64,000 bases of DNA from an uncultured cyanobacterium. GTDB taxonomy: Bacteria; Cyanobacteriota; Cyanobacteriia; Cyanobacteriales; Microcystaceae. The notes below the pieces were generated by a model. That model had not been told where the DNA came from. It saw only the letters and a program-made list of their open reading frames with translations, and searched no databases. The stretch lies in contig CAWEDJ010000098.1 of assembly GCA_963807635.1 (NCBI GenBank), forward strand, positions 1 to 64,000. The letters are read 5' to 3'. Shown here in pieces: positions 1-64,000 of the stretch. Every line of letters starts with the position of its first letter. Positions within the stretch are counted from its first letter, which is position 1. Position numbers and translations under genes: made by a program.

Positions 1-1062
1 AGCAATTTCCGATCAAACGCACCACGAAAAAGCTATCTCAAAGGCTCAAAGTAGAGACCACAATGTTGGAACCAATCAAGAGCATTTTCATCAGTAATGG
101 TATTGATCGCATTAGTAATAGCTTCGTCAAGAGCCTCGATTGTTCGAGCTTTAGCAGAGCGAATAATTTCTTTTAATTTAGACCAACACAACTCAATTGG
201 TGATAAATCTGGCGAATAGGAAGGTAAAAATTTAACCTTGGCTCCAACAGATTCAATCAGATTTGTAGTGACGGTAGCGTAATGTACAGACAAATTATCC
301 ATCACGACAATTGCCCCTGCCCATAACTGAGGTAATAATACTTGCTCAATAAAGACTAAAAAACTATCGGTATTTAGACTGCCAGGAAAGGTCATTGAGG
401 CAATCAAACCTTCATCACTCATCGCCCCAATTAAAGTGATGTTTTGTCCTTTATTTCCTGGACGCTCATCATAAACCCTTTCTCCTCCCAGACAACGCGC
501 ATAGAGTCTTACCATCGCTAGATTAAGACCCGTCTCATCAATGAATATCAGGTTTCTTATATCTATCGTCTCTAGCCAACGTCTAAATTCATAACGCGAT
601 TCTTTAACCTTTTCTGTGCCTTGCTCACTTGCTACTAATGTTTTTTTTTTACGCCCTAATTCTAAACGTGTAAGAGTTCGACTTACCCCCGATATACTTA
701 CTTCTATTCCTTTCTCTTGTTGCAATTTTTCTTGGATTTCTCGTAAATATATATCATTTTGTTCTGCAACTATTTTTTTTAATAATTCTTCGTCTTCACC
801 CTTTATCTTTGAACGGCGATCTCCCCCTTGGGGTTTGGGTGCTATTTCATTTGTTTGTCGATACCGACGTAAAAAATCGCGAACGAAAGATAAGCTAACC
901 TTAAATCGTTTTGCTAAACCTCTTTGAGTATTTTCTTGGTTTTGCCATGCCGTTAGTATTCTTTGGCGTAAATCTAGCGAATATGCTGCCATATCTCATT
1001 AATTTTTTTAAGTTTTTTTCATGTTACCATACTTGTAGCGGGTTTGAACGAAATTTGCTGTA
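1..1062 (-). mobile_element. IS630-family insertion sequence (left end clipped by the window edge)
   Basis: Imperfect terminal inverted repeats: 1-25 agcaatttccgatcaaacgcaccac versus reverse complement of 1035-1060 cagcaaatttcgttcaaacccgctac. TA follows at 1061-1062. Encloses an IS630 transposase. Confidence 0.85.
33..992 (-). CDS. IS630-family transposase
   Basis: N-terminal 'AYSLDLRQRI' HTH, DDE motifs 'FIDETG', 'VMDNLSVH', 'LPSYSPDLSPIE'. Single frame through an A10 run. Confidence 0.95.
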   Translation of the reverse strand: MAAYSLDLRQRILTAWQNQENTQRGLAKRFKVSLSFVRDFLRRYRQTNEIAPKPQGGDRRSKIKGEDEELLKKIVAEQNDIYLREIQEKLQQEKGIEVSISGVSRTLTRLELGRKKKTLVASEQGTEKVKESRYEFRRWLETIDIRNLIFIDETGLNLAMVRLYARCLGGERVYDERPGNKGQNITLIGAMSDEGLIASMTFPGSLNTDSFLVFIEQVLLPQLWAGAIVVMDNLSVHYATVTTNLIESVGAKVKFLPSYSPDLSPIELCWSKLKEIIRSAKARTIEALDEAITNAINTITDENALDWFQHCGLYFEPLR

Positions 1063-1232
1063 ATCTCAGTATTTTTTATGCACAAGTTGAACCAAAAACC
1101 TCTATTGCTCTCGCAGAAGAATCTCTAGAAATTATCAAACAATTTCCCGAATCGCCAAGCGTTCAACAATATGCCGAGAAAGCCCGCGCAGTTTTACAGG
1201 CAATATCAGATTTACAGGCAATATCAGAATGA
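1061..1232 (+). pseudogene. 3' remnant of a gene (probably a TPR-repeat protein) cut by the IS630 insertion
   Basis: Reading frame starts at the IS end. 'NLSIFYAQVEPKTSIALAEESLEIIKQFPESPSVQQYAEKARAVLQ' resembles helical C-termini of TPR proteins. The track ORF start lies inside the IS inverted repeat. Confidence 0.5.
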
Positions 1233-1266
1233 TGATTCAGACCAGGCGATCAGCCAAAATATCCTG

Positions 1267-1289
1267 GTAGGGGTTTGGTTGCCAAATCC
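1267..1289 (+). repeat. GTAG-type REP-like hairpin
   Basis: gtag + gggtttgg-ttg-ccaaatcc stem-loop. Confidence 0.45.
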
Positions 1290-1339
1290 AGAGACTTTGC
1301 AAATGACAGACCCTTGATTCTAGCTATAATTGATAAACC

Positions 1340-1624
1340 AAATCACAATAAACTCTTATAACAACAAGCCTTAGCCTTAATCAAACCTTTGAGCAACTTT
1401 GTCAACAGGCGATCGCAACTCGGCAACCCGTAGAAATTCAACAGGAAGGGCGCGAAAGTCTTTCTTTAATTCCTACCGCCGAACTTAATAGCCTCCTAGA
1501 AACCGCTTATTTGTTTAGTTCCCAGGAAAATGCCGATCGCCTTCTTGATTCTCTTAAACGCGCTAAAGCCAGAAGCAATCAACCCCAAACCTTAGAAAAC
1601 CTACGCCTTCATTACAATCCTTAA
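1340..1624 (+). pseudogene. Phd/YefM-family antitoxin, 5' end disrupted
   Basis: Manual translation gives NQTFEQLCQQAIATRQPVEIQQEGRESLSLIPTAELNSLLETAYLFSSQENADRLLDSLKRAK...HYNP*. 'ETAYL..S..NA.RL' is typical of YefM. No in-frame ATG (TAA upstream). Start coordinate is approximate. Confidence 0.75.
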
Positions 1625-1638
1625 AATTATTATTTTTA

Positions 1639-1713
1639 AAACGCGATCTTCTAGCTTATCAACTCTATGGCCTCACTGAAGCAGAAATTGTTATCATCGA
1701 GAACTTCCAATAA
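1639..1713 (+). repeat. Copy 1 of a decayed type IIG (Eco57I-like) R-M C-terminal tail
   Basis: Translates KRDLLAYQLYGLTEAEIVIIENFQ*. 55/69 nt identical to 2338-2406 by manual alignment. Confidence 0.7.
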
Positions 1714-1729
1714 AGTAAAATATTCAAGT

Positions 1730-1990
1730 ATGCCTGAAATTAGCCGTTTTTTTGGAATCATTATTACGATTAACTACAATGATCATAATCCTCCTCATTT
1801 TCATGTTCGCTATAGTAATCAAAAAGCCCTGATAAGTATTGAAAATCTCAATATTATGGAAGGGAAATTAACCCCTAGAGTGCTTGGATTAGTGATTGAG
1901 TGAGCCACCTTAAATCGAACACAATTACGAACTAACTGGGAACTTGCGAAACAACAACAACCTTTACAAAAAATTTTACCCTTAGAATAA
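1730..1990 (+). pseudogene. DUF4160-family putative toxin with in-frame TGA at 1901-1903
   Basis: MPEISRFFGIIITINYNDHNPPHFHVRY...LVIE*ATLNRTQLRTNWELAKQQQPLQKILPLE*. The TGA sits where the family normally has Trp (VIEWA). Confidence 0.8.
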
Positions 1991-1992
1991 TC

Positions 1993-2280
1993 ATGCTAAA
2001 AGACATTATTGCTGTTAAAGCTCTCGACAATTATCAACTTTATTTACGCTTTGAAGATAATCAAGAAGGCATTATTAATATTCAACAACAAATTGAATTT
2101 AATGGCGTATTTGAACCCCTTAGAAATCCTGAATATTTTGCTCAAGTGGTCGTTAATTCTGAACTTGGAACCATTCAATGGCCAAACGGAGCCGATCTTG
2201 ATCCTGATGTATTATACAGTTTGATTACTGCTCAACCTCTTCCTCAATTCTCTAGTAATACTAATACTTATTTTGTTTAA
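1993..2280 (+). CDS. DUF2442-family putative antitoxin
   Basis: 'YQLYLRFED...GTIQWPNGADLDPDVLY' motif. Starts 2 nt after the DUF4160 gene. Confidence 0.85.
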   Translation: MLKDIIAVKALDNYQLYLRFEDNQEGIINIQQQIEFNGVFEPLRNPEYFAQVVVNSELGTIQWPNGADLDPDVLYSLITAQPLPQFSSNTNTYFV

Positions 2281-2406
2281 ATAAAACTCAGCAATAGTGA
2301 TCATAATATAGACAAAACTACTTTGGAAAAAGAAAACGATCGCCTAATTTATAAACTGTACGGCCTCACTAAAGAAGAAATTGCTATCATCGAAAGCTCC
2401 CAATAG
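2281..2406 (+). repeat. Copy 2 of a decayed type IIG R-M C-terminal tail
   Basis: Translates IKLSNSDHNIDKTTLEKENDRLIYKLYGLTKEEIAIIESSQ* with no start codon. Confidence 0.7.
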
Positions 2407-2457
2407 TCTAAATTTATAGACAATTCAACTATAAATAACCTCTTAAAACTATGACAA

Positions 2458-3573
<1,116 letters not shown>

Positions 3574-3667
3574 TTAGGTATTGAATCAATAGGGTGATTT
3601 CTTAAAAAAATATTTTAGACAGCCCAATTCCTAGACCGTCTAAAACATCTAGATGGATAAGCCAATC

Positions 3668-5763
3668 TTAGTCAACAGAAGGCTTTTCAGAGGTAGGCAG
3701 ATCCCAATTATCAAAGGAGATCGTATCATCCCCAAATAAGTCTTCCAATCCCTCAGTACTCGCTTTCGGCGTTTGGCTCTCTACCGAATCAAATAGCTCA
3801 TTGATGTCGGATGGAGCAGAATCATCGGGAGTAAATAAATCTCCGAATAAATCATCGGATTCGCTCGATCCTAAGCGACTGAGATTATCATCATCAGTTT
3901 TGAGCATTTCTAAAAACTCAAGATCGGATTTTTCAGCTTCCGAGTCAAAAAAATTGATGAAAGGAAGATTCTCTTCACCTGCCAGAGTTTCGGGCATATT
4001 GGCTAAATCTTCAGTTTCTGGCGGAAACATATCCAAAAGCTGGAGATCATCTTTTAGGGTCTCTTCCCCCAAAAAATCAGGTAAAGCGGGATCTTCCGTG
4101 TCCATAAAGGAAGAAAGCTCTTCAGATTCATCTAAGGATGGTTCCTCTGTTTGCAACATAGAGAGAAAGTCTAGTTCAGAGTCCGTAGAGGTCTCTGACA
4201 GAGCATCTTCATTTTCAAAGGAAGGCAATACTGCTTCTGCGGATGAATCAAAACCTTCGCTCAAATCAAAAGAGGTATCAGGTAAATCAAAAGAAGTATC
4301 AGGGGTTTCAACCGTTTCCTCTAGGGACTGAATCGGTTCTTCTAATAGTTGGGGGGCTCGGGCTCTGTCCAACTGGCTAATTCAGTTTCGCCCAAAAGAG
4401 CGTCTTCTAACGGGGTATCAGCCCAATTTTCTTCGGAAGTTTCTTCGGGGATTTCCAAGGAAGATTCGGCAACGAGTTCTTCGGTAATTTCTTCAGAAAC
4501 AGGTGCGGGTTCGGCATTTGTCCAACTGGATAAATCAGCTCCATCCAGAAGATCTTCTCCCAAGGAAGCATCAGCCCAATTTTCGTCGAGAGTTTCTTCG
4601 GGGATTTCAAAGGGAGATTCGGCAACGAGTTCTTCGGTGATTTCTTCAGAAACAGGCGCGGGTTCGTCATTTGTCCAACTGGATAAATCAGCTCCATCCA
4701 GCAGATCTTCTCCCAAAGAAGCATCGGCCCAATTTTCTTCGGGAGTTTCTTCAGGGATTTCAAAAGGGGATTCGGATTCTTCGCTGACTTCTTCAACGGC
4801 GGGGGCGGTTTCTGTCCAGCCCATCATTTCAGATTCGATCGCAACTTCTTCTGCTAGGGGTTGATCGGCCCAATTGTCTTCAGGAGTTTCATCGGGTATT
4901 TCAAAGGGAGATTCGGCAACTAGTTCTTCAGTAATTTCTTCAGAAACTGGTGCGGGTTCTGTCCAACCCATGAGTTCAGATTCTGTCGCAACTTCTTCTG
5001 CTAGGGGTTGATCGGCCCAATTTTCTGTGGGTGTTTCTTCACTGACTTCAAAGGGAGATTCGGCAACGCTTTCTTCACTGATTTCTTCTATAACGGGGGG
5101 TTCTTCTACAACGGGAGTTTCTTCGTCTTCTCGATTAAGAAAATTAGAGGTTGCCCAGCCCGCTAAACCTGCGGCCCCTGCGATCGCGGCGGCTCCCATT
5201 GCGGCTCCTGGCCAACCACTGGATTCAGTTGTTTCGGGAGGAGTCGGAGAGGAAGTATCAAACCCTTGAACGGGAGGAGTTTGTTGAAGTTCTTCTAGGG
5301 TTTGTTGATGGGATTGTTGTAATTCTCGGATTTGAGCTTGGTAGGATTGCTCGATCGCCTGTTTTTCGTTGTGATGATTGGCTTGCAATTCCTGAATTTG
5401 AGCTTGATAGGATTGCTCAATTTGTCTAATGCGGTCTTGAGAATCGGCGAGGGCGGCAGGATTACCCTGAAGTTTTTCGACTTCTTGTAATTGCAATTCA
5501 TAGGACTCCTCTAAATTACGGAGTTGACCCTGATAGGAAGCCTCGACGGATTGGAGTTGTTGGCGAGCATTTTGGAGTTCTTGGGTGTGGATGGACTGTT
5601 GCGATCGCAGAGATTCAGTGTCTTCAAGGGCCCGATTCGCCCGTTCTAGTTTTTTTTCTGAGCTTTCAAGTTTACGCTGGATCTGCTGTAATTTATTTTG
5701 AAAAAAGAAATAAGCAATCGCACCGCCGATTAATAGACCAATTAGTCCGAATATAAATGGCAT
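3668..5763 (-). CDS. Membrane-anchored coiled-coil protein with long acidic repeat tail; split by one frameshift near 4350
   Basis: N-terminal TM helix, Gln/Glu coiled coil, acidic repeats. ORFs 4342-5763 and 3668-4372 overlap at a G6 run and share composition. Confidence 0.7.
4375..5075 (-). repeat. Intragenic tandem repeats of about 150 bp (~50 aa)
   Basis: ccaactggataaatcagctccatccag recurs 153 bp apart (4522, 4675). Protein unit 'EEITEELVAESPFEIPEET..ENWAD..L.E......WT' occurs about 5 times. Confidence 0.9.
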
Positions 5764-6008
5764 AAAAAAAAGTCTCCAGATGTCTCCAAAATGATAATTA
5801 AAAATGACGATAAACCTAATATGCCCAAAAACTAAAATTAAGTTAGCATCAGTTACTGTCTATTTTCTATATTTTGTCCAGATTTTAGATAAAATATTAG
5901 AAATATTTAACAAAATCTTTATTTTTAGTTAAGGCAATTTAAGAACAGAATACCAGAAACGTCCACGATTTTTGAGAATTTAATGACATTAACTCTCGAA
6001 ATTTATTC

Positions 6009-6941
6009 TTAGGATTGGCTTTCTCGGTACGCGGCATAAACCCCCTGAACGTTATACCAATTTAGAAAAATGCGGGCAATTTCTAAGGCTAATTGAGGTT
6101 TTTTGCGGTTAATCAACCATTGTAAAAGAGGAGCTAAGGTTCGTTCATTGAGGGTTCCTCCGAGGGAAAGTAGCCCCCATAATACCCGATGTAGCCAAGT
6201 CATTTGTATCATCAAACGCACTTCCCAGGTGGGATGTTTCTGATAAAACAAGACCCCCATCCGTCCTCGTTGGATTTCTTGATCGATTAATTTGGGAATT
6301 TGTTCTAGGGTAAAGGGAGGATGCCAATGATAACCAACGGCGGCGGGACATTTGACGAGCTTTAGTCCTAATTCTTTTAATCTAACGCCTAATTCCAAGT
6401 CTTCCCAGCCATAAAGCTGAAAACGAGTATCAAATAATCCTGCTTGTTCTAGCCATTTTTTAGCGATCGCCACATTACCCGTTGCAAAATAGGCTGCCGA
6501 AAAATCGGTAATTTTATAGGGTTCCGCCGTCGGATTTTCAAAATTACAGGTATTAATCACCGCTCCGTAGGTAAAGAGGCGATCGCTATTGAGAGCTTTT
6601 TCTTCTGTTTTCAAAGCCGTTGCATGGGACTGTAAAAACTGCTCCGTCACCACGAGATCGCTATCAATAAAAATGATCGTATCGCCCTTGGCCTGCTGAA
6701 CGCCCAAATTTCGAGCCGCCGAAGGGCCTTGATGATTTTGTTCATAGGAAACAACATGGGGAAATTCTGCTTGATGGGTTTTCAGCCAGGTCAACGTTCC
6801 ATCAGTGGAGCCATCATCAACCACAACGACTTCATAATTTTCGACCGTGCGATCGGTTAACCGTTGATTCTCTAAGGCTCTAAGGCATTTTTCTAAAATG
6901 GGCTGACGATTATAGGTGGGAATGACGATGCTAAAAAACAT
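6009..6941 (-). CDS. GT2-family glycosyltransferase
   Basis: 'SIVIPTYNR', 'VVDDGSTDGT', 'FIDSD', 'GWEDLELG'. Confidence 0.92.
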   Translation of the reverse strand: MFFSIVIPTYNRQPILEKCLRALENQRLTDRTVENYEVVVVDDGSTDGTLTWLKTHQAEFPHVVSYEQNHQGPSAARNLGVQQAKGDTIIFIDSDLVVTEQFLQSHATALKTEEKALNSDRLFTYGAVINTCNFENPTAEPYKITDFSAAYFATGNVAIAKKWLEQAGLFDTRFQLYGWEDLELGVRLKELGLKLVKCPAAVGYHWHPPFTLEQIPKLIDQEIQRGRMGVLFYQKHPTWEVRLMIQMTWLHRVLWGLLSLGGTLNERTLAPLLQWLINRKKPQLALEIARIFLNWYNVQGVYAAYRESQS

Positions 6942-7020
6942 TTGCCGTTTAAAACTAGGTCAAAACCATCTTACTCTGTAAAAATCCTAATCACACAAAA
7001 CTAAAAACATGGTGGCATTC

Positions 7021-7074
7021 ATACAAGTGAAGCATGACCAAAGATCGATTAACAAGGGGCTTAAGCCCCTTGCC
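7021..7074. repeat. Dispersed repeat with perfect palindrome CAAGGGGCTTAAGCCCCTTG (copy 1)
   Basis: 46/54 nt identical to 23155-23208. Confidence 0.85.
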
Positions 7075-7093
7075 TGTAGCTCATACGCTGTAT

Positions 7094-7894
7094 TTAGAAT
7101 CGAATTTGTTCTAACAATTGGTAAATCGCGGGCGCGTCCTGGGCATTGGGGGACAGTTTCAAATAGGTTTCTAGATCCACAATGGCGTGTTCCCCGTCTC
7201 CCATTTGATAATAAAGTAAACCGCGATCGCGTAGCTCTGTTTCCGAGTCTGGCAAGAGAATTAACAATGAATTAATCACTTGAAGGGCTTTTTCATAGTT
7301 ATTATTATTAACATAAATAAATTTTAAATTCGTGAGCATTCGGACTAAAATTTGTCGATTACTAATGGGGGCTAAAAAAGCGGGATCTAATTTTACAGGC
7401 TGTTGATAAACTTGTTGTAATCGCGTTTCACAATCCTCTGGAAATAAAATTTCTCCCTGATTAAAGGCATCGACAAAAATTCCTGCCTCTTCAAAGTTGG
7501 GACGAATTAAAAAATGTCCAGGCATCCCAATTCCCACCATTGGAAAATTCAGGCGTTGGGCAATTTCTAAATAAAGAATTGATAAACTAATGGGAATTCC
7601 CAATTTGCGGTCTAGGACTTCATTCAAATAACTATTACGGGGATCGTAATAATCACGAGTATTACCTGTAAATCTTAATTCTTCAAATAAATATTGATTA
7701 ATCGTTTGAATGATTTTTAACGGATAGGAATTATCAGGAAGTCTATCTCGTAAAACAGACGTGATCGCATCCAATTGATTTAGATAAATATCAGGATTAA
7801 GCTCAGGATATTGAGTCTGGGCAAAAAATAAATTCGCTTTAGCCAAACTAATTTGATCATCGGGTTGATTAACCTCTAAAACAAACAACCTCAT
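7094..7894 (-). CDS. SirB1 / transglutaminase-like core + TPR protein
   Basis: 'F.GN..DYYDPRNSYLNEVLDRKLGIPISLS', 'PGHFL', C-terminal TPR. Start placed at the TGATG overlap with the upstream gene. Confidence 0.88.
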   Translation of the reverse strand: MRLFVLEVNQPDDQISLAKANLFFAQTQYPELNPDIYLNQLDAITSVLRDRLPDNSYPLKIIQTINQYLFEELRFTGNTRDYYDPRNSYLNEVLDRKLGIPISLSILYLEIAQRLNFPMVGIGMPGHFLIRPNFEEAGIFVDAFNQGEILFPEDCETRLQQVYQQPVKLDPAFLAPISNRQILVRMLTNLKFIYVNNNNYEKALQVINSLLILLPDSETELRDRGLLYYQMGDGEHAIVDLETYLKLSPNAQDAPAIYQLLEQIRF

Positions 7895-9429
7895 CAATAA
7901 TCTCCTCCTGAGCCATACTGCCAAGCTTCTAGATAACGTTGATAATAATAATGTTGCTGTGGACTCAATTTTTTTGTCCAGGGTTCCAAAGATTTCCCCA
8001 AGGGATAAAGACCACTATAGACTGCGAGATTCAAATAATGAAAACTCCAATCAATTAAAGGATTTAAACCCACCTGGGGTAAAAGGGGTAATACTAAGCC
8101 TGGATTGACTAGAGGTAAGGTTTTAGACAAAGCCGAAAATTGAATAACATCCTGTAAAAACGGTTTTAAAACATCATCTCCTAATCTATCCATGACTTGA
8201 AAAACTCCACTCATTAAATCATTAATCTGATTAGGTTTATAGGTTTGATTCATGCCCACACTCATAGTTTTTTGAAATAACCAAGTGACAGAAATATTGG
8301 GTTGATAGGGTTGGAGTAACGCTAATTCTTTAGGATTTAAACTATCACTGTTTAACGCCTCATCAATGCCCTCTGTTAATCGCTTTAAATGTCTAACCAT
8401 CGCCCCAAATCCTCCAAAACTGACAGGAGATTGTCCGCCCGCACTGTCTCCGATCGCCAATAACCGAGCATAGGGAATTTTTAAAGGACTGTTTCGGTAA
8501 GCAGGAAAGAATCCCCAGAGAAATCGTTCAAATTTAAGCTGTTCTAATTCGCAGTTTTGATAGGTTGGCAATAATCTGAGATACTCTTCCATGAAAAATT
8601 CTAAACTAAAGCGATCGCGGTGAGTATCGAGATAGGTAAATAAATAGGTTGTGCGTCCATCCCTGGCAGGAAAAGCTTCCCAAAAATATTGACATTGATT
8701 TAAAATAGGCGTAACTGTCGCGATCAAATCTCCTGTTTCATTTTGGGGATAATTTTTAGCACAACTGCCCACCACTAAACAAACACCGTCGGGTTTTTGT
8801 GTGCCACGAATTTGTTGAACAATGGGGGAAAAATGACCCATTCCATCAATTAGTAAACGACTGGTTAATTTGGCTGTTCCGATATCAATCACGACTCCAT
8901 CGGGACAAATTGTTGCACTTTTAAAAGTTGTATTTTCTAATAATTTACCCCCTGAATCTAGAAATTTTTGTTTTAAGATTTCTAATAAATAGATCGGATC
9001 AACGCCAATATTTAAAACATCTTTTACCCACAATTCGTATCCTTCAAAAAAACTAATTCTGGCGGGATTATATTCCGTTGCGATCGCCTGCTCCAGTTCT
9101 GCTTCTGTTAATAAATCTAATGCTAGAAATACTGTTAATTCATGACGAGAAATATTCCATTCCTGTTCTCTACCTCGTAAAATCCCCCGTTCAATGAGAG
9201 CAACTTTCCAGCCTTTTTTTTGTAGAGCGGTTGCTAGTAAAATTCCTAACGTTCCTCCACAAAAGACCAGATCAAACTCTAGATTGCCCAAATTTTCTGA
9301 AGATTGATTAATTACCGTTGATGGTGTAGAACTTTCATGGCGTAAATCATACCAACGCCGATCCATTTGGCGCAGGTTTGCGAGGGAATTTTTTTGAAGT
9401 TGGGAAAGAAATATTTCGGTTAAGGTCAT
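7894..9429 (-). CDS. cruP: CruA/CruP-family FAD-dependent protein, CruP-sized
   Basis: 'GGTLG', 'REQEWNISR', 'GDSAGGQSPVSFGGFG', C-terminal 'WQYGSGGDY'. About 511 aa from MTLTE. Confidence 0.75.
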   Translation of the reverse strand: MTLTEIFLSQLQKNSLANLRQMDRRWYDLRHESSTPSTVINQSSENLGNLEFDLVFCGGTLGILLATALQKKGWKVALIERGILRGREQEWNISRHELTVFLALDLLTEAELEQAIATEYNPARISFFEGYELWVKDVLNIGVDPIYLLEILKQKFLDSGGKLLENTTFKSATICPDGVVIDIGTAKLTSRLLIDGMGHFSPIVQQIRGTQKPDGVCLVVGSCAKNYPQNETGDLIATVTPILNQCQYFWEAFPARDGRTTYLFTYLDTHRDRFSLEFFMEEYLRLLPTYQNCELEQLKFERFLWGFFPAYRNSPLKIPYARLLAIGDSAGGQSPVSFGGFGAMVRHLKRLTEGIDEALNSDSLNPKELALLQPYQPNISVTWLFQKTMSVGMNQTYKPNQINDLMSGVFQVMDRLGDDVLKPFLQDVIQFSALSKTLPLVNPGLVLPLLPQVGLNPLIDWSFHYLNLAVYSGLYPLGKSLEPWTKKLSPQQHYYYQRYLEAWQYGSGGDY

Positions 9430-9571
9430 TTTAAAAATAATTTCAGGAATGTGTAAGTAATTATTATTGGATGAAAACAGTATCAGCAAAGAGAATTTCG
9501 CATAATTACCCATTTATAACAGGAGTCAATTCCCTCTGGGGATAATGCTGAATATTTTTTTTCCAAAATGC

Positions 9572-9606
9572 AAAAAACAGGGGGAGTTTACGGAACTAGC
9601 CCCTGA
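9572..9606 (-). terminator. Probable intrinsic terminator
   Basis: caggggg...cccctg stem with adjacent A-run (U-tract on minus strand), downstream of 9630-9872. Confidence 0.5.
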
Positions 9607-9629
9607 ATATCAGTTATTTTTAGAAATTT

Positions 9630-9872
9630 CTAAGGATTAATACAAAATTGACTAATATCTAAACGGGTTTCTCCTTGACCAGGCACCCAGGCCACCCATG
9701 CACTCTCTGATTCCTGACACAACAGCAGGGCTTGATCGTCGGCGAATAGATCTTCGGCTAATAGTTGTACCCACGTTTGATCTTCTGCCTTGGGAGCTTC
9801 TCCTGTCCAATTCAGGGGGAGATAACACCATTTTGCTTGGGATTGGGAGCGATTGTTGACTAAAGCTTGCAT
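9630..9872 (-). CDS. Small conserved cyanobacterial hypothetical protein
   Basis: 'DQALLLCQESESAWVAWVPGQGE' motif, purine-rich RBS, downstream terminator. Confidence 0.75.
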   Translation of the reverse strand: MQALVNNRSQSQAKWCYLPLNWTGEAPKAEDQTWVQLLAEDLFADDQALLLCQESESAWVAWVPGQGETRLDISQFCINP

Positions 9873-9953
9873 ATTTCCCCTCTTTTGATTGCTGAATGAC
9901 TCTTTTGAGCGTGATTAACTTGAATCCAAAATGCTAAGACAAACCATACATTC

Positions 9954-9969
9954 TGTATAAAATGCTACA
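9954..9969. promoter_or_regulatory. Candidate NtcA binding site
   Basis: TGTATAAAATGCTACA matches TGTA-N8-TACA, in a divergent intergenic region. Confidence 0.55.
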
Positions 9970-10106
9970 TAAAATTTAGTGGGATCGTCAAGTCAAAGTT
10001 TCATAACTTAATGATCGCCTGGGAGTTTTCCAGAAATGAATTTCCTTCCTTCGTCTCTTGATAAAATCTCCTTATAATAAAATTACGTCCTGAACGCTAA
10101 GATTCT

Positions 10107-11111
10107 GTGAGTAAACGTAAACTTGTTTCCAAAAGTCCCCTGTTGTTTTGGCTTAATGACCAAGCGTGCTTTGCAGTAGCGACTATTGTGGTGGCGATCG
10201 CTTTGGGCTTGATAATTACGAAGAATGTTAAAAATTCTTTGACGATGGGACTCGTTGCAGTCTCCGCCGCCTACGGGGGAAATTGGGTCAGAAAAAAACG
10301 GCTTCATTACCAACAAAAACAACTTAAAACAGCGTTAGTTAAAGAAATTTGGGGATTGGAAGAACGGCTAGAGAATTTAGAAAATTATGAGAATCAACTT
10401 TATCAGGCGATCGCCTCAGCCCAAAGCTTTAATCAAAATATGGAAATAGAGAGCAATCGACTGAAAACGGAACGATTTTATTTGGTGGATCATATTTCTA
10501 ACTTACACCAGAGACGGGACGAATTTTATCAATTGTTTGCCCAACTTCAACCCCAAAAACAAAAATTAGAGACGGTCTTAGCTGAACTATCCAACAAAAT
10601 TGATCAAGCTAACTATCAAAAAGAATCCTTAGAAAAACGTCTCGTTGAAACGAATTATAATATGAAACTCATCGAAAATAGTTGCGGTTTCATTCGAGAA
10701 GAATTAGAACAATTACAAAGTGATATCCTCAAAAAAGCCCAGTACAAAGAAGAATTAAAGCAAGAAATTCAGGAATTGGAGAAAAAAAACTCCCTACGAG
10801 CAACTAATTTAGATGAACTAATGACGGCAGAAAATCATCTCCAATCAGAAGTGCAGAATTTTATACAATCCAAAATAGAATTAGAAAAAAAGTGCCAAAA
10901 CCTACAAAATAATCTAGAAATTTATAACCAAGAAAATAATCGTCTAGCTCAAATTCTGTTGGAAAAACGTCAGGAAATTTATTCTCTAGAAACCTGCTTA
11001 AGCTATTTAAAAAATGAATACGATTATTTACAAACGGATGTTTTAGAAGTACAAAATCAAGTCGTTATTTTAACCGAACACCAACAGCAAATGATCACAG
11101 GAAAAGATTAA
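10107..11111 (+). CDS. Hypothetical protein: N-terminal TM segments + long coiled coil
   Basis: 334-aa ORF, hydrophobic N-terminus, E/Q/L/K-rich heptads. Confidence 0.75.
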   Translation: MSKRKLVSKSPLLFWLNDQACFAVATIVVAIALGLIITKNVKNSLTMGLVAVSAAYGGNWVRKKRLHYQQKQLKTALVKEIWGLEERLENLENYENQLYQAIASAQSFNQNMEIESNRLKTERFYLVDHISNLHQRRDEFYQLFAQLQPQKQKLETVLAELSNKIDQANYQKESLEKRLVETNYNMKLIENSCGFIREELEQLQSDILKKAQYKEELKQEIQELEKKNSLRATNLDELMTAENHLQSEVQNFIQSKIELEKKCQNLQNNLEIYNQENNRLAQILLEKRQEIYSLETCLSYLKNEYDYLQTDVLEVQNQVVILTEHQQQMITGKD

Positions 11112-11223
11112 AAAATAAAGGGAAATATTGAAGATTTTAAGCATAATTATAAGGACTGGATGAAAACGGGGGATAATAGATTAAAGATTTTGTTGAGTAT
11201 TATTTTTAGGATAATTAAAGACC

Positions 11224-12051
11224 ATGACTCATGATGCGTTAATTCCAGTGGTCGTCAATGGGGCGGCGGGTAAAATGGGACGGGAAGTGATTAAAGCCGT
11301 TGCTAAAGCGGAAGATATGATGCTTGTGGGGGCCGTTGATGCCAATCCTAATCTTAGAGGACAGGATATTGGCGAAATTGTCGGTATTGGCCCGTTGGAA
11401 GTGCCAGTCTTGGATGATTTACAGAGTGTTTTGGTGTTGGCGACCCAGGAGAAAATTCAAGGGGTGATGGTGGATTTTACCCATCCTGATGGGGTTTATG
11501 AAAATGTTCGTTCCGCGATCGCCTATGGGGTGCGTCCAGTGGTGGGAACAACGGGATTAAGTGCGAAACAGATTGAAGAACTGACAGAATTTGCGGATAA
11601 AGCCAGTACAGGGGTTTTAATTGCGCCTAATTTCGCGATCGGGGTTTTATTGATGCAACAAGCGGCAATTCAGGCTTCTCAATATTTTGACCATGTAGAA
11701 ATTATTGAATTGCACCACAATCAAAAAGCCGATGCACCGAGTGGAACTGCCATTAAAACCGCAGAAATGTTAGCAGAATTAGGCAAAACCTATAATCCAA
11801 TGTTAGTTAATGAAAAAGAAATTATCACGGGAGCCAGGGGCGGATTAGGCCCCGAAAATATCAATATTCATAGTATTCGTTTACCGGGATTATTAGCCCA
11901 TCAAGAAATTATTTTTGGGTCTCCTGGTCAAATTTATACGTTACGTCATGACACGACTGACCGAGCTTGTTATATGCCAGGGGTTTTGCTCGGAATTCGT
12001 AAAGTGATTAACTTAAAAACCTTGGTGTATGGCTTGGAAAAATTGTTATGA
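11224..12051 (+). CDS. dapB: 4-hydroxy-tetrahydrodipicolinate reductase
   Basis: 'GAAGKMG', 'VVGTTG', '[17 protein letters not shown]'. Confidence 0.97.
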
Positions 12052-12204
12052 ACGTGAGTAAAAATTGATGGAAAATGATTTGTTGTAATGCGATCGCCCC
12101 ATCAAGTTAAGAATCTGGAGAAAAAATCAATTAAAAATCCCCCAAAATTCAAAGATCGAGGGGGATTAATAAGTTTATTTAGCAGAAAAGTCCTGAAAGT
12201 AAGC

Positions 12205-13998
12205 CTAGCGTTTGGCCACCTTTTGCTTGCTGACTTTGCGTAAACGAACCGACTTCGGCGTAACTTCCACCAACTCATCCGAGCCGATATATTCCAAAGC
12301 CCGTTCTAGGCTCATTTCAATGGGAGCTTGTAATTGCACCAATTCATCCCCTGTTGCGGAACGGTGATTTGTCAATTGTTTGGCTTTACAAACATTTAGA
12401 TCCAAATCCTGGGGACGATTATGTTCCCCAATGATCATGCCGCGATAAACTTTTGTACCAGGCGTGATGAAGAAAACACCTCGATCTTCTGCGTTTTTCA
12501 TGGCGTAGAAAGTTGCGGTTCCTTCTTCAAAAGCGGTAATAATCCCGTTGTAACGAGTTTCCACCGTTCCCGACAGTTTCCGATATTCGAGAAAACTGTG
12601 ATTCATAATGCCTTCACCCCGTGTCATACGGATGAATTCACCCCGAAAACCGATTAAACCCCGCGCGGGAATAATAAACTCTAGTTGAGTACGATTATTC
12701 GTGCCTTTTTGCATATCCTGCATTTCACCCCGACGTTGATTCAGTCGGTCAATACAAGATCCCACAGCCGCTTCAGGAACGTCTAAGACTAAATATTCAA
12801 AGGGTTCACAGGGTTGGCCATTAACTTCACGGAAAATTACCTGGGGTTGGGAGACCTGAAACTCGTAGCCTTCCCGACGCATGGTTTCAATCAAAATCCC
12901 TAGATGCAATTCCCCCCGTCCTGAAACGAGGAATTTTTCAGCAGAATCACTGTCTTCGACCCGTAGAGCCACATTGGTTTCTAATTCACGGTGCAGGCGA
13001 TCGCGGATTTGGCGAGAAGTCACAAATTGGCCTTCTTGACCTGCAAAGGGTGAATCATTGACGGAAAACGTCATTTGTAGGGTTGGTTCATCTACTTTGA
13101 TCAACGGTAAAGCTTGAGGATCATCCGCACTGGTCAGGGTTTCACCAATATTCGCATCTGCAAAACCTGCGACTGCGACAATATAACCGGCACTAGCCTC
13201 TTCCATTTCGACTCGTTGTAAACCAGAGAAGCCTAATAACTTAGTCACCCGACCTTTAACAATGTCTCCCGTATCTTTAACCAGGGCGACCTGTTGACCT
13301 GATTTAATGGTTCCATTGTGAATCCGACCGATAATAATCCGTCCCAAATAGTCGGAATAATCGAGGGTTGTCACCTGCAATTGCAATGGTTTAGTGGGAT
13401 CTCCAGCCGGGGGCGGAACGTGGTGTAAAATCGCTTGGAATAGGGGAGTCATATCAACTCCTTCATCTTCTAAAGAGTCTTTCGCGTAACCTGCTAAACC
13501 CGAAGCGAAGAGGGTCGTGAAATCGCACTGGTCATCATCCGCGCCTAATTCCACAAATAAATCAAAAACTTTATCAACGGCTGTGTTGGGGTCAGCACGG
13601 GGGCGATCAATTTTATTGACGACCAGGATCGGGCGTAATCCTTTTTCCAAGGCTTTTTTCAATACAAAGCGAGTTTGGGGCATGGGGCCTTCATTGGCAT
13701 CCACAATCAGGACGCAACCATCTACCATTCCCAATACCCGTTCAACTTCTCCACCAAAGTCGGCGTGGCCTGGGGTATCAACAATGTTAATGAGGGTGTC
13801 TTGATAACGAACGGCGGTATTTTTAGAAAGGATGGTAATTCCCCGCTCTCGTTCTAGGGCATTGGAGTCCATGACACAAATCGGAACGTCTTCCCCTTCG
13901 CGAAAAATGCCAGATTGTTTGAGGAGTGCATCAACTAAGGTCGTTTTACCGTGATCGACGTGGGCGATGATGGCAATATTGCGAATGGGAAGGGACAT
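12205..13998 (-). CDS. typA: Translational GTPase TypA/BipA
   Basis: '[13 protein letters not shown]', '[14 protein letters not shown]', 'GRGELHL'. Confidence 0.97.
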
Positions 13999-14124
13999 AT
14001 AGACTCTGGAGGTACGTTTAGGAGTTGTTAGTAATATTTTGTAACGATTCTAACATATTAGGATGACAAATTGACAGTATGGAGGTTAGAGGTTCTTAAC
14101 TAATGCGTTTGACTCAATGGAAGA

Positions 14125-14811
14125 TTAGCCGATCGCGTCTAAAATTAGCTCTAGAGCTTCCCCCAAATTATTAACAATAAAATTGGGTTGATAGTGTTCT
14201 AGGCGATCGTGATCGCGGATTCCCGATAGCACACCGACAAAGGGAATGTCATAACTTTTGGCCGCCGCAATATCTGCTTCCGTATCCCCCACCATCCAGA
14301 CGTTTTCACAGGGGGCTAATTGCTTGATCGCCCTTGCCATTAAGCGAGGCTTGTCTTCCACGTCCGTTGTCTTGACATAATCATTACTCAAGCAATAACG
14401 CTGTTGGGGCGGAAAAAATCGCCCTAAATCATAATTCTCTAGGGCCGCATCTAGTTCTCGAACCCGCCGCATGGTCATTACCACTAAATCAATGTCTAGT
14501 TGTTGAATTTTTTCTAAGGTCGCGATCGCGCCAGCTACGGGTTGGTCATAAACTAGATAAGGAAGCGTATGAACCGTTTGACGGCGTAATTGGGTAAATT
14601 TTTGTGCTTGTTCTGCCTCTAGGCCCGACATCAATCCAATTTGTCGTTCGGGAACCTGAGCGCGTTTGAGTTCCCAGAATTCGGACTTGGAAAGTTGCTT
14701 GACCCCTTGTCCCTGCTCCTGAGCTTGTTTTAGGCAGTATTGATAGACCTGATAATATCGTTCGGAAACATCCATGATCGGGCCATCGAAATCGGTAATC
14801 AGTCTCAGCAT
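14125..14811 (-). CDS. HAD-family hydrolase
   Basis: 'ITDFDG' motif I, 'MVGDTEAD' motif IV. Confidence 0.9.
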   Translation of the reverse strand: MLRLITDFDGPIMDVSERYYQVYQYCLKQAQEQGQGVKQLSKSEFWELKRAQVPERQIGLMSGLEAEQAQKFTQLRRQTVHTLPYLVYDQPVAGAIATLEKIQQLDIDLVVMTMRRVRELDAALENYDLGRFFPPQQRYCLSNDYVKTTDVEDKPRLMARAIKQLAPCENVWMVGDTEADIAAAKSYDIPFVGVLSGIRDHDRLEHYQPNFIVNNLGEALELILDAIG

Positions 14812-15117
14812 TCGGCTTAAGCGTGGAAAGGATCAAGTTTGCCTATTTAAGGTAACTCAATGCGTAAGGAAAAACAATTTTCTTAAATCTCTCTTTTATT
14901 CCTCTATTTTCTAAAATTTTCCCTTTGATTGATTTGACTTAACCGAATAAAATAAATTTTTTTTCGCGATCGCGTAGAGACAGTTGGTGATCGTCGGTTT
15001 AAAATAGGGCGGGTTGAGATCCAAGCATGGAGGATTTACGGATTTACGGTAAGATCTTAAATTGGTTCTATAAAATACGTGCCGACCGCCCAATGGTGCA
15101 TCAGGATATTCAGTGCA

Positions 15118-15966
15118 GTGGACTTAAATCAGATTTTCCAAACTAAAAACCCGATAATCGGCGTAGTTCATCTGTTGCCCTTACCCACTTCAGCCCGTTG
15201 GGGAGGTAGTCTTAAGGCCGTTATTGAACGAGCAGAACAGGAAGCCACAGCCCTTGCCGCAGGGGGAATTGATGGCATTATTGTTGAAAATTTTTTTGAT
15301 GCGCCCTTTACCAAGGATCAGGTTAATCCTGCCGTCATTAGTGCCATGACCTTGATTGTCGATCGCCTTATGAATCTTGTGGTCGTTCCCGTTGGTCTCA
15401 ATCTTTTACGGAATGACGCAAAGGGAGCTTTGGCGATCGCCTCCTGTGTTAATGCTCAATTTATCCGAGTCAATGTCCTCAATGGCATCATGGCAACGGA
15501 TCAGGGATTAATTGAGGGAAATGCCCATGAAATATTACGATTTCGTCGAGAATTAGGCTCCGATATTGCGATTTTTGCAGATGTTTTGGTCAAACACTCC
15601 CGACCCTTGGGAACGCCCAATTTAACAACGGCCGTTCAAGACACCATTGAACGCAGTCTGGCTGATGCCGTGATTCTTTCGGGTTGGGCAACGGGCAGTC
15701 CTCCTACCCTAGAAGATTTGGAACTCGCCACCGCCGCCGCCAAAGGAACCCCCGTATTAATTGGCAGTGGCGCAAATTGGGATAATATTGGCCAGCTAAT
15801 GCAGGCCGCCGATGGGGCGATCGTTGCTAGTTCCCTAAAACGTCAAGGAATGATTCATGAAACGATTGATCCCATTCGGGTGGCTCAGTTTATCGAAGCG
15901 GCGAGAGAAGTGAGTGCCGCTAAATTAATTGAAAAAACGGCCGATCCTGTCCCGAATTCTGTTTAA
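15118..15966 (+). CDS. btpA: Photosystem I biogenesis protein BtpA
   Basis: 'IIGVVHLLPLPTS', 'ENFFDAPF', 'ADVLVKH'. Likely GTG start (MDLNQ). Confidence 0.92.
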   Translation: MDLNQIFQTKNPIIGVVHLLPLPTSARWGGSLKAVIERAEQEATALAAGGIDGIIVENFFDAPFTKDQVNPAVISAMTLIVDRLMNLVVVPVGLNLLRNDAKGALAIASCVNAQFIRVNVLNGIMATDQGLIEGNAHEILRFRRELGSDIAIFADVLVKHSRPLGTPNLTTAVQDTIERSLADAVILSGWATGSPPTLEDLELATAAAKGTPVLIGSGANWDNIGQLMQAADGAIVASSLKRQGMIHETIDPIRVAQFIEAAREVSAAKLIEKTADPVPNSV

Positions 15967-16065
15967 ATTGATCCTGAAATCTAGACTCGGTTGAAGCAGA
16001 GTAAAATAAGGAAATCTCTATTCTGAAAGCTTTACTGGGTCGAGATTTTCTGTTACCTACTCCCT

Positions 16066-18981
16066 ATGTCTAATTCTGCCCCGCTACTGATTCTGATCGA
16101 TGGTCATTCCCTCGCTTTCCGTGCTTACTATGCCTTCGCGCTGTCTCGAAAAGGGCCACTCCGTACCGTCAGTGGGATTCCGACCAGTGTGTGTTTTGGT
16201 TTTTTAAATTCCCTGGTTCAGGTGATTGAGTCTCAGAAACCCCAGGCGATCGCGATCGCATTTGATAGAAGAGAACCCACCTTTCGCCATCAAGCCGACG
16301 TTAACTATAAAGCAGACCGAGAGGAAACCCCCGAAGATTTTATTGTTGACCTCAGAAATTTACGGGAATTATTAGCGGCCTTAAATTTAGAAACGATTAC
16401 CTACGCGGGTTACGAAGCCGATGATATTTTAGGAACCCTCGCCCATCAAGCCAGCCAAGCCAATTATCAAGTTAAAATTGTAAGTGGCGATCGCGACCTA
16501 TTTCAATTAGTTGATCCTGATAAAAATATTAGTGTTTTATATTTAGAAAGAAATCCGTTTCAAGCAAAAGGCAGTGAAGGTTATAGCGAATTTGATCAAG
16601 AAGCTGTTAAGACTAAAATGGGAGTTACCCCCGCCCAAATTGTCGATTATAAAGCTCTCTGTGGAGATAAATCGGATAAATTCCTGGTGTACGGGGGATC
16701 GGCGAAAAAACGGCTGTAAAATTGTTGAATGAATACGGAACGCTAGAAGCTATTTATGAAAATTTAGACAAAATTAAAGGAGCCATTAAAACTAAATTAG
16801 AAACAGGTAAAGCCGATGCGGAACATTCCCGTCATTTAGCAGAAATTGTCACTAATGTACCCTTAGAAAATTCCCTAGAAACTTTCCAATTAATAGGTTT
16901 TGATACTGCCGCGCTGAAATCGGTTTTAGAAAAATTAGAATTAAGAACTTTTTTAGAAAAATTAAATCAATTACAAGTGCAGTTTGGTGGAAAAATTGTT
17001 ACACCAACTTCATCGGTTATTACGCCAATTGAAACGAGTGATTCCCAACAACTTTCTCTTTTTAATACGACTGAAACTACTACAAAAATCGTCCCCAATC
17101 CTTCCTACACCCAAGCCCAGACGATCATTCAGCCAGAAATTATTGATACTCCCGAAAAGCTCAATCATCTAGTCCAAAAATTACAAAACTATACCAATCC
17201 TGAATTTCCCGTTGCCTGGGATACGGAAACCACTGGTTTAGACCCTATTAACGTCGATTTAGTGGGAATTGGTTGTGCTTGGGGAGAAAGCATTACCGAT
17301 ATAGCCTATCTTCCTATCGGACATAGCGAAGGTCAGCAATTGAGTAAATCAGAAGTTTTACAAGCCTTAAAACCCATTCTAGAAAGCGATCGCTATCCCA
17401 AGGTTTTTCAGAATGCAAAATTTGACCGACTGATTTTTAAACATCAAGGAATTAATATTCAGGGCGTTGTGTTGGATACCATGTTAGCCAGCTATGTGTT
17501 GCACCCTGAACAGAACCATAATTTAACCGATTTATGTCGCCGCTATTTACCCAATATTGTGGCATTGAGTTATAAAGATTTGGGCATTCCAAAGGGTAAA
17601 AATATTTCCCATGTGAGCATTGAAATCGTTGCGAATTATTGTGGTTTAGATGCCTACAGTACCCTTTTGTTGGTTCCTAAATTACGAGCAGAATTATCGG
17701 GCTTGTCTGAACTTGAAAAACTCTTATTAACCATTGAACAACCCCTAGAGCCAATTTTAGCCTCGATGGAAGATCGGGGAATTCGCATTGATGTTAATTA
17801 TTTGCAAGAACTTTCTCAACAATTAGAACAAGATTTGCATATAATTGAAACAGAAGCCTACCAATTAGCAGGAGAACAGTTTAATCTAGCCTCTCCTAAA
17901 CAATTAGGAGAAATTTTGTTTGAGAAATTAGGCTTAAATCTGAAAAAATCCCGTAAAACTAAAACGGGTTATTCTACCGATCATGCGACCTTGGAAAAGT
18001 TACAGGGAGATCATCCCCTCATTGATGAAATTCTGAATCATCGCACTCTGTCTAAACTGAAATCGACCTATGTTGATGCTTTGCCCCTGTTAGTTAACCC
18101 CAAAACTCAACGGCTACATACGGATTTTAATCAAACGGTTACGACAACGGGTCGCCTTTCTTCTTCTAATCCTAATTTACAAAATATTCCGATTCGGACT
18201 GAATTTTCTCGCAAAATCCGTCAGGCATTTATTCCTCAAGAAAATTGGATTTTAGTATCTGCTGATTATTCCCAAATCGAATTACGCATTCTTGCCCATT
18301 TAAGTCAGGAACCTGTTTTATTAGAAGCCTACCGCAATCATCAAGATGTCCATCAAGTAACGGCTCAATTATTGTTTGATAAAGAAGTCATTACGCCAGC
18401 CGAACGAAATCTGGGTAAGACGATTAATTTTGGCGTGATTTATGGCATGGGAGCGCAACGTTTTGCCAGGGAAGCAGGAGTCAGTTCAGAGGAAGGACGC
18501 AAGTTTATCGATCGCTATCGACAAAAATATTCCCAGGTTTTTAACTATTTAGAAACGATGAAAAAATGCGCGATCGCTGATGGTTTTGTGACGACCATTG
18601 AGGGCAGGCGGCAGTTATTTTGAATTCGGCAGTCAGAGTTTACGCAAATTACGGGGCGTTGATCCCCAATCTTTGGATTTGGAGGCGATCGATTTTAACT
18701 ATACGGATGGTCAACTTTTAAGGTCTGCGGCGAATGCTCCGATTCAAGGGTCTAGTGCGGATCTGATTAAAATTGCTATGATCAAGCTGAATAAAATTCT
18801 CGCCAATTATCAAGCCAAATTGTTATTACAAGTCCATGATGAATTGATTTTTGAAATGCCCCCAGAAGAATGGGAGATTTTAGAAAGCCAAATCAAAACG
18901 ACGATGGAAGAAGCGGTTTCTCTGAGTATTCCCTTGGTTGTTGAAATTCATGCAGGAAAAAACTGGATGGAAGCGAAATAA
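16066..18981 (+). CDS. polA: DNA polymerase I (apparent frameshifts at ~16680 and ~18612)
   Basis: 5'-3' exonuclease 'LIDGHSLAFRAY', 'DTET', 'TGRLSSSNPNLQNIP', 'ADYSQIELR', 'LQVHDEL' across three consecutive ORFs. Confidence 0.95.
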
Positions 18982-19090
18982 TAATTTAGGCTCGGCAATC
19001 ATACTCTTCTAAATTCAGAAAAAATTCGATTCGGAGAAAATTTCTGTAGAAAATACTATTATGCCCTGATTCCATGAATTTTAGGACTTA

Positions 19091-20040
19091 TAGTCATTTT
19101 AAATAAGAATGAGACACTATGCGGTACAGTATTGACGGATAATTTCGTCGAGAGATGTGCCAGGGTCAGCATACATCCTCGCTCGTTTTAGCGCACCAAA
19201 ATCATGTTCAATATCGTTTAAATCAGGAGAATATTTGGGAAGAAATATGATGTTATGCCCTGCTTCTTCTACTAACTGTCTGATCACCGTCTTTCGATGA
19301 ATCGGGGCATTATCCATAATTAGTATTGATGGTATAGCTAGTGAAGGTAGCAGAAATAGACTTAACCAACCTTCAAAACCCGACGCATCTAAACTTCCTT
19401 CAAATATCATTGGTGCAATAAAATCTTTTTTCCCTTTTCTTCTTCCCGCTACTAAATTTTCTCTCTTTCCTCTCTTTCCTTGCTTTTCTCCATAGATTTT
19501 CTTGCCTTTTTTTGACCAAGCGTACAAAATAGCTTGAAATTCTTCAAATCCTGATTCATCTATAAATACTAGACTTCCACTTCCGTATATCTTAATCAGT
19601 TCTCTCAGCATTCTATAATACTTGATACGCTCTTCTCTATTTCTTTCTTGGTAACGTAATTCTTTTTTTTTTCTGGTGATTTCCATCTTTTTTAATGCAT
19701 AGGATATTGCACTTAAATGCACTCCGAACTTTTTTGCTCTCGTTACTAATCTGTCATTGGGATTTTCTTTTACATCTTTTTCTAACGCTTTCCAATCTAA
19801 TTTTCGATTACGATGTTCTACTATTGTTGGTGCTAGATTTTCTCTTCCCAACCACCGATATATTGTTGCCCTGCCTACCTGATAGATTTTTGCTGCATGG
19901 GTTGCACTTCCTCCTTTTTCCACAAAATCTATCACTCTTTTTCTTAAGTCTAGACTGTAAGGCATATTTTTCAATCCTTTTATGTTTTTTAACCAGTATA
20001 CATCATTTTTTTATTGTCTCATCCTTATCTAAAATGACTA
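19091..20040 (-). mobile_element. IS630-family element (ISY100-like)
   Basis: 26-bp TIRs: tagtcattttaaataagaatgagaca versus reverse complement tagtcattttagataaggatgagaca (24/26). TA on both flanks (19089-90, 20041-42). Confidence 0.93.
19117..19974 (-). CDS. IS630-family transposase, intact
   Basis: 'YSLDLRKRV', 'FIDESG', 'MDNAPIH', 'LPKYSPDLNDIE'. Confidence 0.95.
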   Translation of the reverse strand: MKNMPYSLDLRKRVIDFVEKGGSATHAAKIYQVGRATIYRWLGRENLAPTIVEHRNRKLDWKALEKDVKENPNDRLVTRAKKFGVHLSAISYALKKMEITRKKKELRYQERNREERIKYYRMLRELIKIYGSGSLVFIDESGFEEFQAILYAWSKKGKKIYGEKQGKRGKRENLVAGRRKGKKDFIAPMIFEGSLDASGFEGWLSLFLLPSLAIPSILIMDNAPIHRKTVIRQLVEEAGHNIIFLPKYSPDLNDIEHDFGALKRARMYADPGTSLDEIIRQYCTA

Positions 20041-20085
20041 TAAATGCTCAACAGCTTAAACTAGCTCTACAAAAAAGCTACTTTT

Positions 20086-20153
20086 GGGCGCAAGGCTTGC
20101 GCCCCTACAATCTCCCAAAAAATCTTCTGTAGGGGCGAATTGGGTTCGTCCTT
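20086..20153. repeat. Inverted pair of GTAG-type REP-like hairpins
   Basis: gggcgcaaggcttgcgcccctaca ... tgtaggggcgaattgggttcgtcctt. Confidence 0.7.
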
Positions 20154-20219
20154 GAACTTTATATGATAAATCTATCACCCCTATTTCCACAAAGCCGTTA
20201 GAAAATATTAGAAATGGAT

Positions 20220-21149
20220 TTACAAAGCTTGCGATCGCAACCAGGCAATGGGTAAATAGAGCATCTTCTTAGGCGTTGGCACAAAAGCCCGTTGATCAAA
20301 AACATTATAATTATTCGCCTCAATCACATCCAAAATTCCTTGATATAACATCAACGCCGTCCACACAGGCCAACGGGAATCTCGATTTAACGCCCGAATT
20401 CCCCTTTCCGCAGACTCATAATACTTCCTAGCCCTTTGAATTTGGAACTTCATTAAACCCTGCCAACGCTCATCATTGACACCCTTCAACAAATCCTCTT
20501 CCGTGTAATTAAACAACGCCAAATCTTCCAACGGCAAATAAATTCGTCCCCGTTGCACATCCTCCCCCCACATCTCGCAAAATATTCGTTAATTGGTTAG
20601 CAATGCCCAACGCGATCGCCTCTTCCTGGGGAATATACACCGCATCCGACTGCCAGGGTGCTGGACTACAACTCGTATCGACACCGAGAACAGAACTCGA
20701 CATCAAACCCACCGTTCCCGCCACCCGATAACAATAGAGGTCTAAATCCTCAAAGGTTTCATAACGACTACGGTAAAGATCCATGCGTTGACCCGCAATC
20801 ATATCCCGAAACGGCTGAATATCCATCGGGAAACGTTGCAAAGTATCCACCAACGCCACATCCATATCATCCGTTGCCTGACCCGCAAATAGAGCCTCCA
20901 GATGCCGCTCACACTCATCCAAGGTCTCAGGAGTCGTAAAGCCGCCTGGGGGTCATCGACCAACTCATCCGTCCGCCGACACCAGACATAAATAGCCCAG
21001 ATTGCCTTGCGTTTGGCGGGGGGCATCAAAAGGGTTCCTAAATAAAACGTCTTGGCGTATTGGGACGTAACTTGACGACAGAGTTCGTAGGCCTCATCAA
21101 TAAAGGCCAAAGCTTGGGTGGAAGGGGATGATTTAGGCAATTGCAGCAT
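20220..21149 (-). CDS. crtB: Phytoene synthase (frameshifted in this sequence)
   Basis: 'YAKTFYLGT', '[10 protein letters not shown]', '[10 protein letters not shown]', '[11 protein letters not shown](ED)..RGRIYLP' across three frames. Confidence 0.93.
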
Positions 21150-21307
21150 TAAAGGCGGACGATATTCAGGGGTCAATGACCAGTTATCGAAGCCGATGAC
21201 TGAGTTTTTAGGAGTGGTTTGACCGTTAGCCATTTAGCATTGTCTCATTCAAGATGTCTTTTTGTCAGTGAAAAAGTTAGAGGTTACTAAGTTTGTTCCT
21301 ATTCTCC

Positions 21308-22883
<1,576 letters not shown>

Positions 22884-23154
22884 TCAACAGTTTTGACAAA
22901 AAAGTAAAGAAGCAATGAGCATTAACTCTGCTGAAACTCAGTAGGCGATCGCCTTTTTTCTTCTCCTGAATGCTAACTCAGGAACATTTTGTCCTGCTTG
23001 ACGATGAATTTTTGGCATAAAAACTGAACCCAAAATTAAGAAAAAAAAAACTCTCCTTAACCAGTAAAGAGAGAATCAATTTTTAGATAAATTTGCAGCA
23101 AATTTCATTGTAATGACATACAAAAAACTGTAGGGATATAATATAGGGAAATTG

Positions 23155-23208
23155 ATGCAAGTGAGGTATAGCCAAAGCTTGGTTAACAAGGGGCTTAAGC
23201 CCCTTGCC
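23155..23208. repeat. Dispersed palindromic repeat (copy 2)
   Basis: See 7021-7074. Confidence 0.85.
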
Positions 23209-23249
23209 CATATTTCACAAGACTATATTATGTCTTCGTACCCAGAGAA

Positions 23250-24327
23250 TTAAACCGCGATCGCTTGTTTAGCAGTGGAGCTTAATTCACCTTTGGCATA
23301 TTTAGCCGCATAATCATCTAAGGTCAATTGTTTGATTTTGCTCGCGTTGCCTGCTGTCCAGAACTGTTGATAGCGCTCAGCACAAACCTGTTTCATATAT
23401 TTGATAGAAGGTTTGGTGAAGTGGCGGGGATCAAAATTGGCGGGATCTTTAGCCGCCGCTTCCGGAAGGCTGCCGTGATCGCAAGACGGTTGTCGGTGTC
23501 AATATTGACTTTACGCACCCCATTTTTGATACCTTTTTGAATTTCTTCAACGGGAACACCATAGGTTTCAGGAATCGCACCACCGTATTGGTTGATCATG
23601 TCAATCCATTCTTGGGGAACAGAGGAAGAACCGTGCATGACCAAGTGGGTGTTGGGCAGCAGACGGTGAATTTCTTCGATGCGGCTGATGGCGAACACTT
23701 CACCCGTGGGTTTCCGGCTAAATTTGTAAGCACCGTGACTGGTTCCAATCGCAACAGCGAGGGCATCAACCTGAGTTTGGTCGACAAATTCAACCGCTTC
23801 TTCGGGATCGGTGAACAGTTGGTAATGGTCCAGCTCACCTTCAAAACCATGGCCATCTTCTGCTTCGCCTTTGACCCGTTTCGAGGGAACCTAAACAACC
23901 GAGTTCACCTTCGACACTTGCACCAACCGCGTGGGCAACTTTCACGACTTCTGCCGTAACGTTGACATTGTATTCAAAGCTGGCAGGGGTTTTGGCATCG
24001 GCTTCGAGGGAGCCATCCATCATGACACTGGTAAAGCCATTACGGATTGCAGAGTAACAGGTGGCAGGGCTATTTCCGTGATCCTGGTGCATGGCAATGG
24101 GGAGATGGGGATAGGTTTCCGCCGCACCAAGGATGAGATGACGGAGGAAGTTTTCACCAGCATAGCTCCGCGCCCCCGGGAAGCTTGAAGATAACGGGGC
24201 TGTCGGTTTCATGAGCCGCCTGCATGATCGCAAGGATTTGCTCCAGGTTATTGACGTTAAATGCGGGAATCCCATAATTATGTTCTGCCGCGTGGTCTAA
24301 CAACAGCCGCATGGGTACAAGAGCCAT
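23250..24327 (-). CDS. fbaA: Class II fructose-bisphosphate aldolase (several frameshifts in this sequence)
   Basis: Start [15 protein letters not shown], 'HQDHG', 'SVMMDGS', '[11 protein letters not shown]', 'RKVNIDTD'. Confidence 0.93.
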
Positions 24328-24476
24328 AAAAGTCCTCCTAAGTTATTCCTTAAATAAATTTTCAGTGGATAATTAACAAACTTAATGTTGCATTATGTGT
24401 TTAATCTTAAGATAGTTTTAACATTTTTTGACATTTTTTCGTCTGGGAATCTAATAAGATTTTTTCCCTTCTTGAT

Positions 24477-25136
24477 TTAAGGTTTTGGCGGTTGGGGAGC
24501 CGCACCAGGAGGGGTTGTCTGGCCCGTTGGTGCCGTTTGGGTCGGACTAGCCTGGGGTTTGGGTTCGGGTTTTTTGACTTCGGGAATGGGAAGGAAATAC
24601 ACCATCAGGGTCGCGATCGCAATGCCGACGAGACCCATTGTGGCAGGAATGGCTCGTTGAACCAGGGGTTCATCGGGTTGACGATAACGACGGGAAACGG
24701 GTTGGAGCTTAATTGAAAAATCGGGGAGAGCCTGACTATCGGCGATAAATTGATCCACTGCTTCTACCAAATCAAAAAATTGTACCGTTGTGAGATCTAA
24801 AGAAACAGGCTCTGTTTTGGGTTCTGCCGAAGAATACCAGGTCAAACGGTGTAAAAATCCATTGTCTAAGGCCGTCAATTCGACGCGATCGCCCTCTTCC
24901 CCCGATTCCCTGGGATGGTGTACCCCACTCAAACACTCTTGAGCATAGGCATTCACCGCCTTCACTAAACTTTCTAAAAAAGCCCGTCCCCCTTCTAATT
25001 TTTGATTTATTGTCGCAAAATAACATTCCACATTCACCACAATGGAAAGATTATTATCCAGGGGATTATTCATATCGCTCAATCCCTCTAGGACAAGCGT
25101 GCAATTGGGCAGACTATATTGACGACGAATATTCAT
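24477..25136 (-). CDS. DUF4335-like cyanobacterial protein
   Basis: 'RRQYSLPNCTLVLEGLSD', 'QFFDLVEAVDQF', C-terminal TM and Pro-rich tail. Confidence 0.8.
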   Translation of the reverse strand: MNIRRQYSLPNCTLVLEGLSDMNNPLDNNLSIVVNVECYFATINQKLEGGRAFLESLVKAVNAYAQECLSGVHHPRESGEEGDRVELTALDNGFLHRLTWYSSAEPKTEPVSLDLTTVQFFDLVEAVDQFIADSQALPDFSIKLQPVSRRYRQPDEPLVQRAIPATMGLVGIAIATLMVYFLPIPEVKKPEPKPQASPTQTAPTGQTTPPGAAPQPPKP

Positions 25137-25761
25137 GCGACCTCTCCATCAAACAAACTAATCCAAAACCGTTGCATTCCCGTTGTTCCCGTACAAAATA
25201 ACAATTGCTTTAATAACGACAACGCAAATTCATCCAAAGCTTCTTCCGAATCGAGGTAAATAGAAACTTTAGCACGGCGCACATTCATCCGACTCCGAAA
25301 ATGGGAACGGAATTGGTCTAAATACTCAGATAACAGAAAATGATTAGCGACAGGCAAGCCTTTTTCCCGCATTTGCTGTTCTGCTAACAACAGTTGACGA
25401 ATTTTCACCGTTAGTTGTTTGGCCCGATGGCTGGCTAAGATCACTAAAGCTTTAGCCTGTTCTAGGGTTAAGGGGACTCGATTATAGGAACGTCGCCAGG
25501 GATTGGTGGAGCGTAATCGCCAAAGCGTCAATCGATGGTTAATAATCGTTTGTAAATCAAGCTGCTCGACGGTGGCTAACATCTGTTCCGAGCCGCCTAG
25601 TTCCAACGCTTCGATCGCCAAGAGCAATAAATCAAGTTGTTGTTGGATGCGGGCCGACAACGCTCCCCTGAAATAGGAAAATCAGGTAAGGTTTTTAAAA
25701 TAATCGGTTGGGACTCAACGGGAGCAGGGGAATCGGGCATTTTCGCTAGGGTAGAACTCAT
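25133..25761 (-). CDS. DUF3038-like cyanobacterial protein (5' frameshift near 25670)
   Basis: 'LDLLLLAIEAL', 'LWRLRSTNPWRR', 'LLFCTGTTGMQRFWISLFDGE'. Confidence 0.8.
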
Positions 25762-25802
25762 CTAAAAGGATTACCTTCCGTGACCAAACACATTTTGCGA
25801 TC

Positions 25803-25856
25803 AATCCTCCCTGCCCCTCTTATATAAGGGGGATGTCCGTAGGACGGGGAGGATCA
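25803..25856. repeat. Palindromic short dispersed element
   Basis: atcctccc...ggaggat outer arms around cccctcttatataagggg and gtccgtaggac hairpins. Confidence 0.55.
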
Positions 25857-26049
25857 TCTTATAAATTTTAAGACCCATCTACATCAGGTGTCTTTTTATT
25901 ATCCTGGATTCAGTGGAGTACAGAGAATCGACTTTTCATCTTACCACTAGTCGTCCGAAATCCTGACTTGGGACAAATGATCAACGGGTTAGGGGACAGA
26001 TTTAGTGGCTAGGTGACCGAAATGAGGATCGCGATCGCTGCATTAATGT

Positions 26050-29000
26050 TCAAAGTCCAGGGCGATCACCTTTTTTAATGATCAGATGAAAGCTGGCAAT
26101 TTTCCAAGGATGAATCTCTGTTACCGAATCCGTTGTTCGTTCTAATAAATCGACGTTTTCTGAGATCGCTAAGTTCAAATTATTTTTAAATCCTAATTCT
26201 GCAACTTTTCCCGCCGATTCATAGACCCGCAAAACCCAACTTTCTGGATTGAATTCAGCTTGTTTTAAAGCCATTATGCAAAGATGATGAACATTGATAT
26301 TTAGGAATTCATGAACAGGAGGCAAAGGCATTTTAAAAGAATTTTGTGATAGATAACTATTTTCCCCAGGACTAAAAATGCGAAGCGGACGATTTAGCTC
26401 GTAACCCCGTTGAACCGTTTTTGCAGTTTGCCAGTTTCCACTATGGGGATAGATACTATAGGTAAATTGATGTAATCCCTTATCCGCTTGGGGATCGGGC
26501 CATTCCGTACTGCGTAAAAGCGTTAAGCGAAGTTGACTCGGTTGGCCGTCATAGCCATATTTACTGTCATTCAGTAAACTTACCCCATAATTTTGGTCAA
26601 TATCGGTTAAATCAGCCCATTGTAACGCGGGAACTTCCCATTTTGCTTTGTCTGCGTCGGTTTCAGGTCGAGTGGGTCGGGCGATCGCGGCACAGGGAAT
26701 TTCATAATAAATTTGCTCACTTTCTAGGGTGAGGGGAAAAGCCGCTTTAACCAAAACATGGCTTTCTTGCCAATTAACTTGAGTAATAATCTTCAGGATA
26801 GGGGAATTAATCTCTAAACAATAATCTTGACAAAATTCTGATTGATTAAATTGCTTGATGACTCGAATTCGTTGGTGCATTAGCCCCGATTCTAGAATTT
26901 CAATCGATTTTAAAATGCCATTCGGTAACGGATGTTGAGCATAATTAGGATCGATATTCCAAGCATCCCAATATTGACCTTTATCTTCAAAGAATTGTAA
27001 TTGATTGCCTGAATTTTTCAGAATTTCTTTTTGATAATTTTTATCAAAGATACTGTCAATTTCACCTGTTTCAGGATTAATTTTGACTTTAAGATAATAA
27101 TTTTCTAAGATAAATTCTGAATGCTCTTTCTGTTGAGCTAATACATCTAAATTTTTCTGGGGACAAAGCCAAAACACTCGATAACCCAAGGAGGGAATAT
27201 TACTCGCTAGAAAACAAAGCTGATGATCAAAGGTTATTTGGGAAGGTAATAAATTGCCGTCAAGGTCATAAATTACCCAATTTTCTGACTCAACAGGATA
27301 ATGAATAACTTCTGATCGCATCCAATTTAGACTATTAAAAATCACAATCGGTTTCGCATTTTCCTGGGGAGCCGAGGAAAAATCAATTTGAGATGCGATC
27401 GCTTCTAGAGCTTGATCAATAATTTGCTGAGTAATTTTTTGTACAGAATCCCAAGCTTGATTCGCATCTTTAAAAACCTGGGGAATCGATGTGCCGGGTA
27501 AAATATCATGGAATTGATTTAATAAAACTTTTTTCCAGGCTTTTTCTAATTTATCTTTAGGATAGGTATATTGATCAAGAATATGAGCAATAGATGACCA
27601 GATTTCTGCTTCATAGAGTAATCCTTCACACCGCCGATTTTGCTGTTTTTGATCCGCATGGGTCGTATAACAACCCCGATGAAATTCTAAATATAATTCA
27701 TCCTGCCAGAGGGAAATCTTGTCAGGTTTATTTAATAATTGATTTTTAATATTAGATAAATAATCAAAGGCAGTTGCGGTCTTAATTTGTGGAAAAAAAT
27801 CGGAGTGCTGCCAACGATGTTTCACTTGCCACATATCCCGACTAGGGCCACCGCCGTGATCTCCTACCCCAGGCAACCAAAAACTATCCTGTAATCCTGT
27901 TTGTTGTTCCCAATTTACGGCATAATTGACCATTGTAATCGGGTTAGTATCCATCACTCCTGCCACATTAGGAGGAGACATAGCCGTAAATAATTTTGTA
28001 CCGTCGGGAGATTGCCACCAAAAAGCTCCTAGCGGAAATTTGGTACTATCATTCCAATGGAGTTTTCCCGTTACAAAATATTCAATTCCTGCTTGCTCAC
28101 ACAGTTGGGGTAGTTGCCAAGAAAAACCAAAACTATCGGGCAACCAAGCCACTTTACTAATCGCTCCAAATTTTTCTTGAAAATATTTTTGACCATAGAG
28201 TAATTGACGAACTAAAGATTCTCCCGAAATCAAATTAACCTCTGGTTCGACCCACATTCCGCCTAATAATTCCCAGCTTTGATGATTAACGGCTTCTTGA
28301 ATTTGTGAAAATAAATCAGGGCGATGATTTTCTATCCACTCGTATAAAATAGGACTAGTATGACCAAATTTAAGATCAGGAAATTCTTGTTGTAAATTGA
28401 TAACGGAACGAAAAGTTCTTTCTCCCACTTCCCAGGTTTCTGCTAGGGGCCAGAGCCAAGCCATATCAAGATGGGCATGACCCATGAGATGAAATTGACG
28501 TTTTTTAATTGTGTTTGCTAAAGGTTTTAAGGTTTGACGAAGTTGAATCAGAGATTGATCAAAGAGTTGAAGATAACTCACATTTTCCCAATTGATCGCT
28601 TGCAAAGATTCTTCTAAAAAAGGTATTTTATCGGGTTCAAATGCCTCTAGATATTGACTTAAAATATCTAATTCATCAGCAATGAAGCCAGGATCAATTT
28701 CAGGATAATCTCTTTCATAAATTAAACGCGATCGCATTAATCCTCCGATGTCATGGGCAGGACTGACTAGGCGAAGAGTGACAGTGATTTCTTCCCCAGG
28801 TTGAGCCAAGGGCGTTAATAAAACCCTAGCACTGGAATCAAATAAATCACCTGCTTGGACTAATTGTTGATCAACATAAATTTGGGCATCTTCTGCCCAC
28901 CAAGTTAACGCTAATCTGAGACCAAAACCTTCTAGGGGATAACCTGCTAAATTTTCAGGAATTGTAATTTTTTGCGTTAACCATTGCACCTGACGACCCT

Positions 29001-29157
29001 TGGGCCACACGATATAATTATTTTCATTTAAGGTTGCAATTTCCCTCATTTCTGCGCAAAAAGAAGAGCCTAAAACAGTCTCAGAAGTTTTATACCATCG
29101 GGATTGGATATCTAGTTGAGTAAGGTGACGCAGTTTTTGAATGGGCAAAATATTCAT
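26050..29157 (-). CDS. Alpha-mannosidase, GH38
   Basis: 'GHAHLDMAWLWP', 'WLPDSFG', 'GVGDHGGGP', 'NQFHDILPG'. Confidence 0.93.
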   Translation of the reverse strand: MNILPIQKLRHLTQLDIQSRWYKTSETVLGSSFCAEMREIATLNENNYIVWPKGRQVQWLTQKITIPENLAGYPLEGFGLRLALTWWAEDAQIYVDQQLVQAGDLFDSSARVLLTPLAQPGEEITVTLRLVSPAHDIGGLMRSRLIYERDYPEIDPGFIADELDILSQYLEAFEPDKIPFLEESLQAINWENVSYLQLFDQSLIQLRQTLKPLANTIKKRQFHLMGHAHLDMAWLWPLAETWEVGERTFRSVINLQQEFPDLKFGHTSPILYEWIENHRPDLFSQIQEAVNHQSWELLGGMWVEPEVNLISGESLVRQLLYGQKYFQEKFGAISKVAWLPDSFGFSWQLPQLCEQAGIEYFVTGKLHWNDSTKFPLGAFWWQSPDGTKLFTAMSPPNVAGVMDTNPITMVNYAVNWEQQTGLQDSFWLPGVGDHGGGPSRDMWQVKHRWQHSDFFPQIKTATAFDYLSNIKNQLLNKPDKISLWQDELYLEFHRGCYTTHADQKQQNRRCEGLLYEAEIWSSIAHILDQYTYPKDKLEKAWKKVLLNQFHDILPGTSIPQVFKDANQAWDSVQKITQQIIDQALEAIASQIDFSSAPQENAKPIVIFNSLNWMRSEVIHYPVESENWVIYDLDGNLLPSQITFDHQLCFLASNIPSLGYRVFWLCPQKNLDVLAQQKEHSEFILENYYLKVKINPETGEIDSIFDKNYQKEILKNSGNQLQFFEDKGQYWDAWNIDPNYAQHPLPNGILKSIEILESGLMHQRIRVIKQFNQSEFCQDYCLEINSPILKIITQVNWQESHVLVKAAFPLTLESEQIYYEIPCAAIARPTRPETDADKAKWEVPALQWADLTDIDQNYGVSLLNDSKYGYDGQPSQLRLTLLRSTEWPDPQADKGLHQFTYSIYPHSGNWQTAKTVQRGYELNRPLRIFSPGENSYLSQNSFKMPLPPVHEFLNINVHHLCIMALKQAEFNPESWVLRVYESAGKVAELGFKNNLNLAISENVDLLERTTDSVTEIHPWKIASFHLIIKKGDRPGL

Positions 29158-29434
29158 GGTTATTGCGGTAAAGAAAAAGAAAAAGAAAGAATGACTTAGT
29201 GACTAAATTTTCGGTTTTCGTTAATATTCTATTGTGACATTAACGATGATTTTGTGAGTTGTAAAATATCATAATAAGTTGCTTTTTTTTTGAATATTGC
29301 TACACTGAATAGAATTTTAGTTTTAAGTGTCATGTTATAAGAACAAATGACTAGTTTTTTATTCAATTACGTTAGATAATAGAACTAAAGGTGTAGTATC
29401 TACTCAAGTTTAAATTTTGTAAGGAGATTAATTA

Positions 29435-29848
29435 ATGAATCGTCGTGAATTTGTTACTTTGGTTGGTGTTGGTGGTGCGATCGCCTGTACGCCTGAGGTG
29501 GTGACTGCCTCAACAGAAGGAACAAAAGAGAAACGTCCCGATGGCTTTGTTCCCGTTGGTACGGTCAAAGAATTAGAACAAAAGGGACAATTACTCAATA
29601 AAAAATCCCCACTAGGGCCAGTTTTATTGATTAAGGAACCAGGGAGTAACACCATTATTGCGGTAAATCCTACCTGTACCCACGAGGGTTGTACGGTCAA
29701 GTGGAAAGCAGATAAAAAGATTCTAGCTTGTCCTTGTCATCCTGGGACTTTTACCTCTACAGGGGTTGTGACGAGTAAGCCTCCAAAAGCCAATCTCAAA
29801 ACCTATCAAACCAAAATTGAGGGAAATGTTATTCTCATTAAAGTCTAA
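29435..29848 (+). CDS. Small Rieske [2Fe-2S] protein (PetC3-like) with Tat signal
   Basis: 'RREFV' twin-Arg motif, CTHEGC and CPCH Rieske boxes. Confidence 0.88.
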   Translation: MNRREFVTLVGVGGAIACTPEVVTASTEGTKEKRPDGFVPVGTVKELEQKGQLLNKKSPLGPVLLIKEPGSNTIIAVNPTCTHEGCTVKWKADKKILACPCHPGTFTSTGVVTSKPPKANLKTYQTKIEGNVILIKV

Positions 29849-29951
29849 ATTAAGCCTAAATTTTTAAACCGCTAACTTGTTCCCACGAGATCACAAACCG
29901 ATCCAACAAAAAAGAGATCTCGTGAGAATTAATTTCCACTGATTAATATTT

Positions 29952-32900
29952 TTAATCCTCAGCTAACACACTGACATCTAATAAAACCTCTCCTGCCATT
30001 AATCGTTGGGACGCTTCTAATAAAGCATCTTCAATATAGGGTTTCACAAAATAGCCCTTGGCTCCCTTTTCGGCGGCGAGACGTTGCATTTTTTGCGCTC
30101 CCCGTGAAGTAATCATGGCAACGGGAATTTTAGAGAGATTCGGATCTTCTTGGATGCGATCAAGGAGTTCTAAACCATTCATGCGGGGCATTTCAATGTC
30201 ACAGAGAATCAAGTCACAGAGTAAACCCGATCGCAGTTTTTCCCAGGCATCTTGACCATCACGGGCCACTTCTGGCTGATACCCTGCTTTTCGATAGGTG
30301 AGGGATAACATTTCTCGCACCATCACCGAATCATCAATAATTAACACCTTGGGCGTAATATCTTCATCGTCAAAGGATTTAGGAGGTTGCTGACCTGGGA
30401 TAGTCTGTTTGGCTTGGTTTTGTTTGAAACGAGAGATAAAGGAATGGGGTTGCTTGACACTTCCCTGAAGAAGAATTTCTCCATGAATCATCCGTTTGGC
30501 CGCATCCAGAATATCTTTCTCGGTGTAGGGCTTGGTAAAATAACCGCTTGCCCCCAGTTTGGCCGCCACTTTACGGTGACGATCTGCTCCCCGCGAGGTC
30601 AATAGGGCCACGGGAAGACTGGAGAGTTGTTCATCATTTTGTAAATGAGAAAGCAATTCTAAGCCGTTCATACGGGGCATTTCGATATCGCAAAAGACCA
30701 AATCACAGGGTAAACCAGAGCGTAGTTTTTCCCAGGCTTCTTGTCCGTCTCTGGCTTGTTCCACCCGATAACCTGCTTTGCTAAAACTGAGAGAAAGTAG
30801 TTCGCGGACGGTGATGGAGTCATCGATGATCAGTACAGTCGGCTCTATTTGTGCTTCATTCAGGTTCGGAACAATGGTTTTGCGCCAGAGACTACTGCCC
30901 GTATCGACCCGCATCCGACCCTGGGCAATTTCAATCAGTTCTATGGCATCCCCAATGGGCATAATACTCCCGTCTCCTCGGACAGTTGCCCCTGCAATCC
31001 CAGGGGGTTTGGGAATGGGGCCTTCAATTTGTTTAATGACAATTTCTTCTTCACCAACCACCTGATCTACTTGAACAGCCAAGACATTGCTGCCGCCGCC
31101 CCGCAGAATCACGATCGCGACAATATCATCCTCTGGTTTGCCTCCATAAACACTTCCCCTGCTCAATTGACGATGATAGGTTAATAAATCCTGGAGTCGA
31201 TAAATGGGCAATAGCTCATCATTCCAAGGAATACAGTTTTGTCCTTCTTCGTTTTGCACAATATCACTGGGGAGATAATCCTTCGTATCTTCTACCCCAT
31301 CCATCGGAAAGGCAATACGGGCGCGATCGCTCAGACAACAGAGAGCCTTACAAATACTAAGGGTAAGGGGCAAGCGAATATTGAAAGTCGTTCCCTGACC
31401 CAACACAGAATCAATGGTCACCGATCCCCGTATATCCAGCAGACTCGTCCGCACCACATCCAGACCCACGCCCCGTCCCGCAAAATCATCCGCCTTGTCT
31501 TTGGTGGAAAATCCTGCATGAAATAATAATTCATAAACTTCCTGTTCCGTCAGAAGATTCACATCCAACTGACTCATTAACCCTTTTTCCACCGCTTTCT
31601 GCTTCACTCTTTCCGCATCAATTCCTGCTCCATCATCGGAAACCATAATTAGGGTTTGATTTCCTTGCAAAAACGCCCGAATTGTGATTTTTCCCTCTGC
31701 TGGTTTTCCTTTTTTGCGACGAACTTCAGGAGATTCGATCCCATGAGTAATCGCATTATTGACCAGATGGGTCATGGGATTATAGAGATGCTCCAGAATC
31801 ATCTTATCGACTAGAACTTCTCGCCCTTCTACCTGAAGTTTCACTTGCTTATTTAACTTCATGGAAACTTCACGAATTGCACGGGGTAAACGATCCGCCG
31901 TTTGAGCAAAGGAAACCATTCGAGATTTGGTCATTCCTTCTTGCAATTGGGTCGTCACCTGGCGCAAGGAACGGGCAACTTGATCCGTTTCATCTACCAA
32001 ATACTGAATATCAGAAGAGGATTCCCTGACCCGCACAATCAATTCAATCATTTCTTGGGAAAGCAGGTGAAAACCCGTAAATCGATCCATTTCCAGGGCA
32101 TCTAGTCCATCATTGGAACTTCCTGAAAAGGTGGTATAGGAACCCGAAAAGCTGGATTTTGCATTCCCTCTATCGGGCGATCAACTGGCCAGCAAGGCTC
32201 CTTCGAGTAGGGTTCGTTCATACAAATCCTGCATCCTTCCGCCCACATCACTCAGGTTTTGGGATTGGGTTAATAAATTATCCAAAAATTGACGCAGACG
32301 TTCCTGGTCTTGCTCTAAACGATTTCGTTTGACCACCAGTTCCCCAATCAGATTACTCAAGTTATCCAGTTGTTTGACAGGAACCCGCATGGTCTGTTCA
32401 AAGGATTTAGTCTTACTGGGACGACTACGGGGTTGCAAACGTTGACCACCCACCGTAACCATTGTGGGAGGCCCGCCCATTGTGCGATCGGCCTGTTCTA
32501 GCAGGGCTTCTAGATCCTTAAATTCATCTTCTGTTTCTGATGCAAATTGTTTACTGACGGCGATCGCGCGGGGAGCAACGGGTTTAGGCGCAACCACCTT
32601 GGGAGCAACTGCATCAGGAACTCGACAAGGCGCGTCAATGAGAGCTTCTAGAGCCTTGATATCAAGCTTCGCAACATTGCCTAGAAGAGGAGGCTGGGAA
32701 ATCAGGGTTTCCAAAGTCTCTAAGCCATCATAAAAAAAGACTGGGAGGGGTTTGGATAAATCTAGGGAAGGGCTGATATGAAGGGCGGAGACGGAAGTTT
32801 TCTCCTGAATTCTGGTCGGGGTAGTCCTAATCGGGGTTTTGTGGCGAGCAATGACGGGTTCTTCTTCAACTCCTAATAAGTCCCGTAGATCATCCAGTTC

Positions 32901-33395
32901 GGAGGTTGTCACGGAAGTAGGATGGTCGTCTATGAATGTTTCAAAACTCATAGGTTCCCCATGAATTTCGACATCACCAAAAAGATCGTCAATTTCAAAT
33001 AGAGAATCTTCTGGCTTAGAATCTGCTTCGGATTGGGTTCCTTGGGGTTCAGCGTCGGGGATACTCCCAAAATCTAACCAACTAGAGGTTTCGTAGGGGT
33101 CTAGTTCGGCATTTTTTAGATCGGGGTTCTCACTAAAAAGGTCTTCGAGTCCCGCATTGCGAGAATCGAGAGAGAGCGTCATCCGTTGGGGATGTTGGCT
33201 TCCTCTGCTCAGGGGGCTAGATAGAGGAACCGAGGGGTCAGGCTCAGGAAAATCATCGTCAAAGAGATTGACCAATTGATCTAAGTCGTTATCTAAACTG
33301 TTATTAGAATCCTCTGCCTCTAGATCATTAAAGAGGCTTTCCATCTCGTCGTCAAACCAATTATCCTGGTTTTGTCCTGGGTCATGACTGGTCAT
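29952..33395 (-). CDS. CheA-like hybrid kinase without Hpt domain (PilL-C type): dimerization, HATPase, CheW, two receiver domains; frameshift near 32180
   Basis: 'TMRVPVKQLDNL', 'HLVNNAITHGIE', 'DDGAGID', 'GRGVGLD', two 'IDDS...CDIEMP' receivers. N-terminus is an acidic low-complexity linker. Confidence 0.88.
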
Positions 33396-33515
33396 GTCTT
33401 CTTTTCCTGCCGCGTTGAGGAGGTTAATTGCCTATGGTTTGGTTACTAACACTCATGGTTTTAATGTACCCAGGACTGTCGTAACAATTATTATCTCAAT
33501 ATTTTTTCGAGGGAG

Positions 33516-34454
33516 TTATTCTTCGATGCGATAACCAAATTCTAGCAATTGTTGTCGAGATTGTCGCCATTGGGGTTCAACTTTGACAAATAACTTTAGA
33601 TAAACGTCTCCTGCGATTAATTTCTGGATTTGTTGACGGGCTGCTGTACCGATCGCCTGTAACATGGTTCCCTGTTTTCCGATGAGGATGCCTTTTTGGG
33701 AAGACCGTTCGACAGTGATGGCAGCATAAACACTGGTTCGTTGGGGAGTTTCTTCGATTTTTTCGATCGCGATCGCCACTGAATGGGGAATTTCCTGACG
33801 GGTTTGCAAGAGAATTTGTTCACGGATTAATTCGCCCATAATAAACCGTTCGGGCTGGTCGGTCACTAAATCGGGGGGATAATAATAGGGGCCTTCTTCC
33901 AATCTTTCTAAAATTAAGTTTTGTAACGTATCTAGTCCATCTCCCGTTAGAGCCGAAAATTTAACAATGGGCCAGGTTTTATTTAGGTTCAATGCCTGAT
34001 AACTGGCATCTAGGGCTTCAATATTTTCCGTTTGTTGGTCAGTTTTATTTAAACAAAAAATAATCGGGGTTTCAGTTTTTTCTAACAGTTCGGTAACAAA
34101 GCGATCGCCGCCGCCTGCGGGAACGGAACTATCCACAATAAATAATAATAAATCAACGGAATTAATCGCACTTCTGGCATTTTTTACTAAAACTTTCCCT
34201 AATTCGTGGTGGGGTTTATGAATCCCAGGCGTATCCACAAAAATCATCTGAGCCTGATCCGTTGAAAGAATTCCCTTGAGTCGATTACGAGTCGTCTGGG
34301 AAACGGGGGAAGTAATGGCAATTTTTTGACCCACTAATTGATTCATCAGGGTCGATTTCCCCACATTGGTACGGCCCACAATGCCAATAAATCCCGACTT
34401 GAAGCCTGGGGGCGCGATGGGAATAGGGGTGTAATTTTCTAATAGATTAGTCAT
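33516..34454 (-). CDS. era: GTPase Era
   Basis: 'GRTNVGKST', 'QTTR', 'DTPG', 'NKTD', KH domain. Confidence 0.96.
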   Translation of the reverse strand: MTNLLENYTPIPIAPPGFKSGFIGIVGRTNVGKSTLMNQLVGQKIAITSPVSQTTRNRLKGILSTDQAQMIFVDTPGIHKPHHELGKVLVKNARSAINSVDLLLFIVDSSVPAGGGDRFVTELLEKTETPIIFCLNKTDQQTENIEALDASYQALNLNKTWPIVKFSALTGDGLDTLQNLILERLEEGPYYYPPDLVTDQPERFIMGELIREQILLQTRQEIPHSVAIAIEKIEETPQRTSVYAAITVERSSQKGILIGKQGTMLQAIGTAARQQIQKLIAGDVYLKLFVKVEPQWRQSRQQLLEFGYRIEE

Positions 34455-34560
34455 AGTTATTTAGTTATTATTTCTGAAACAAACTTTTCTTGATTTCGAT
34501 ATTTTCATAAAACCGTTATGTTAGATTGCCTCGTGATAACAGATCCGTGCTGCTGCGCTT

Positions 34561-35193
34561 CTACTCACAATTGATCAACGCTTCAATATCTGCCGATAGG
34601 ATCTTATCCAAATTGCGTGTAATCTTTTCGATTTCCCAATTCCACCAAGCTATTTCCAGTAATGATCGAATTACTTTATCATCAAAGCGTTGACGGATGT
34701 ACTTGGCTGGATTACCGCCAAAAATCGTATAGGGAGGGATATCACTTACCACTACTGATTTTGCCGCAATGATCGCTCCATCTCCCACCTGTACCCCTGG
34801 CATGATCACAGTTTCATAGCCAATCCACACATCGTTTCCAATGATCGTATTGCCTTTGTATGGTAATTCTTCAGGTTGAGGAGCAACTTTTTCCCAGCCA
34901 TTGCCGAAGATCTCAAACGGATAGGTCGAAAATCCATCTAACTTGTGATTTGCACCATTCATGATGAACTTTACGCCTCTGGCTAAAGCACAAAACTTCC
35001 CAATAATTAGCTGATCTCCAACAAATGGAAAGTGGTACAGGACGTTACGCTCAAAATCTTCCGAGTCTTCTGGATCATCGTAATAGGTGTAATCTCCAAT
35101 AATGATATTAGAATTTGATACAGTGTTTTGGATGAAGCAGATTTGTGGAAATCCCTTCATCGGATGCTTATCTTTTGGATCTGCTCCGTACAA
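34561..35193 (-). CDS. Vat/CatB-family hexapeptide-repeat O-acetyltransferase
   Basis: 'IIGDYTYYDD', 'LIIGKFC', 'NGANH', 'STYPF', 'IGNDVWIG', 'GGNPA', 'WWNW'. Confidence 0.9.
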   Translation of the reverse strand: MYGADPKDKHPMKGFPQICFIQNTVSNSNIIIGDYTYYDDPEDSEDFERNVLYHFPFVGDQLIIGKFCALARGVKFIMNGANHKLDGFSTYPFEIFGNGWEKVAPQPEELPYKGNTIIGNDVWIGYETVIMPGVQVGDGAIIAAKSVVVSDIPPYTIFGGNPAKYIRQRFDDKVIRSLLEIAWWNWEIEKITRNLDKILSADIEALINCE

Positions 35194-35470
35194 AATAGTC
35201 TCCCGCTTTTAGAAATGTCTTATTTCTGTATCCTAATTCAAAATTACTCAGAAACGGGATTAATGCTAATATTTTACTCTGCAAGTTTAGTCGCGATCTC
35301 CGCTAAAAAACCTCAGCAATATAGATTAACATATCGCTCTAGCCTCAAACTGTCAGAAACAAAACAACTTCGGCGATCGCATCACAACGAAGAAAGCAAA
35401 AAATACCCTAAACTATTAAAGGAGCGACCCAATTTGCGGTTATTCTGACTCAATCTTCATTTATTGCCGA

Positions 35471-35986
35471 ATGTGGAGAAATTTTAGCCTAATTCCCATC
35501 ATTTTGTTAACCAGCCTTTTAACCAGTTGTGGCGGTTATCCCCGTTATCTGAACTTTCCCTTTGACAATGCAGGACGCGGCTTAAATAGTCCTTCCGAGG
35601 AATTAACACCCCAAATTTCCTCGCCTTATCTAGTTTTTGTCTCCGATCGCAACGGTTCCCAGAGCATTTATTTATTTAACGCCCAGACTCGCCGTTTGAT
35701 GGATTTACCTGGGTTGAATGCCTTGGATGAAATTGCGTCCCATCCTTCCATTTCCGAAGATGGCCGTTATATCGTTTTTACTGCCAGTCGTCAGGGAAAA
35801 TCCGATATTTATCTCTATGACCGCGAAACTCAACAAAAACGCGATTTAACCCCCATGTTAAACACGGAAACCCGCAATCCGACTATTAGTGCCGACGGCG
35901 ATCGCATTGCCTTTGAAGTGGCGAACAATGGTCAGTGGGACATTATGGTAGTAGATCGTTCGGGAAATCCTTTGGCGATTCAGTAA
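35471..35986 (+). CDS. TolB-like (PD40 repeat) lipoprotein
   Basis: Lipobox LTSC, 'PSISEDGRYIVF' and 'PTISADGDRIAF' repeats. Confidence 0.85.
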   Translation: MWRNFSLIPIILLTSLLTSCGGYPRYLNFPFDNAGRGLNSPSEELTPQISSPYLVFVSDRNGSQSIYLFNAQTRRLMDLPGLNALDEIASHPSISEDGRYIVFTASRQGKSDIYLYDRETQQKRDLTPMLNTETRNPTISADGDRIAFEVANNGQWDIMVVDRSGNPLAIQ

Positions 35987-35997
35987 AATTTGGCAGA

Positions 35998-36702
35998 TTA
36001 ACCGTAAATTTTTTCTAAGGCGGCGATCGCGGCGGCTTTCGTGGCTTCTTGTTTTCTCACTCCTTTGCCCTGACCATAAACTTTATTCTGAATACGGACA
36101 CCAAAGGTAAATTCCCGCGCATGATCAGGCCCCGTTTCTTCAATTAAAAAATACTCAGGAAGTCCATCAGGGCCAAACTCTTTTAAAGCCCACTGCTGTA
36201 ACTGATTTTTAACATCGATTAGATTATTTTTAAAGCTAGAAGAATTGGTTGTCTGAAAGTCTTCCACAACCCCCAAGAGCAAAGTATGGATAAATTCGCG
36301 CACAGGTTCCAAGCCCGCATCGAGAAAATAGGCTCCGATAATGGCTTCCAAGGTATCGCTAAGTAAGGAAGGATTCTGTTGTTCCCCACTTTTTTTAGCC
36401 CCGTTTCCTAAACGAATAAACTCCCCAATCTCTAAAATTTGGGCAAATTTCGCTAACTGGACTTCATCTACTAATTGCGATCGCAACCGAGTTAATTCGG
36501 CTTCAGCAAAATGAGGATAACGCCGATAAAGAAAATCTCCCACAACAAATTGTAAAATCGCATCCCCTAAAAATTCGAGGCGTTCATTATGCTCATTGCC
36601 TGGATTTTCGTTGGCGTAGGAACGATGGGTTAGGGCCTGTAACCAAAGATTTTTTTGTTTAAAAGTTGGTAATGTCGGAGGATTGGGATATTTGAGGGAC
36701 AT
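35998..36702 (-). CDS. rnc: Ribonuclease III
   Basis: 'ALTHRSY', 'NERLEFLGDA', dsRBD 'GPDHAREF'. Confidence 0.95.
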   Translation of the reverse strand: MSLKYPNPPTLPTFKQKNLWLQALTHRSYANENPGNEHNERLEFLGDAILQFVVGDFLYRRYPHFAEAELTRLRSQLVDEVQLAKFAQILEIGEFIRLGNGAKKSGEQQNPSLLSDTLEAIIGAYFLDAGLEPVREFIHTLLLGVVEDFQTTNSSSFKNNLIDVKNQLQQWALKEFGPDGLPEYFLIEETGPDHAREFTFGVRIQNKVYGQGKGVRKQEATKAAAIAALEKIYG

Positions 36703-36750
36703 GGGGATGATTAATGGACAAAGACAATCTTTTTATCCCTATTTTACCGT

Positions 36751-37296
36751 TTAATTTTGGGTAGCAACCTGATAAAACGCCAGGGAACTATGGCCGTAAT
36801 GTTTTTCTCGACAAAGGGTTAATCCTGGGATTTCTGCGGGTGTCCAGAGTTTGCGACTATATTCAACCGCCATTTCTCCTGAATCTGCTAGGATTTTTCC
36901 TTCGGCGATCGCGCTTAAAACGGGAACATAAAGCGAGCCTCGATAGGGCGGATCAAAATAAATATGATCAAATCCCTTATCCTGCAAACCAGACAAGTGA
37001 TACAGCACATCCCCCCGCAAAACTTCAAAAATTTGACCAGATTGGGCGACCTTTTGCCAATTGTCCCGAATTAAAACACAAGCTTCCCCCAACTGCTCTA
37101 TTCCCACAACTTCCTTGGCTCCCCGACATAAAGCCTCTGCGCCCATCGAACCATTGCCCGCACAAAGATCCAGCCATCGACAATCCCGAATGCTTCCCTG
37201 CCAAATATTAAATAAAGCCTGTCTCACCTTCCCCGTTGTCGGACGAGCAACTTCACCTGCTAAAGTTTTTAATTCCCGATTTCCATAAATTCGCAT
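36751..37296 (-). CDS. rsmD: 16S rRNA m2G966 methyltransferase
   Basis: 'RPT', 'LDLCAGNG', 'FDPPY'. Confidence 0.92.
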   Translation of the reverse strand: MRIYGNRELKTLAGEVARPTTGKVRQALFNIWQGSIRDCRWLDLCAGNGSMGAEALCRGAKEVVGIEQLGEACVLIRDNWQKVAQSGQIFEVLRGDVLYHLSGLQDKGFDHIYFDPPYRGSLYVPVLSAIAEGKILADSGEMAVEYSRKLWTPAEIPGLTLCREKHYGHSSLAFYQVATQN

Positions 37297-37312
37297 GACT
37301 TATCCCATAACT

Positions 37313-37474
37313 CTAATCGGGGGAAGATTCATCGCGATCGGGAGCCACCTCTTCCTTAAAGCCCCGTAAACTTTTCCCCAAGGCCGCACCGATTTCAGGC
37401 AATTTTTTCAGACCAAAAATCAGTATCACAGCAACAAGAATAACCACAATTTCCGTCCACCCTAATCCAAACAT
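37313..37474 (-). CDS. tatA: TatA/E-family twin-arginine translocase subunit (not in ORF track)
   Basis: Manual translation MFGLGWTEIVVILVAVILIFGLKKLPEIGAALGKSLRGFKEEVAPDRDESSPD*, preceded by a GGAG RBS. Confidence 0.92.
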   Translation of the reverse strand: MFGLGWTEIVVILVAVILIFGLKKLPEIGAALGKSLRGFKEEVAPDRDESSPD

Positions 37475-37545
37475 TGATCAACTCCTTATCATTTAAGTCA
37501 ATTTAGTTATAGTAAACCCCACCTAACTCGCAACCCGTCATTATT

Positions 37546-37627
37546 GCCCTCTAAATCCCCCAATTCTGGGGGACTTAACCAGAGTACGATTCTGATTTTT
37601 CCCCCAAAGTTCGGGGGCTAGGGGGGC
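37546..37627. repeat. Cyanobacterial palindromic dispersed repeat (copy 1)
   Basis: ctaaatcccccaattctgggggactt ... cccccaaagttcgggggctagggggg. Related copy at 57419-57489. Confidence 0.8.
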
Positions 37628-37739
37628 TAAAAACTCAAATTCTCAAAATTGATGAGGTTTAGACATTAAAAAACGCTAGTCCTAAGTATATCAAAGTCAA
37701 CCCAGAACTAGCGAAAAAGCAATTTCAACCAAAAGACAA

Positions 37740-38514
37740 TTAAAAAACTTCCGACATTAAAGATTTCTGTAACACTTCCAATCCTTTTTTTAAGCGTCTG
37801 GATACAGTAATAACGCTAATGCCCAATTGATCAGCCGTTTCCCGTTGGGTCAGGTCATGAAGAAAAACAAACTCTAAAACATTGCGAGTACGGTCTTCGA
37901 GTTGGCCATTGCTTGCTGTAATCGGATCTGGTCTTCTTGACTTAATTGAAAACTATGATAATCGGCATCCGCTAAACAATCTCCTAGATTCGTCAGACTA
38001 TCTCCGTCTTGATCAACCTTGATGTCTAAGCTAATCGGTTCTCGATTTTGAAGTGCCAATTTAATATCCCGCAACTCACTCAGAGAAATTTCTAAGATTT
38101 GGGCAACCTCTGATTCTGTCGGTTGACGATTAAAACGAGCTTGAAAATTTTTTGTTTCTGTGGCCGCTTGTTGACCCAATTCTAACCAACGTCTGGGAAT
38201 ACGGACACAATAGCCCTTATCCCTAAGATAGTGTTGAATTTCACCCCTAATGTAGGGAATGGCGAAACTACTAAAGGCACTGCCTTTTTCAACATTAAAT
38301 CGTTCGATCGCCCTAAGCAGGCCAGGCAACCCACCTGAACTAAATCTTCATAACTTTCAAGGCATTGACCCACCCAGTGGTGAGATTCTTTGCGGACTAG
38401 ACCGACATTCAACTCCATAATTTGGTTACGAAGTTTGGTGTTTCCAGAAGTTCGGTACTCTTGGAATAAATGTAGGGTCTCAAATTTTAAGGATTCATTC
38501 GCGAGGGTAGTCAT
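37740..38514 (-). CDS. sigF: Group 3 sigma factor SigF (two frameshifts in this sequence)
   Basis: 'LRNQIMELNVGLV', 'YEDLVQVG', 'FSSFAIPYIRGEIQHYLRD', region 4 'DLTQRETADQLGISVITVSRRLKKGL'. Confidence 0.9.
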
Positions 38515-38891
38515 AATTTTCAAGACTGAAAAGAAAATTGATTATTAATCAATAGGGTTACTTAGAGCAATGACCTTTATAGAAAGGAGTTTGATGCTTC
38601 ATTAACTTTAGTCTTCCCAAATCATAATGATAAATCCAGGATAGGACAACAGAATTTTCAAGGGGGTTTGGAGAAAGAAACGCCAGATTCCTAGTTAATT
38701 ATACGGAGATGGGAATTTACAAAACTATTTTGACTAAAATTGTCGTTATTCTAGGTAATTCTCAATTATTATAAAAGAAAAGAGAGCAAAATTCAAAATA
38801 AGTTAAGTTTTTTAGGAAAAGGAATAAAGGCTTATTTTTGCTGCTTAACTAGATAGAATTTAGGCTGTTGCTATAGTGGAAAATTTCTAAA

Positions 38892-39041
38892 TATAGCGAA
38901 CCTAAATCAATTGTGAAAACTCCAAGCTCTTTTGACTTATTCTTTATTTCTAACAGAAGTCATAGAGAGAAGCTAATTGAGCTTTTGGAAATTAAACGAT
39001 TTCATCTGTTGCCTGTTCACATCTCATTTAGACTGGCTATA
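38892..39041. mobile_element. Putative 150-bp MITE with TA-flanked inverted repeats
   Basis: tatagcgaacctaaatcaattgtgaa versus reverse complement of the right end tatagccagtctaaatgagatgtgaa (20/26). Confidence 0.6.
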
Positions 39042-39318
39042 CCTTGATTCTGTCTCTGATTTATCTTTACTTTTTCTGCCTGGTTACTAGAAAATTGCAT
39101 CAAAGATAATTGACAATTCTTTATAAAAAATGATTAACGACTTATCCCTAGACAATTATCCGCTGATGGTATTGAGTTCTTGGAAATAGGGATGATCTGT
39201 TGAACGGACTCCCCAGGGCGCGATCGCCGTTTGATGAACTGATCAGGAGAATATTAAGCACAAAAAAAGAAGGGCATGGTCACCCTCCTTGCTTAGGAAG
39301 TAAAAGCCCTATTAAACA

Positions 39319-40158
39319 TTAATCTTCAGGCGCAATACGAGCATAGAAAATTCCGCGAATCTTGACATCCACAGGTTTTTTCGCTCCTAAATCCGTATCA
39401 GAAGGTTGTTCGCTTTCAAAGATTCCGCCAATTTCTCCCGTGTCGCCATCAACTTGAGTCACTTGGAGAGAAAGGGTTCCTTTGCCGATGGGCGTTTGTT
39501 TAACATTGGTACGTTGGAGTTCCTTACTATCTGCGGATGCAGGTAAAGCCACCGCATTGTCATAACCCGTATAAACACCGCGAGCTTTAGGATCTAAGAA
39601 ACCTGCTCCCCGATAGGAGGGGACTTTAAAACTACCAACAAAATCCGTAGAACTATTAATAGAGGTAAAACCAGGTTCAGTTTTGCCAACAAATTTTTTA
39701 ATAGTAAAGAAAAAGGGAACTTCTTCTCCCCCTGGTAACAGAACTGTCACTGGTTGAAAGTCAATCCCATCTTTCTCTTTCAGGGTTAAAACGCCATTTT
39801 CATCAACAAAAATGGAACCCCGAATTTGCTCTAGACTGCTGGTATATCGAGTTAAGAGTTTTCCTTCGACAAATTCCGCTGCTTGACGTTTGTTAAGGGG
39901 TTCTTCTTTAACAAAGTATTGCTGTGGCTCGATACATAAATCAGAGACACTATAGGTTTTATTACTTTCTACGGGGATCGTTCCTCTTGAAAAAGAGGTA
40001 ACGGTGGGGCAGCTATTTGCTAGTCCAGTTCCGACAATTTCGTCATAGGTCATTTGCTCTCGGTCAAGAGCAAGGGCTGATCCGCCATTGAAGATGGTGA
40101 GCATACCTAGAAAAAAAGACAGAAAGGCTACGATTAATGCACGAAACCTCATGGTCAA
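39319..40158 (-). CDS. psbO: Photosystem II manganese-stabilizing protein
   Basis: 'TYDEIVGTGLANSCP', 'DGIDFQP', 'VPSYRGAGFLDPKARG', 'QPSDTDLG'. Confidence 0.97.
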   Translation of the reverse strand: MTMRFRALIVAFLSFFLGMLTIFNGGSALALDREQMTYDEIVGTGLANSCPTVTSFSRGTIPVESNKTYSVSDLCIEPQQYFVKEEPLNKRQAAEFVEGKLLTRYTSSLEQIRGSIFVDENGVLTLKEKDGIDFQPVTVLLPGGEEVPFFFTIKKFVGKTEPGFTSINSSTDFVGSFKVPSYRGAGFLDPKARGVYTGYDNAVALPASADSKELQRTNVKQTPIGKGTLSLQVTQVDGDTGEIGGIFESEQPSDTDLGAKKPVDVKIRGIFYARIAPED

Positions 40159-40384
40159 CCTCGCTTAGTCAATCTCAAATTAGTAAAATCTTGTCCTGAT
40201 AGGGCTTACGCATAAAGCAATTAATTATATCTGGAGCAAGTTAGGCTAATGTTATCGGTATCTACTTTACCAAACTTTCGGGACGTTCTGAGCGTTATGG
40301 TATTCAGAATTCTTTTGGTTCCCCAATCTTTTATAGTGAGGGATGGAATAATTTAGTGGGTCAAACGGGACGTATCTAGTAAAG

Positions 40385-40703
40385 ATGAACGAGCATTTGT
40401 TGGAAAACGAGCTAAAGATGATTGCTGACCGAGTGGATGCGATCGCGAAGGAATGCGGGGATGACAGCGATCAACTGTTGGCTCTGTTGCGGACGCTAGA
40501 AGGGCTACACCGTCGTATTTGTGCTGAACAATTTGAGCCTTCTTTGCCCAATACTCGCAAGGATCTGTACGCATTACAAAGATATGGAAGAACAGGGAGG
40601 CTGGCCCTATATTAAACGGGGTAAGTTACAAACCTTTATAAGGTTGTTTCTAGAAAATGATGGTCTTGATGGGGATCAACAACCAGACTCCCTTGAAGAA
40701 TAA
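40385..40703 (+). CDS. Conserved cyanobacterial hypothetical protein (one frameshift near 40575)
   Basis: 'LLALLRTLEGLHR..F..SLP.TR..LY' continues in another frame as 'KDMEEQGGWPYI'. Confidence 0.7.
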
Positions 40704-40808
40704 ATCAATGGGAGGTGTTGGTAGGGGGAGCAAATTCCAGTTAAAGCAAAATTAGGCTTACGGAAAACCTTCCCTTTGGATTGATAGGTTGGACAAATTT
40801 TAATTTAA

Positions 40809-40880
40809 CTGGGGTGCTAGGATTCGAACCTAGGAATGGCGAGACCAAAACCCGGTGCCTTACCGCTTGGCGACACCCCA
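40809..40880 (-). tRNA. trnQ: tRNA-Gln (anticodon TTG)
   Basis: TGGGGTGTCGCCAAGCGGTAAGGCACCGGGTTTTGGTCTCGCCATTCCTAGGTTCGAATCCTAGCACCCCAG. Cloverleaf with T-loop GTTCGAA; CCA not encoded. Confidence 0.95.
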
Positions 40881-40932
40881 ACGTGTCAAGACCTTTATTA
40901 TCTTAGCAGACCCTATCCGTAAACTGTCAAGT

Positions 40933-41914
40933 CTAAAATAAAAGATTTTTCAGGAGAGAGGCCCGATCGCGATCGCCAGCCAGAGCAAAAAACACTGACG
41001 GGTGAGAGTGAAAGGCCTTTTCGACAGTGGCAGAGGTAATAGGATGGTCGGGATTGCCCAGTAAGGGTTTGAATTTAGGAACGCCCTGGTAAGAATTCAT
41101 TCCCCCTAGCTGTACCCCTAAAATGGCGGCATAGACGCATTCACTCCAACCTGAATTCAAACTGACATCCTGGGGTGCGTCCCGACGACAAATTTCCAAA
41201 AACTGGCTGGGGTTTCCCCGATAGACAGGCTAGGGTGAAAACCGTTAAACGGCAGGGTAAGTACGTTAAATAATCTTCAAACTTGGCACTGAACCAACCA
41301 ATGTCGGTATAGGGTTCTCGTAAATAGCCAATCATGGAATCTAATGTGCTGGCTGCTTTATAGGCGATCACGAGAAAAACAGTACCAATAGGCGAGAAGA
41401 ATGCGCCTAAAATTGCATAGAATAGAGGAGAGGTCACTCCGTCAATCGTATTTTCCGCCACACTTTCTAGGGTTGCCCGTAGAATATCCTCAACGCTCAG
41501 TTGCTCCGTATCTCGACCCACAAACTGACCGAGTTTAGTCCGAGCCTCTTCAATTTCTCCTTGATTTAAGGGGTTTAATACACTTTGGGCGGCGTTTCGT
41601 AAACTTTTTCCCGCAAAGCAACTAGCCAGCAAAATAATTTCAACCATTATTCCTAGCAAAGGATGGATTTGTTGCGTTAGTTGAATCAGTCCCCAGGCGA
41701 TCGCGGCACTCCCAAAAATTATCACCAATCCGAGTAAAATTCCGACATAACGACGCGGCTCTTTCTGTTGCCAACGATTCAAGCTCCATTGAGTAAAATA
41801 ATTAATGCTCCATCCCATCACCTGGACGGGGTGAATCCATTCCCAGGGATCACCAATGAAATAATCTAGCATCGCCGCACTAACTAAAATAATTGCCCCT
41901 AGATTCTCCGTCAT
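40933..41914 (-). CDS. cbiB: Adenosylcobinamide-phosphate synthase (frameshifted in this sequence)
   Basis: 'GDP..WIHPV', 'FVGRDT', 'ESVAEN..DG', 'STLDSMIGY', 'NSGWSE..YAAILGVQLGG'. Confidence 0.9.
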
Positions 41915-41968
41915 GAATTTTGATTAAATATCCAGTAACTAAAAAATTCTGTTGAATCCCTTGACATT

Positions 41969-42378
41969 TTAAGAAAAACTCGTTTCTGATTTATTCTGGA
42001 TTTTACTAACATTCTCTTCCCAGTTCACGCCATCAAAAATCTCGATAGTAAATTCAGATAAGATATCACCATCTAAACAACGGAGATTAACATCAATATC
42101 CTGGGGATGGGAACGGGGATGATAGAAAGGATGAATGCCACAATTACGACAAAAATGATGTTTGGCAGTGTGGGTATTAAAGGTATAGGTACTCAAATTT
42201 TCTTTCCCTGGAGGAGAGTAAAATCTGATTGGGGAATAATCAGATGCAAAAAACCTTTCTTACGACAGATTGAACAATTACAATCAATGGCTTTCTGTTG
42301 GGTGACAATTGCCCTAAACCTGATGGCACCGCAATGACAGCCCCCTTCGTAGTTCAGCGATCGCCTTAATTTTTCCAT
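41969..42378 (-). CDS. GFA/CENP-V family Zn-binding protein (frameshift near 42200)
   Basis: 'GGCHCGAIRF', 'CNCSICRK', 'HHFCRNCGIHPF'. Confidence 0.88.
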
Positions 42379-42398
42379 TAATTTATGTCCTCAAATGT

Positions 42399-42842
42399 CT
42401 AAACGATAAAATTGCTTTCTTCGTCCTGGGATGCCTGCCAACTCCGAGCATCATAGTAAAGATCCGCTAAGGTAATACTATAAAGTGATTCCTTGAGTTT
42501 TTGATGGAGTTGTTTCCATAAACTGAAAGTCACCCAATCTTCCGCTTGCTCAACATCGGGCTGATAATGGGGCAGGGGATCAACAGTTTCTCCGACGGCT
42601 TCTAAAATTTGTCCGAGGGAAATTTGATGGGGAGGATAGGCTAATTGATAGCCACCTTGGACTCCTCGAAGGGAATGGACTAAGCCCGCCCGACGCATTT
42701 CCATGAGTAATTTTTCTAAATAGGGAGCGGGTAAATCTTGCCGAGTTGCGATCGCTTTTACGGAAGCTGGCCCATAATCTGACTGTAAACTCAGATCAAG
42801 TAAAGCTTTAACACTATAGTGACTTTTGGTTGTTAACTTCAT
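42399..42842 (-). CDS. Rrf2-family transcriptional regulator (no cysteines)
   Basis: 'YLEKLL', 'RGVQGGYQL', 'ISLGQILEAV'. Confidence 0.92.
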   Translation of the reverse strand: MKLTTKSHYSVKALLDLSLQSDYGPASVKAIATRQDLPAPYLEKLLMEMRRAGLVHSLRGVQGGYQLAYPPHQISLGQILEAVGETVDPLPHYQPDVEQAEDWVTFSLWKQLHQKLKESLYSITLADLYYDARSWQASQDEESNFIV

Positions 42843-43159
42843 TGTCTTGGTTAAATCGTCAAGTTATCTTGGAAGTTATCCGTATCTATATCTATAATTA
42901 TCTCCGTTGTAGATAGGCATCAGGCCAGTTCTCTAGAAAAAGAGAAAAAGTCAAATAGTCATCAATCATAATTAGATGCTAGAGTAAAATTGCCCAAAAA
43001 GTTTAAAATTAATTTAGTCAAAAAGTGAATAAATTTTACTTTAAGCGTGTAAGATAAGTTTAGAGAGAGATAGTAACTGCAACTTTTTTTAGGGAGCTTA
43101 TTACTACTGCAACTCTAAAACTTGTCCACTAGACTATTCATTCCTAAATATTAAAGTAG

Positions 43160-43549
43160 ATGCCTAAAACAACCCAAACCAAACCCCTAACTGGCCCTGA
43201 GTTAATCCAAAAAGTTAAAGAACTGGGCAACCTAAACAAGGAAGACAAAGCAAGAGAGTGTGGTTACTATACCGAAACTAAAAATGGTATCGAACGGGTC
43301 AATATGATGAAATTCCTCAACGCCTTAATTGACGCAGAAGGAATTGATCTCGATAGTACCCTCAATGGTCAAGGACGGGGTGGACGTTCCGCCAGTTACC
43401 GCATCAGTGTCCAATCTAATGGCAATTTATTAATTGGTTCTGCTTATACCAAAAAAATGAACCTCCAAGCGGGTGATGAGTTTGAGATCACTCTCGGTCG
43501 CAAACACATTCACCTCAAACAGGTTGACGCGGAAGACGAAGAAATCTAA
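43160..43549 (+). CDS. cyabrB2: Cyanobacterial AbrB-like regulator, cyAbrB2/CalB clade
   Basis: 'CGYYT', 'RVNMMKFLNAL', 'GGRSASYRISVQSNGNLLIG', 'GDEFEITLGRKHI'. Confidence 0.88.
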   Translation: MPKTTQTKPLTGPELIQKVKELGNLNKEDKARECGYYTETKNGIERVNMMKFLNALIDAEGIDLDSTLNGQGRGGRSASYRISVQSNGNLLIGSAYTKKMNLQAGDEFEITLGRKHIHLKQVDAEDEEI

Positions 43550-43639
43550 GGTCAAAAAAAAAGACATTGTTTAGGTGCGAACTAAGCAACGTCTGATACT
43601 AGATTCAAGTTTAAATTTAACTCGAATTTTTAGATTGTT

Positions 43640-43680
43640 AAGAAGTAACTATACCCGTTGGCGTAGTTGCTTCTTTTATT
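43640..43680 (+). terminator. Probable intrinsic terminator
   Basis: aagaagtaactat...gtagttgcttctt stem followed by a T-rich tract. Confidence 0.6.
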
Positions 43681-43801
43681 TATTGTAGTATCTTACAGGG
43701 TTTTAGTAACTGAAAGGAAAAAATACTGTTTTTGTTGATCTCTGCGATCGCCAAATCCCCGACGATCGCCCAAAATCTGGTCGTGATTCGATATTATTGA
43801 A

Positions 43802-45170
43802 TTATTTCATGGGAGATTGTAAATTCCGTAAAGGCGGCAATAAGCGTTGATAACGACTGACAATTCCCGCGATCGCCGCCAGTAAGATCCAGGCGATCAG
43901 ATTCACGCGGATATCAAAAATAGTGACATCGGAAAGATTATAAAGGGTCACACTGCCAAAGGCGATGAGGTAGGACAATAACAAGAGGTGATCCCGTTGT
44001 TTTTTTTGCGATCGCGACTGACGAGACCAAACCAAGAGTAAGCGGCTGGCATTCAACATGATCCAACCGACTAAACCAACAAAAAGAAGCGTCCAGGAAT
44101 CCCGATTTCTCCCAGTAACATCACAAAAATATTATGGGGATGACCCAACCAAACATTCATTTTGGCTTGATATAGGGGAGTGAAATTTCGTAAGCCCCAA
44201 CCTGTGAACGGACGACTGAGCATCATATTCCAAGCAAATTCCCATTGGGTTGAACGAAAAGCCGTCATGTAGCGATCGGGATACATTTCATCGGATAATC
44301 TCGACCATAAATATTCAGGGACAATTTTTCGTAGAGGTTCTTTGGCAAAAGGCCCCAGGAAGCCCATATCACGAGGCCAGCAACTCCCACGCTGATCCCA
44401 ATCAACCAGTACCATCCCCAATACAAGGCAAAGGCTAAAACAATTAAAAATAAAACTCCCCAAGCACTCCGAGAATCCGTCAGGAAAAGGGCGATCGCGT
44501 TACTCAAAGCAGTGAATCCCAGTAAACCGAGTAACCATGTCGGAAATGTTTGATTATTTTTCTGCCAATTTCGATAAAAATCCGTCAATAGTCCCAAATT
44601 TAAGGGTAAAACCATTAATAAATAAGCCGAAAAAATATTGGCATACATCAGCAATGAAGACATACGACCTTCGGGACGGCCGTGAGCAATCAAATTTGAA
44701 CCGATCATTCTCAAAAAAGCAGGACTTTCCCACCCTGCAAAAATTTGCCCAAAGCCTAAGATAATCATCGGCAGAGAACCTAAGACTAAAACCCAAGCCA
44801 ATTGTCGCAAGTGGGAAATAGAGCGTAATAATAGACTACAGGCAAGCAAAAAGCCAAAATAGGGCAGGAAATTGGCTAAACCGAGGGCTGCTTCTCCCCG
44901 ATTATCTGCCAAAATTGTCGTCAAAATTAACCAAAGGGATAAGATTCCCAAGCCTATCCCCAGGGGGCGATTAATCAGGCGTTTATATTTCTTTTTCCAG
45001 GTAGCGAATAGGGCAAATAGGAGTCCAGGCAACGATAAAATTGGATTAAAAGGTAAAATTACCATTCCCCATTTCAAACCGAGCCATTCTTTTTGTAAGG
45101 ATTTTGGGGACAGGCGATCAATGTGCATTTTTAAGCCGTTTTTTTCCTGTTGTATCGGTTCTTCTCCCAT
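43802..45170 (-). CDS. O-antigen ligase (Wzy_C) family membrane protein (two frameshifts in this sequence)
   Basis: Multiple TM segments, 'TDSRSAW', 'RPFTGWGLRNF', 'GHPHN'. Confidence 0.85.
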
Positions 45171-45250
45171 TTTTTTAACGATTTGTCCTTTAACCTACAG
45201 TTTCAATCGAGTTCTTACTTATATCATTTTTCGGGTTAATCTTGACTATT

Positions 45251-46092
45251 CTAGGCAGGTTGCCAACAATCTTCACGGGTCAGACGGATTTGGGCAAGGG
45301 CAAAAATGACGGGAATAATGCGGCCATAGTTCGTGGCGATCGCCCGCCAACCCAGATCGGCTAAAAACCATCCCCAGAGCGCAGGCCCCGCAAAGGCGAA
45401 AATTGTTCTTACAGCACCGTAACGGGCGGCAGTCAGGCTCATGCCATGTTTGGCAGTTTGGAGTGCTAATTGGCTTTCTAGTTGGACAGTAACCGCTTTT
45501 CCTCCCTGCAATAGAGCCGTTTTTGCGATCTGATAACGGGCCGTGTGGAGGGTAAACTGCTGGATGATCTGTTTCAACAAAAAAGGTTTGAGGACAGAAC
45601 TCACCGCGATCGCGCTACTGCCTTTGAGTAATAAATTAACAGGATTATGCTGTAATTGGACAGGGAGCGGTTCAGGGGCAACGGATTCTAATAAAGAACG
45701 TTGAATTTGGACGGAAAGCGTTTTTTGTTCCGATTTGGGGAGTTGTTTCCAGGCTTTGCTGACTAAATGGAGAAAAATTTCTGATTCAATATCCGTCGTC
45801 GTCATCTGATTGGCGTAGGGAACTTTCAAATAATGACGACTCGGATCAGGGTTTCGCGATAACTAAAGGTCTGGGTCTTGCCCCGCAATACGGTAAATCC
45901 ATCAGCGGCCAGATAGCGAAAACGCTCTTCTAGGGAATCCAGCCAAAGGCTCAAGTCCTGACCCTGGACGGCGATCGGCTCAGGGGTTTTTAAATAATCA
46001 AGGGGATTAAATTTGCGCGAAAAGAGTATTTGAGTCAGCTGTTGAAGTTCATCTTCCGTCGCCAACTCCAGTGCTGATCTGAGTTCATCCAA
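45251..46092 (-). CDS. YaaW-like conserved protein (frameshift near 45830)
   Basis: 'MDELRSALELATEDEL', 'RFRYLAADG', 'DLGWRAIATNYGRIIP'. Confidence 0.78.
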
Positions 46093-46245
46093 GGTTTTTT
46101 CCTCCCCTACCCATCGTTAGAGTTGGTTAACTACACTATTCTATAGTAGGACTCTGGGATTGAACAATGGAGCCACTAAATTTCCTAGAGGCGATCGCAG
46201 GGACTGATAGGTTATATTATGCAAAAATATTGATTTCCAGGAATT

Positions 46246-46509
46246 GTGACCCATAAAAACGTACCCGAAACCGTCGCCCATCTTCGTGTCACCAAACAAT
46301 CTTGGCAAGAGGGCAAAATGGAAGGAGAAATCAAAGCCGCCGATTATGAGTGGCAGTTTCAATGGCATTTTCGGCGAGGCAAACTGCTGGTTAAACCGTC
46401 TCTCGGTCGTGCCTTGATCTATGAACCCCTGGGCCGTTTTTTAGAGCGGAGTGATTATCAGCTAGAACCTGGGGGAGATTATGAGTTTCTCTTGCGGGCA
46501 AAGTTGTGA
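46246..46509 (+). CDS. DUF3146-like cyanobacterial protein
   Basis: 'PETVAHLRV..QSW', 'PSLGRALI.EPL.RFL...DYQLEPGGDYEF'. Confidence 0.8.
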   Translation: MTHKNVPETVAHLRVTKQSWQEGKMEGEIKAADYEWQFQWHFRRGKLLVKPSLGRALIYEPLGRFLERSDYQLEPGGDYEFLLRAKL

Positions 46510-46517
46510 AACAAACA

Positions 46518-47090
46518 TTATTCGAGCATGGTTTCTGACATTTCTTGTAAAACTTCAATGGAAGGCTGTTGCAATAAATAGGGCAAATAGGCTCCTTCTA
46601 AACCCCGTCGAATATGGGGAGGCGTTTGTTCAAAAATAATAAAGAGGGGACAGACTTTTTCGGCGACCTCACTAAAAATATGTTCTTCGTGGAGGGGCAT
46701 TAACCATTCATAGTTTTGATTGAGAGAAATCTGGCTATTGCGCCAACGCATCAAGAAATCAGAAAAATCTTCGTCAGGGCGGTGAATAAAGATGAGAATT
46801 TCAGCCCCTAGTTTGATTTGCCATTCGGGGTCACACATCAAAATCGCTAGATCACAGGGTAATGCAATCGTTTGTGGGGGAGGCGTGGTACTAAAACCGC
46901 TTTCTGCGATGGATTTGGGAGCAAGGATACGAATGAGGGGCAGGGGAATGGTAATGATGCTTTTTTCGGGACGACGCAGACTTGGCAACATTTCCAAATA
47001 GGGACGATATTGTTTGAGGAGCGCGATCGCTGCTTCTCGGTTACTGTATTCTGCCAAAAACCTTTCGTAATTTGATGCTTTGATCGACAC
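46518..47090 (-). CDS. Conserved cyanobacterial hypothetical protein
   Basis: 'LAEYSN...AIALLKQYRPYLEM.PS.RR', 'LMCDPEW'. Confidence 0.75.
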   Translation of the reverse strand: MSIKASNYERFLAEYSNREAAIALLKQYRPYLEMLPSLRRPEKSIITIPLPLIRILAPKSIAESGFSTTPPPQTIALPCDLAILMCDPEWQIKLGAEILIFIHRPDEDFSDFLMRWRNSQISLNQNYEWLMPLHEEHIFSEVAEKVCPLFIIFEQTPPHIRRGLEGAYLPYLLQQPSIEVLQEMSETMLE

Positions 47091-47501
47091 AAGAAAAACC
47101 TAAACCTAGTTTGATGAATTCGTCTCCCGATGACTATACCAACAATGGGAAGCATCTGAAGACAAAACTGCGATGACTAAACTGATTTCAGATTATTCCA
47201 GATTTTTCTATCATAGTCTAGCCATCGAAGGAATAGATGCCAACTAGCATCGGAAATCGACTTGACTCTTTAATGACAAGTGAAGGACTTCCTTGTGTTT
47301 ATTGCGGAAGTGAGTATTGCTTTTTTGATGTAATAGCGATATTGTAAATTACCACAAATCACACTAAATTTTTTGCGTTCTTTAAGTGGTTACCTTAAAT
47401 AATTGCTTCGTCTTATTGCGCCAAGTTTTCAGATACTGATCGTAAAAAACAAATTTAGATGTCATGATTTGAAATGCATTTGCTGGAGAATCCAAATCAT
47501 C

Positions 47502-48392
47502 ATGAAAAATAATCTTAGAATCATCCACCATTTAGCCAAATCAGGAGGGACGATCATTTCTCGTTGTTTGGGCTGTATGCAAGACATCATCCTATTGAGT
47601 GAGGTTCATCCTATCGATAATGAACGACTAAGGATTATCACCCATCCCATAGAGCAGGCTTATTTTTGGTTTAATCTTTTAACAACAGAAGAACTTATGG
47701 CAATTAATGAAGTTGGTTTTATTAGTTTTCTTGATTCTATTAAATTACTTTATCAAAAAATAGAAGAATGTAATCAAACGTTAGTTTTAAGAGATTGGAA
47801 TCATCTAGATTTTATCGGTAATCCTTTTATCCAACCAAACTATCAATTAACGACTAATGAATATCTACAACATGATTTTAATTTATTAGAAATTTCAACA
47901 GTAAGGCATCCGATTGATCAATGGTTGAGTATGCGAAAACAAGAGTCTTGGAAGGAGATGGACATCGAGAGCTATTTATTTGGGTATCTTCAATTTATTA
48001 AAGCTTGTGGTTCTATGCCATTTTTTCGTTATGAAGATTTTGCTCAGAATCCTCAATTTACGATGCAATTAATCTGTCAAGCATTAAATTTAAACTATGA
48101 TGAACATTTTATTGACAATTGGCTCTCTCATCAAACTATAACAGGAGCTATTCATCCTGAAGATACAAGAAAAGAAATTGTTTATCAGACTTACTCCTAT
48201 TCTCCTGAGCTTATCGAAGCTTTTCAACAATATGACAATTATTTTGAAATTATCAGCTTGTTAGGATATCAAGATACTATAAAATCTCACACAATCTCAC
48301 ACAATCTCACACAATCTCACACAATCTCACACAATCTCACAATAGTTGAAGAAACAAGAAATAAGAGATTTGTTCAATCTAAACTAAGATAA
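47502..48392 (+). CDS. Sulfotransferase-like protein
   Basis: 5'-PSB-like 'HHLAKSGGT', 3'-PB-like 'VRHPIDQWLS', 'RYEDF'. AT-rich. Confidence 0.75.
   Translation: MKNNLRIIHHLAKSGGTIISRCLGCMQDIILLSEVHPIDNERLRIITHPIEQAYFWFNLLTTEELMAINEVGFISFLDSIKLLYQKIEECNQTLVLRDWNHLDFIGNPFIQPNYQLTTNEYLQHDFNLLEISTVRHPIDQWLSMRKQESWKEMDIESYLFGYLQFIKACGSMPFFRYEDFAQNPQFTMQLICQALNLNYDEHFIDNWLSHQTITGAIHPEDTRKEIVYQTYSYSPELIEAFQQYDNYFEIISLLGYQDTIKSHTISHNLTQSHTISHNLTIVEETRNKRFVQSKLR
48283..48340 (+). repeat. 10-bp tandem repeat (AATCTCACAC) x ~5.8
   Basis: Directly visible, inside the 3' end of the sulfotransferase-like ORF. Confidence 0.95.
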
Positions 48393-48537
48393 TCTCACTA
48401 AAATAATCGCAAGAGAATATTTGCAAAATTTTCTGGAGACTGTTAATTGATCTTTTTTTGATAAATTCATTACATTAATTCCATCAAGACTTTGAGTAAA
48501 ATAGTTAGTTGTTGCGTTTGATAGGTAGGATGAGCCA

Positions 48538-48873
48538 ATGTCTTATTCTTTTGACGTTTTAGGAATTACCCCTATTTTTACTTTTTTCAATTATCAGCAG
48601 GAAGTTGAACAAAATCCCCGACGTAATACTGCTTATTTGGGAAGTTACCATTGTTCCTTAGAAGGCTTTATTCAAGCGACCGAGTTGATTCCCCAAAAAC
48701 CTGATTGGGACTGGGACGATGTCGTGAAGCAGATTATCGATTTTTGGCTGGGTCATGAGGAAAATATTCAGCAATGGAAAAGGGAACTAACCACCATCGG
48801 GCAAGAGAGTTTGATTGTGGCGAGAGTTGCCAATATTGATGGATTGAGAAAAGATTTTGAAGTCCTGCTATAA
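48538..48873 (+). CDS. Conserved cyanobacterial hypothetical protein
   Basis: 111-aa ORF with AGGA RBS, 'FFNYQQ', 'AYLGSY', 'WDWD...IIDFWL'. Confidence 0.75.
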   Translation: MSYSFDVLGITPIFTFFNYQQEVEQNPRRNTAYLGSYHCSLEGFIQATELIPQKPDWDWDDVVKQIIDFWLGHEENIQQWKRELTTIGQESLIVARVANIDGLRKDFEVLL

Positions 48874-48934
48874 AAGCTAGACCTTAAATTTGGTAAGATG
48901 CCCTAGATGCCTTAATTTGACGCGATCGCTGTTT
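48871..48934 (+). repeat. glyS-upstream direct repeat, copy 1
   Basis: taaaagctagaccttaaatttggtaagatgccctagatgccttaatttgacgcgatcgctgttt. 4 mismatches + 1 indel versus copy 3. Confidence 0.95.
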
Positions 48935-48973
48935 AGGACTGAGTATATCTAATTCAATCGCGATCGCTTCTGA

Positions 48974-49240
48974 TTATTCATAATGTGTCCACATTCGTAA
49001 AATTTTGATTTTATGTTCCGACTCGATAACCTCATAAACTAGACGATGTTGAATATTAATTCGTCGAGAATAGGCTCCCTCTAAATCACCGATTAATTTT
49101 TCGTAGGGAGGTGGATTTTGAAAAGGGTTTATTTCGATTAGATCAAGAATTTTTTGCGCTTTTTCTCTAAGGTTACTCGCATTGAGTTTTTTGGCATCTT
49201 TTTGGGCTTGTTTGGTATAAATCAATCGCCATCTGACCAT
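48974..49240 (-). CDS. yoeB: Txe/YoeB-family toxin
   Basis: 'NPFQNPPPYEKLIGDLEGAYSRRINIQHRLVY', 'RMWTHYE'. Confidence 0.92.
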   Translation of the reverse strand: MVRWRLIYTKQAQKDAKKLNASNLREKAQKILDLIEINPFQNPPPYEKLIGDLEGAYSRRINIQHRLVYEVIESEHKIKILRMWTHYE

Positions 49241-49470
49241 TCTAATTCCTCATCACAATCTTCAATAGAAGTGTTTAAACCTTCTTGAATAGATTCTCGC
49301 ATTTCTGGAATAGAAAGCAAATATAGGGTTTCTTGTATTGATCTCCAATCCATTTCCGATAACAAAACGGCATTGTTATTTTGACCTGAAATGATAATAG
49401 CTTGATGGGATTGATTGACAGAATCAATTAAATTAGGTAATTGTTGTTGAGCTTCATTAACAGTAATCAT
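49222..49470 (-). CDS. yefM: Phd/YefM-family antitoxin
   Basis: 'NAVLLSEMDWRSIQETLYLLSIPEMRESI'. Overlaps the toxin start. Confidence 0.92.
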   Translation of the reverse strand: MITVNEAQQQLPNLIDSVNQSHQAIIISGQNNNAVLLSEMDWRSIQETLYLLSIPEMRESIQEGLNTSIEDCDEELEWSDGD

Positions 49471-49621
49471 GATTTTTATATTTCTTTGTTTATGGTCACT
49501 AATTTCAATAATTTGATGGATTGATATTTTATAGTTCTGCCAGCCAAGGCTTCACAAATATTCCACACCGATTATAAACATCGTAGAACTAATCTTCGGT
49601 AATGCGAATCATAATTCTAAA

Positions 49622-49684
49622 TAAAAGCTAGACCCAAATTTGCTAAAGTGCCTTAGATACCTTAATTTGACGCGATCGCCGTTT
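49622..49684 (+). repeat. glyS-upstream direct repeat, copy 2
   Basis: taaaagctagacccaaatttgctaaagtgccttagataccttaatttgacgcgatcgccgttt. 58/63 identical to copy 3. Confidence 0.95.
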
Positions 49685-49799
49685 TCGTGGTTTACGTCCA
49701 TGAAAGACACTTTTTTGAGGTGAATTAACACGATTATCTCTGAATTAACTCTAGTGGCTATAATCTATATAGAACAGTGATAGGGGAGAGGTAATCATC

Positions 49800-50072
49800 G
49801 TGGGAATCCGTCAACCCCTTTATAGCAAAGAAGAATTTGCCCAACGTGGCGATCGTATTTACCAAACTCAAATACGCCCTCAGGTCGAAACAGGTAATCG
49901 GGGCAAAATTGTGGCCATTGACCTGGAAACTGGAGATTTTGAAATTGATGCGCGTGAAATAGCGGCTTGCGATCGACTCGAAGCCCGTCATCCAGACGCT
50001 CAGATTTGGATTGTTCGCGTTGGTTCTCGCTATGTTCGTCGATTTGGTGGACGAGCTAAGGGATCTGTATGA
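49800..50072 (+). CDS. Small hypothetical protein (DUF5678-like), coupled to the protease gene
   Basis: 'GKIVAIDLETGDFEI', 'HPDAQIWIVRVG'. GAGG RBS, ATGA overlap with the next gene. Confidence 0.7.
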   Translation: MGIRQPLYSKEEFAQRGDRIYQTQIRPQVETGNRGKIVAIDLETGDFEIDAREIAACDRLEARHPDAQIWIVRVGSRYVRRFGGRAKGSV

Positions 50073-50464
50073 TCCAGGGAATCGTTAATGCTGATTTTGA
50101 ACCGATTATTTCGCTTTTTATCTGTCACTCTGATGGAAAAGTCCATCAGTATCAGGCAATTATAGATAATCAGGCAATTATAAATACAGGTTTTAATGGT
50201 TGGCTCTCTTTGCCGCCAGAGTTGATCGCTTTCCTCAATCTGAAATGGAAAAGACGAGGACGCGCTATTCTTGGTGATGGTAGTGAATGCGTTTTTAATG
50301 TTTACGAAGCGATTGTAGTTTGGGACGGAGATTATCTCACTATTCCAATTGATGAAGCTGATTCAGAACCTCTAGTAGGAATGTCATTAATGGAAGGCTA
50401 TCAACTTGTGGTTCAAGTGATGGAGGAAAGTGGTGTAGAAATCCGCAGAATAAAAGTGGTCTAA
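50069..50464 (+). CDS. Clan AA (retropepsin-like) aspartic protease family protein
   Basis: 'II(D/N)TGFNGWLSLP', 'LGDGS', 'PLVGMSL'. Confidence 0.82.
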   Translation: MIQGIVNADFEPIISLFICHSDGKVHQYQAIIDNQAIINTGFNGWLSLPPELIAFLNLKWKRRGRAILGDGSECVFNVYEAIVVWDGDYLTIPIDEADSEPLVGMSLMEGYQLVVQVMEESGVEIRRIKVV

Positions 50465-50470
50465 TTTCAC

Positions 50471-50533
50471 TAAAAGCTAGACCTGAATTTGGTAAAATGC
50501 CCTAGATACCTTAATTTGACGCGATCGCCGTTT
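50471..50533 (+). repeat. glyS-upstream direct repeat, copy 3 (likely the glyS promoter region)
   Basis: taaaagctagacctgaatttggtaaaatgccctagataccttaatttgacgcgatcgccgttt. Contains a TGn-TAAAAT extended -10 and ends 11 nt before the glyS ATG. Confidence 0.95.
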
Positions 50534-50544
50534 GGGACTTGTGT

Positions 50545-52685
50545 ATGGCTAACTTGACTTTTTTATTGGAAATCGGTACAGAAGAACTACCCGCAGATTT
50601 TGTGGCCAACGCGATCGCCCAATGGCAGAGTCGAATCCCAAAAAGTTTGACCGACAATTTATTAACGCCCGAATCGGTTCAGGTGTACGGTACGCCCCGC
50701 CGTTTAGCCGTATTAATTCAAGGTTTACCGAGTCAGCAACCCGACCGCGAAGAAGCCATCAAAGGCGCCGCCGCCGCCGCTTTTAAAAATGGTGAACCGA
50801 CCAACGCCGCGATCGGGTTTGCCAAAAAACAGGGTGTGGAAGTGAGTGCATTAACAATTGAAGCGACGGATAAGGGAGATTTTGTTTTTGTCCAGAAAAA
50901 AACGCCTGGTCGTCCCGCTCAGGAAATTTTAGCTGAATTAGTCCTGAATTGGCTCAATAATCTGGAAGGTAAACGGTTTATGCGCTGGGGGGATGGCGAT
51001 TTGCGTTTTCCTCGTCCCATTCGTTGGTTAGTCGCTCTGCTGGATCAGGAAATTTTGCCCCTGCAATTAGTTAATGGTTCCACAACCCTCAATAGCGATC
51101 GCCTTTCCTGGGACATCGGGTTTTACATCCTGAAATAATCAGCATTAAACAGGCAAAAGATTATCAAGAAAATTTGCGATCGGCCTACGTTATTGTTGAT
51201 CCCGAAGAACGTCGTCAAATTATTACGGAACAAGTTAAAAATGCAGCCAAATCCTTAGAAGGAACTGCTGAAATTTATCCTGATTTACTCTCAGAAGTTG
51301 TTAATTTAGTTGAGTATCCCACTGCTGTCATTGGAAAATTTGATACGGATTTTCTCAAGTTACCTACAGAAGTAATTACCATTGTTATGGTGACGCACCA
51401 GCGTTATTTTCCTGTTAAAAAAGCTGATGGAAATTTATTTGCAAACTTTATTACTATTGCTAACGGTGATCCTAAAAAAGCAGAACTCATTGCTGAGGGA
51501 AATGCGAGGGTGATTCGCGCCCGTTTAGCCGATGCCCAATTCTTTTATCAAGCTGATTGTGATCAATCCTTAGAAAGTTATTTACCCCAACTTGAAACAG
51601 TGACTTTCCAAGAAGAATTAGGAACCATGCGAGATAAGGTTGATCGCATTATAGAAGTTGCTCAACAAATTGCAGAACAACTCAATTTAGATGAAAAAAA
51701 TTGCCAAGAAATTGAAAGTACGGCAATGTTATGCAAGGCGGATTTAGTCACCCAAATGGTCTATGAATTTCCTGAATTGCAGGGCATTATGGGACAAAAA
51801 TATGCCCTAGTAAGTGGTGAATCAAAAGCGGTTGCAGATGGAATTTTTGAACATTACTTACCCCGTAATATTGAGGATGATTTACCTGAATCTTTAACGG
51901 GTCAAGTCGTGGGAATCAGCGATCGCCTAGATACCTTAGTTAGTATTTTTGGACTGGGATTATTACCCACAGGTTCCTCCGATCCTTTTGCCCTCAGACG
52001 TGCCGCTAATGCCATTGTGAATATTACCTGGTCTGCTAACTTAGGGATTAATTTACATGAACTATTAACCCAAATTTCAGCCGATTTTCTGACCGCTCAT
52101 AGTGGTAAAAACTCTCCCTTAGAACTTCTCAAAAATTTCTTTATTCAACGTATTAAAACTCTATTAGAAGATGAATTAAAGATTGATTACGATTTAGTTA
52201 ATGCCGTTCTGGGAGATAATGATCCAGACTATACAACTCGCGCCTTAGAAAATTTACTCGATGTCCGCGATCGCGCTCAGTTTTTACAACAAATTCGCCG
52301 TAACGGTCAACTCGAACGTATCTATGAAACCATTAATCGCTCTACTCGTTTGGCAAGCAAAGGCAATCTCGATCTCCAAGCATTAAATCCCCAATCCGTC
52401 ATTAACCCCGATTTATTTGTGAAGTCTTCTGAAAAAGCTTTTTATGATGCTCTCATTGCCCTAGTCCCGATTACGGAAAAAGCCCAGAGCGATCGCAATT
52501 ATCAGTATCTTGTTGAAGGTCTAGGGAAAATTGCCCCGATGGTTGCCTGCTTTTTTGATGGGGAAGATAGCGTCATGGTAATGGATGAAAATCTAGAAAT
52601 TCGTGCCAATCGTCTTAATTTACTAGGATTACTGCGAAATCACTCACGGATCTTAGCCGATTTTGGTGCGATCGTTAAAGATTAA
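50545..52685 (+). CDS. glyS: Glycine--tRNA ligase beta subunit (frameshift near 51110)
   Basis: '[11 protein letters not shown]', 'TPRRL', 'MRWG...RPIRW', 'HQRYF', 'EFPELQG', 'SDPFALRR'. Confidence 0.95.
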
Positions 52686-52751
52686 TTTAAGGTTAAATTT
52701 AGTTTTTAGTGCCATATTAAAAAATGGATTAAAAATAGTTTCATTAAATCT

Positions 52752-53933
52752 ATGGAATATCGACGTTTTGGCCGTACAGAACTTGCAATGCCCGTTTTTT
52801 CCTGTGGCGGGATGCGCTATCAATATCAATGGCAAGATACCAGTGAAGATAAAATTCCCCTGGACAATCAACAGAATCTAGAAGCCACCATTGAACAAGC
52901 CTTAGCCTTAGGAATTAATCATATTGAAACGGCACGGGGTTATGGCACTTCTGAGATGCAATTAGGGAAAATTTTACCCCGACTCGACAGAGAAAAATTA
53001 ATTGTACAAACCAAAGTTTCACCGACAGAAAATCCTCAGAAATTTCGAGAAAATTTTGATCAATCTTTTCAATATCTCAATCTAGACTATGTGGATCTTT
53101 TAGGTTTACATGGAATTAATACTCCCGAAATATTAGATTACAGTCTCCGTCCAGGCGGATGTTTAGACGAAGCAAAAAAATTACAAAAAGAAGGGAAAGT
53201 TCGTTTTCTTGGGTTTTCGACTCATGGCCCGACCGACGTTATTATCAAAACCATTGAAAGCGGAGAATTCGATTACGTTAATCTGCACTGGTACTATATA
53301 AATCAGGTCAATTGGCCAGCTATTGAAGCCGCAACTAAGCAAGATATGGGGGTTTTTATTATTAGTCCGTCAGATAAAGGCGGGCAGTTATATAATCCTC
53401 CCGAAAAGTTAGTTAAACTCTGTCAACCTCTGAGTCCGATGGTTTTTAATAATCTTTTTTGTTTGTCCCATCCCCAGGTTCATACCCTCAGTGTGGGAGC
53501 CTCTAGACCAACGGATTTTCAGGAACATTTAAAGACTTTAGATTATTTAGATCAAAGTTCTCAATTTTTAGAACCGATTATTAAAAATCTTAAACAAGAG
53601 TTAGTCAATACATTAGGCAAAGAGTGGGTAGAAACCTGGCAAGTTGGTTTACCAAATCATCAAGATACTCCTAATAATATTAATATTCATACAATTTTGT
53701 GGTTACGGAATTTAGCCCTAGCCTATAATTTAGTGGACTACGGAAAAATGCGTTATAACCTATTAGGAAATGGGGGTCATTGGTTTCCAGGAAAACAGGC
53801 AAAAAATGTCAGCGAGTTAGATTTGAGTGAGTGTTTAAAAAATAGTCCCCATCGAAAGATTATTTCGCAACTTTTAAAGGAGACCGATGAGCTTTTAGGG
53901 GGTGAGTCTGTTCGGCGTTTATCGGAAAGTTGA
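52752..53933 (+). CDS. Aldo/keto reductase family oxidoreductase
   Basis: 'MEYRRFGRT', 'GINHIETARGY', 'QTK', 'GFSTHG'. Confidence 0.9.
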   Translation: MEYRRFGRTELAMPVFSCGGMRYQYQWQDTSEDKIPLDNQQNLEATIEQALALGINHIETARGYGTSEMQLGKILPRLDREKLIVQTKVSPTENPQKFRENFDQSFQYLNLDYVDLLGLHGINTPEILDYSLRPGGCLDEAKKLQKEGKVRFLGFSTHGPTDVIIKTIESGEFDYVNLHWYYINQVNWPAIEAATKQDMGVFIISPSDKGGQLYNPPEKLVKLCQPLSPMVFNNLFCLSHPQVHTLSVGASRPTDFQEHLKTLDYLDQSSQFLEPIIKNLKQELVNTLGKEWVETWQVGLPNHQDTPNNINIHTILWLRNLALAYNLVDYGKMRYNLLGNGGHWFPGKQAKNVSELDLSECLKNSPHRKIISQLLKETDELLGGESVRRLSES

Positions 53934-54006
53934 CAACCCACTAGCGCAACCAATCATTTTTTCGCGATAAAATCTAACATAGAACCTCATTCAATTCGGA
54001 GTATCC

Positions 54007-54735
54007 ATGAGTAATACCAGTAACTTCCGCCAAGCAATGAAGGAAGTCCAAGGCCAATCCCTGATTGGGCCTAACGTTATCCCCAAAGCACTCCCCTTTT
54101 TAGGTGGTGGATTAATTCTAACCGCAGTGGGAACCTACGGTGGATTGGGAATGATTCAAAACAATCCTGCTCTCGCCATGCCCACTTTCATCGGCGCGAT
54201 GATTGCATCCTTGATTCTTTTCTTTGTCGCACGAGGTATTGCCGAAAATGCTAACAATACTCTTGCTTTGCCCCTTTTAGCGCTTTATAGTCTATTAACT
54301 GGCTATACTCTCAGTGGCATTGTTTATGTTGCCCTCGGAACTCAGGGAGTCGGCATTCAGGGAATTGGTATCGCCGCGTTGGGTTGTGGAGTAACCTTTA
54401 TTGTTGCCCGTTCTATGGGGTCTAATCTTTCCGATAAAGATGGATTAGCTCTGAGCCAAACCATTGGTCTAGCAATGATCGCCCTTTTTGTCGTCATTTT
54501 GGGACAAGTCGTTTTATCTCTTTTTGGCGTTTATACTCCCAGTTGGTTAGAGATTGCGATTTCGGGTTTAGGTGTTTTGATTTTTGCTGGGGCTTCTGTT
54601 GTTGATTTTTATATCCTGCCTCGCACCTATTCTGATGATCAGTATCTTTCGGTTTCTCTGTCGATGTATTTGACCTATATCAACTTGTTTGTTTTTATTC
54701 TTCGCCTGTTGATTGCTCTCAATGGTAGAGATTAA
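54007..54735 (+). CDS. Bax inhibitor-1/YccA family membrane protein
   Basis: About 7 TM segments, C-terminal 'LSMYLTYINLFVFILRLL'. Confidence 0.88.
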   Translation: MSNTSNFRQAMKEVQGQSLIGPNVIPKALPFLGGGLILTAVGTYGGLGMIQNNPALAMPTFIGAMIASLILFFVARGIAENANNTLALPLLALYSLLTGYTLSGIVYVALGTQGVGIQGIGIAALGCGVTFIVARSMGSNLSDKDGLALSQTIGLAMIALFVVILGQVVLSLFGVYTPSWLEIAISGLGVLIFAGASVVDFYILPRTYSDDQYLSVSLSMYLTYINLFVFILRLLIALNGRD

Positions 54736-54899
54736 TCTTTTTTGATTAGATGTTAAATAATTCCCCTGATCTTTCAAAGGTTGGGGGATTTTTAATCGCG
54801 ATCGCTTTTTAGGTTCTGATATTTTTATCCCAGTCTAAAAAATTTGATTAACCGTAAGATTTGAGTCTGAAAAAATTGTGGAAATAACGCGATCACGTA

Positions 54900-55810
54900 G
54901 AGCGTGTCATCAATTAACACACTTGACATTAGTGAATAATTATGCTGTTTAAACTGGGCTACGCTAACCATATAACTGATGCGGCCAGATAGATGCCGCC
55001 TAGAAAATTGGCTGAGCGCTTGTCGTAACGAGTCGCAAGCGCACGATATTGTTTGAGTTTCGCAAAGAAGTTTTCGACTAAATGACGCGCTTTATACAAA
55101 AATGTATCATAAGGGCGAGGTTCTTTTCGATTACTTTTCGAGGGTATCACAGGCACTATCCCTCTTTTTCTAGAACCTTAATGACTCTATCGTCTGCGTC
55201 ATAGGCTTTGTCCCCTAGCACCGCTTCTGCTTCTACATCAGGCAATAGCACATCGGCTCCGTCTAAATCACACGCTTGACCTGGCGTTAGGAAAAAAGAG
55301 ACTGGATTCCCTAATGCGTCCACTACGGCATGGATTTTCGTACTTAATCCTCCTGTACTCCTTCCTATATCTTCTTCCTCTGCGCTACTGTTTTTTGCTC
55401 CTGCACTGTGTTGATGCGCTCTCACAATCGTTGCATCTATCATTGCGTATTCATTATCAGCGTCCTCCGCTAAGTGCTTGAATACCTTTTCCCACACCCC
55501 TGATTTCGTCCATCGCGTAAAACGCGTGTGAATCACTCGAAAATCTCCAAACCTTTCGGGTAAGTCTCTCCAAGGAATGCCCGCTCTATATCGATATAAT
55601 ACGGCTTCAACAAACAAACGATTATCTTTAGCTGTTACTCCCACATCTCCCTCTTTTCCAGGTAATAGATCTTTGATTCTTTCCCATTGGTCATCCCGCA
55701 ACGCATAACGCCTCGTCATATTCACATCTCTCTTCAACATATATTTTGTCATTTCATACTCTGCGCATTATTTGCCACTAATGTCAACCCCCCTAATTGA
55801 TGACACGCCC
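54900..55810 (-). mobile_element. IS5-family element
   Basis: Inverted repeats gagcgtgtcatcaatta...ttgacattagtg versus reverse complement gggcgtgtcatcaatta...ttgacattagtg. TA on both flanks (54898-99, 55811-12). Confidence 0.92.
54959..55752 (-). CDS. IS5-family transposase (frame break near 55158)
   Basis: 'GIPWRDLPERFG', 'IDAT', 'TKIHA', 'DKAYD', 'YKARHLVENFFAKLKQYR..ATRYDK'. Confidence 0.9.
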
Positions 55811-55901
55811 TAAGAAAACGATAAATTCCTTACCCATCGGTCATAAACCTTCTACAATAGGGAGGGTTTGAAAAAAAAGCTTAACCAATCACGAAAACTC
55901 T

Positions 55902-57120
55902 ATGGATACCAAAGCCTTTAAGCGATCGCTACAACAGTCGGAAAACTATCATCGCAGAAGTTTTGGCCACGCGGCAGAAGTCATGGAAGTGATGGATTCC
56001 GAGTATCAAAGCCAACTCATTCAAGAAATTCGCCAAAATAATTACCGACTGCAACGGGGCAATGTGACCATCCGACTCGCTGAAGCCTTTGGTTTTTGTT
56101 GGGGCGTAGAACGGGCGGTGGCCATGGCCTATGAAACTCGACAGCATTTTCCCCAGGAACGGATTTGGATTACCAACGAAATTATCCATAATCCCTCCGT
56201 TAATCAAAGACTCCGAGAAATGGACGTGAACTTTATTCCCGCGATCGCAGGGGAAAAAGATTTTAGTCAGATTGAAACAGGGGATGTCGTCGATTCTTGC
56301 CCGCCTTTGGAGCGAGTGTTTTAGAAATGCAAATACTCGATGAAAAAGGTTGCAAGATTGTTGATACCACCTGTCCCTGGGTTTCTAAGGTTTGGAACTC
56401 CGTCGAGAAACATAAAAAACGCCAATATACTTCCATTATTCACGGTAAATATGCCCACGAAGAAACGATCGCCACAAGTTCCTTTGCGGGTATTTATTTA
56501 GTTGTCTTAAATCTCGAACAGGCGAATTATGTGAGTCGTTACATTCTGGAAGGGGGGAACAGAACTGGTTTCTAGAAAAATTCAAAAATGCCCATTCGGT
56601 CGGATTTGATCCCGACAAAGATTTAGAATGTATCGGCATTGCTAATCAAACCACCATGTTAAAAAGTGAAACCGAACAAATTGGTAAACTTTTTGAGAAA
56701 ACCATGTTACAAAAATATGGCCCAACGGCTTTAAATGATCATTTCATGAGCTTTAATACCATCTGTGATGCTACCCAGGAACGTCAAGATGCCATGTTTG
56801 ATTTAGTCAAAGAAAACCTGTCTTTAATGGTCGTGATTGGTGGCTATAATTCCTCAAATACCACCCATTTGCAAGAAATTTCAGTCGAACACAACATTCC
56901 TTCCTATCATATTGATAGTGCCAGCCGCATTGCGTGAGGCAATCGGGTCGAACACAAACCCCTAGACAGAGAGTTAGAAATCGTTGAAAACTGGTTACCA
57001 GAAGGAGAAATCTGTGTAGGAGTGACTTCTGGAGCTTCAACCCCCGATAAAGTGGTAGAAGAAGTGATGGAAAAGATTTTTGCCATTAAAGCGGTTAATT
57101 CTCTAATTAATCATGGCTAG
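55902..57120 (+). CDS. ispH: 4-hydroxy-3-methylbut-2-enyl diphosphate reductase (two frameshifts and one in-frame TGA in this sequence)
   Basis: '[10 protein letters not shown]', 'IIHNP', 'DTTCPWV', '[11 protein letters not shown]', 'SSNT', 'GVTSGASTP'. Confidence 0.93.
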
Positions 57121-57151
57121 TATCTATAAATTCTAGAGAGCGATTTTACCT

Positions 57152-57334
57152 ATGAAAAATTCCCTTGGATTAACCCTTAAAGTCTTGGGGATTTCCCTAA
57201 TTCTTTCCTGTATTCTGAAGTATATCGGCCCTGAGTTAGCCTTAGAGCCGACCACTTTCAATGGGTTAATCGGGATTAGTTTAACCCCTATGGCGATCAC
57301 GATTTTCTTATTTTACAAATCTCAGATCGATTAA
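57152..57334 (+). CDS. Small two-TM hypothetical protein
   Basis: 60-aa hydrophobic ORF 'LKV..IS..LS..LKY.GP' downstream of ispH. Confidence 0.6.
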   Translation: MKNSLGLTLKVLGISLILSCILKYIGPELALEPTTFNGLIGISLTPMAITIFLFYKSQID

Positions 57335-57418
57335 AAAAAAGATATCTGTCTCAAGGAAAAATTAGTTTAGAAGTTACTTAATTAGAGTATGAATTATCAT
57401 CACAATGATTTTTTATTA

Positions 57419-57489
57419 CCCCCTAAATTCTCCAATTCTAGAGGACTTTCAATGAATTGTTCTCCCCAAAGTTGGGGGGCTAGGGGGGC
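57419..57489. repeat. Cyanobacterial palindromic dispersed repeat (copy 2)
   Basis: ccccctaaattctccaattctagaggacttt ... tccccaaagttggggggctagggggg. Confidence 0.8.
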
Positions 57490-57541
57490 GAAAACATACT
57501 TCAAATCAGCAAAGCCTGAGTTTATTATGAATTTAAGATAA

Positions 57542-58675
57542 TTGGGAGGTCAGGGTTTGAAGTTTTCCCAATGGCTCGGCTTTATTGGTTTTATTTTATG
57601 TTTGTTAGTATTATGGCAAATTCGACAATTATTACTCTTATTATTTGCCGCTATTGTTGTTGCCAATGCACTCAATCATCTAGCTAACTGGTTCCAATCC
57701 AAACGGATTAAACGGGGATACGCGATCGCCCTTTCGGTGAGTTTATTAATTAGTTCCCTGATAATTTTTGGCTGGTTAATTATTCCGCCTTTTATCCCCC
57801 AATTTCAGGAATTATTAACCCTCATGCCCAGGGGAATTGAGCGTTTGATCACTTGGCTAAGAACTAATGCTTCGACCATTGATCCCCAACTGATTCATGC
57901 CCTGCCCAATCTTCAGCAACTTACCCAACAATTACAACCTGTGATCAATCAGATTGCAGGCCAAGGTCTGAATATTTTCTATAGCACGCTAGGACTACCC
58001 CTAACGCTGTTATTGCTCTTTGTTTTAAGTTTGATGCTATTAGTCGATCCCCATCCCTATCGCCAGGGTTTTATTCGTCTTTTTCCGTCTTTTTACCGAT
58101 CGCGAATAGATTATATCCTCGTTCTCTGTGAAGAGTCCTTAGAAAATTGGTTAATTAGCATTTTATTTCGCATGGGGACGATCGCCCTGGGTAGCTTCAT
58201 TGGATTACTCATTCTAGGTATTCCTGCGGCCCTTGCTCTGGCTTTACTCGCGGGATTATTAGCTTTTATCCCTAACATTGGCCCCCTATTAAGCGTCATT
58301 CCCCCAATGGCCATCGCCTTGCTCGACACACCTTGGAAATCCTTAGCTGTTTTAATCTTATACCTGATTATACATCAAATTGAAAGTCATATTATTGCCC
58401 CCAAAATAATGATTCAACGGTCAAATCTATTACCAGCAATCACTCTTTTGTCCCAATTATTTTTTGCCACTTTTTTTGGATTTTTAGGATTATTTTTGGC
58501 TCTTCCCCTCAGTATTGTGGGCCAAGTTTTATTGAAAGAAATTTTAATTAAAGATGTTTTAGATAAGATTCAATCCCCCACCTGCTCCTCGGTCTTAACC
58601 AATATTTCAGAAGAAGACAAATTATCCTCTGATACAACCTCATCCAGTTCGCCTCAAGGAAACCAGTCGTTTTAG
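57542..58675 (+). CDS. AI-2E family transporter
   Basis: Multiple TM segments, 'FIPNIGP', 'QIES..I.P', 'GFLGLFLALPL'. Confidence 0.9.
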   Translation: MGGQGLKFSQWLGFIGFILCLLVLWQIRQLLLLLFAAIVVANALNHLANWFQSKRIKRGYAIALSVSLLISSLIIFGWLIIPPFIPQFQELLTLMPRGIERLITWLRTNASTIDPQLIHALPNLQQLTQQLQPVINQIAGQGLNIFYSTLGLPLTLLLLFVLSLMLLVDPHPYRQGFIRLFPSFYRSRIDYILVLCEESLENWLISILFRMGTIALGSFIGLLILGIPAALALALLAGLLAFIPNIGPLLSVIPPMAIALLDTPWKSLAVLILYLIIHQIESHIIAPKIMIQRSNLLPAITLLSQLFFATFFGFLGLFLALPLSIVGQVLLKEILIKDVLDKIQSPTCSSVLTNISEEDKLSSDTTSSSSPQGNQSF

Positions 58676-59041
58676 CTCTATAGACCCCTCTTTTTTTTTT
58701 AGTAAATTATTTTTCCTGACGGTCTCCTACATTTTTCACTTAAAAAGACCAAAAAACTGATCCAAGCGGGTCGTCAACCAGGGAATCCGAGACAGAAAAC
58801 TCCGATGAAACTCGGAAAAAAGACTTAAAAACCCACTTTATAGCTCCTCTTTTGCCATTAATCTATCTTTAGATAGAGGCGATAGGGTTTAAAATTCTGA
58901 AAACTGTGATAAAAAGGTATAATACTCCAAAAACAAGAGAGTTGAAACTTTTTGGACTTTTAAGCTCTTATCTCTTACGATAAACTTAGGTTCACATTTA
59001 GTGCAATCGCTTTTCATACGGTCTGACCGTTTATAATTTAT

Positions 59042-59296
59042 ATGGAAATACAATTGATTAACATTGGCTTCGGAAATATCGTTTCAGCGAATCGAGTCGT
59101 TGCGATCGTCAGCCCAGAATCTGCCCCTATCAAGCGAATCATTACCGATGCCCGTGAGCGCGGTCAATTGGTTGATGCTACCTATGGTCGTCGTACCAGA
59201 GCTGTGATCATTATGGATTCTAGTCACGTTGTCCTATCTGCTATTCAGCCTGAAACTGTCGCGAATCGTTTCGTTGTTAGTAAAGAATCCGTTTAA
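59042..59296 (+). CDS. remA: RemA/DUF370 family protein
   Basis: '[28 protein letters not shown]', '[11 protein letters not shown]'. Sits upstream of gmk, the usual context. Confidence 0.9.
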
Positions 59297-59310
59297 CCCA
59301 GGGAAGGTTC

Positions 59311-59871
59311 ATGTCAATCGGTCAATTAATTGTATTGACAGGCCCTAGTGGTGTTGGTAAAGGGACATTGGTGCGGGAATTGTTGGCTCGGCATGGGGAG
59401 TTATTTCTCTCTATCTCAGCAACGACCCGCGCTCCCCGTACAGGAGAAACCGATGGCAAAGATTATTTTTTTGTCAGTCAAGATCGTTTCCAATCCATGA
59501 TCGCCCAGGATGAACTCTTAGAATGGGCGGAATATGCGGGAAATTATTACGGGACTCCTCTTTCTGCGGTGGAATCCCAAATTCAGCAGGGCAAAAAAGT
59601 TTTATTGGAAATTGAGGTATTAGGGGCAAGTCAGGTCAGAAAAACCTATCCCCAGGCATTAAGACTGTTTATTTTGCCGCCTTCAATGGAAGAGTTAGAG
59701 GTTCGTCTTAGGGGGCGGGGTTCTGATGCTGATGCCGCGATCGCCAAACGCCTAGCGAGAGCAAAGGAAGAATTGGCAGTAAGTCATGAATTTGACTATC
59801 AGATTGTTAACGATGATTTAGAGACCGCTTTGGACAAAATTGAACAGATTTTATTCGGGGCGATCGTATAG
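59311..59871 (+). CDS. gmk: Guanylate kinase
   Basis: 'GPSGVGKGT', 'SATTRAPR.GE.DGKDY', 'NYYGT'. Confidence 0.96.
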   Translation: MSIGQLIVLTGPSGVGKGTLVRELLARHGELFLSISATTRAPRTGETDGKDYFFVSQDRFQSMIAQDELLEWAEYAGNYYGTPLSAVESQIQQGKKVLLEIEVLGASQVRKTYPQALRLFILPPSMEELEVRLRGRGSDADAAIAKRLARAKEELAVSHEFDYQIVNDDLETALDKIEQILFGAIV

Positions 59872-59878
59872 CCATTGT

Positions 59879-61444
59879 TTAATTTCTTCTGGCCAGCCAA
59901 AGGGCTTCTGACGGTTCTAATTTTTTACCCAGCCAATAGATTTGCTCGTGGGTATTTAAAGTTACTTGGCAATTTTCTGGATTGAGTTGGGGAAAAACAC
60001 CGATGATATCCTGAAACTTGCCTTGTTTTTTATAGTAGGTGATTCCTAAAAATGTTTTACAGAGTTGATAGCCGTCTGCTTGTAGGGAAAGCTCAGTTTT
60101 TTCTGACGACCAAAGCATTAAATCTATCAAATAAATTAAGAGAACAATTAACAAGTTAAGGGCGCAAATTAGTTCAACTTCCCAAAACAATAAAGATTTT
60201 TCGGTACTGAGAAAATAAGTTAAAACCATTAAACTAGGAACAATTAAAAAACTCCAGATTGATAGAGCTAATACGGCTAAACGAGGAAAATTAGAGTAAG
60301 AATTTGAATTAATTTTTAATCGAGAGAGAAATAAATTTTTCCAGAAAAAAGATTGACCTGATGCAATTTGTAAATCTAGGCTTTCGGTTGATTGCAAAAG
60401 CTTGATCTGAGTCTGTTTTGGCTTAATGATTTTCTGAGTTTGCTGAATAACTTTTTGCCCTAGTGTTAACGGTGCATCTATTCTGAATAGTGCGGTTAAC
60501 GCTTCCCTAGCAGACTGATAGCGTTTTTCGGGTAAGGGATGGGTTAATCGTTCTAACCATTGTTTCAAGACGGGATCAATTCTTTTTTTATGATCTGACT
60601 GAATAGGTGATGGTTGAGTCATTAAATCTTCAGGTAAGGTTCCCGTTAAAAGATGAATTAATGTCGCCCCTAAGCCATAAAGATCGGATGCAGGAACCGC
60701 TTTTCCCCAATATTGTTCTAGGGGAGCATAGCCATTGGTTCCGACAACGGTAAAGGTTACTCCTGTCACATTTTTCTGAGTTTGAACGGCTCCAAAATCA
60801 ATTAAATAAATATGGCCGTCATTTCCTAAAATCAGGTTACTAGGTTTAATATCTCGATGTAAAATGGGTGGATCTTGTTCGTGTAAATAAATTAAAATTT
60901 CTAAAATTTCTTGAGCAATTTTTTTAATCTCTTTTTGATTAAAGGTTTTATTTTGATTCAATAATTCAGCTAAAGACCAACCCGCTAGATACTCTTGCGT
61001 GATCGCAAACCAGGTCATACCACCAACCTGTTTAGGCGCAATTTCAAAAGACGCATGATAACGGGGAATCCGTTCATGGTTAAGGGTTTGTAAAACTTCG
61101 GCTTCTCGTTCAAAGAGTTTAAATTCTGACCACTGCAATTGGGGACTAAAGGCTAAAAGTTTAATGGTGACGTATTGCGGCGATCGCTGAAAAAAGAGTA
61201 GTTTTAAAGCATTCAACCAATCAATATTATTGAGTTTTTCCCAACGCCAAAATAGACCAAATTCATGGGAACCTAAATCGATCACCAACCAAGTTTGTCG
61301 CCCATTAACAGGCGTTCCTAAAGGTTGTTTAAGCAGATAACGTTGATTGAGAATATCACCTATTTTAAACATATTATGTGGCCTAAGTAGGTTAGGTTGA
61401 AACCATTGAAACTCAAAAATGGAAGGCTTTTCTTCTGGTTGCAC
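59879..61444 (-). CDS. Hanks-type Ser/Thr protein kinase with C-terminal TM segments
   Basis: 'HRDIKPSN', 'IDFG', 'GTNGYAPLEQ', 'SDLYGLG'. Confidence 0.92.
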   Translation of the reverse strand: MQPEEKPSIFEFQWFQPNLLRPHNMFKIGDILNQRYLLKQPLGTPVNGRQTWLVIDLGSHEFGLFWRWEKLNNIDWLNALKLLFFQRSPQYVTIKLLAFSPQLQWSEFKLFEREAEVLQTLNHERIPRYHASFEIAPKQVGGMTWFAITQEYLAGWSLAELLNQNKTFNQKEIKKIAQEILEILIYLHEQDPPILHRDIKPSNLILGNDGHIYLIDFGAVQTQKNVTGVTFTVVGTNGYAPLEQYWGKAVPASDLYGLGATLIHLLTGTLPEDLMTQPSPIQSDHKKRIDPVLKQWLERLTHPLPEKRYQSAREALTALFRIDAPLTLGQKVIQQTQKIIKPKQTQIKLLQSTESLDLQIASGQSFFWKNLFLSRLKINSNSYSNFPRLAVLALSIWSFLIVPSLMVLTYFLSTEKSLLFWEVELICALNLLIVLLIYLIDLMLWSSEKTELSLQADGYQLCKTFLGITYYKKQGKFQDIIGVFPQLNPENCQVTLNTHEQIYWLGKKLEPSEALWLARRN

Positions 61445-61505
61445 TTTAGTTAACCCAACCTAAATTTATTTTCCCTTTTTTGTTAGAATAATTACGAAAC
61501 TCTAA

Positions 61506-61706
61506 TAGACATCTCCATAATACAATCTAGAGCTTGTAAGCTTTATTAGGTAAAGAATCTAGCTAAAAACAATTTATTTTTGTAATCCTATAATTTTTTT
61601 TGAAATTGAATTAGGAACGAGAAATCAGCGTTTTAGCCGTTGGACTATTTTGTTAATACAATAAAAAAGCTTGCTGGAAAAGGCTTGTAAGTCTTGGAGA
61701 TGTCTA
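61506..61706. mobile_element. Putative 201-bp MITE
   Basis: Perfect 12-bp terminal inverted repeat TAGACATCTCCA / TGGAGATGTCTA with no internal ORF. Confidence 0.7.
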
Positions 61707-61717
61707 ATGCATCCCTA

Positions 61718-62891
61718 CAGAAATATTGAATCCCTTAACAAAACTTTACATTTAAAGACGCAGTAACCCCAAAACAATGAAATTAGTTCGCACAGACAAT
61801 CCTCCTGAACCAGTGTACATAGCTCGTATGTTGACACATAAAACTCTGTAAATATCGCAGTTTATCTAATAAGCTTTTTCCAAATCCTTCCTCAATATCT
61901 ATTAGTTGTAAAATCAAGTACGCTATTATGCAGCTATAAATTTGTATTCTTATTCCATTCTCATTCTTCGTTATTAAATTGTCCAGTTTTAGGTTCATTT
62001 TCAAGAATTTCCACAACAACTCTATTTGCCATCTTTGTACATATATTTCTGCTATTTCTTTATTACTTAATGCTCCCTCTCCTTTAAAAGGTAAATCTGT
62101 TGCTAGTCTAAATTCAGTCCTTTCTTCTAGGTCACAAAACATTACTACTCTTACTTCTACTGCATCTTTTCCTTTCCCTACTTCACACTTTCCATTTTCT
62201 AACATTTTTAGGGTTACATTATTCTTTATTCTTAACACAAAATGTTTCTCTTTATTTCCCAATAATTCTTCAATTCTTTTCATTGATGTAAATCCTCTAT
62301 CCATTACTCCTACTGAATTTTTTGGGATTGATGCTATCGTTTCTTTTCCTTCTGTAGAATCATTTCCTTGACCAAAATGGATCACTATTCCTCCCACTTC
62401 ACTTGTTATACTATTTAGTCCACAAAATAGCTTTACTTGATGCCATTTTTCTTGCCATAATAGTTTACTTGTTAAACTGATTGCTGTCGAATCAATTGGA
62501 AATAAAGCTCTTGCTTTTTCCACTCCTTTTTTAATTGACAATCTTTTGTTTAGGTCATCAATAACTTTTTCAAATGCCTCTATTTCTCGCATCTTACTCG
62601 CCTTAGAAAATGTCGAAATTTGTACATTTATCCCTTGGAGATTCATTCTCATACATAAGTTTCTCATACTCACCATACTTTTATCTAATGCAAAACCTAT
62701 CCAGCACGATACAAATAAAAATGTATTTAGTACGGGATAATCATTTTTGGGCAATGGCTTCAGAATCTCTTTGATCAGTTTAGGAAATTTTATTGACATA
62801 GCTTTAACTTCTTTTTTATTCTTATTTTAGCTTTTTATGCTATCTATAATACTCGATTTTTTTAGACTTTTTTCGACATTCAACACTTCTG
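61718..62891 (-). mobile_element. IS4-family element
   Basis: TIRs cagaaatattgaat versus reverse complement cagaagtgttgaat (12/14). No target duplication seen. Confidence 0.8.
61783..62799 (-). CDS. IS4-family transposase
   Basis: 'IDST', 'VMDRGF', YREK-type motif 'YVQRWQIELLWKFLK'. Confidence 0.92.
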   Translation of the reverse strand: MSIKFPKLIKEILKPLPKNDYPVLNTFLFVSCWIGFALDKSMVSMRNLCMRMNLQGINVQISTFSKASKMREIEAFEKVIDDLNKRLSIKKGVEKARALFPIDSTAISLTSKLLWQEKWHQVKLFCGLNSITSEVGGIVIHFGQGNDSTEGKETIASIPKNSVGVMDRGFTSMKRIEELLGNKEKHFVLRIKNNVTLKMLENGKCEVGKGKDAVEVRVVMFCDLEERTEFRLATDLPFKGEGALSNKEIAEIYVQRWQIELLWKFLKMNLKLDNLITKNENGIRIQIYSCIIAYLILQLIDIEEGFGKSLLDKLRYLQSFMCQHTSYVHWFRRIVCAN

Positions 62892-63040
62892 GTGAGCAGG
62901 AAAATAAATTCCTCAATAAAAAAGTAAAAATCCTTTACGGAAAAGCTAAATTTAATGATTGTGAGAGCATAGAGCCTTGTGGCAAAACTAAGGTACATAC
63001 TGTCATTCTTAAAATGTCCTTAATTCAGCCAAAAAAGTGA

Positions 63041-63550
63041 TTAGGGATGAATAACCAAAGGAGTTTTCACCTTTGACCAATTAAATAACCATTTGGCATG
63101 ATCAACCGCGAGATTAATACAACCATGACTGATCGGTGTACCAAATTTTTTGTGCCAATAAGCCCCATGAATCGCGTAGCCACCACTGTAATATTGGGCA
63201 TAGGGAACGTCATCAATATCGTAATCTTCTCCTTTCATGCGATCAATTTTTCGTTTGCTTTGGATGTTAAATATTCCTGGAATGGTGGGAGTATTTTTCT
63301 TGCCTGTAGAAATAATAACGGCATACACAGGTTTTGCTCCTTCCCAAGCGGTTAAACGCTGTTTCGAGAGATTAATTTCAATCCAACGCTCCTCAGATTT
63401 TTTGAGGATAGCCATTTTTTGAGTGAGAGTATCCTGGTAGGTCTGGGCAAAAGCAACAGGGACGAATAAATTAATTTCAATCAGTTCAGTTAGGAATATT
63501 CCTGCAATAACGAACCAACTTCCCCCATATCTGACAAGCGGCGATAACAT
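63041..63550 (-). CDS. L,D-transpeptidase (YkuD family)
   Basis: 'INLSKQRL', 'STGK', 'AIHG', 'SHGCINL'. Confidence 0.92.
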   Translation of the reverse strand: MLSPLVRYGGSWFVIAGIFLTELIEINLFVPVAFAQTYQDTLTQKMAILKKSEERWIEINLSKQRLTAWEGAKPVYAVIISTGKKNTPTIPGIFNIQSKRKIDRMKGEDYDIDDVPYAQYYSGGYAIHGAYWHKKFGTPISHGCINLAVDHAKWLFNWSKVKTPLVIHP

Positions 63551-63568
63551 GAGTAATAATCCTACTAC

Positions 63569-64000
63569 GTAAGAATTCAGGTGAATGGGTTGACAAAATA
63601 ATCAGGAGTGGGAATAAGAGAAACAAGGTTATCCTCGTCAACAGAAGCTAAAGCTTCGCGCAAAAATTCTAAAACAGAGCGACCCTGAGCGCGACAAGAT
63701 TGAATCACAGTCAACAAACTGGCGGTGTGAGAAAAACCAGTCATAGAACGAGAGCCGCCCGAAACCTTACGCTTAGTCACACCTAAACGCAGGGAACGTT
63801 CTGCTAAATTATTATCAGGAGCAACTTCAGGATGGTCAAGAAAATACCACCACTGATGAGACTTGTCCTTAAGAGAAGTCAGCAACAATCCTGCGGCATA
63901 ACCAGCTTGCGGTCTCCAAGTATGAAGAGCTTGCTTTAATCTCTCCCTAAAATCGAGAACCCATCGGTCATAGAGACTTCTATCACCCGTTTCACGATAA
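63569..64000 (-). mobile_element. IS66-family element, 3' part of transposase (runs off the window)
   Basis: 'PDNNLAERSLRLGVTKRKVSGGSRS...SCRAQGR'. Frame is open to 64000. GTAA terminus at 63569. Confidence 0.88.

Follow-up and report, generated by a model that had tools for sequence, protein, structure and literature searches.

Integrons and attC clusters hold ordered small modules, rich in toxin-antitoxin (TA) genes and spaced by similar sequences. Insertion with long target duplication was reportedly described by Nobusato in 2000, as cited by Furuta et al. 2010. According to the available part of Furuta et al. (2010), restriction-modification (RM) genes can be inserted with a long target duplication that leaves direct repeats of more than 30 bp and is matched by a single-copy empty site, and the cases come mostly from naturally competent species and include one of 88 bp in Microcystis (PMC2853133). 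The immunity arrays of the Vibrio type VI secretion system (T6SS), attributed to homology-facilitated illegitimate recombination, have been compared to integrons in the accessible text of PMC5361080. For cyanobacteria, recombination linked to the palindrome HIP1 is described in the available parts of PMC4390886 and PMC13756078 as smtB excision, plasmid recombination in PCC 7002 and insertion of SDR5, and HIP1 placed within homology arms increases integration in PCC 7002, as far as the accessible text of 10.1101/2024.09.10.611283 goes. No function of HIP1 has been agreed upon in three decades, according to the parts available of PMC5861425 and PMC13756078.

In the window, i.e. the whole stretch of 64,000 nucleotides that was analysed, an array of three repeat copies precedes glyS. 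Like the RM insertions in the accessible part of PMC2853133, it lacks mobility genes, has direct repeats of more than 30 bp (63-83 bp, with inserts of 0.69 and 0.79 kb, i.e. below 20 kb) and is matched by a single-copy empty site. Unlike those insertions, as they are described there, the cargo is of the TA type, about 50 loci of one genome are concerned, accretion is in tandem, and the edges cluster on HIP1 or split it, a feature absent from the available account. DNA breakage by the RM system itself, the trigger proposed in that part of PMC2853133, is inapplicable to TA-type cargo; RM genes are not the cargo of the glyS array and are found in the upstream duplication of an unrelated cyanobacterium (L082, below). 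The event at glyS is best read as a modified form of 'insertion with long target duplication' (PMC2853133). With the Vibrio T6SS arrays, as far as PMC5361080 was available, it shares integrase-free stepwise addition beside a conserved anchor and displacement of older parts, but the displaced parts are immunity genes in Vibrio and host promoters or gene ends here, and the illegitimate join prefers HIP1 only here. Integrons and attC clusters are resembled in order, small module size and similar separating sequences, whereas integrase and attC hairpin are missing, the modules lie in both orientations and the repeat is host sequence.

Repeat copies and modules upstream of glyS

The features are as follows, G000 being the genome of the window, other G and L handles denoting other genomes and glyS loci.

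48538-48873, plus strand: conserved cyanobacterial hypothetical gene, 111 aa, left neighbour of the array in G000 and G004 only
48871-48952, plus strand: repeat copy 1 (spare), the sequence upstream of glyS including HIP1, continued for about 19 nt into a glyS start of a different allele type; -10-like hexamer altered to TAAGAT
48960-48967, no strand: second HIP1, left end of cassette 1, where relatives branch into yoeB (G000, G004) or Uma2 (G003)
48974-49240, minus strand: yoeB/Txe toxin gene (TIGR02116, above cut-off), with an internal stop in G004
49222-49470, minus strand: yefM/Phd antitoxin gene (PF02604)
49528-49621, plus strand: segment A, found before the glyS-proximal copy of G001, G004 and L074
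49622-49684, plus strand: repeat copy 2 (spare), ending 5 nt past HIP1; hexamer changed to TAAAGT
49800-50072, plus strand: gene for a 90-aa hypothetical protein, in cyanobacterial clusters without Pfam family
50069-50464, plus strand: clan AA aspartic-protease-like gene (TIGR03698, 50.9 bits, below the cut-off of 57.35)
50471-50533, plus strand: repeat copy 3 (glyS-proximal), retaining TG-n-TAAAAT and HIP1
50545-52685, plus strand: glyS (glycyl-tRNA synthetase beta), two ORFs in this assembly
1644-2405, plus strand: second example within the window, a 69-bp direct repeat (1644-1712 and 2337-2405) that begins at a HIP1-like site and encloses a DUF4160-DUF2442 pair

The three direct copies named in the original prediction (48871-48934, 49622-49684 and 50471-50533) were confirmed by BLAST, with pairwise identities of 88-89% and E values of 1e-15 to 1e-21, and a search of G000 (E<1e-2) found the repeat at these positions only, which rules out a dispersed repeat family. 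The copied sequence is the region of about 65 bp upstream of glyS, and each copy contains HIP1 (GCGATCGC); these sites and the second HIP1 at 48960 had been overlooked before. Copy 1 overlaps the stop codon of the ORF at 48538-48873, and its alignment with copy 3 extends to 48952/50552, about 8 nt beyond the glyS ATG (50545), which lies 11 nt after the end of copy 3; the alignment of copies 2 and 3 extends leftward to 49612/50462. TG-n-TAAAAT, which all 8 glyS-proximal copies retain and which differs in 3 of 9 spare copies, is likely to be the glyS promoter in copy 3, judging by hexamer conservation in the proximal copies; a sigma-70 scan of the repeat gave no plus-strand site and an Rfam search no match. 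IS-like multicopy elements come no closer than 4.3 kb to the array, the first of them starting at 54898.

The inserts carry no mobility genes and consist of YefM-YoeB, as had been predicted for the minus strand of the first interval, and then a pair of no assigned role. Both ORFs predicted for this second interval are present; the protease-like one has a profile score below cut-off and, in G000, a motif broken by an 18-nt tandem duplication that converts IIDTGF (as in G004) to IIDNQAIINTGF; an Atlas search for the 90-aa protein returned no family.

When 8 glyS records were compared, upstream contents differed among them, i.e. no fixed arrangement common to all relatives was found. G001 has three copies that enclose a different TA pair and yoeB-yefM, L074 has two copies before glyS, and G002 and G005 have one, with other left neighbours. 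Because relatives hold other cassettes between copies or a single copy, the glyS site gains modules, and the differing alleles in G001, G004 and L074 bear out the idea that lineages gain varied modules flanked by duplicated host sequence. Normally, glyS does not have the upstream hypothetical gene as its neighbour: the gene is followed by ppk in G003 and by a ppk-like sequence in G002, which gives no support to the repeat as a native spacer between the two genes. The predicted empty allele exists as a single copy in G002 and G005, but none of 5 relatives has it in the form hypothetical gene-repeat-glyS. The tail of copy 1, formerly taken for a decayed image of this genome's own glyS start, is of a different allele type, and the same junction occurs in G003 and twice in G004. 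As G001, G004 and L074 have segment A ahead of their glyS-proximal copy, copy 2 and segment A are likely a former glyS upstream region. Copy 3 of G004 starts like the proximal copy of G000 and continues with a glyS start of the foreign type, followed by HIP1 and another yoeB end, and a crossover within the repeat is therefore implied. The proximal copy of L075 carries the left flank seen at the distal copy of G001.

In wider searches, a metagenome pattern scan for the array repeat gave no match, a protein scan yielded 2 close loci out of 80, and an upstream-duplication match was obtained for 7 of 69 glyS loci tested, L074 and L082 alone fitting the array anatomy; in L082 the duplication is of 140 bp and encloses an RM system. 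The matches of L124, L125 and L129 are tandem gene paralogues, and those of L114 and L135 were classed as dispersed repeats by assumption.

The genome-wide class and HIP1 at repeat edges

In G000, 63 direct and no inverted repeat pairs were found at 50 loci, where diverged copies of a host gene end or promoter, of about 30-330 bp, flank the modules. Flanking repeats accompany 8 of 21 homology-found TA paralogue modules versus 3 of 242 control ORFs, and of 5 other loci 2 have empty single-copy alleles (tadA in G004, C39 in G003). Taken alone, the glyS array is an ordinary member of this class. Samples of 400 kb from three other cyanobacteria (G018, G024 and G028) gave 3, 3 and 0 pairs, one with HIP1 at its edge, samples too small to judge how general HIP1 is.

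From locus to locus, the repeats at these 50 places vary in sequence and in length (33-316 bp), and by inspection HIP1 is their sole common element. It lies within 12 nt of a repeat edge at 28 of 50 loci (control 6.1 +/- 2.3), and for repeats of at least 60 bp at 14 of 32 (control 2.8); exact HIP1 is missing from the edges at 22 of 50 loci, and a control taken within repeats is weaker (11 of 26 versus 6.2, maximum 11). At 13 of 126 edges (0.9-2.7 expected; interior sites 0 of 19) one copy has only the inner part of HIP1, the palindrome being split near its centre, and such a half site is present at glyS in G001 and L074. Half-site junctions retain (G)ATCGC, and this break is at or close to the bond where SDR5 inserts, between HIP1 bases 3 and 4, according to the parts available of PMC4390886 and PMC13756078. 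The earlier HIP1 cases in these accounts concern deletions, plasmids in the laboratory or a repeat of 21 nt, whereas the present ones are natural gene-bearing insertions with long target duplications. It is likely that HIP1 marks the site where incoming DNA is joined without a dedicated integrase, and natural junctions that lie on HIP1 or split it point directly to a role of the palindrome in gene gain that can be tested. Several half-site cases have an intact HIP1 on the cassette side, which the simple form of the model below does not predict.

Proposed acquisition by one-sided homology and alternative explanations

With a probability of roughly 0.55, the small TA-type modules between copies of host ends would be DNA from related cyanobacteria for which homology provided the anchor at one end while the other end was joined at or near HIP1, the resident end being left as a spare. 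At glyS, a donor fragment of cassette, its own promoter copy and glyS would find its anchor in the resident glyS, with which it is homologous. The fragment would be joined at its far end right behind the resident promoter, in most cases at HIP1, and the resident promoter would thereby be displaced upstream as the spare copy. A cassette with copies on both sides could use the short left copy as a second homology arm, so that in another lineage the same unit could be added again at the copy next to glyS, independent of upstream content. Uptake would be by natural transformation (comEC and dprA are intact), a nick or cut would occur at HIP1, and TA addiction may slow module loss through repeat-mediated deletion. 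Such a pattern would explain how TA modules accumulate in bloom-type cyanobacteria without integrons, and one-arm integration is suggested as an engineering route. Tentatively, HIP1 might even be the place where a pathway for gaining genes, encoded by the cyanobacterial host itself, joins ends: DNA would be nicked or cut in the centre of the palindrome and the resulting end joined, with the neighbouring host gene giving homology; if so, any gene end or promoter near HIP1 could become a growing integrase-free cassette array, portable across species.

A foreign origin of the gene-attached copy is visible at only 2 of 9 polarised loci, a set from which C44, C100 and C7 (paralogues or unclear orthology) were excluded; C31 had no match in 5 relatives. 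The distance to the closest relative is 10/89 for the gene-attached copy versus 6/89 for the spare at tsaD, and 16/145 versus 12/145 at C37, where the gene-attached copy is nearer G003. At 6 of the 9 loci the gene-attached copy is the one nearer G004, and at a further one, carB, there is a near tie (7 versus 6). Sliding identity along glyS revealed no donor tract, and the excess of third-codon-position differences (158 versus 84 and 66) is partly expected from local duplication too and does not separate the models.

An unlikely alternative to one-sided homology is that a nuclease or recombinase of the host or of a mobile element acts in trans at HIP1 or CGATCG, cassette circles integrating by single crossover into a copied host segment. 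The break of half-site junctions at or close to the SDR5 insertion bond and the HIP1 site-specific recombination in PCC 7002 cited in the accessible part of PMC4390886 agree with it; Xer-like recombinases are present, and 6 tyrosine recombinase matches elsewhere in G000 could act in trans. Against it, there is no recombinase gene at the array, HIP1 is all that the otherwise unlike repeats of 50 loci have in common, and contigs, the sole data for this purpose, of 4 runs of relatives of the G000 strain (X1-X4) contain no back-joint or excised-circle joint and give no support to the circles of the original prediction.

Quite improbable are local duplications by break repair or transposon-driven rearrangement in one genome, with cassettes from the same chromosome and HIP1 as no more than a frequent site of microhomology or nicking. 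Rearrangement is heavy in the genus, an inverted-repeat element adjoins the G004 glyS copy, and of 98 differences between copies 45 occur in the spare copy alone, as local duplication would allow, but the same cassette units and junctions occur in 3 species with different neighbours, the pair of 90-aa and protease genes has no paralogue in G000, and the gene-attached copy looks foreign at C37 and tsaD.

It is very improbable that the array is integron-like or a decayed integrative element devoted to the glyS promoter, the repeat being its att site, and as a glyS-specific system this idea is largely refuted. The near-identical left edge of all copies, the ordered and variable modules and the glyS duplication in L082 speak for it; against it, the left edge fades into weak similarity in G002, G005 and L074, and the anatomy recurs, with different sequences, at 49 further loci. 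The original prediction of an integron-like array on host sequence was partly supported: it was right as to the missing integrase and attC sites, and the anatomy is not special to one essential gene. The integron integrase model TIGR02249 (cut-off 265 bits) gave at best 51 bits and no hit above cut-off in any of 6 genomes (G000 being 93.7% complete), copies 2 and 3 fold no better than shuffles (z +0.2 to +1.5) and copy 1 folds solely via its two HIP1 sites (z -1.6/-2.2), which excludes an integron. No tyrosine recombinase was found on the contig searched, as had been predicted for the array and its surroundings, and no att core is constant among the 50 loci, which speaks against an integrative element or CIME at a gene end, although an integrase might act in trans.

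The chance of an assembly artefact is negligible save where cassette 2 meets glyS, a join that no independent contig of X1-X4 spans: the assembly has indel errors (glyS is split) and no contig crosses the whole array, but 11-12% divergence separates the copies, the order is conserved in G004 across 2,120 bp at 94% identity, and contigs of the runs bridge the first junction and cassette 2.

Repeat copies and cassettes upstream of glyS

The three copies of a ~63-bp direct repeat on which the original prediction was built are present as placed and 88-89% identical, and a search of the 4.03-Mb genome, in which the window is contig C98 and which contains 4,738 sites of the cyanobacterial palindrome HIP1, detected no further copies beyond those at glyS. 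The features of the region are as follows.

47403-48392: ORF for a 329-aa sulfotransferase-like protein; a 10-bp tandem repeat lies close to the ORF's end, and the relative G004 lacks the ORF here
48871-48934: repeat copy 1, with ~19 nt of a glyS start appended and then a second HIP1
Interval 1, between copies 1 and 2: yefM-yoeB
49622-49684: repeat copy 2
Interval 2, between copies 2 and 3: gene for a 90-aa unknown protein and a clan AA protease-like gene
50471-50533: repeat copy 3, proximal to glyS
50545-52685: glyS
54898-55814: IS-like transposase, multicopy, with 48-bp imperfect terminal inverted repeats

HIP1 is found near the 3' end of each of the three copies. The protease-like gene scores under the family cut-off and in this genome its DTG motif is broken by an 18-nt duplication. 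glyS and several other genes read as split ORFs; related runs contain one extra G at position 51109, so that indel errors in this assembly are likely.

glyS sites in related genomes

The glyS site was compared in all five same-genus genomes (G001-G005) and two metagenome contigs (L074 and L075). G002 has the order glyA-wecA-glyS with a single repeat copy, and in G005 the single copy is preceded, between wecA and glyS, by 5 kb of inserted DNA (L036:4513-9268) carrying MotA-, OmpA- and EH-signature-like genes, which we take to be Zorya-like. G001 possesses three copies around another TA-like pair followed by yoeB-yefM, L074 shows nested TA remnants between two copies, and the one copy visible in L075 shares its left flank with the distal copy of G001 (114 bp upstream covered). 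Of the two copies in G003, one is at glyS and the other elsewhere, ahead of a Uma2 gene. In G004 the array of the window is present with 94% identity; its third copy continues into a second yoeB end, and its glyS is located on another contig. These different contents indicate that the glyS site gains different modules, as had been proposed, and the original interpretation is partly supported. As an integron, the array fails on both integrase and fold. The left neighbour of the array also varies: the 111-aa gene found there in the window lies directly before ppk in G003 and on a separate contig in G002 and G005, and this query gave no match in G001. In G001 (L032), the last ~400 nt of glyS are ~67-69% identical to close relatives and the remainder 84-97%, which suggests, from sequence comparison, a replaced gene end. 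An element of ~206 bp, bounded by short terminal inverted repeats, adjoins cassette ends at two different loci, upstream of glyS in G004 (L033, G004:C20) and at 9825-10030 of contig C32 in the window's genome.

Compared with the genome's own glyS start, the tail on copy 1 is shorter by one base, and tails in G004 (twice) and G003 match it with an identical junction. Copy 3 of G004 begins as the proximal type of the window and ends as the foreign tail type, implying a crossover within the repeat. In G001 and L074 the distal copy stops within HIP1, after GCGAT, and the middle copy of G001 ends exactly at HIP1. The motif TG-n-TAAAAT, retained in 8/8 proximal copies and changed in 3/9 spare copies, may be a promoter; a consensus promoter scan of the repeat made no call on it.

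HIP1 at the edges of repeat-bracketed loci

Comparing the window's genome with itself for low-copy repeats (30-330 bp, at least 78% identity, 0.4-5 kb apart, not both within long ORFs) revealed 50 loci with a total of 63 direct pairs and no inverted ones. Among 20 of the 50 loci, chosen by hand for a Pfam check, 12 contained a named TA family, four contained none, and four contained DUF pairs or nucleotidyltransferases, presumably TA-like. In a less biased test, 21 of 24 TA paralogue modules (focal module counted) could be assessed, and 8 of these were repeat-flanked, versus 3 of 242 control ORFs. Exact empty alleles occurred in relatives at two of the five loci first compared. Loci on C43, C103, C45 and C105 have at least three copies and at least two modules each, making them more arrays like that at glyS; within the window, a second module (1644-2405) consists of a DUF4160-DUF2442 pair between 69-bp gene-end copies starting at a HIP1-like site.

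At 28 of the 50 loci an exact HIP1 lies no more than 12 nt from an edge, versus 6.1 ± 2.3 (maximum 14) in 1,000 draws of matched segments at ORF ends. Longer repeats keep the excess (14/32 versus 2.8; 9/24 versus 2.1), and a within-repeat control gives a weaker one (11/26 versus 6.2). Of 126 edges, 13 combine a full palindrome in one copy with its inner part alone, nearly always (G)ATCGC, in the other; for these 13, chance predicts 0.9-2.7, and none of 19 interior HIP1 sites has such a form. About ten independent half-site edges remain, since one element accounts for two of the loci and a single copy is common to two edges. Full sites that decayed would contribute about two by our own estimate, and half sites cannot arise from BLAST alignments running on into a shared HIP1. 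All these edge statistics come from this one genome, samples of three others being too small to show generality. It is the HIP1 junctions, and not glyS itself, that make the finding of interest.

Route of insertion and origin of the copies

The best fit, with a probability of about 0.55, is that incoming DNA would be anchored by homology at one side and joined at or near HIP1 at its other end, and that the repeat-flanked units would then be used again. comEC and dprA are intact, and homologous HIP1 sites increase integration in PCC 7002 according to 10.1101/2024.09.10.611283. An enzyme acting at HIP1 and releasing cassette circles is possible but considerably less probable; no tyrosine recombinase is encoded on the window's contig, and no circle joint was seen in the contigs of four runs. 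Local repair seems more doubtful still. Differences between copies at 27 loci fall at third codon positions 158 times, versus 84 and 66 at the others, and local duplication also predicts some of this excess. When 98 differing sites at nine loci were polarised with relatives as outgroup, both letters occurred in relatives' working genes at 33; at 45 the private letter was in the spare copy, and at 18 in the copy attached to the gene. At tsaD and C37 the gene-attached copy seems foreign, carB is a tie, and at the other six loci it is the one closer to G004; at three of these (ABC, trx and ppsA) G004 has the second copy too, so that insertion there predates the split. Given this mixed polarisation and no visible donor tract along glyS, a donor origin is suggested, not established. 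An att system specific to glyS is improbable beside 50 loci of similar build. An artefact, for all the likely indels, is scarcely credible for an array shared with G004.

Insertion with long target duplication is known for restriction-modification (RM) genes, including one Microcystis case (PMC2853133). Integrase-free accretion via anchored illegitimate recombination has been proposed for Vibrio immunity arrays (PMC5361080), and HIP1-linked recombination, with SDR5 insertion between HIP1 bases 3 and 4, is summarised in PMC4390886. Titles and abstract beginnings, closed journals lying outside this coverage, mentioned no TA modules whose long target duplications end at HIP1; against that literature, the glyS array and its kin would be a variant of such insertion. 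The RM form itself occurs upstream of glyS in another cyanobacterium (L082:2088-4988), where 140-bp copies of the glyS-upstream region bracket a restriction gene resembling Eco47II together with a C5 methylase.
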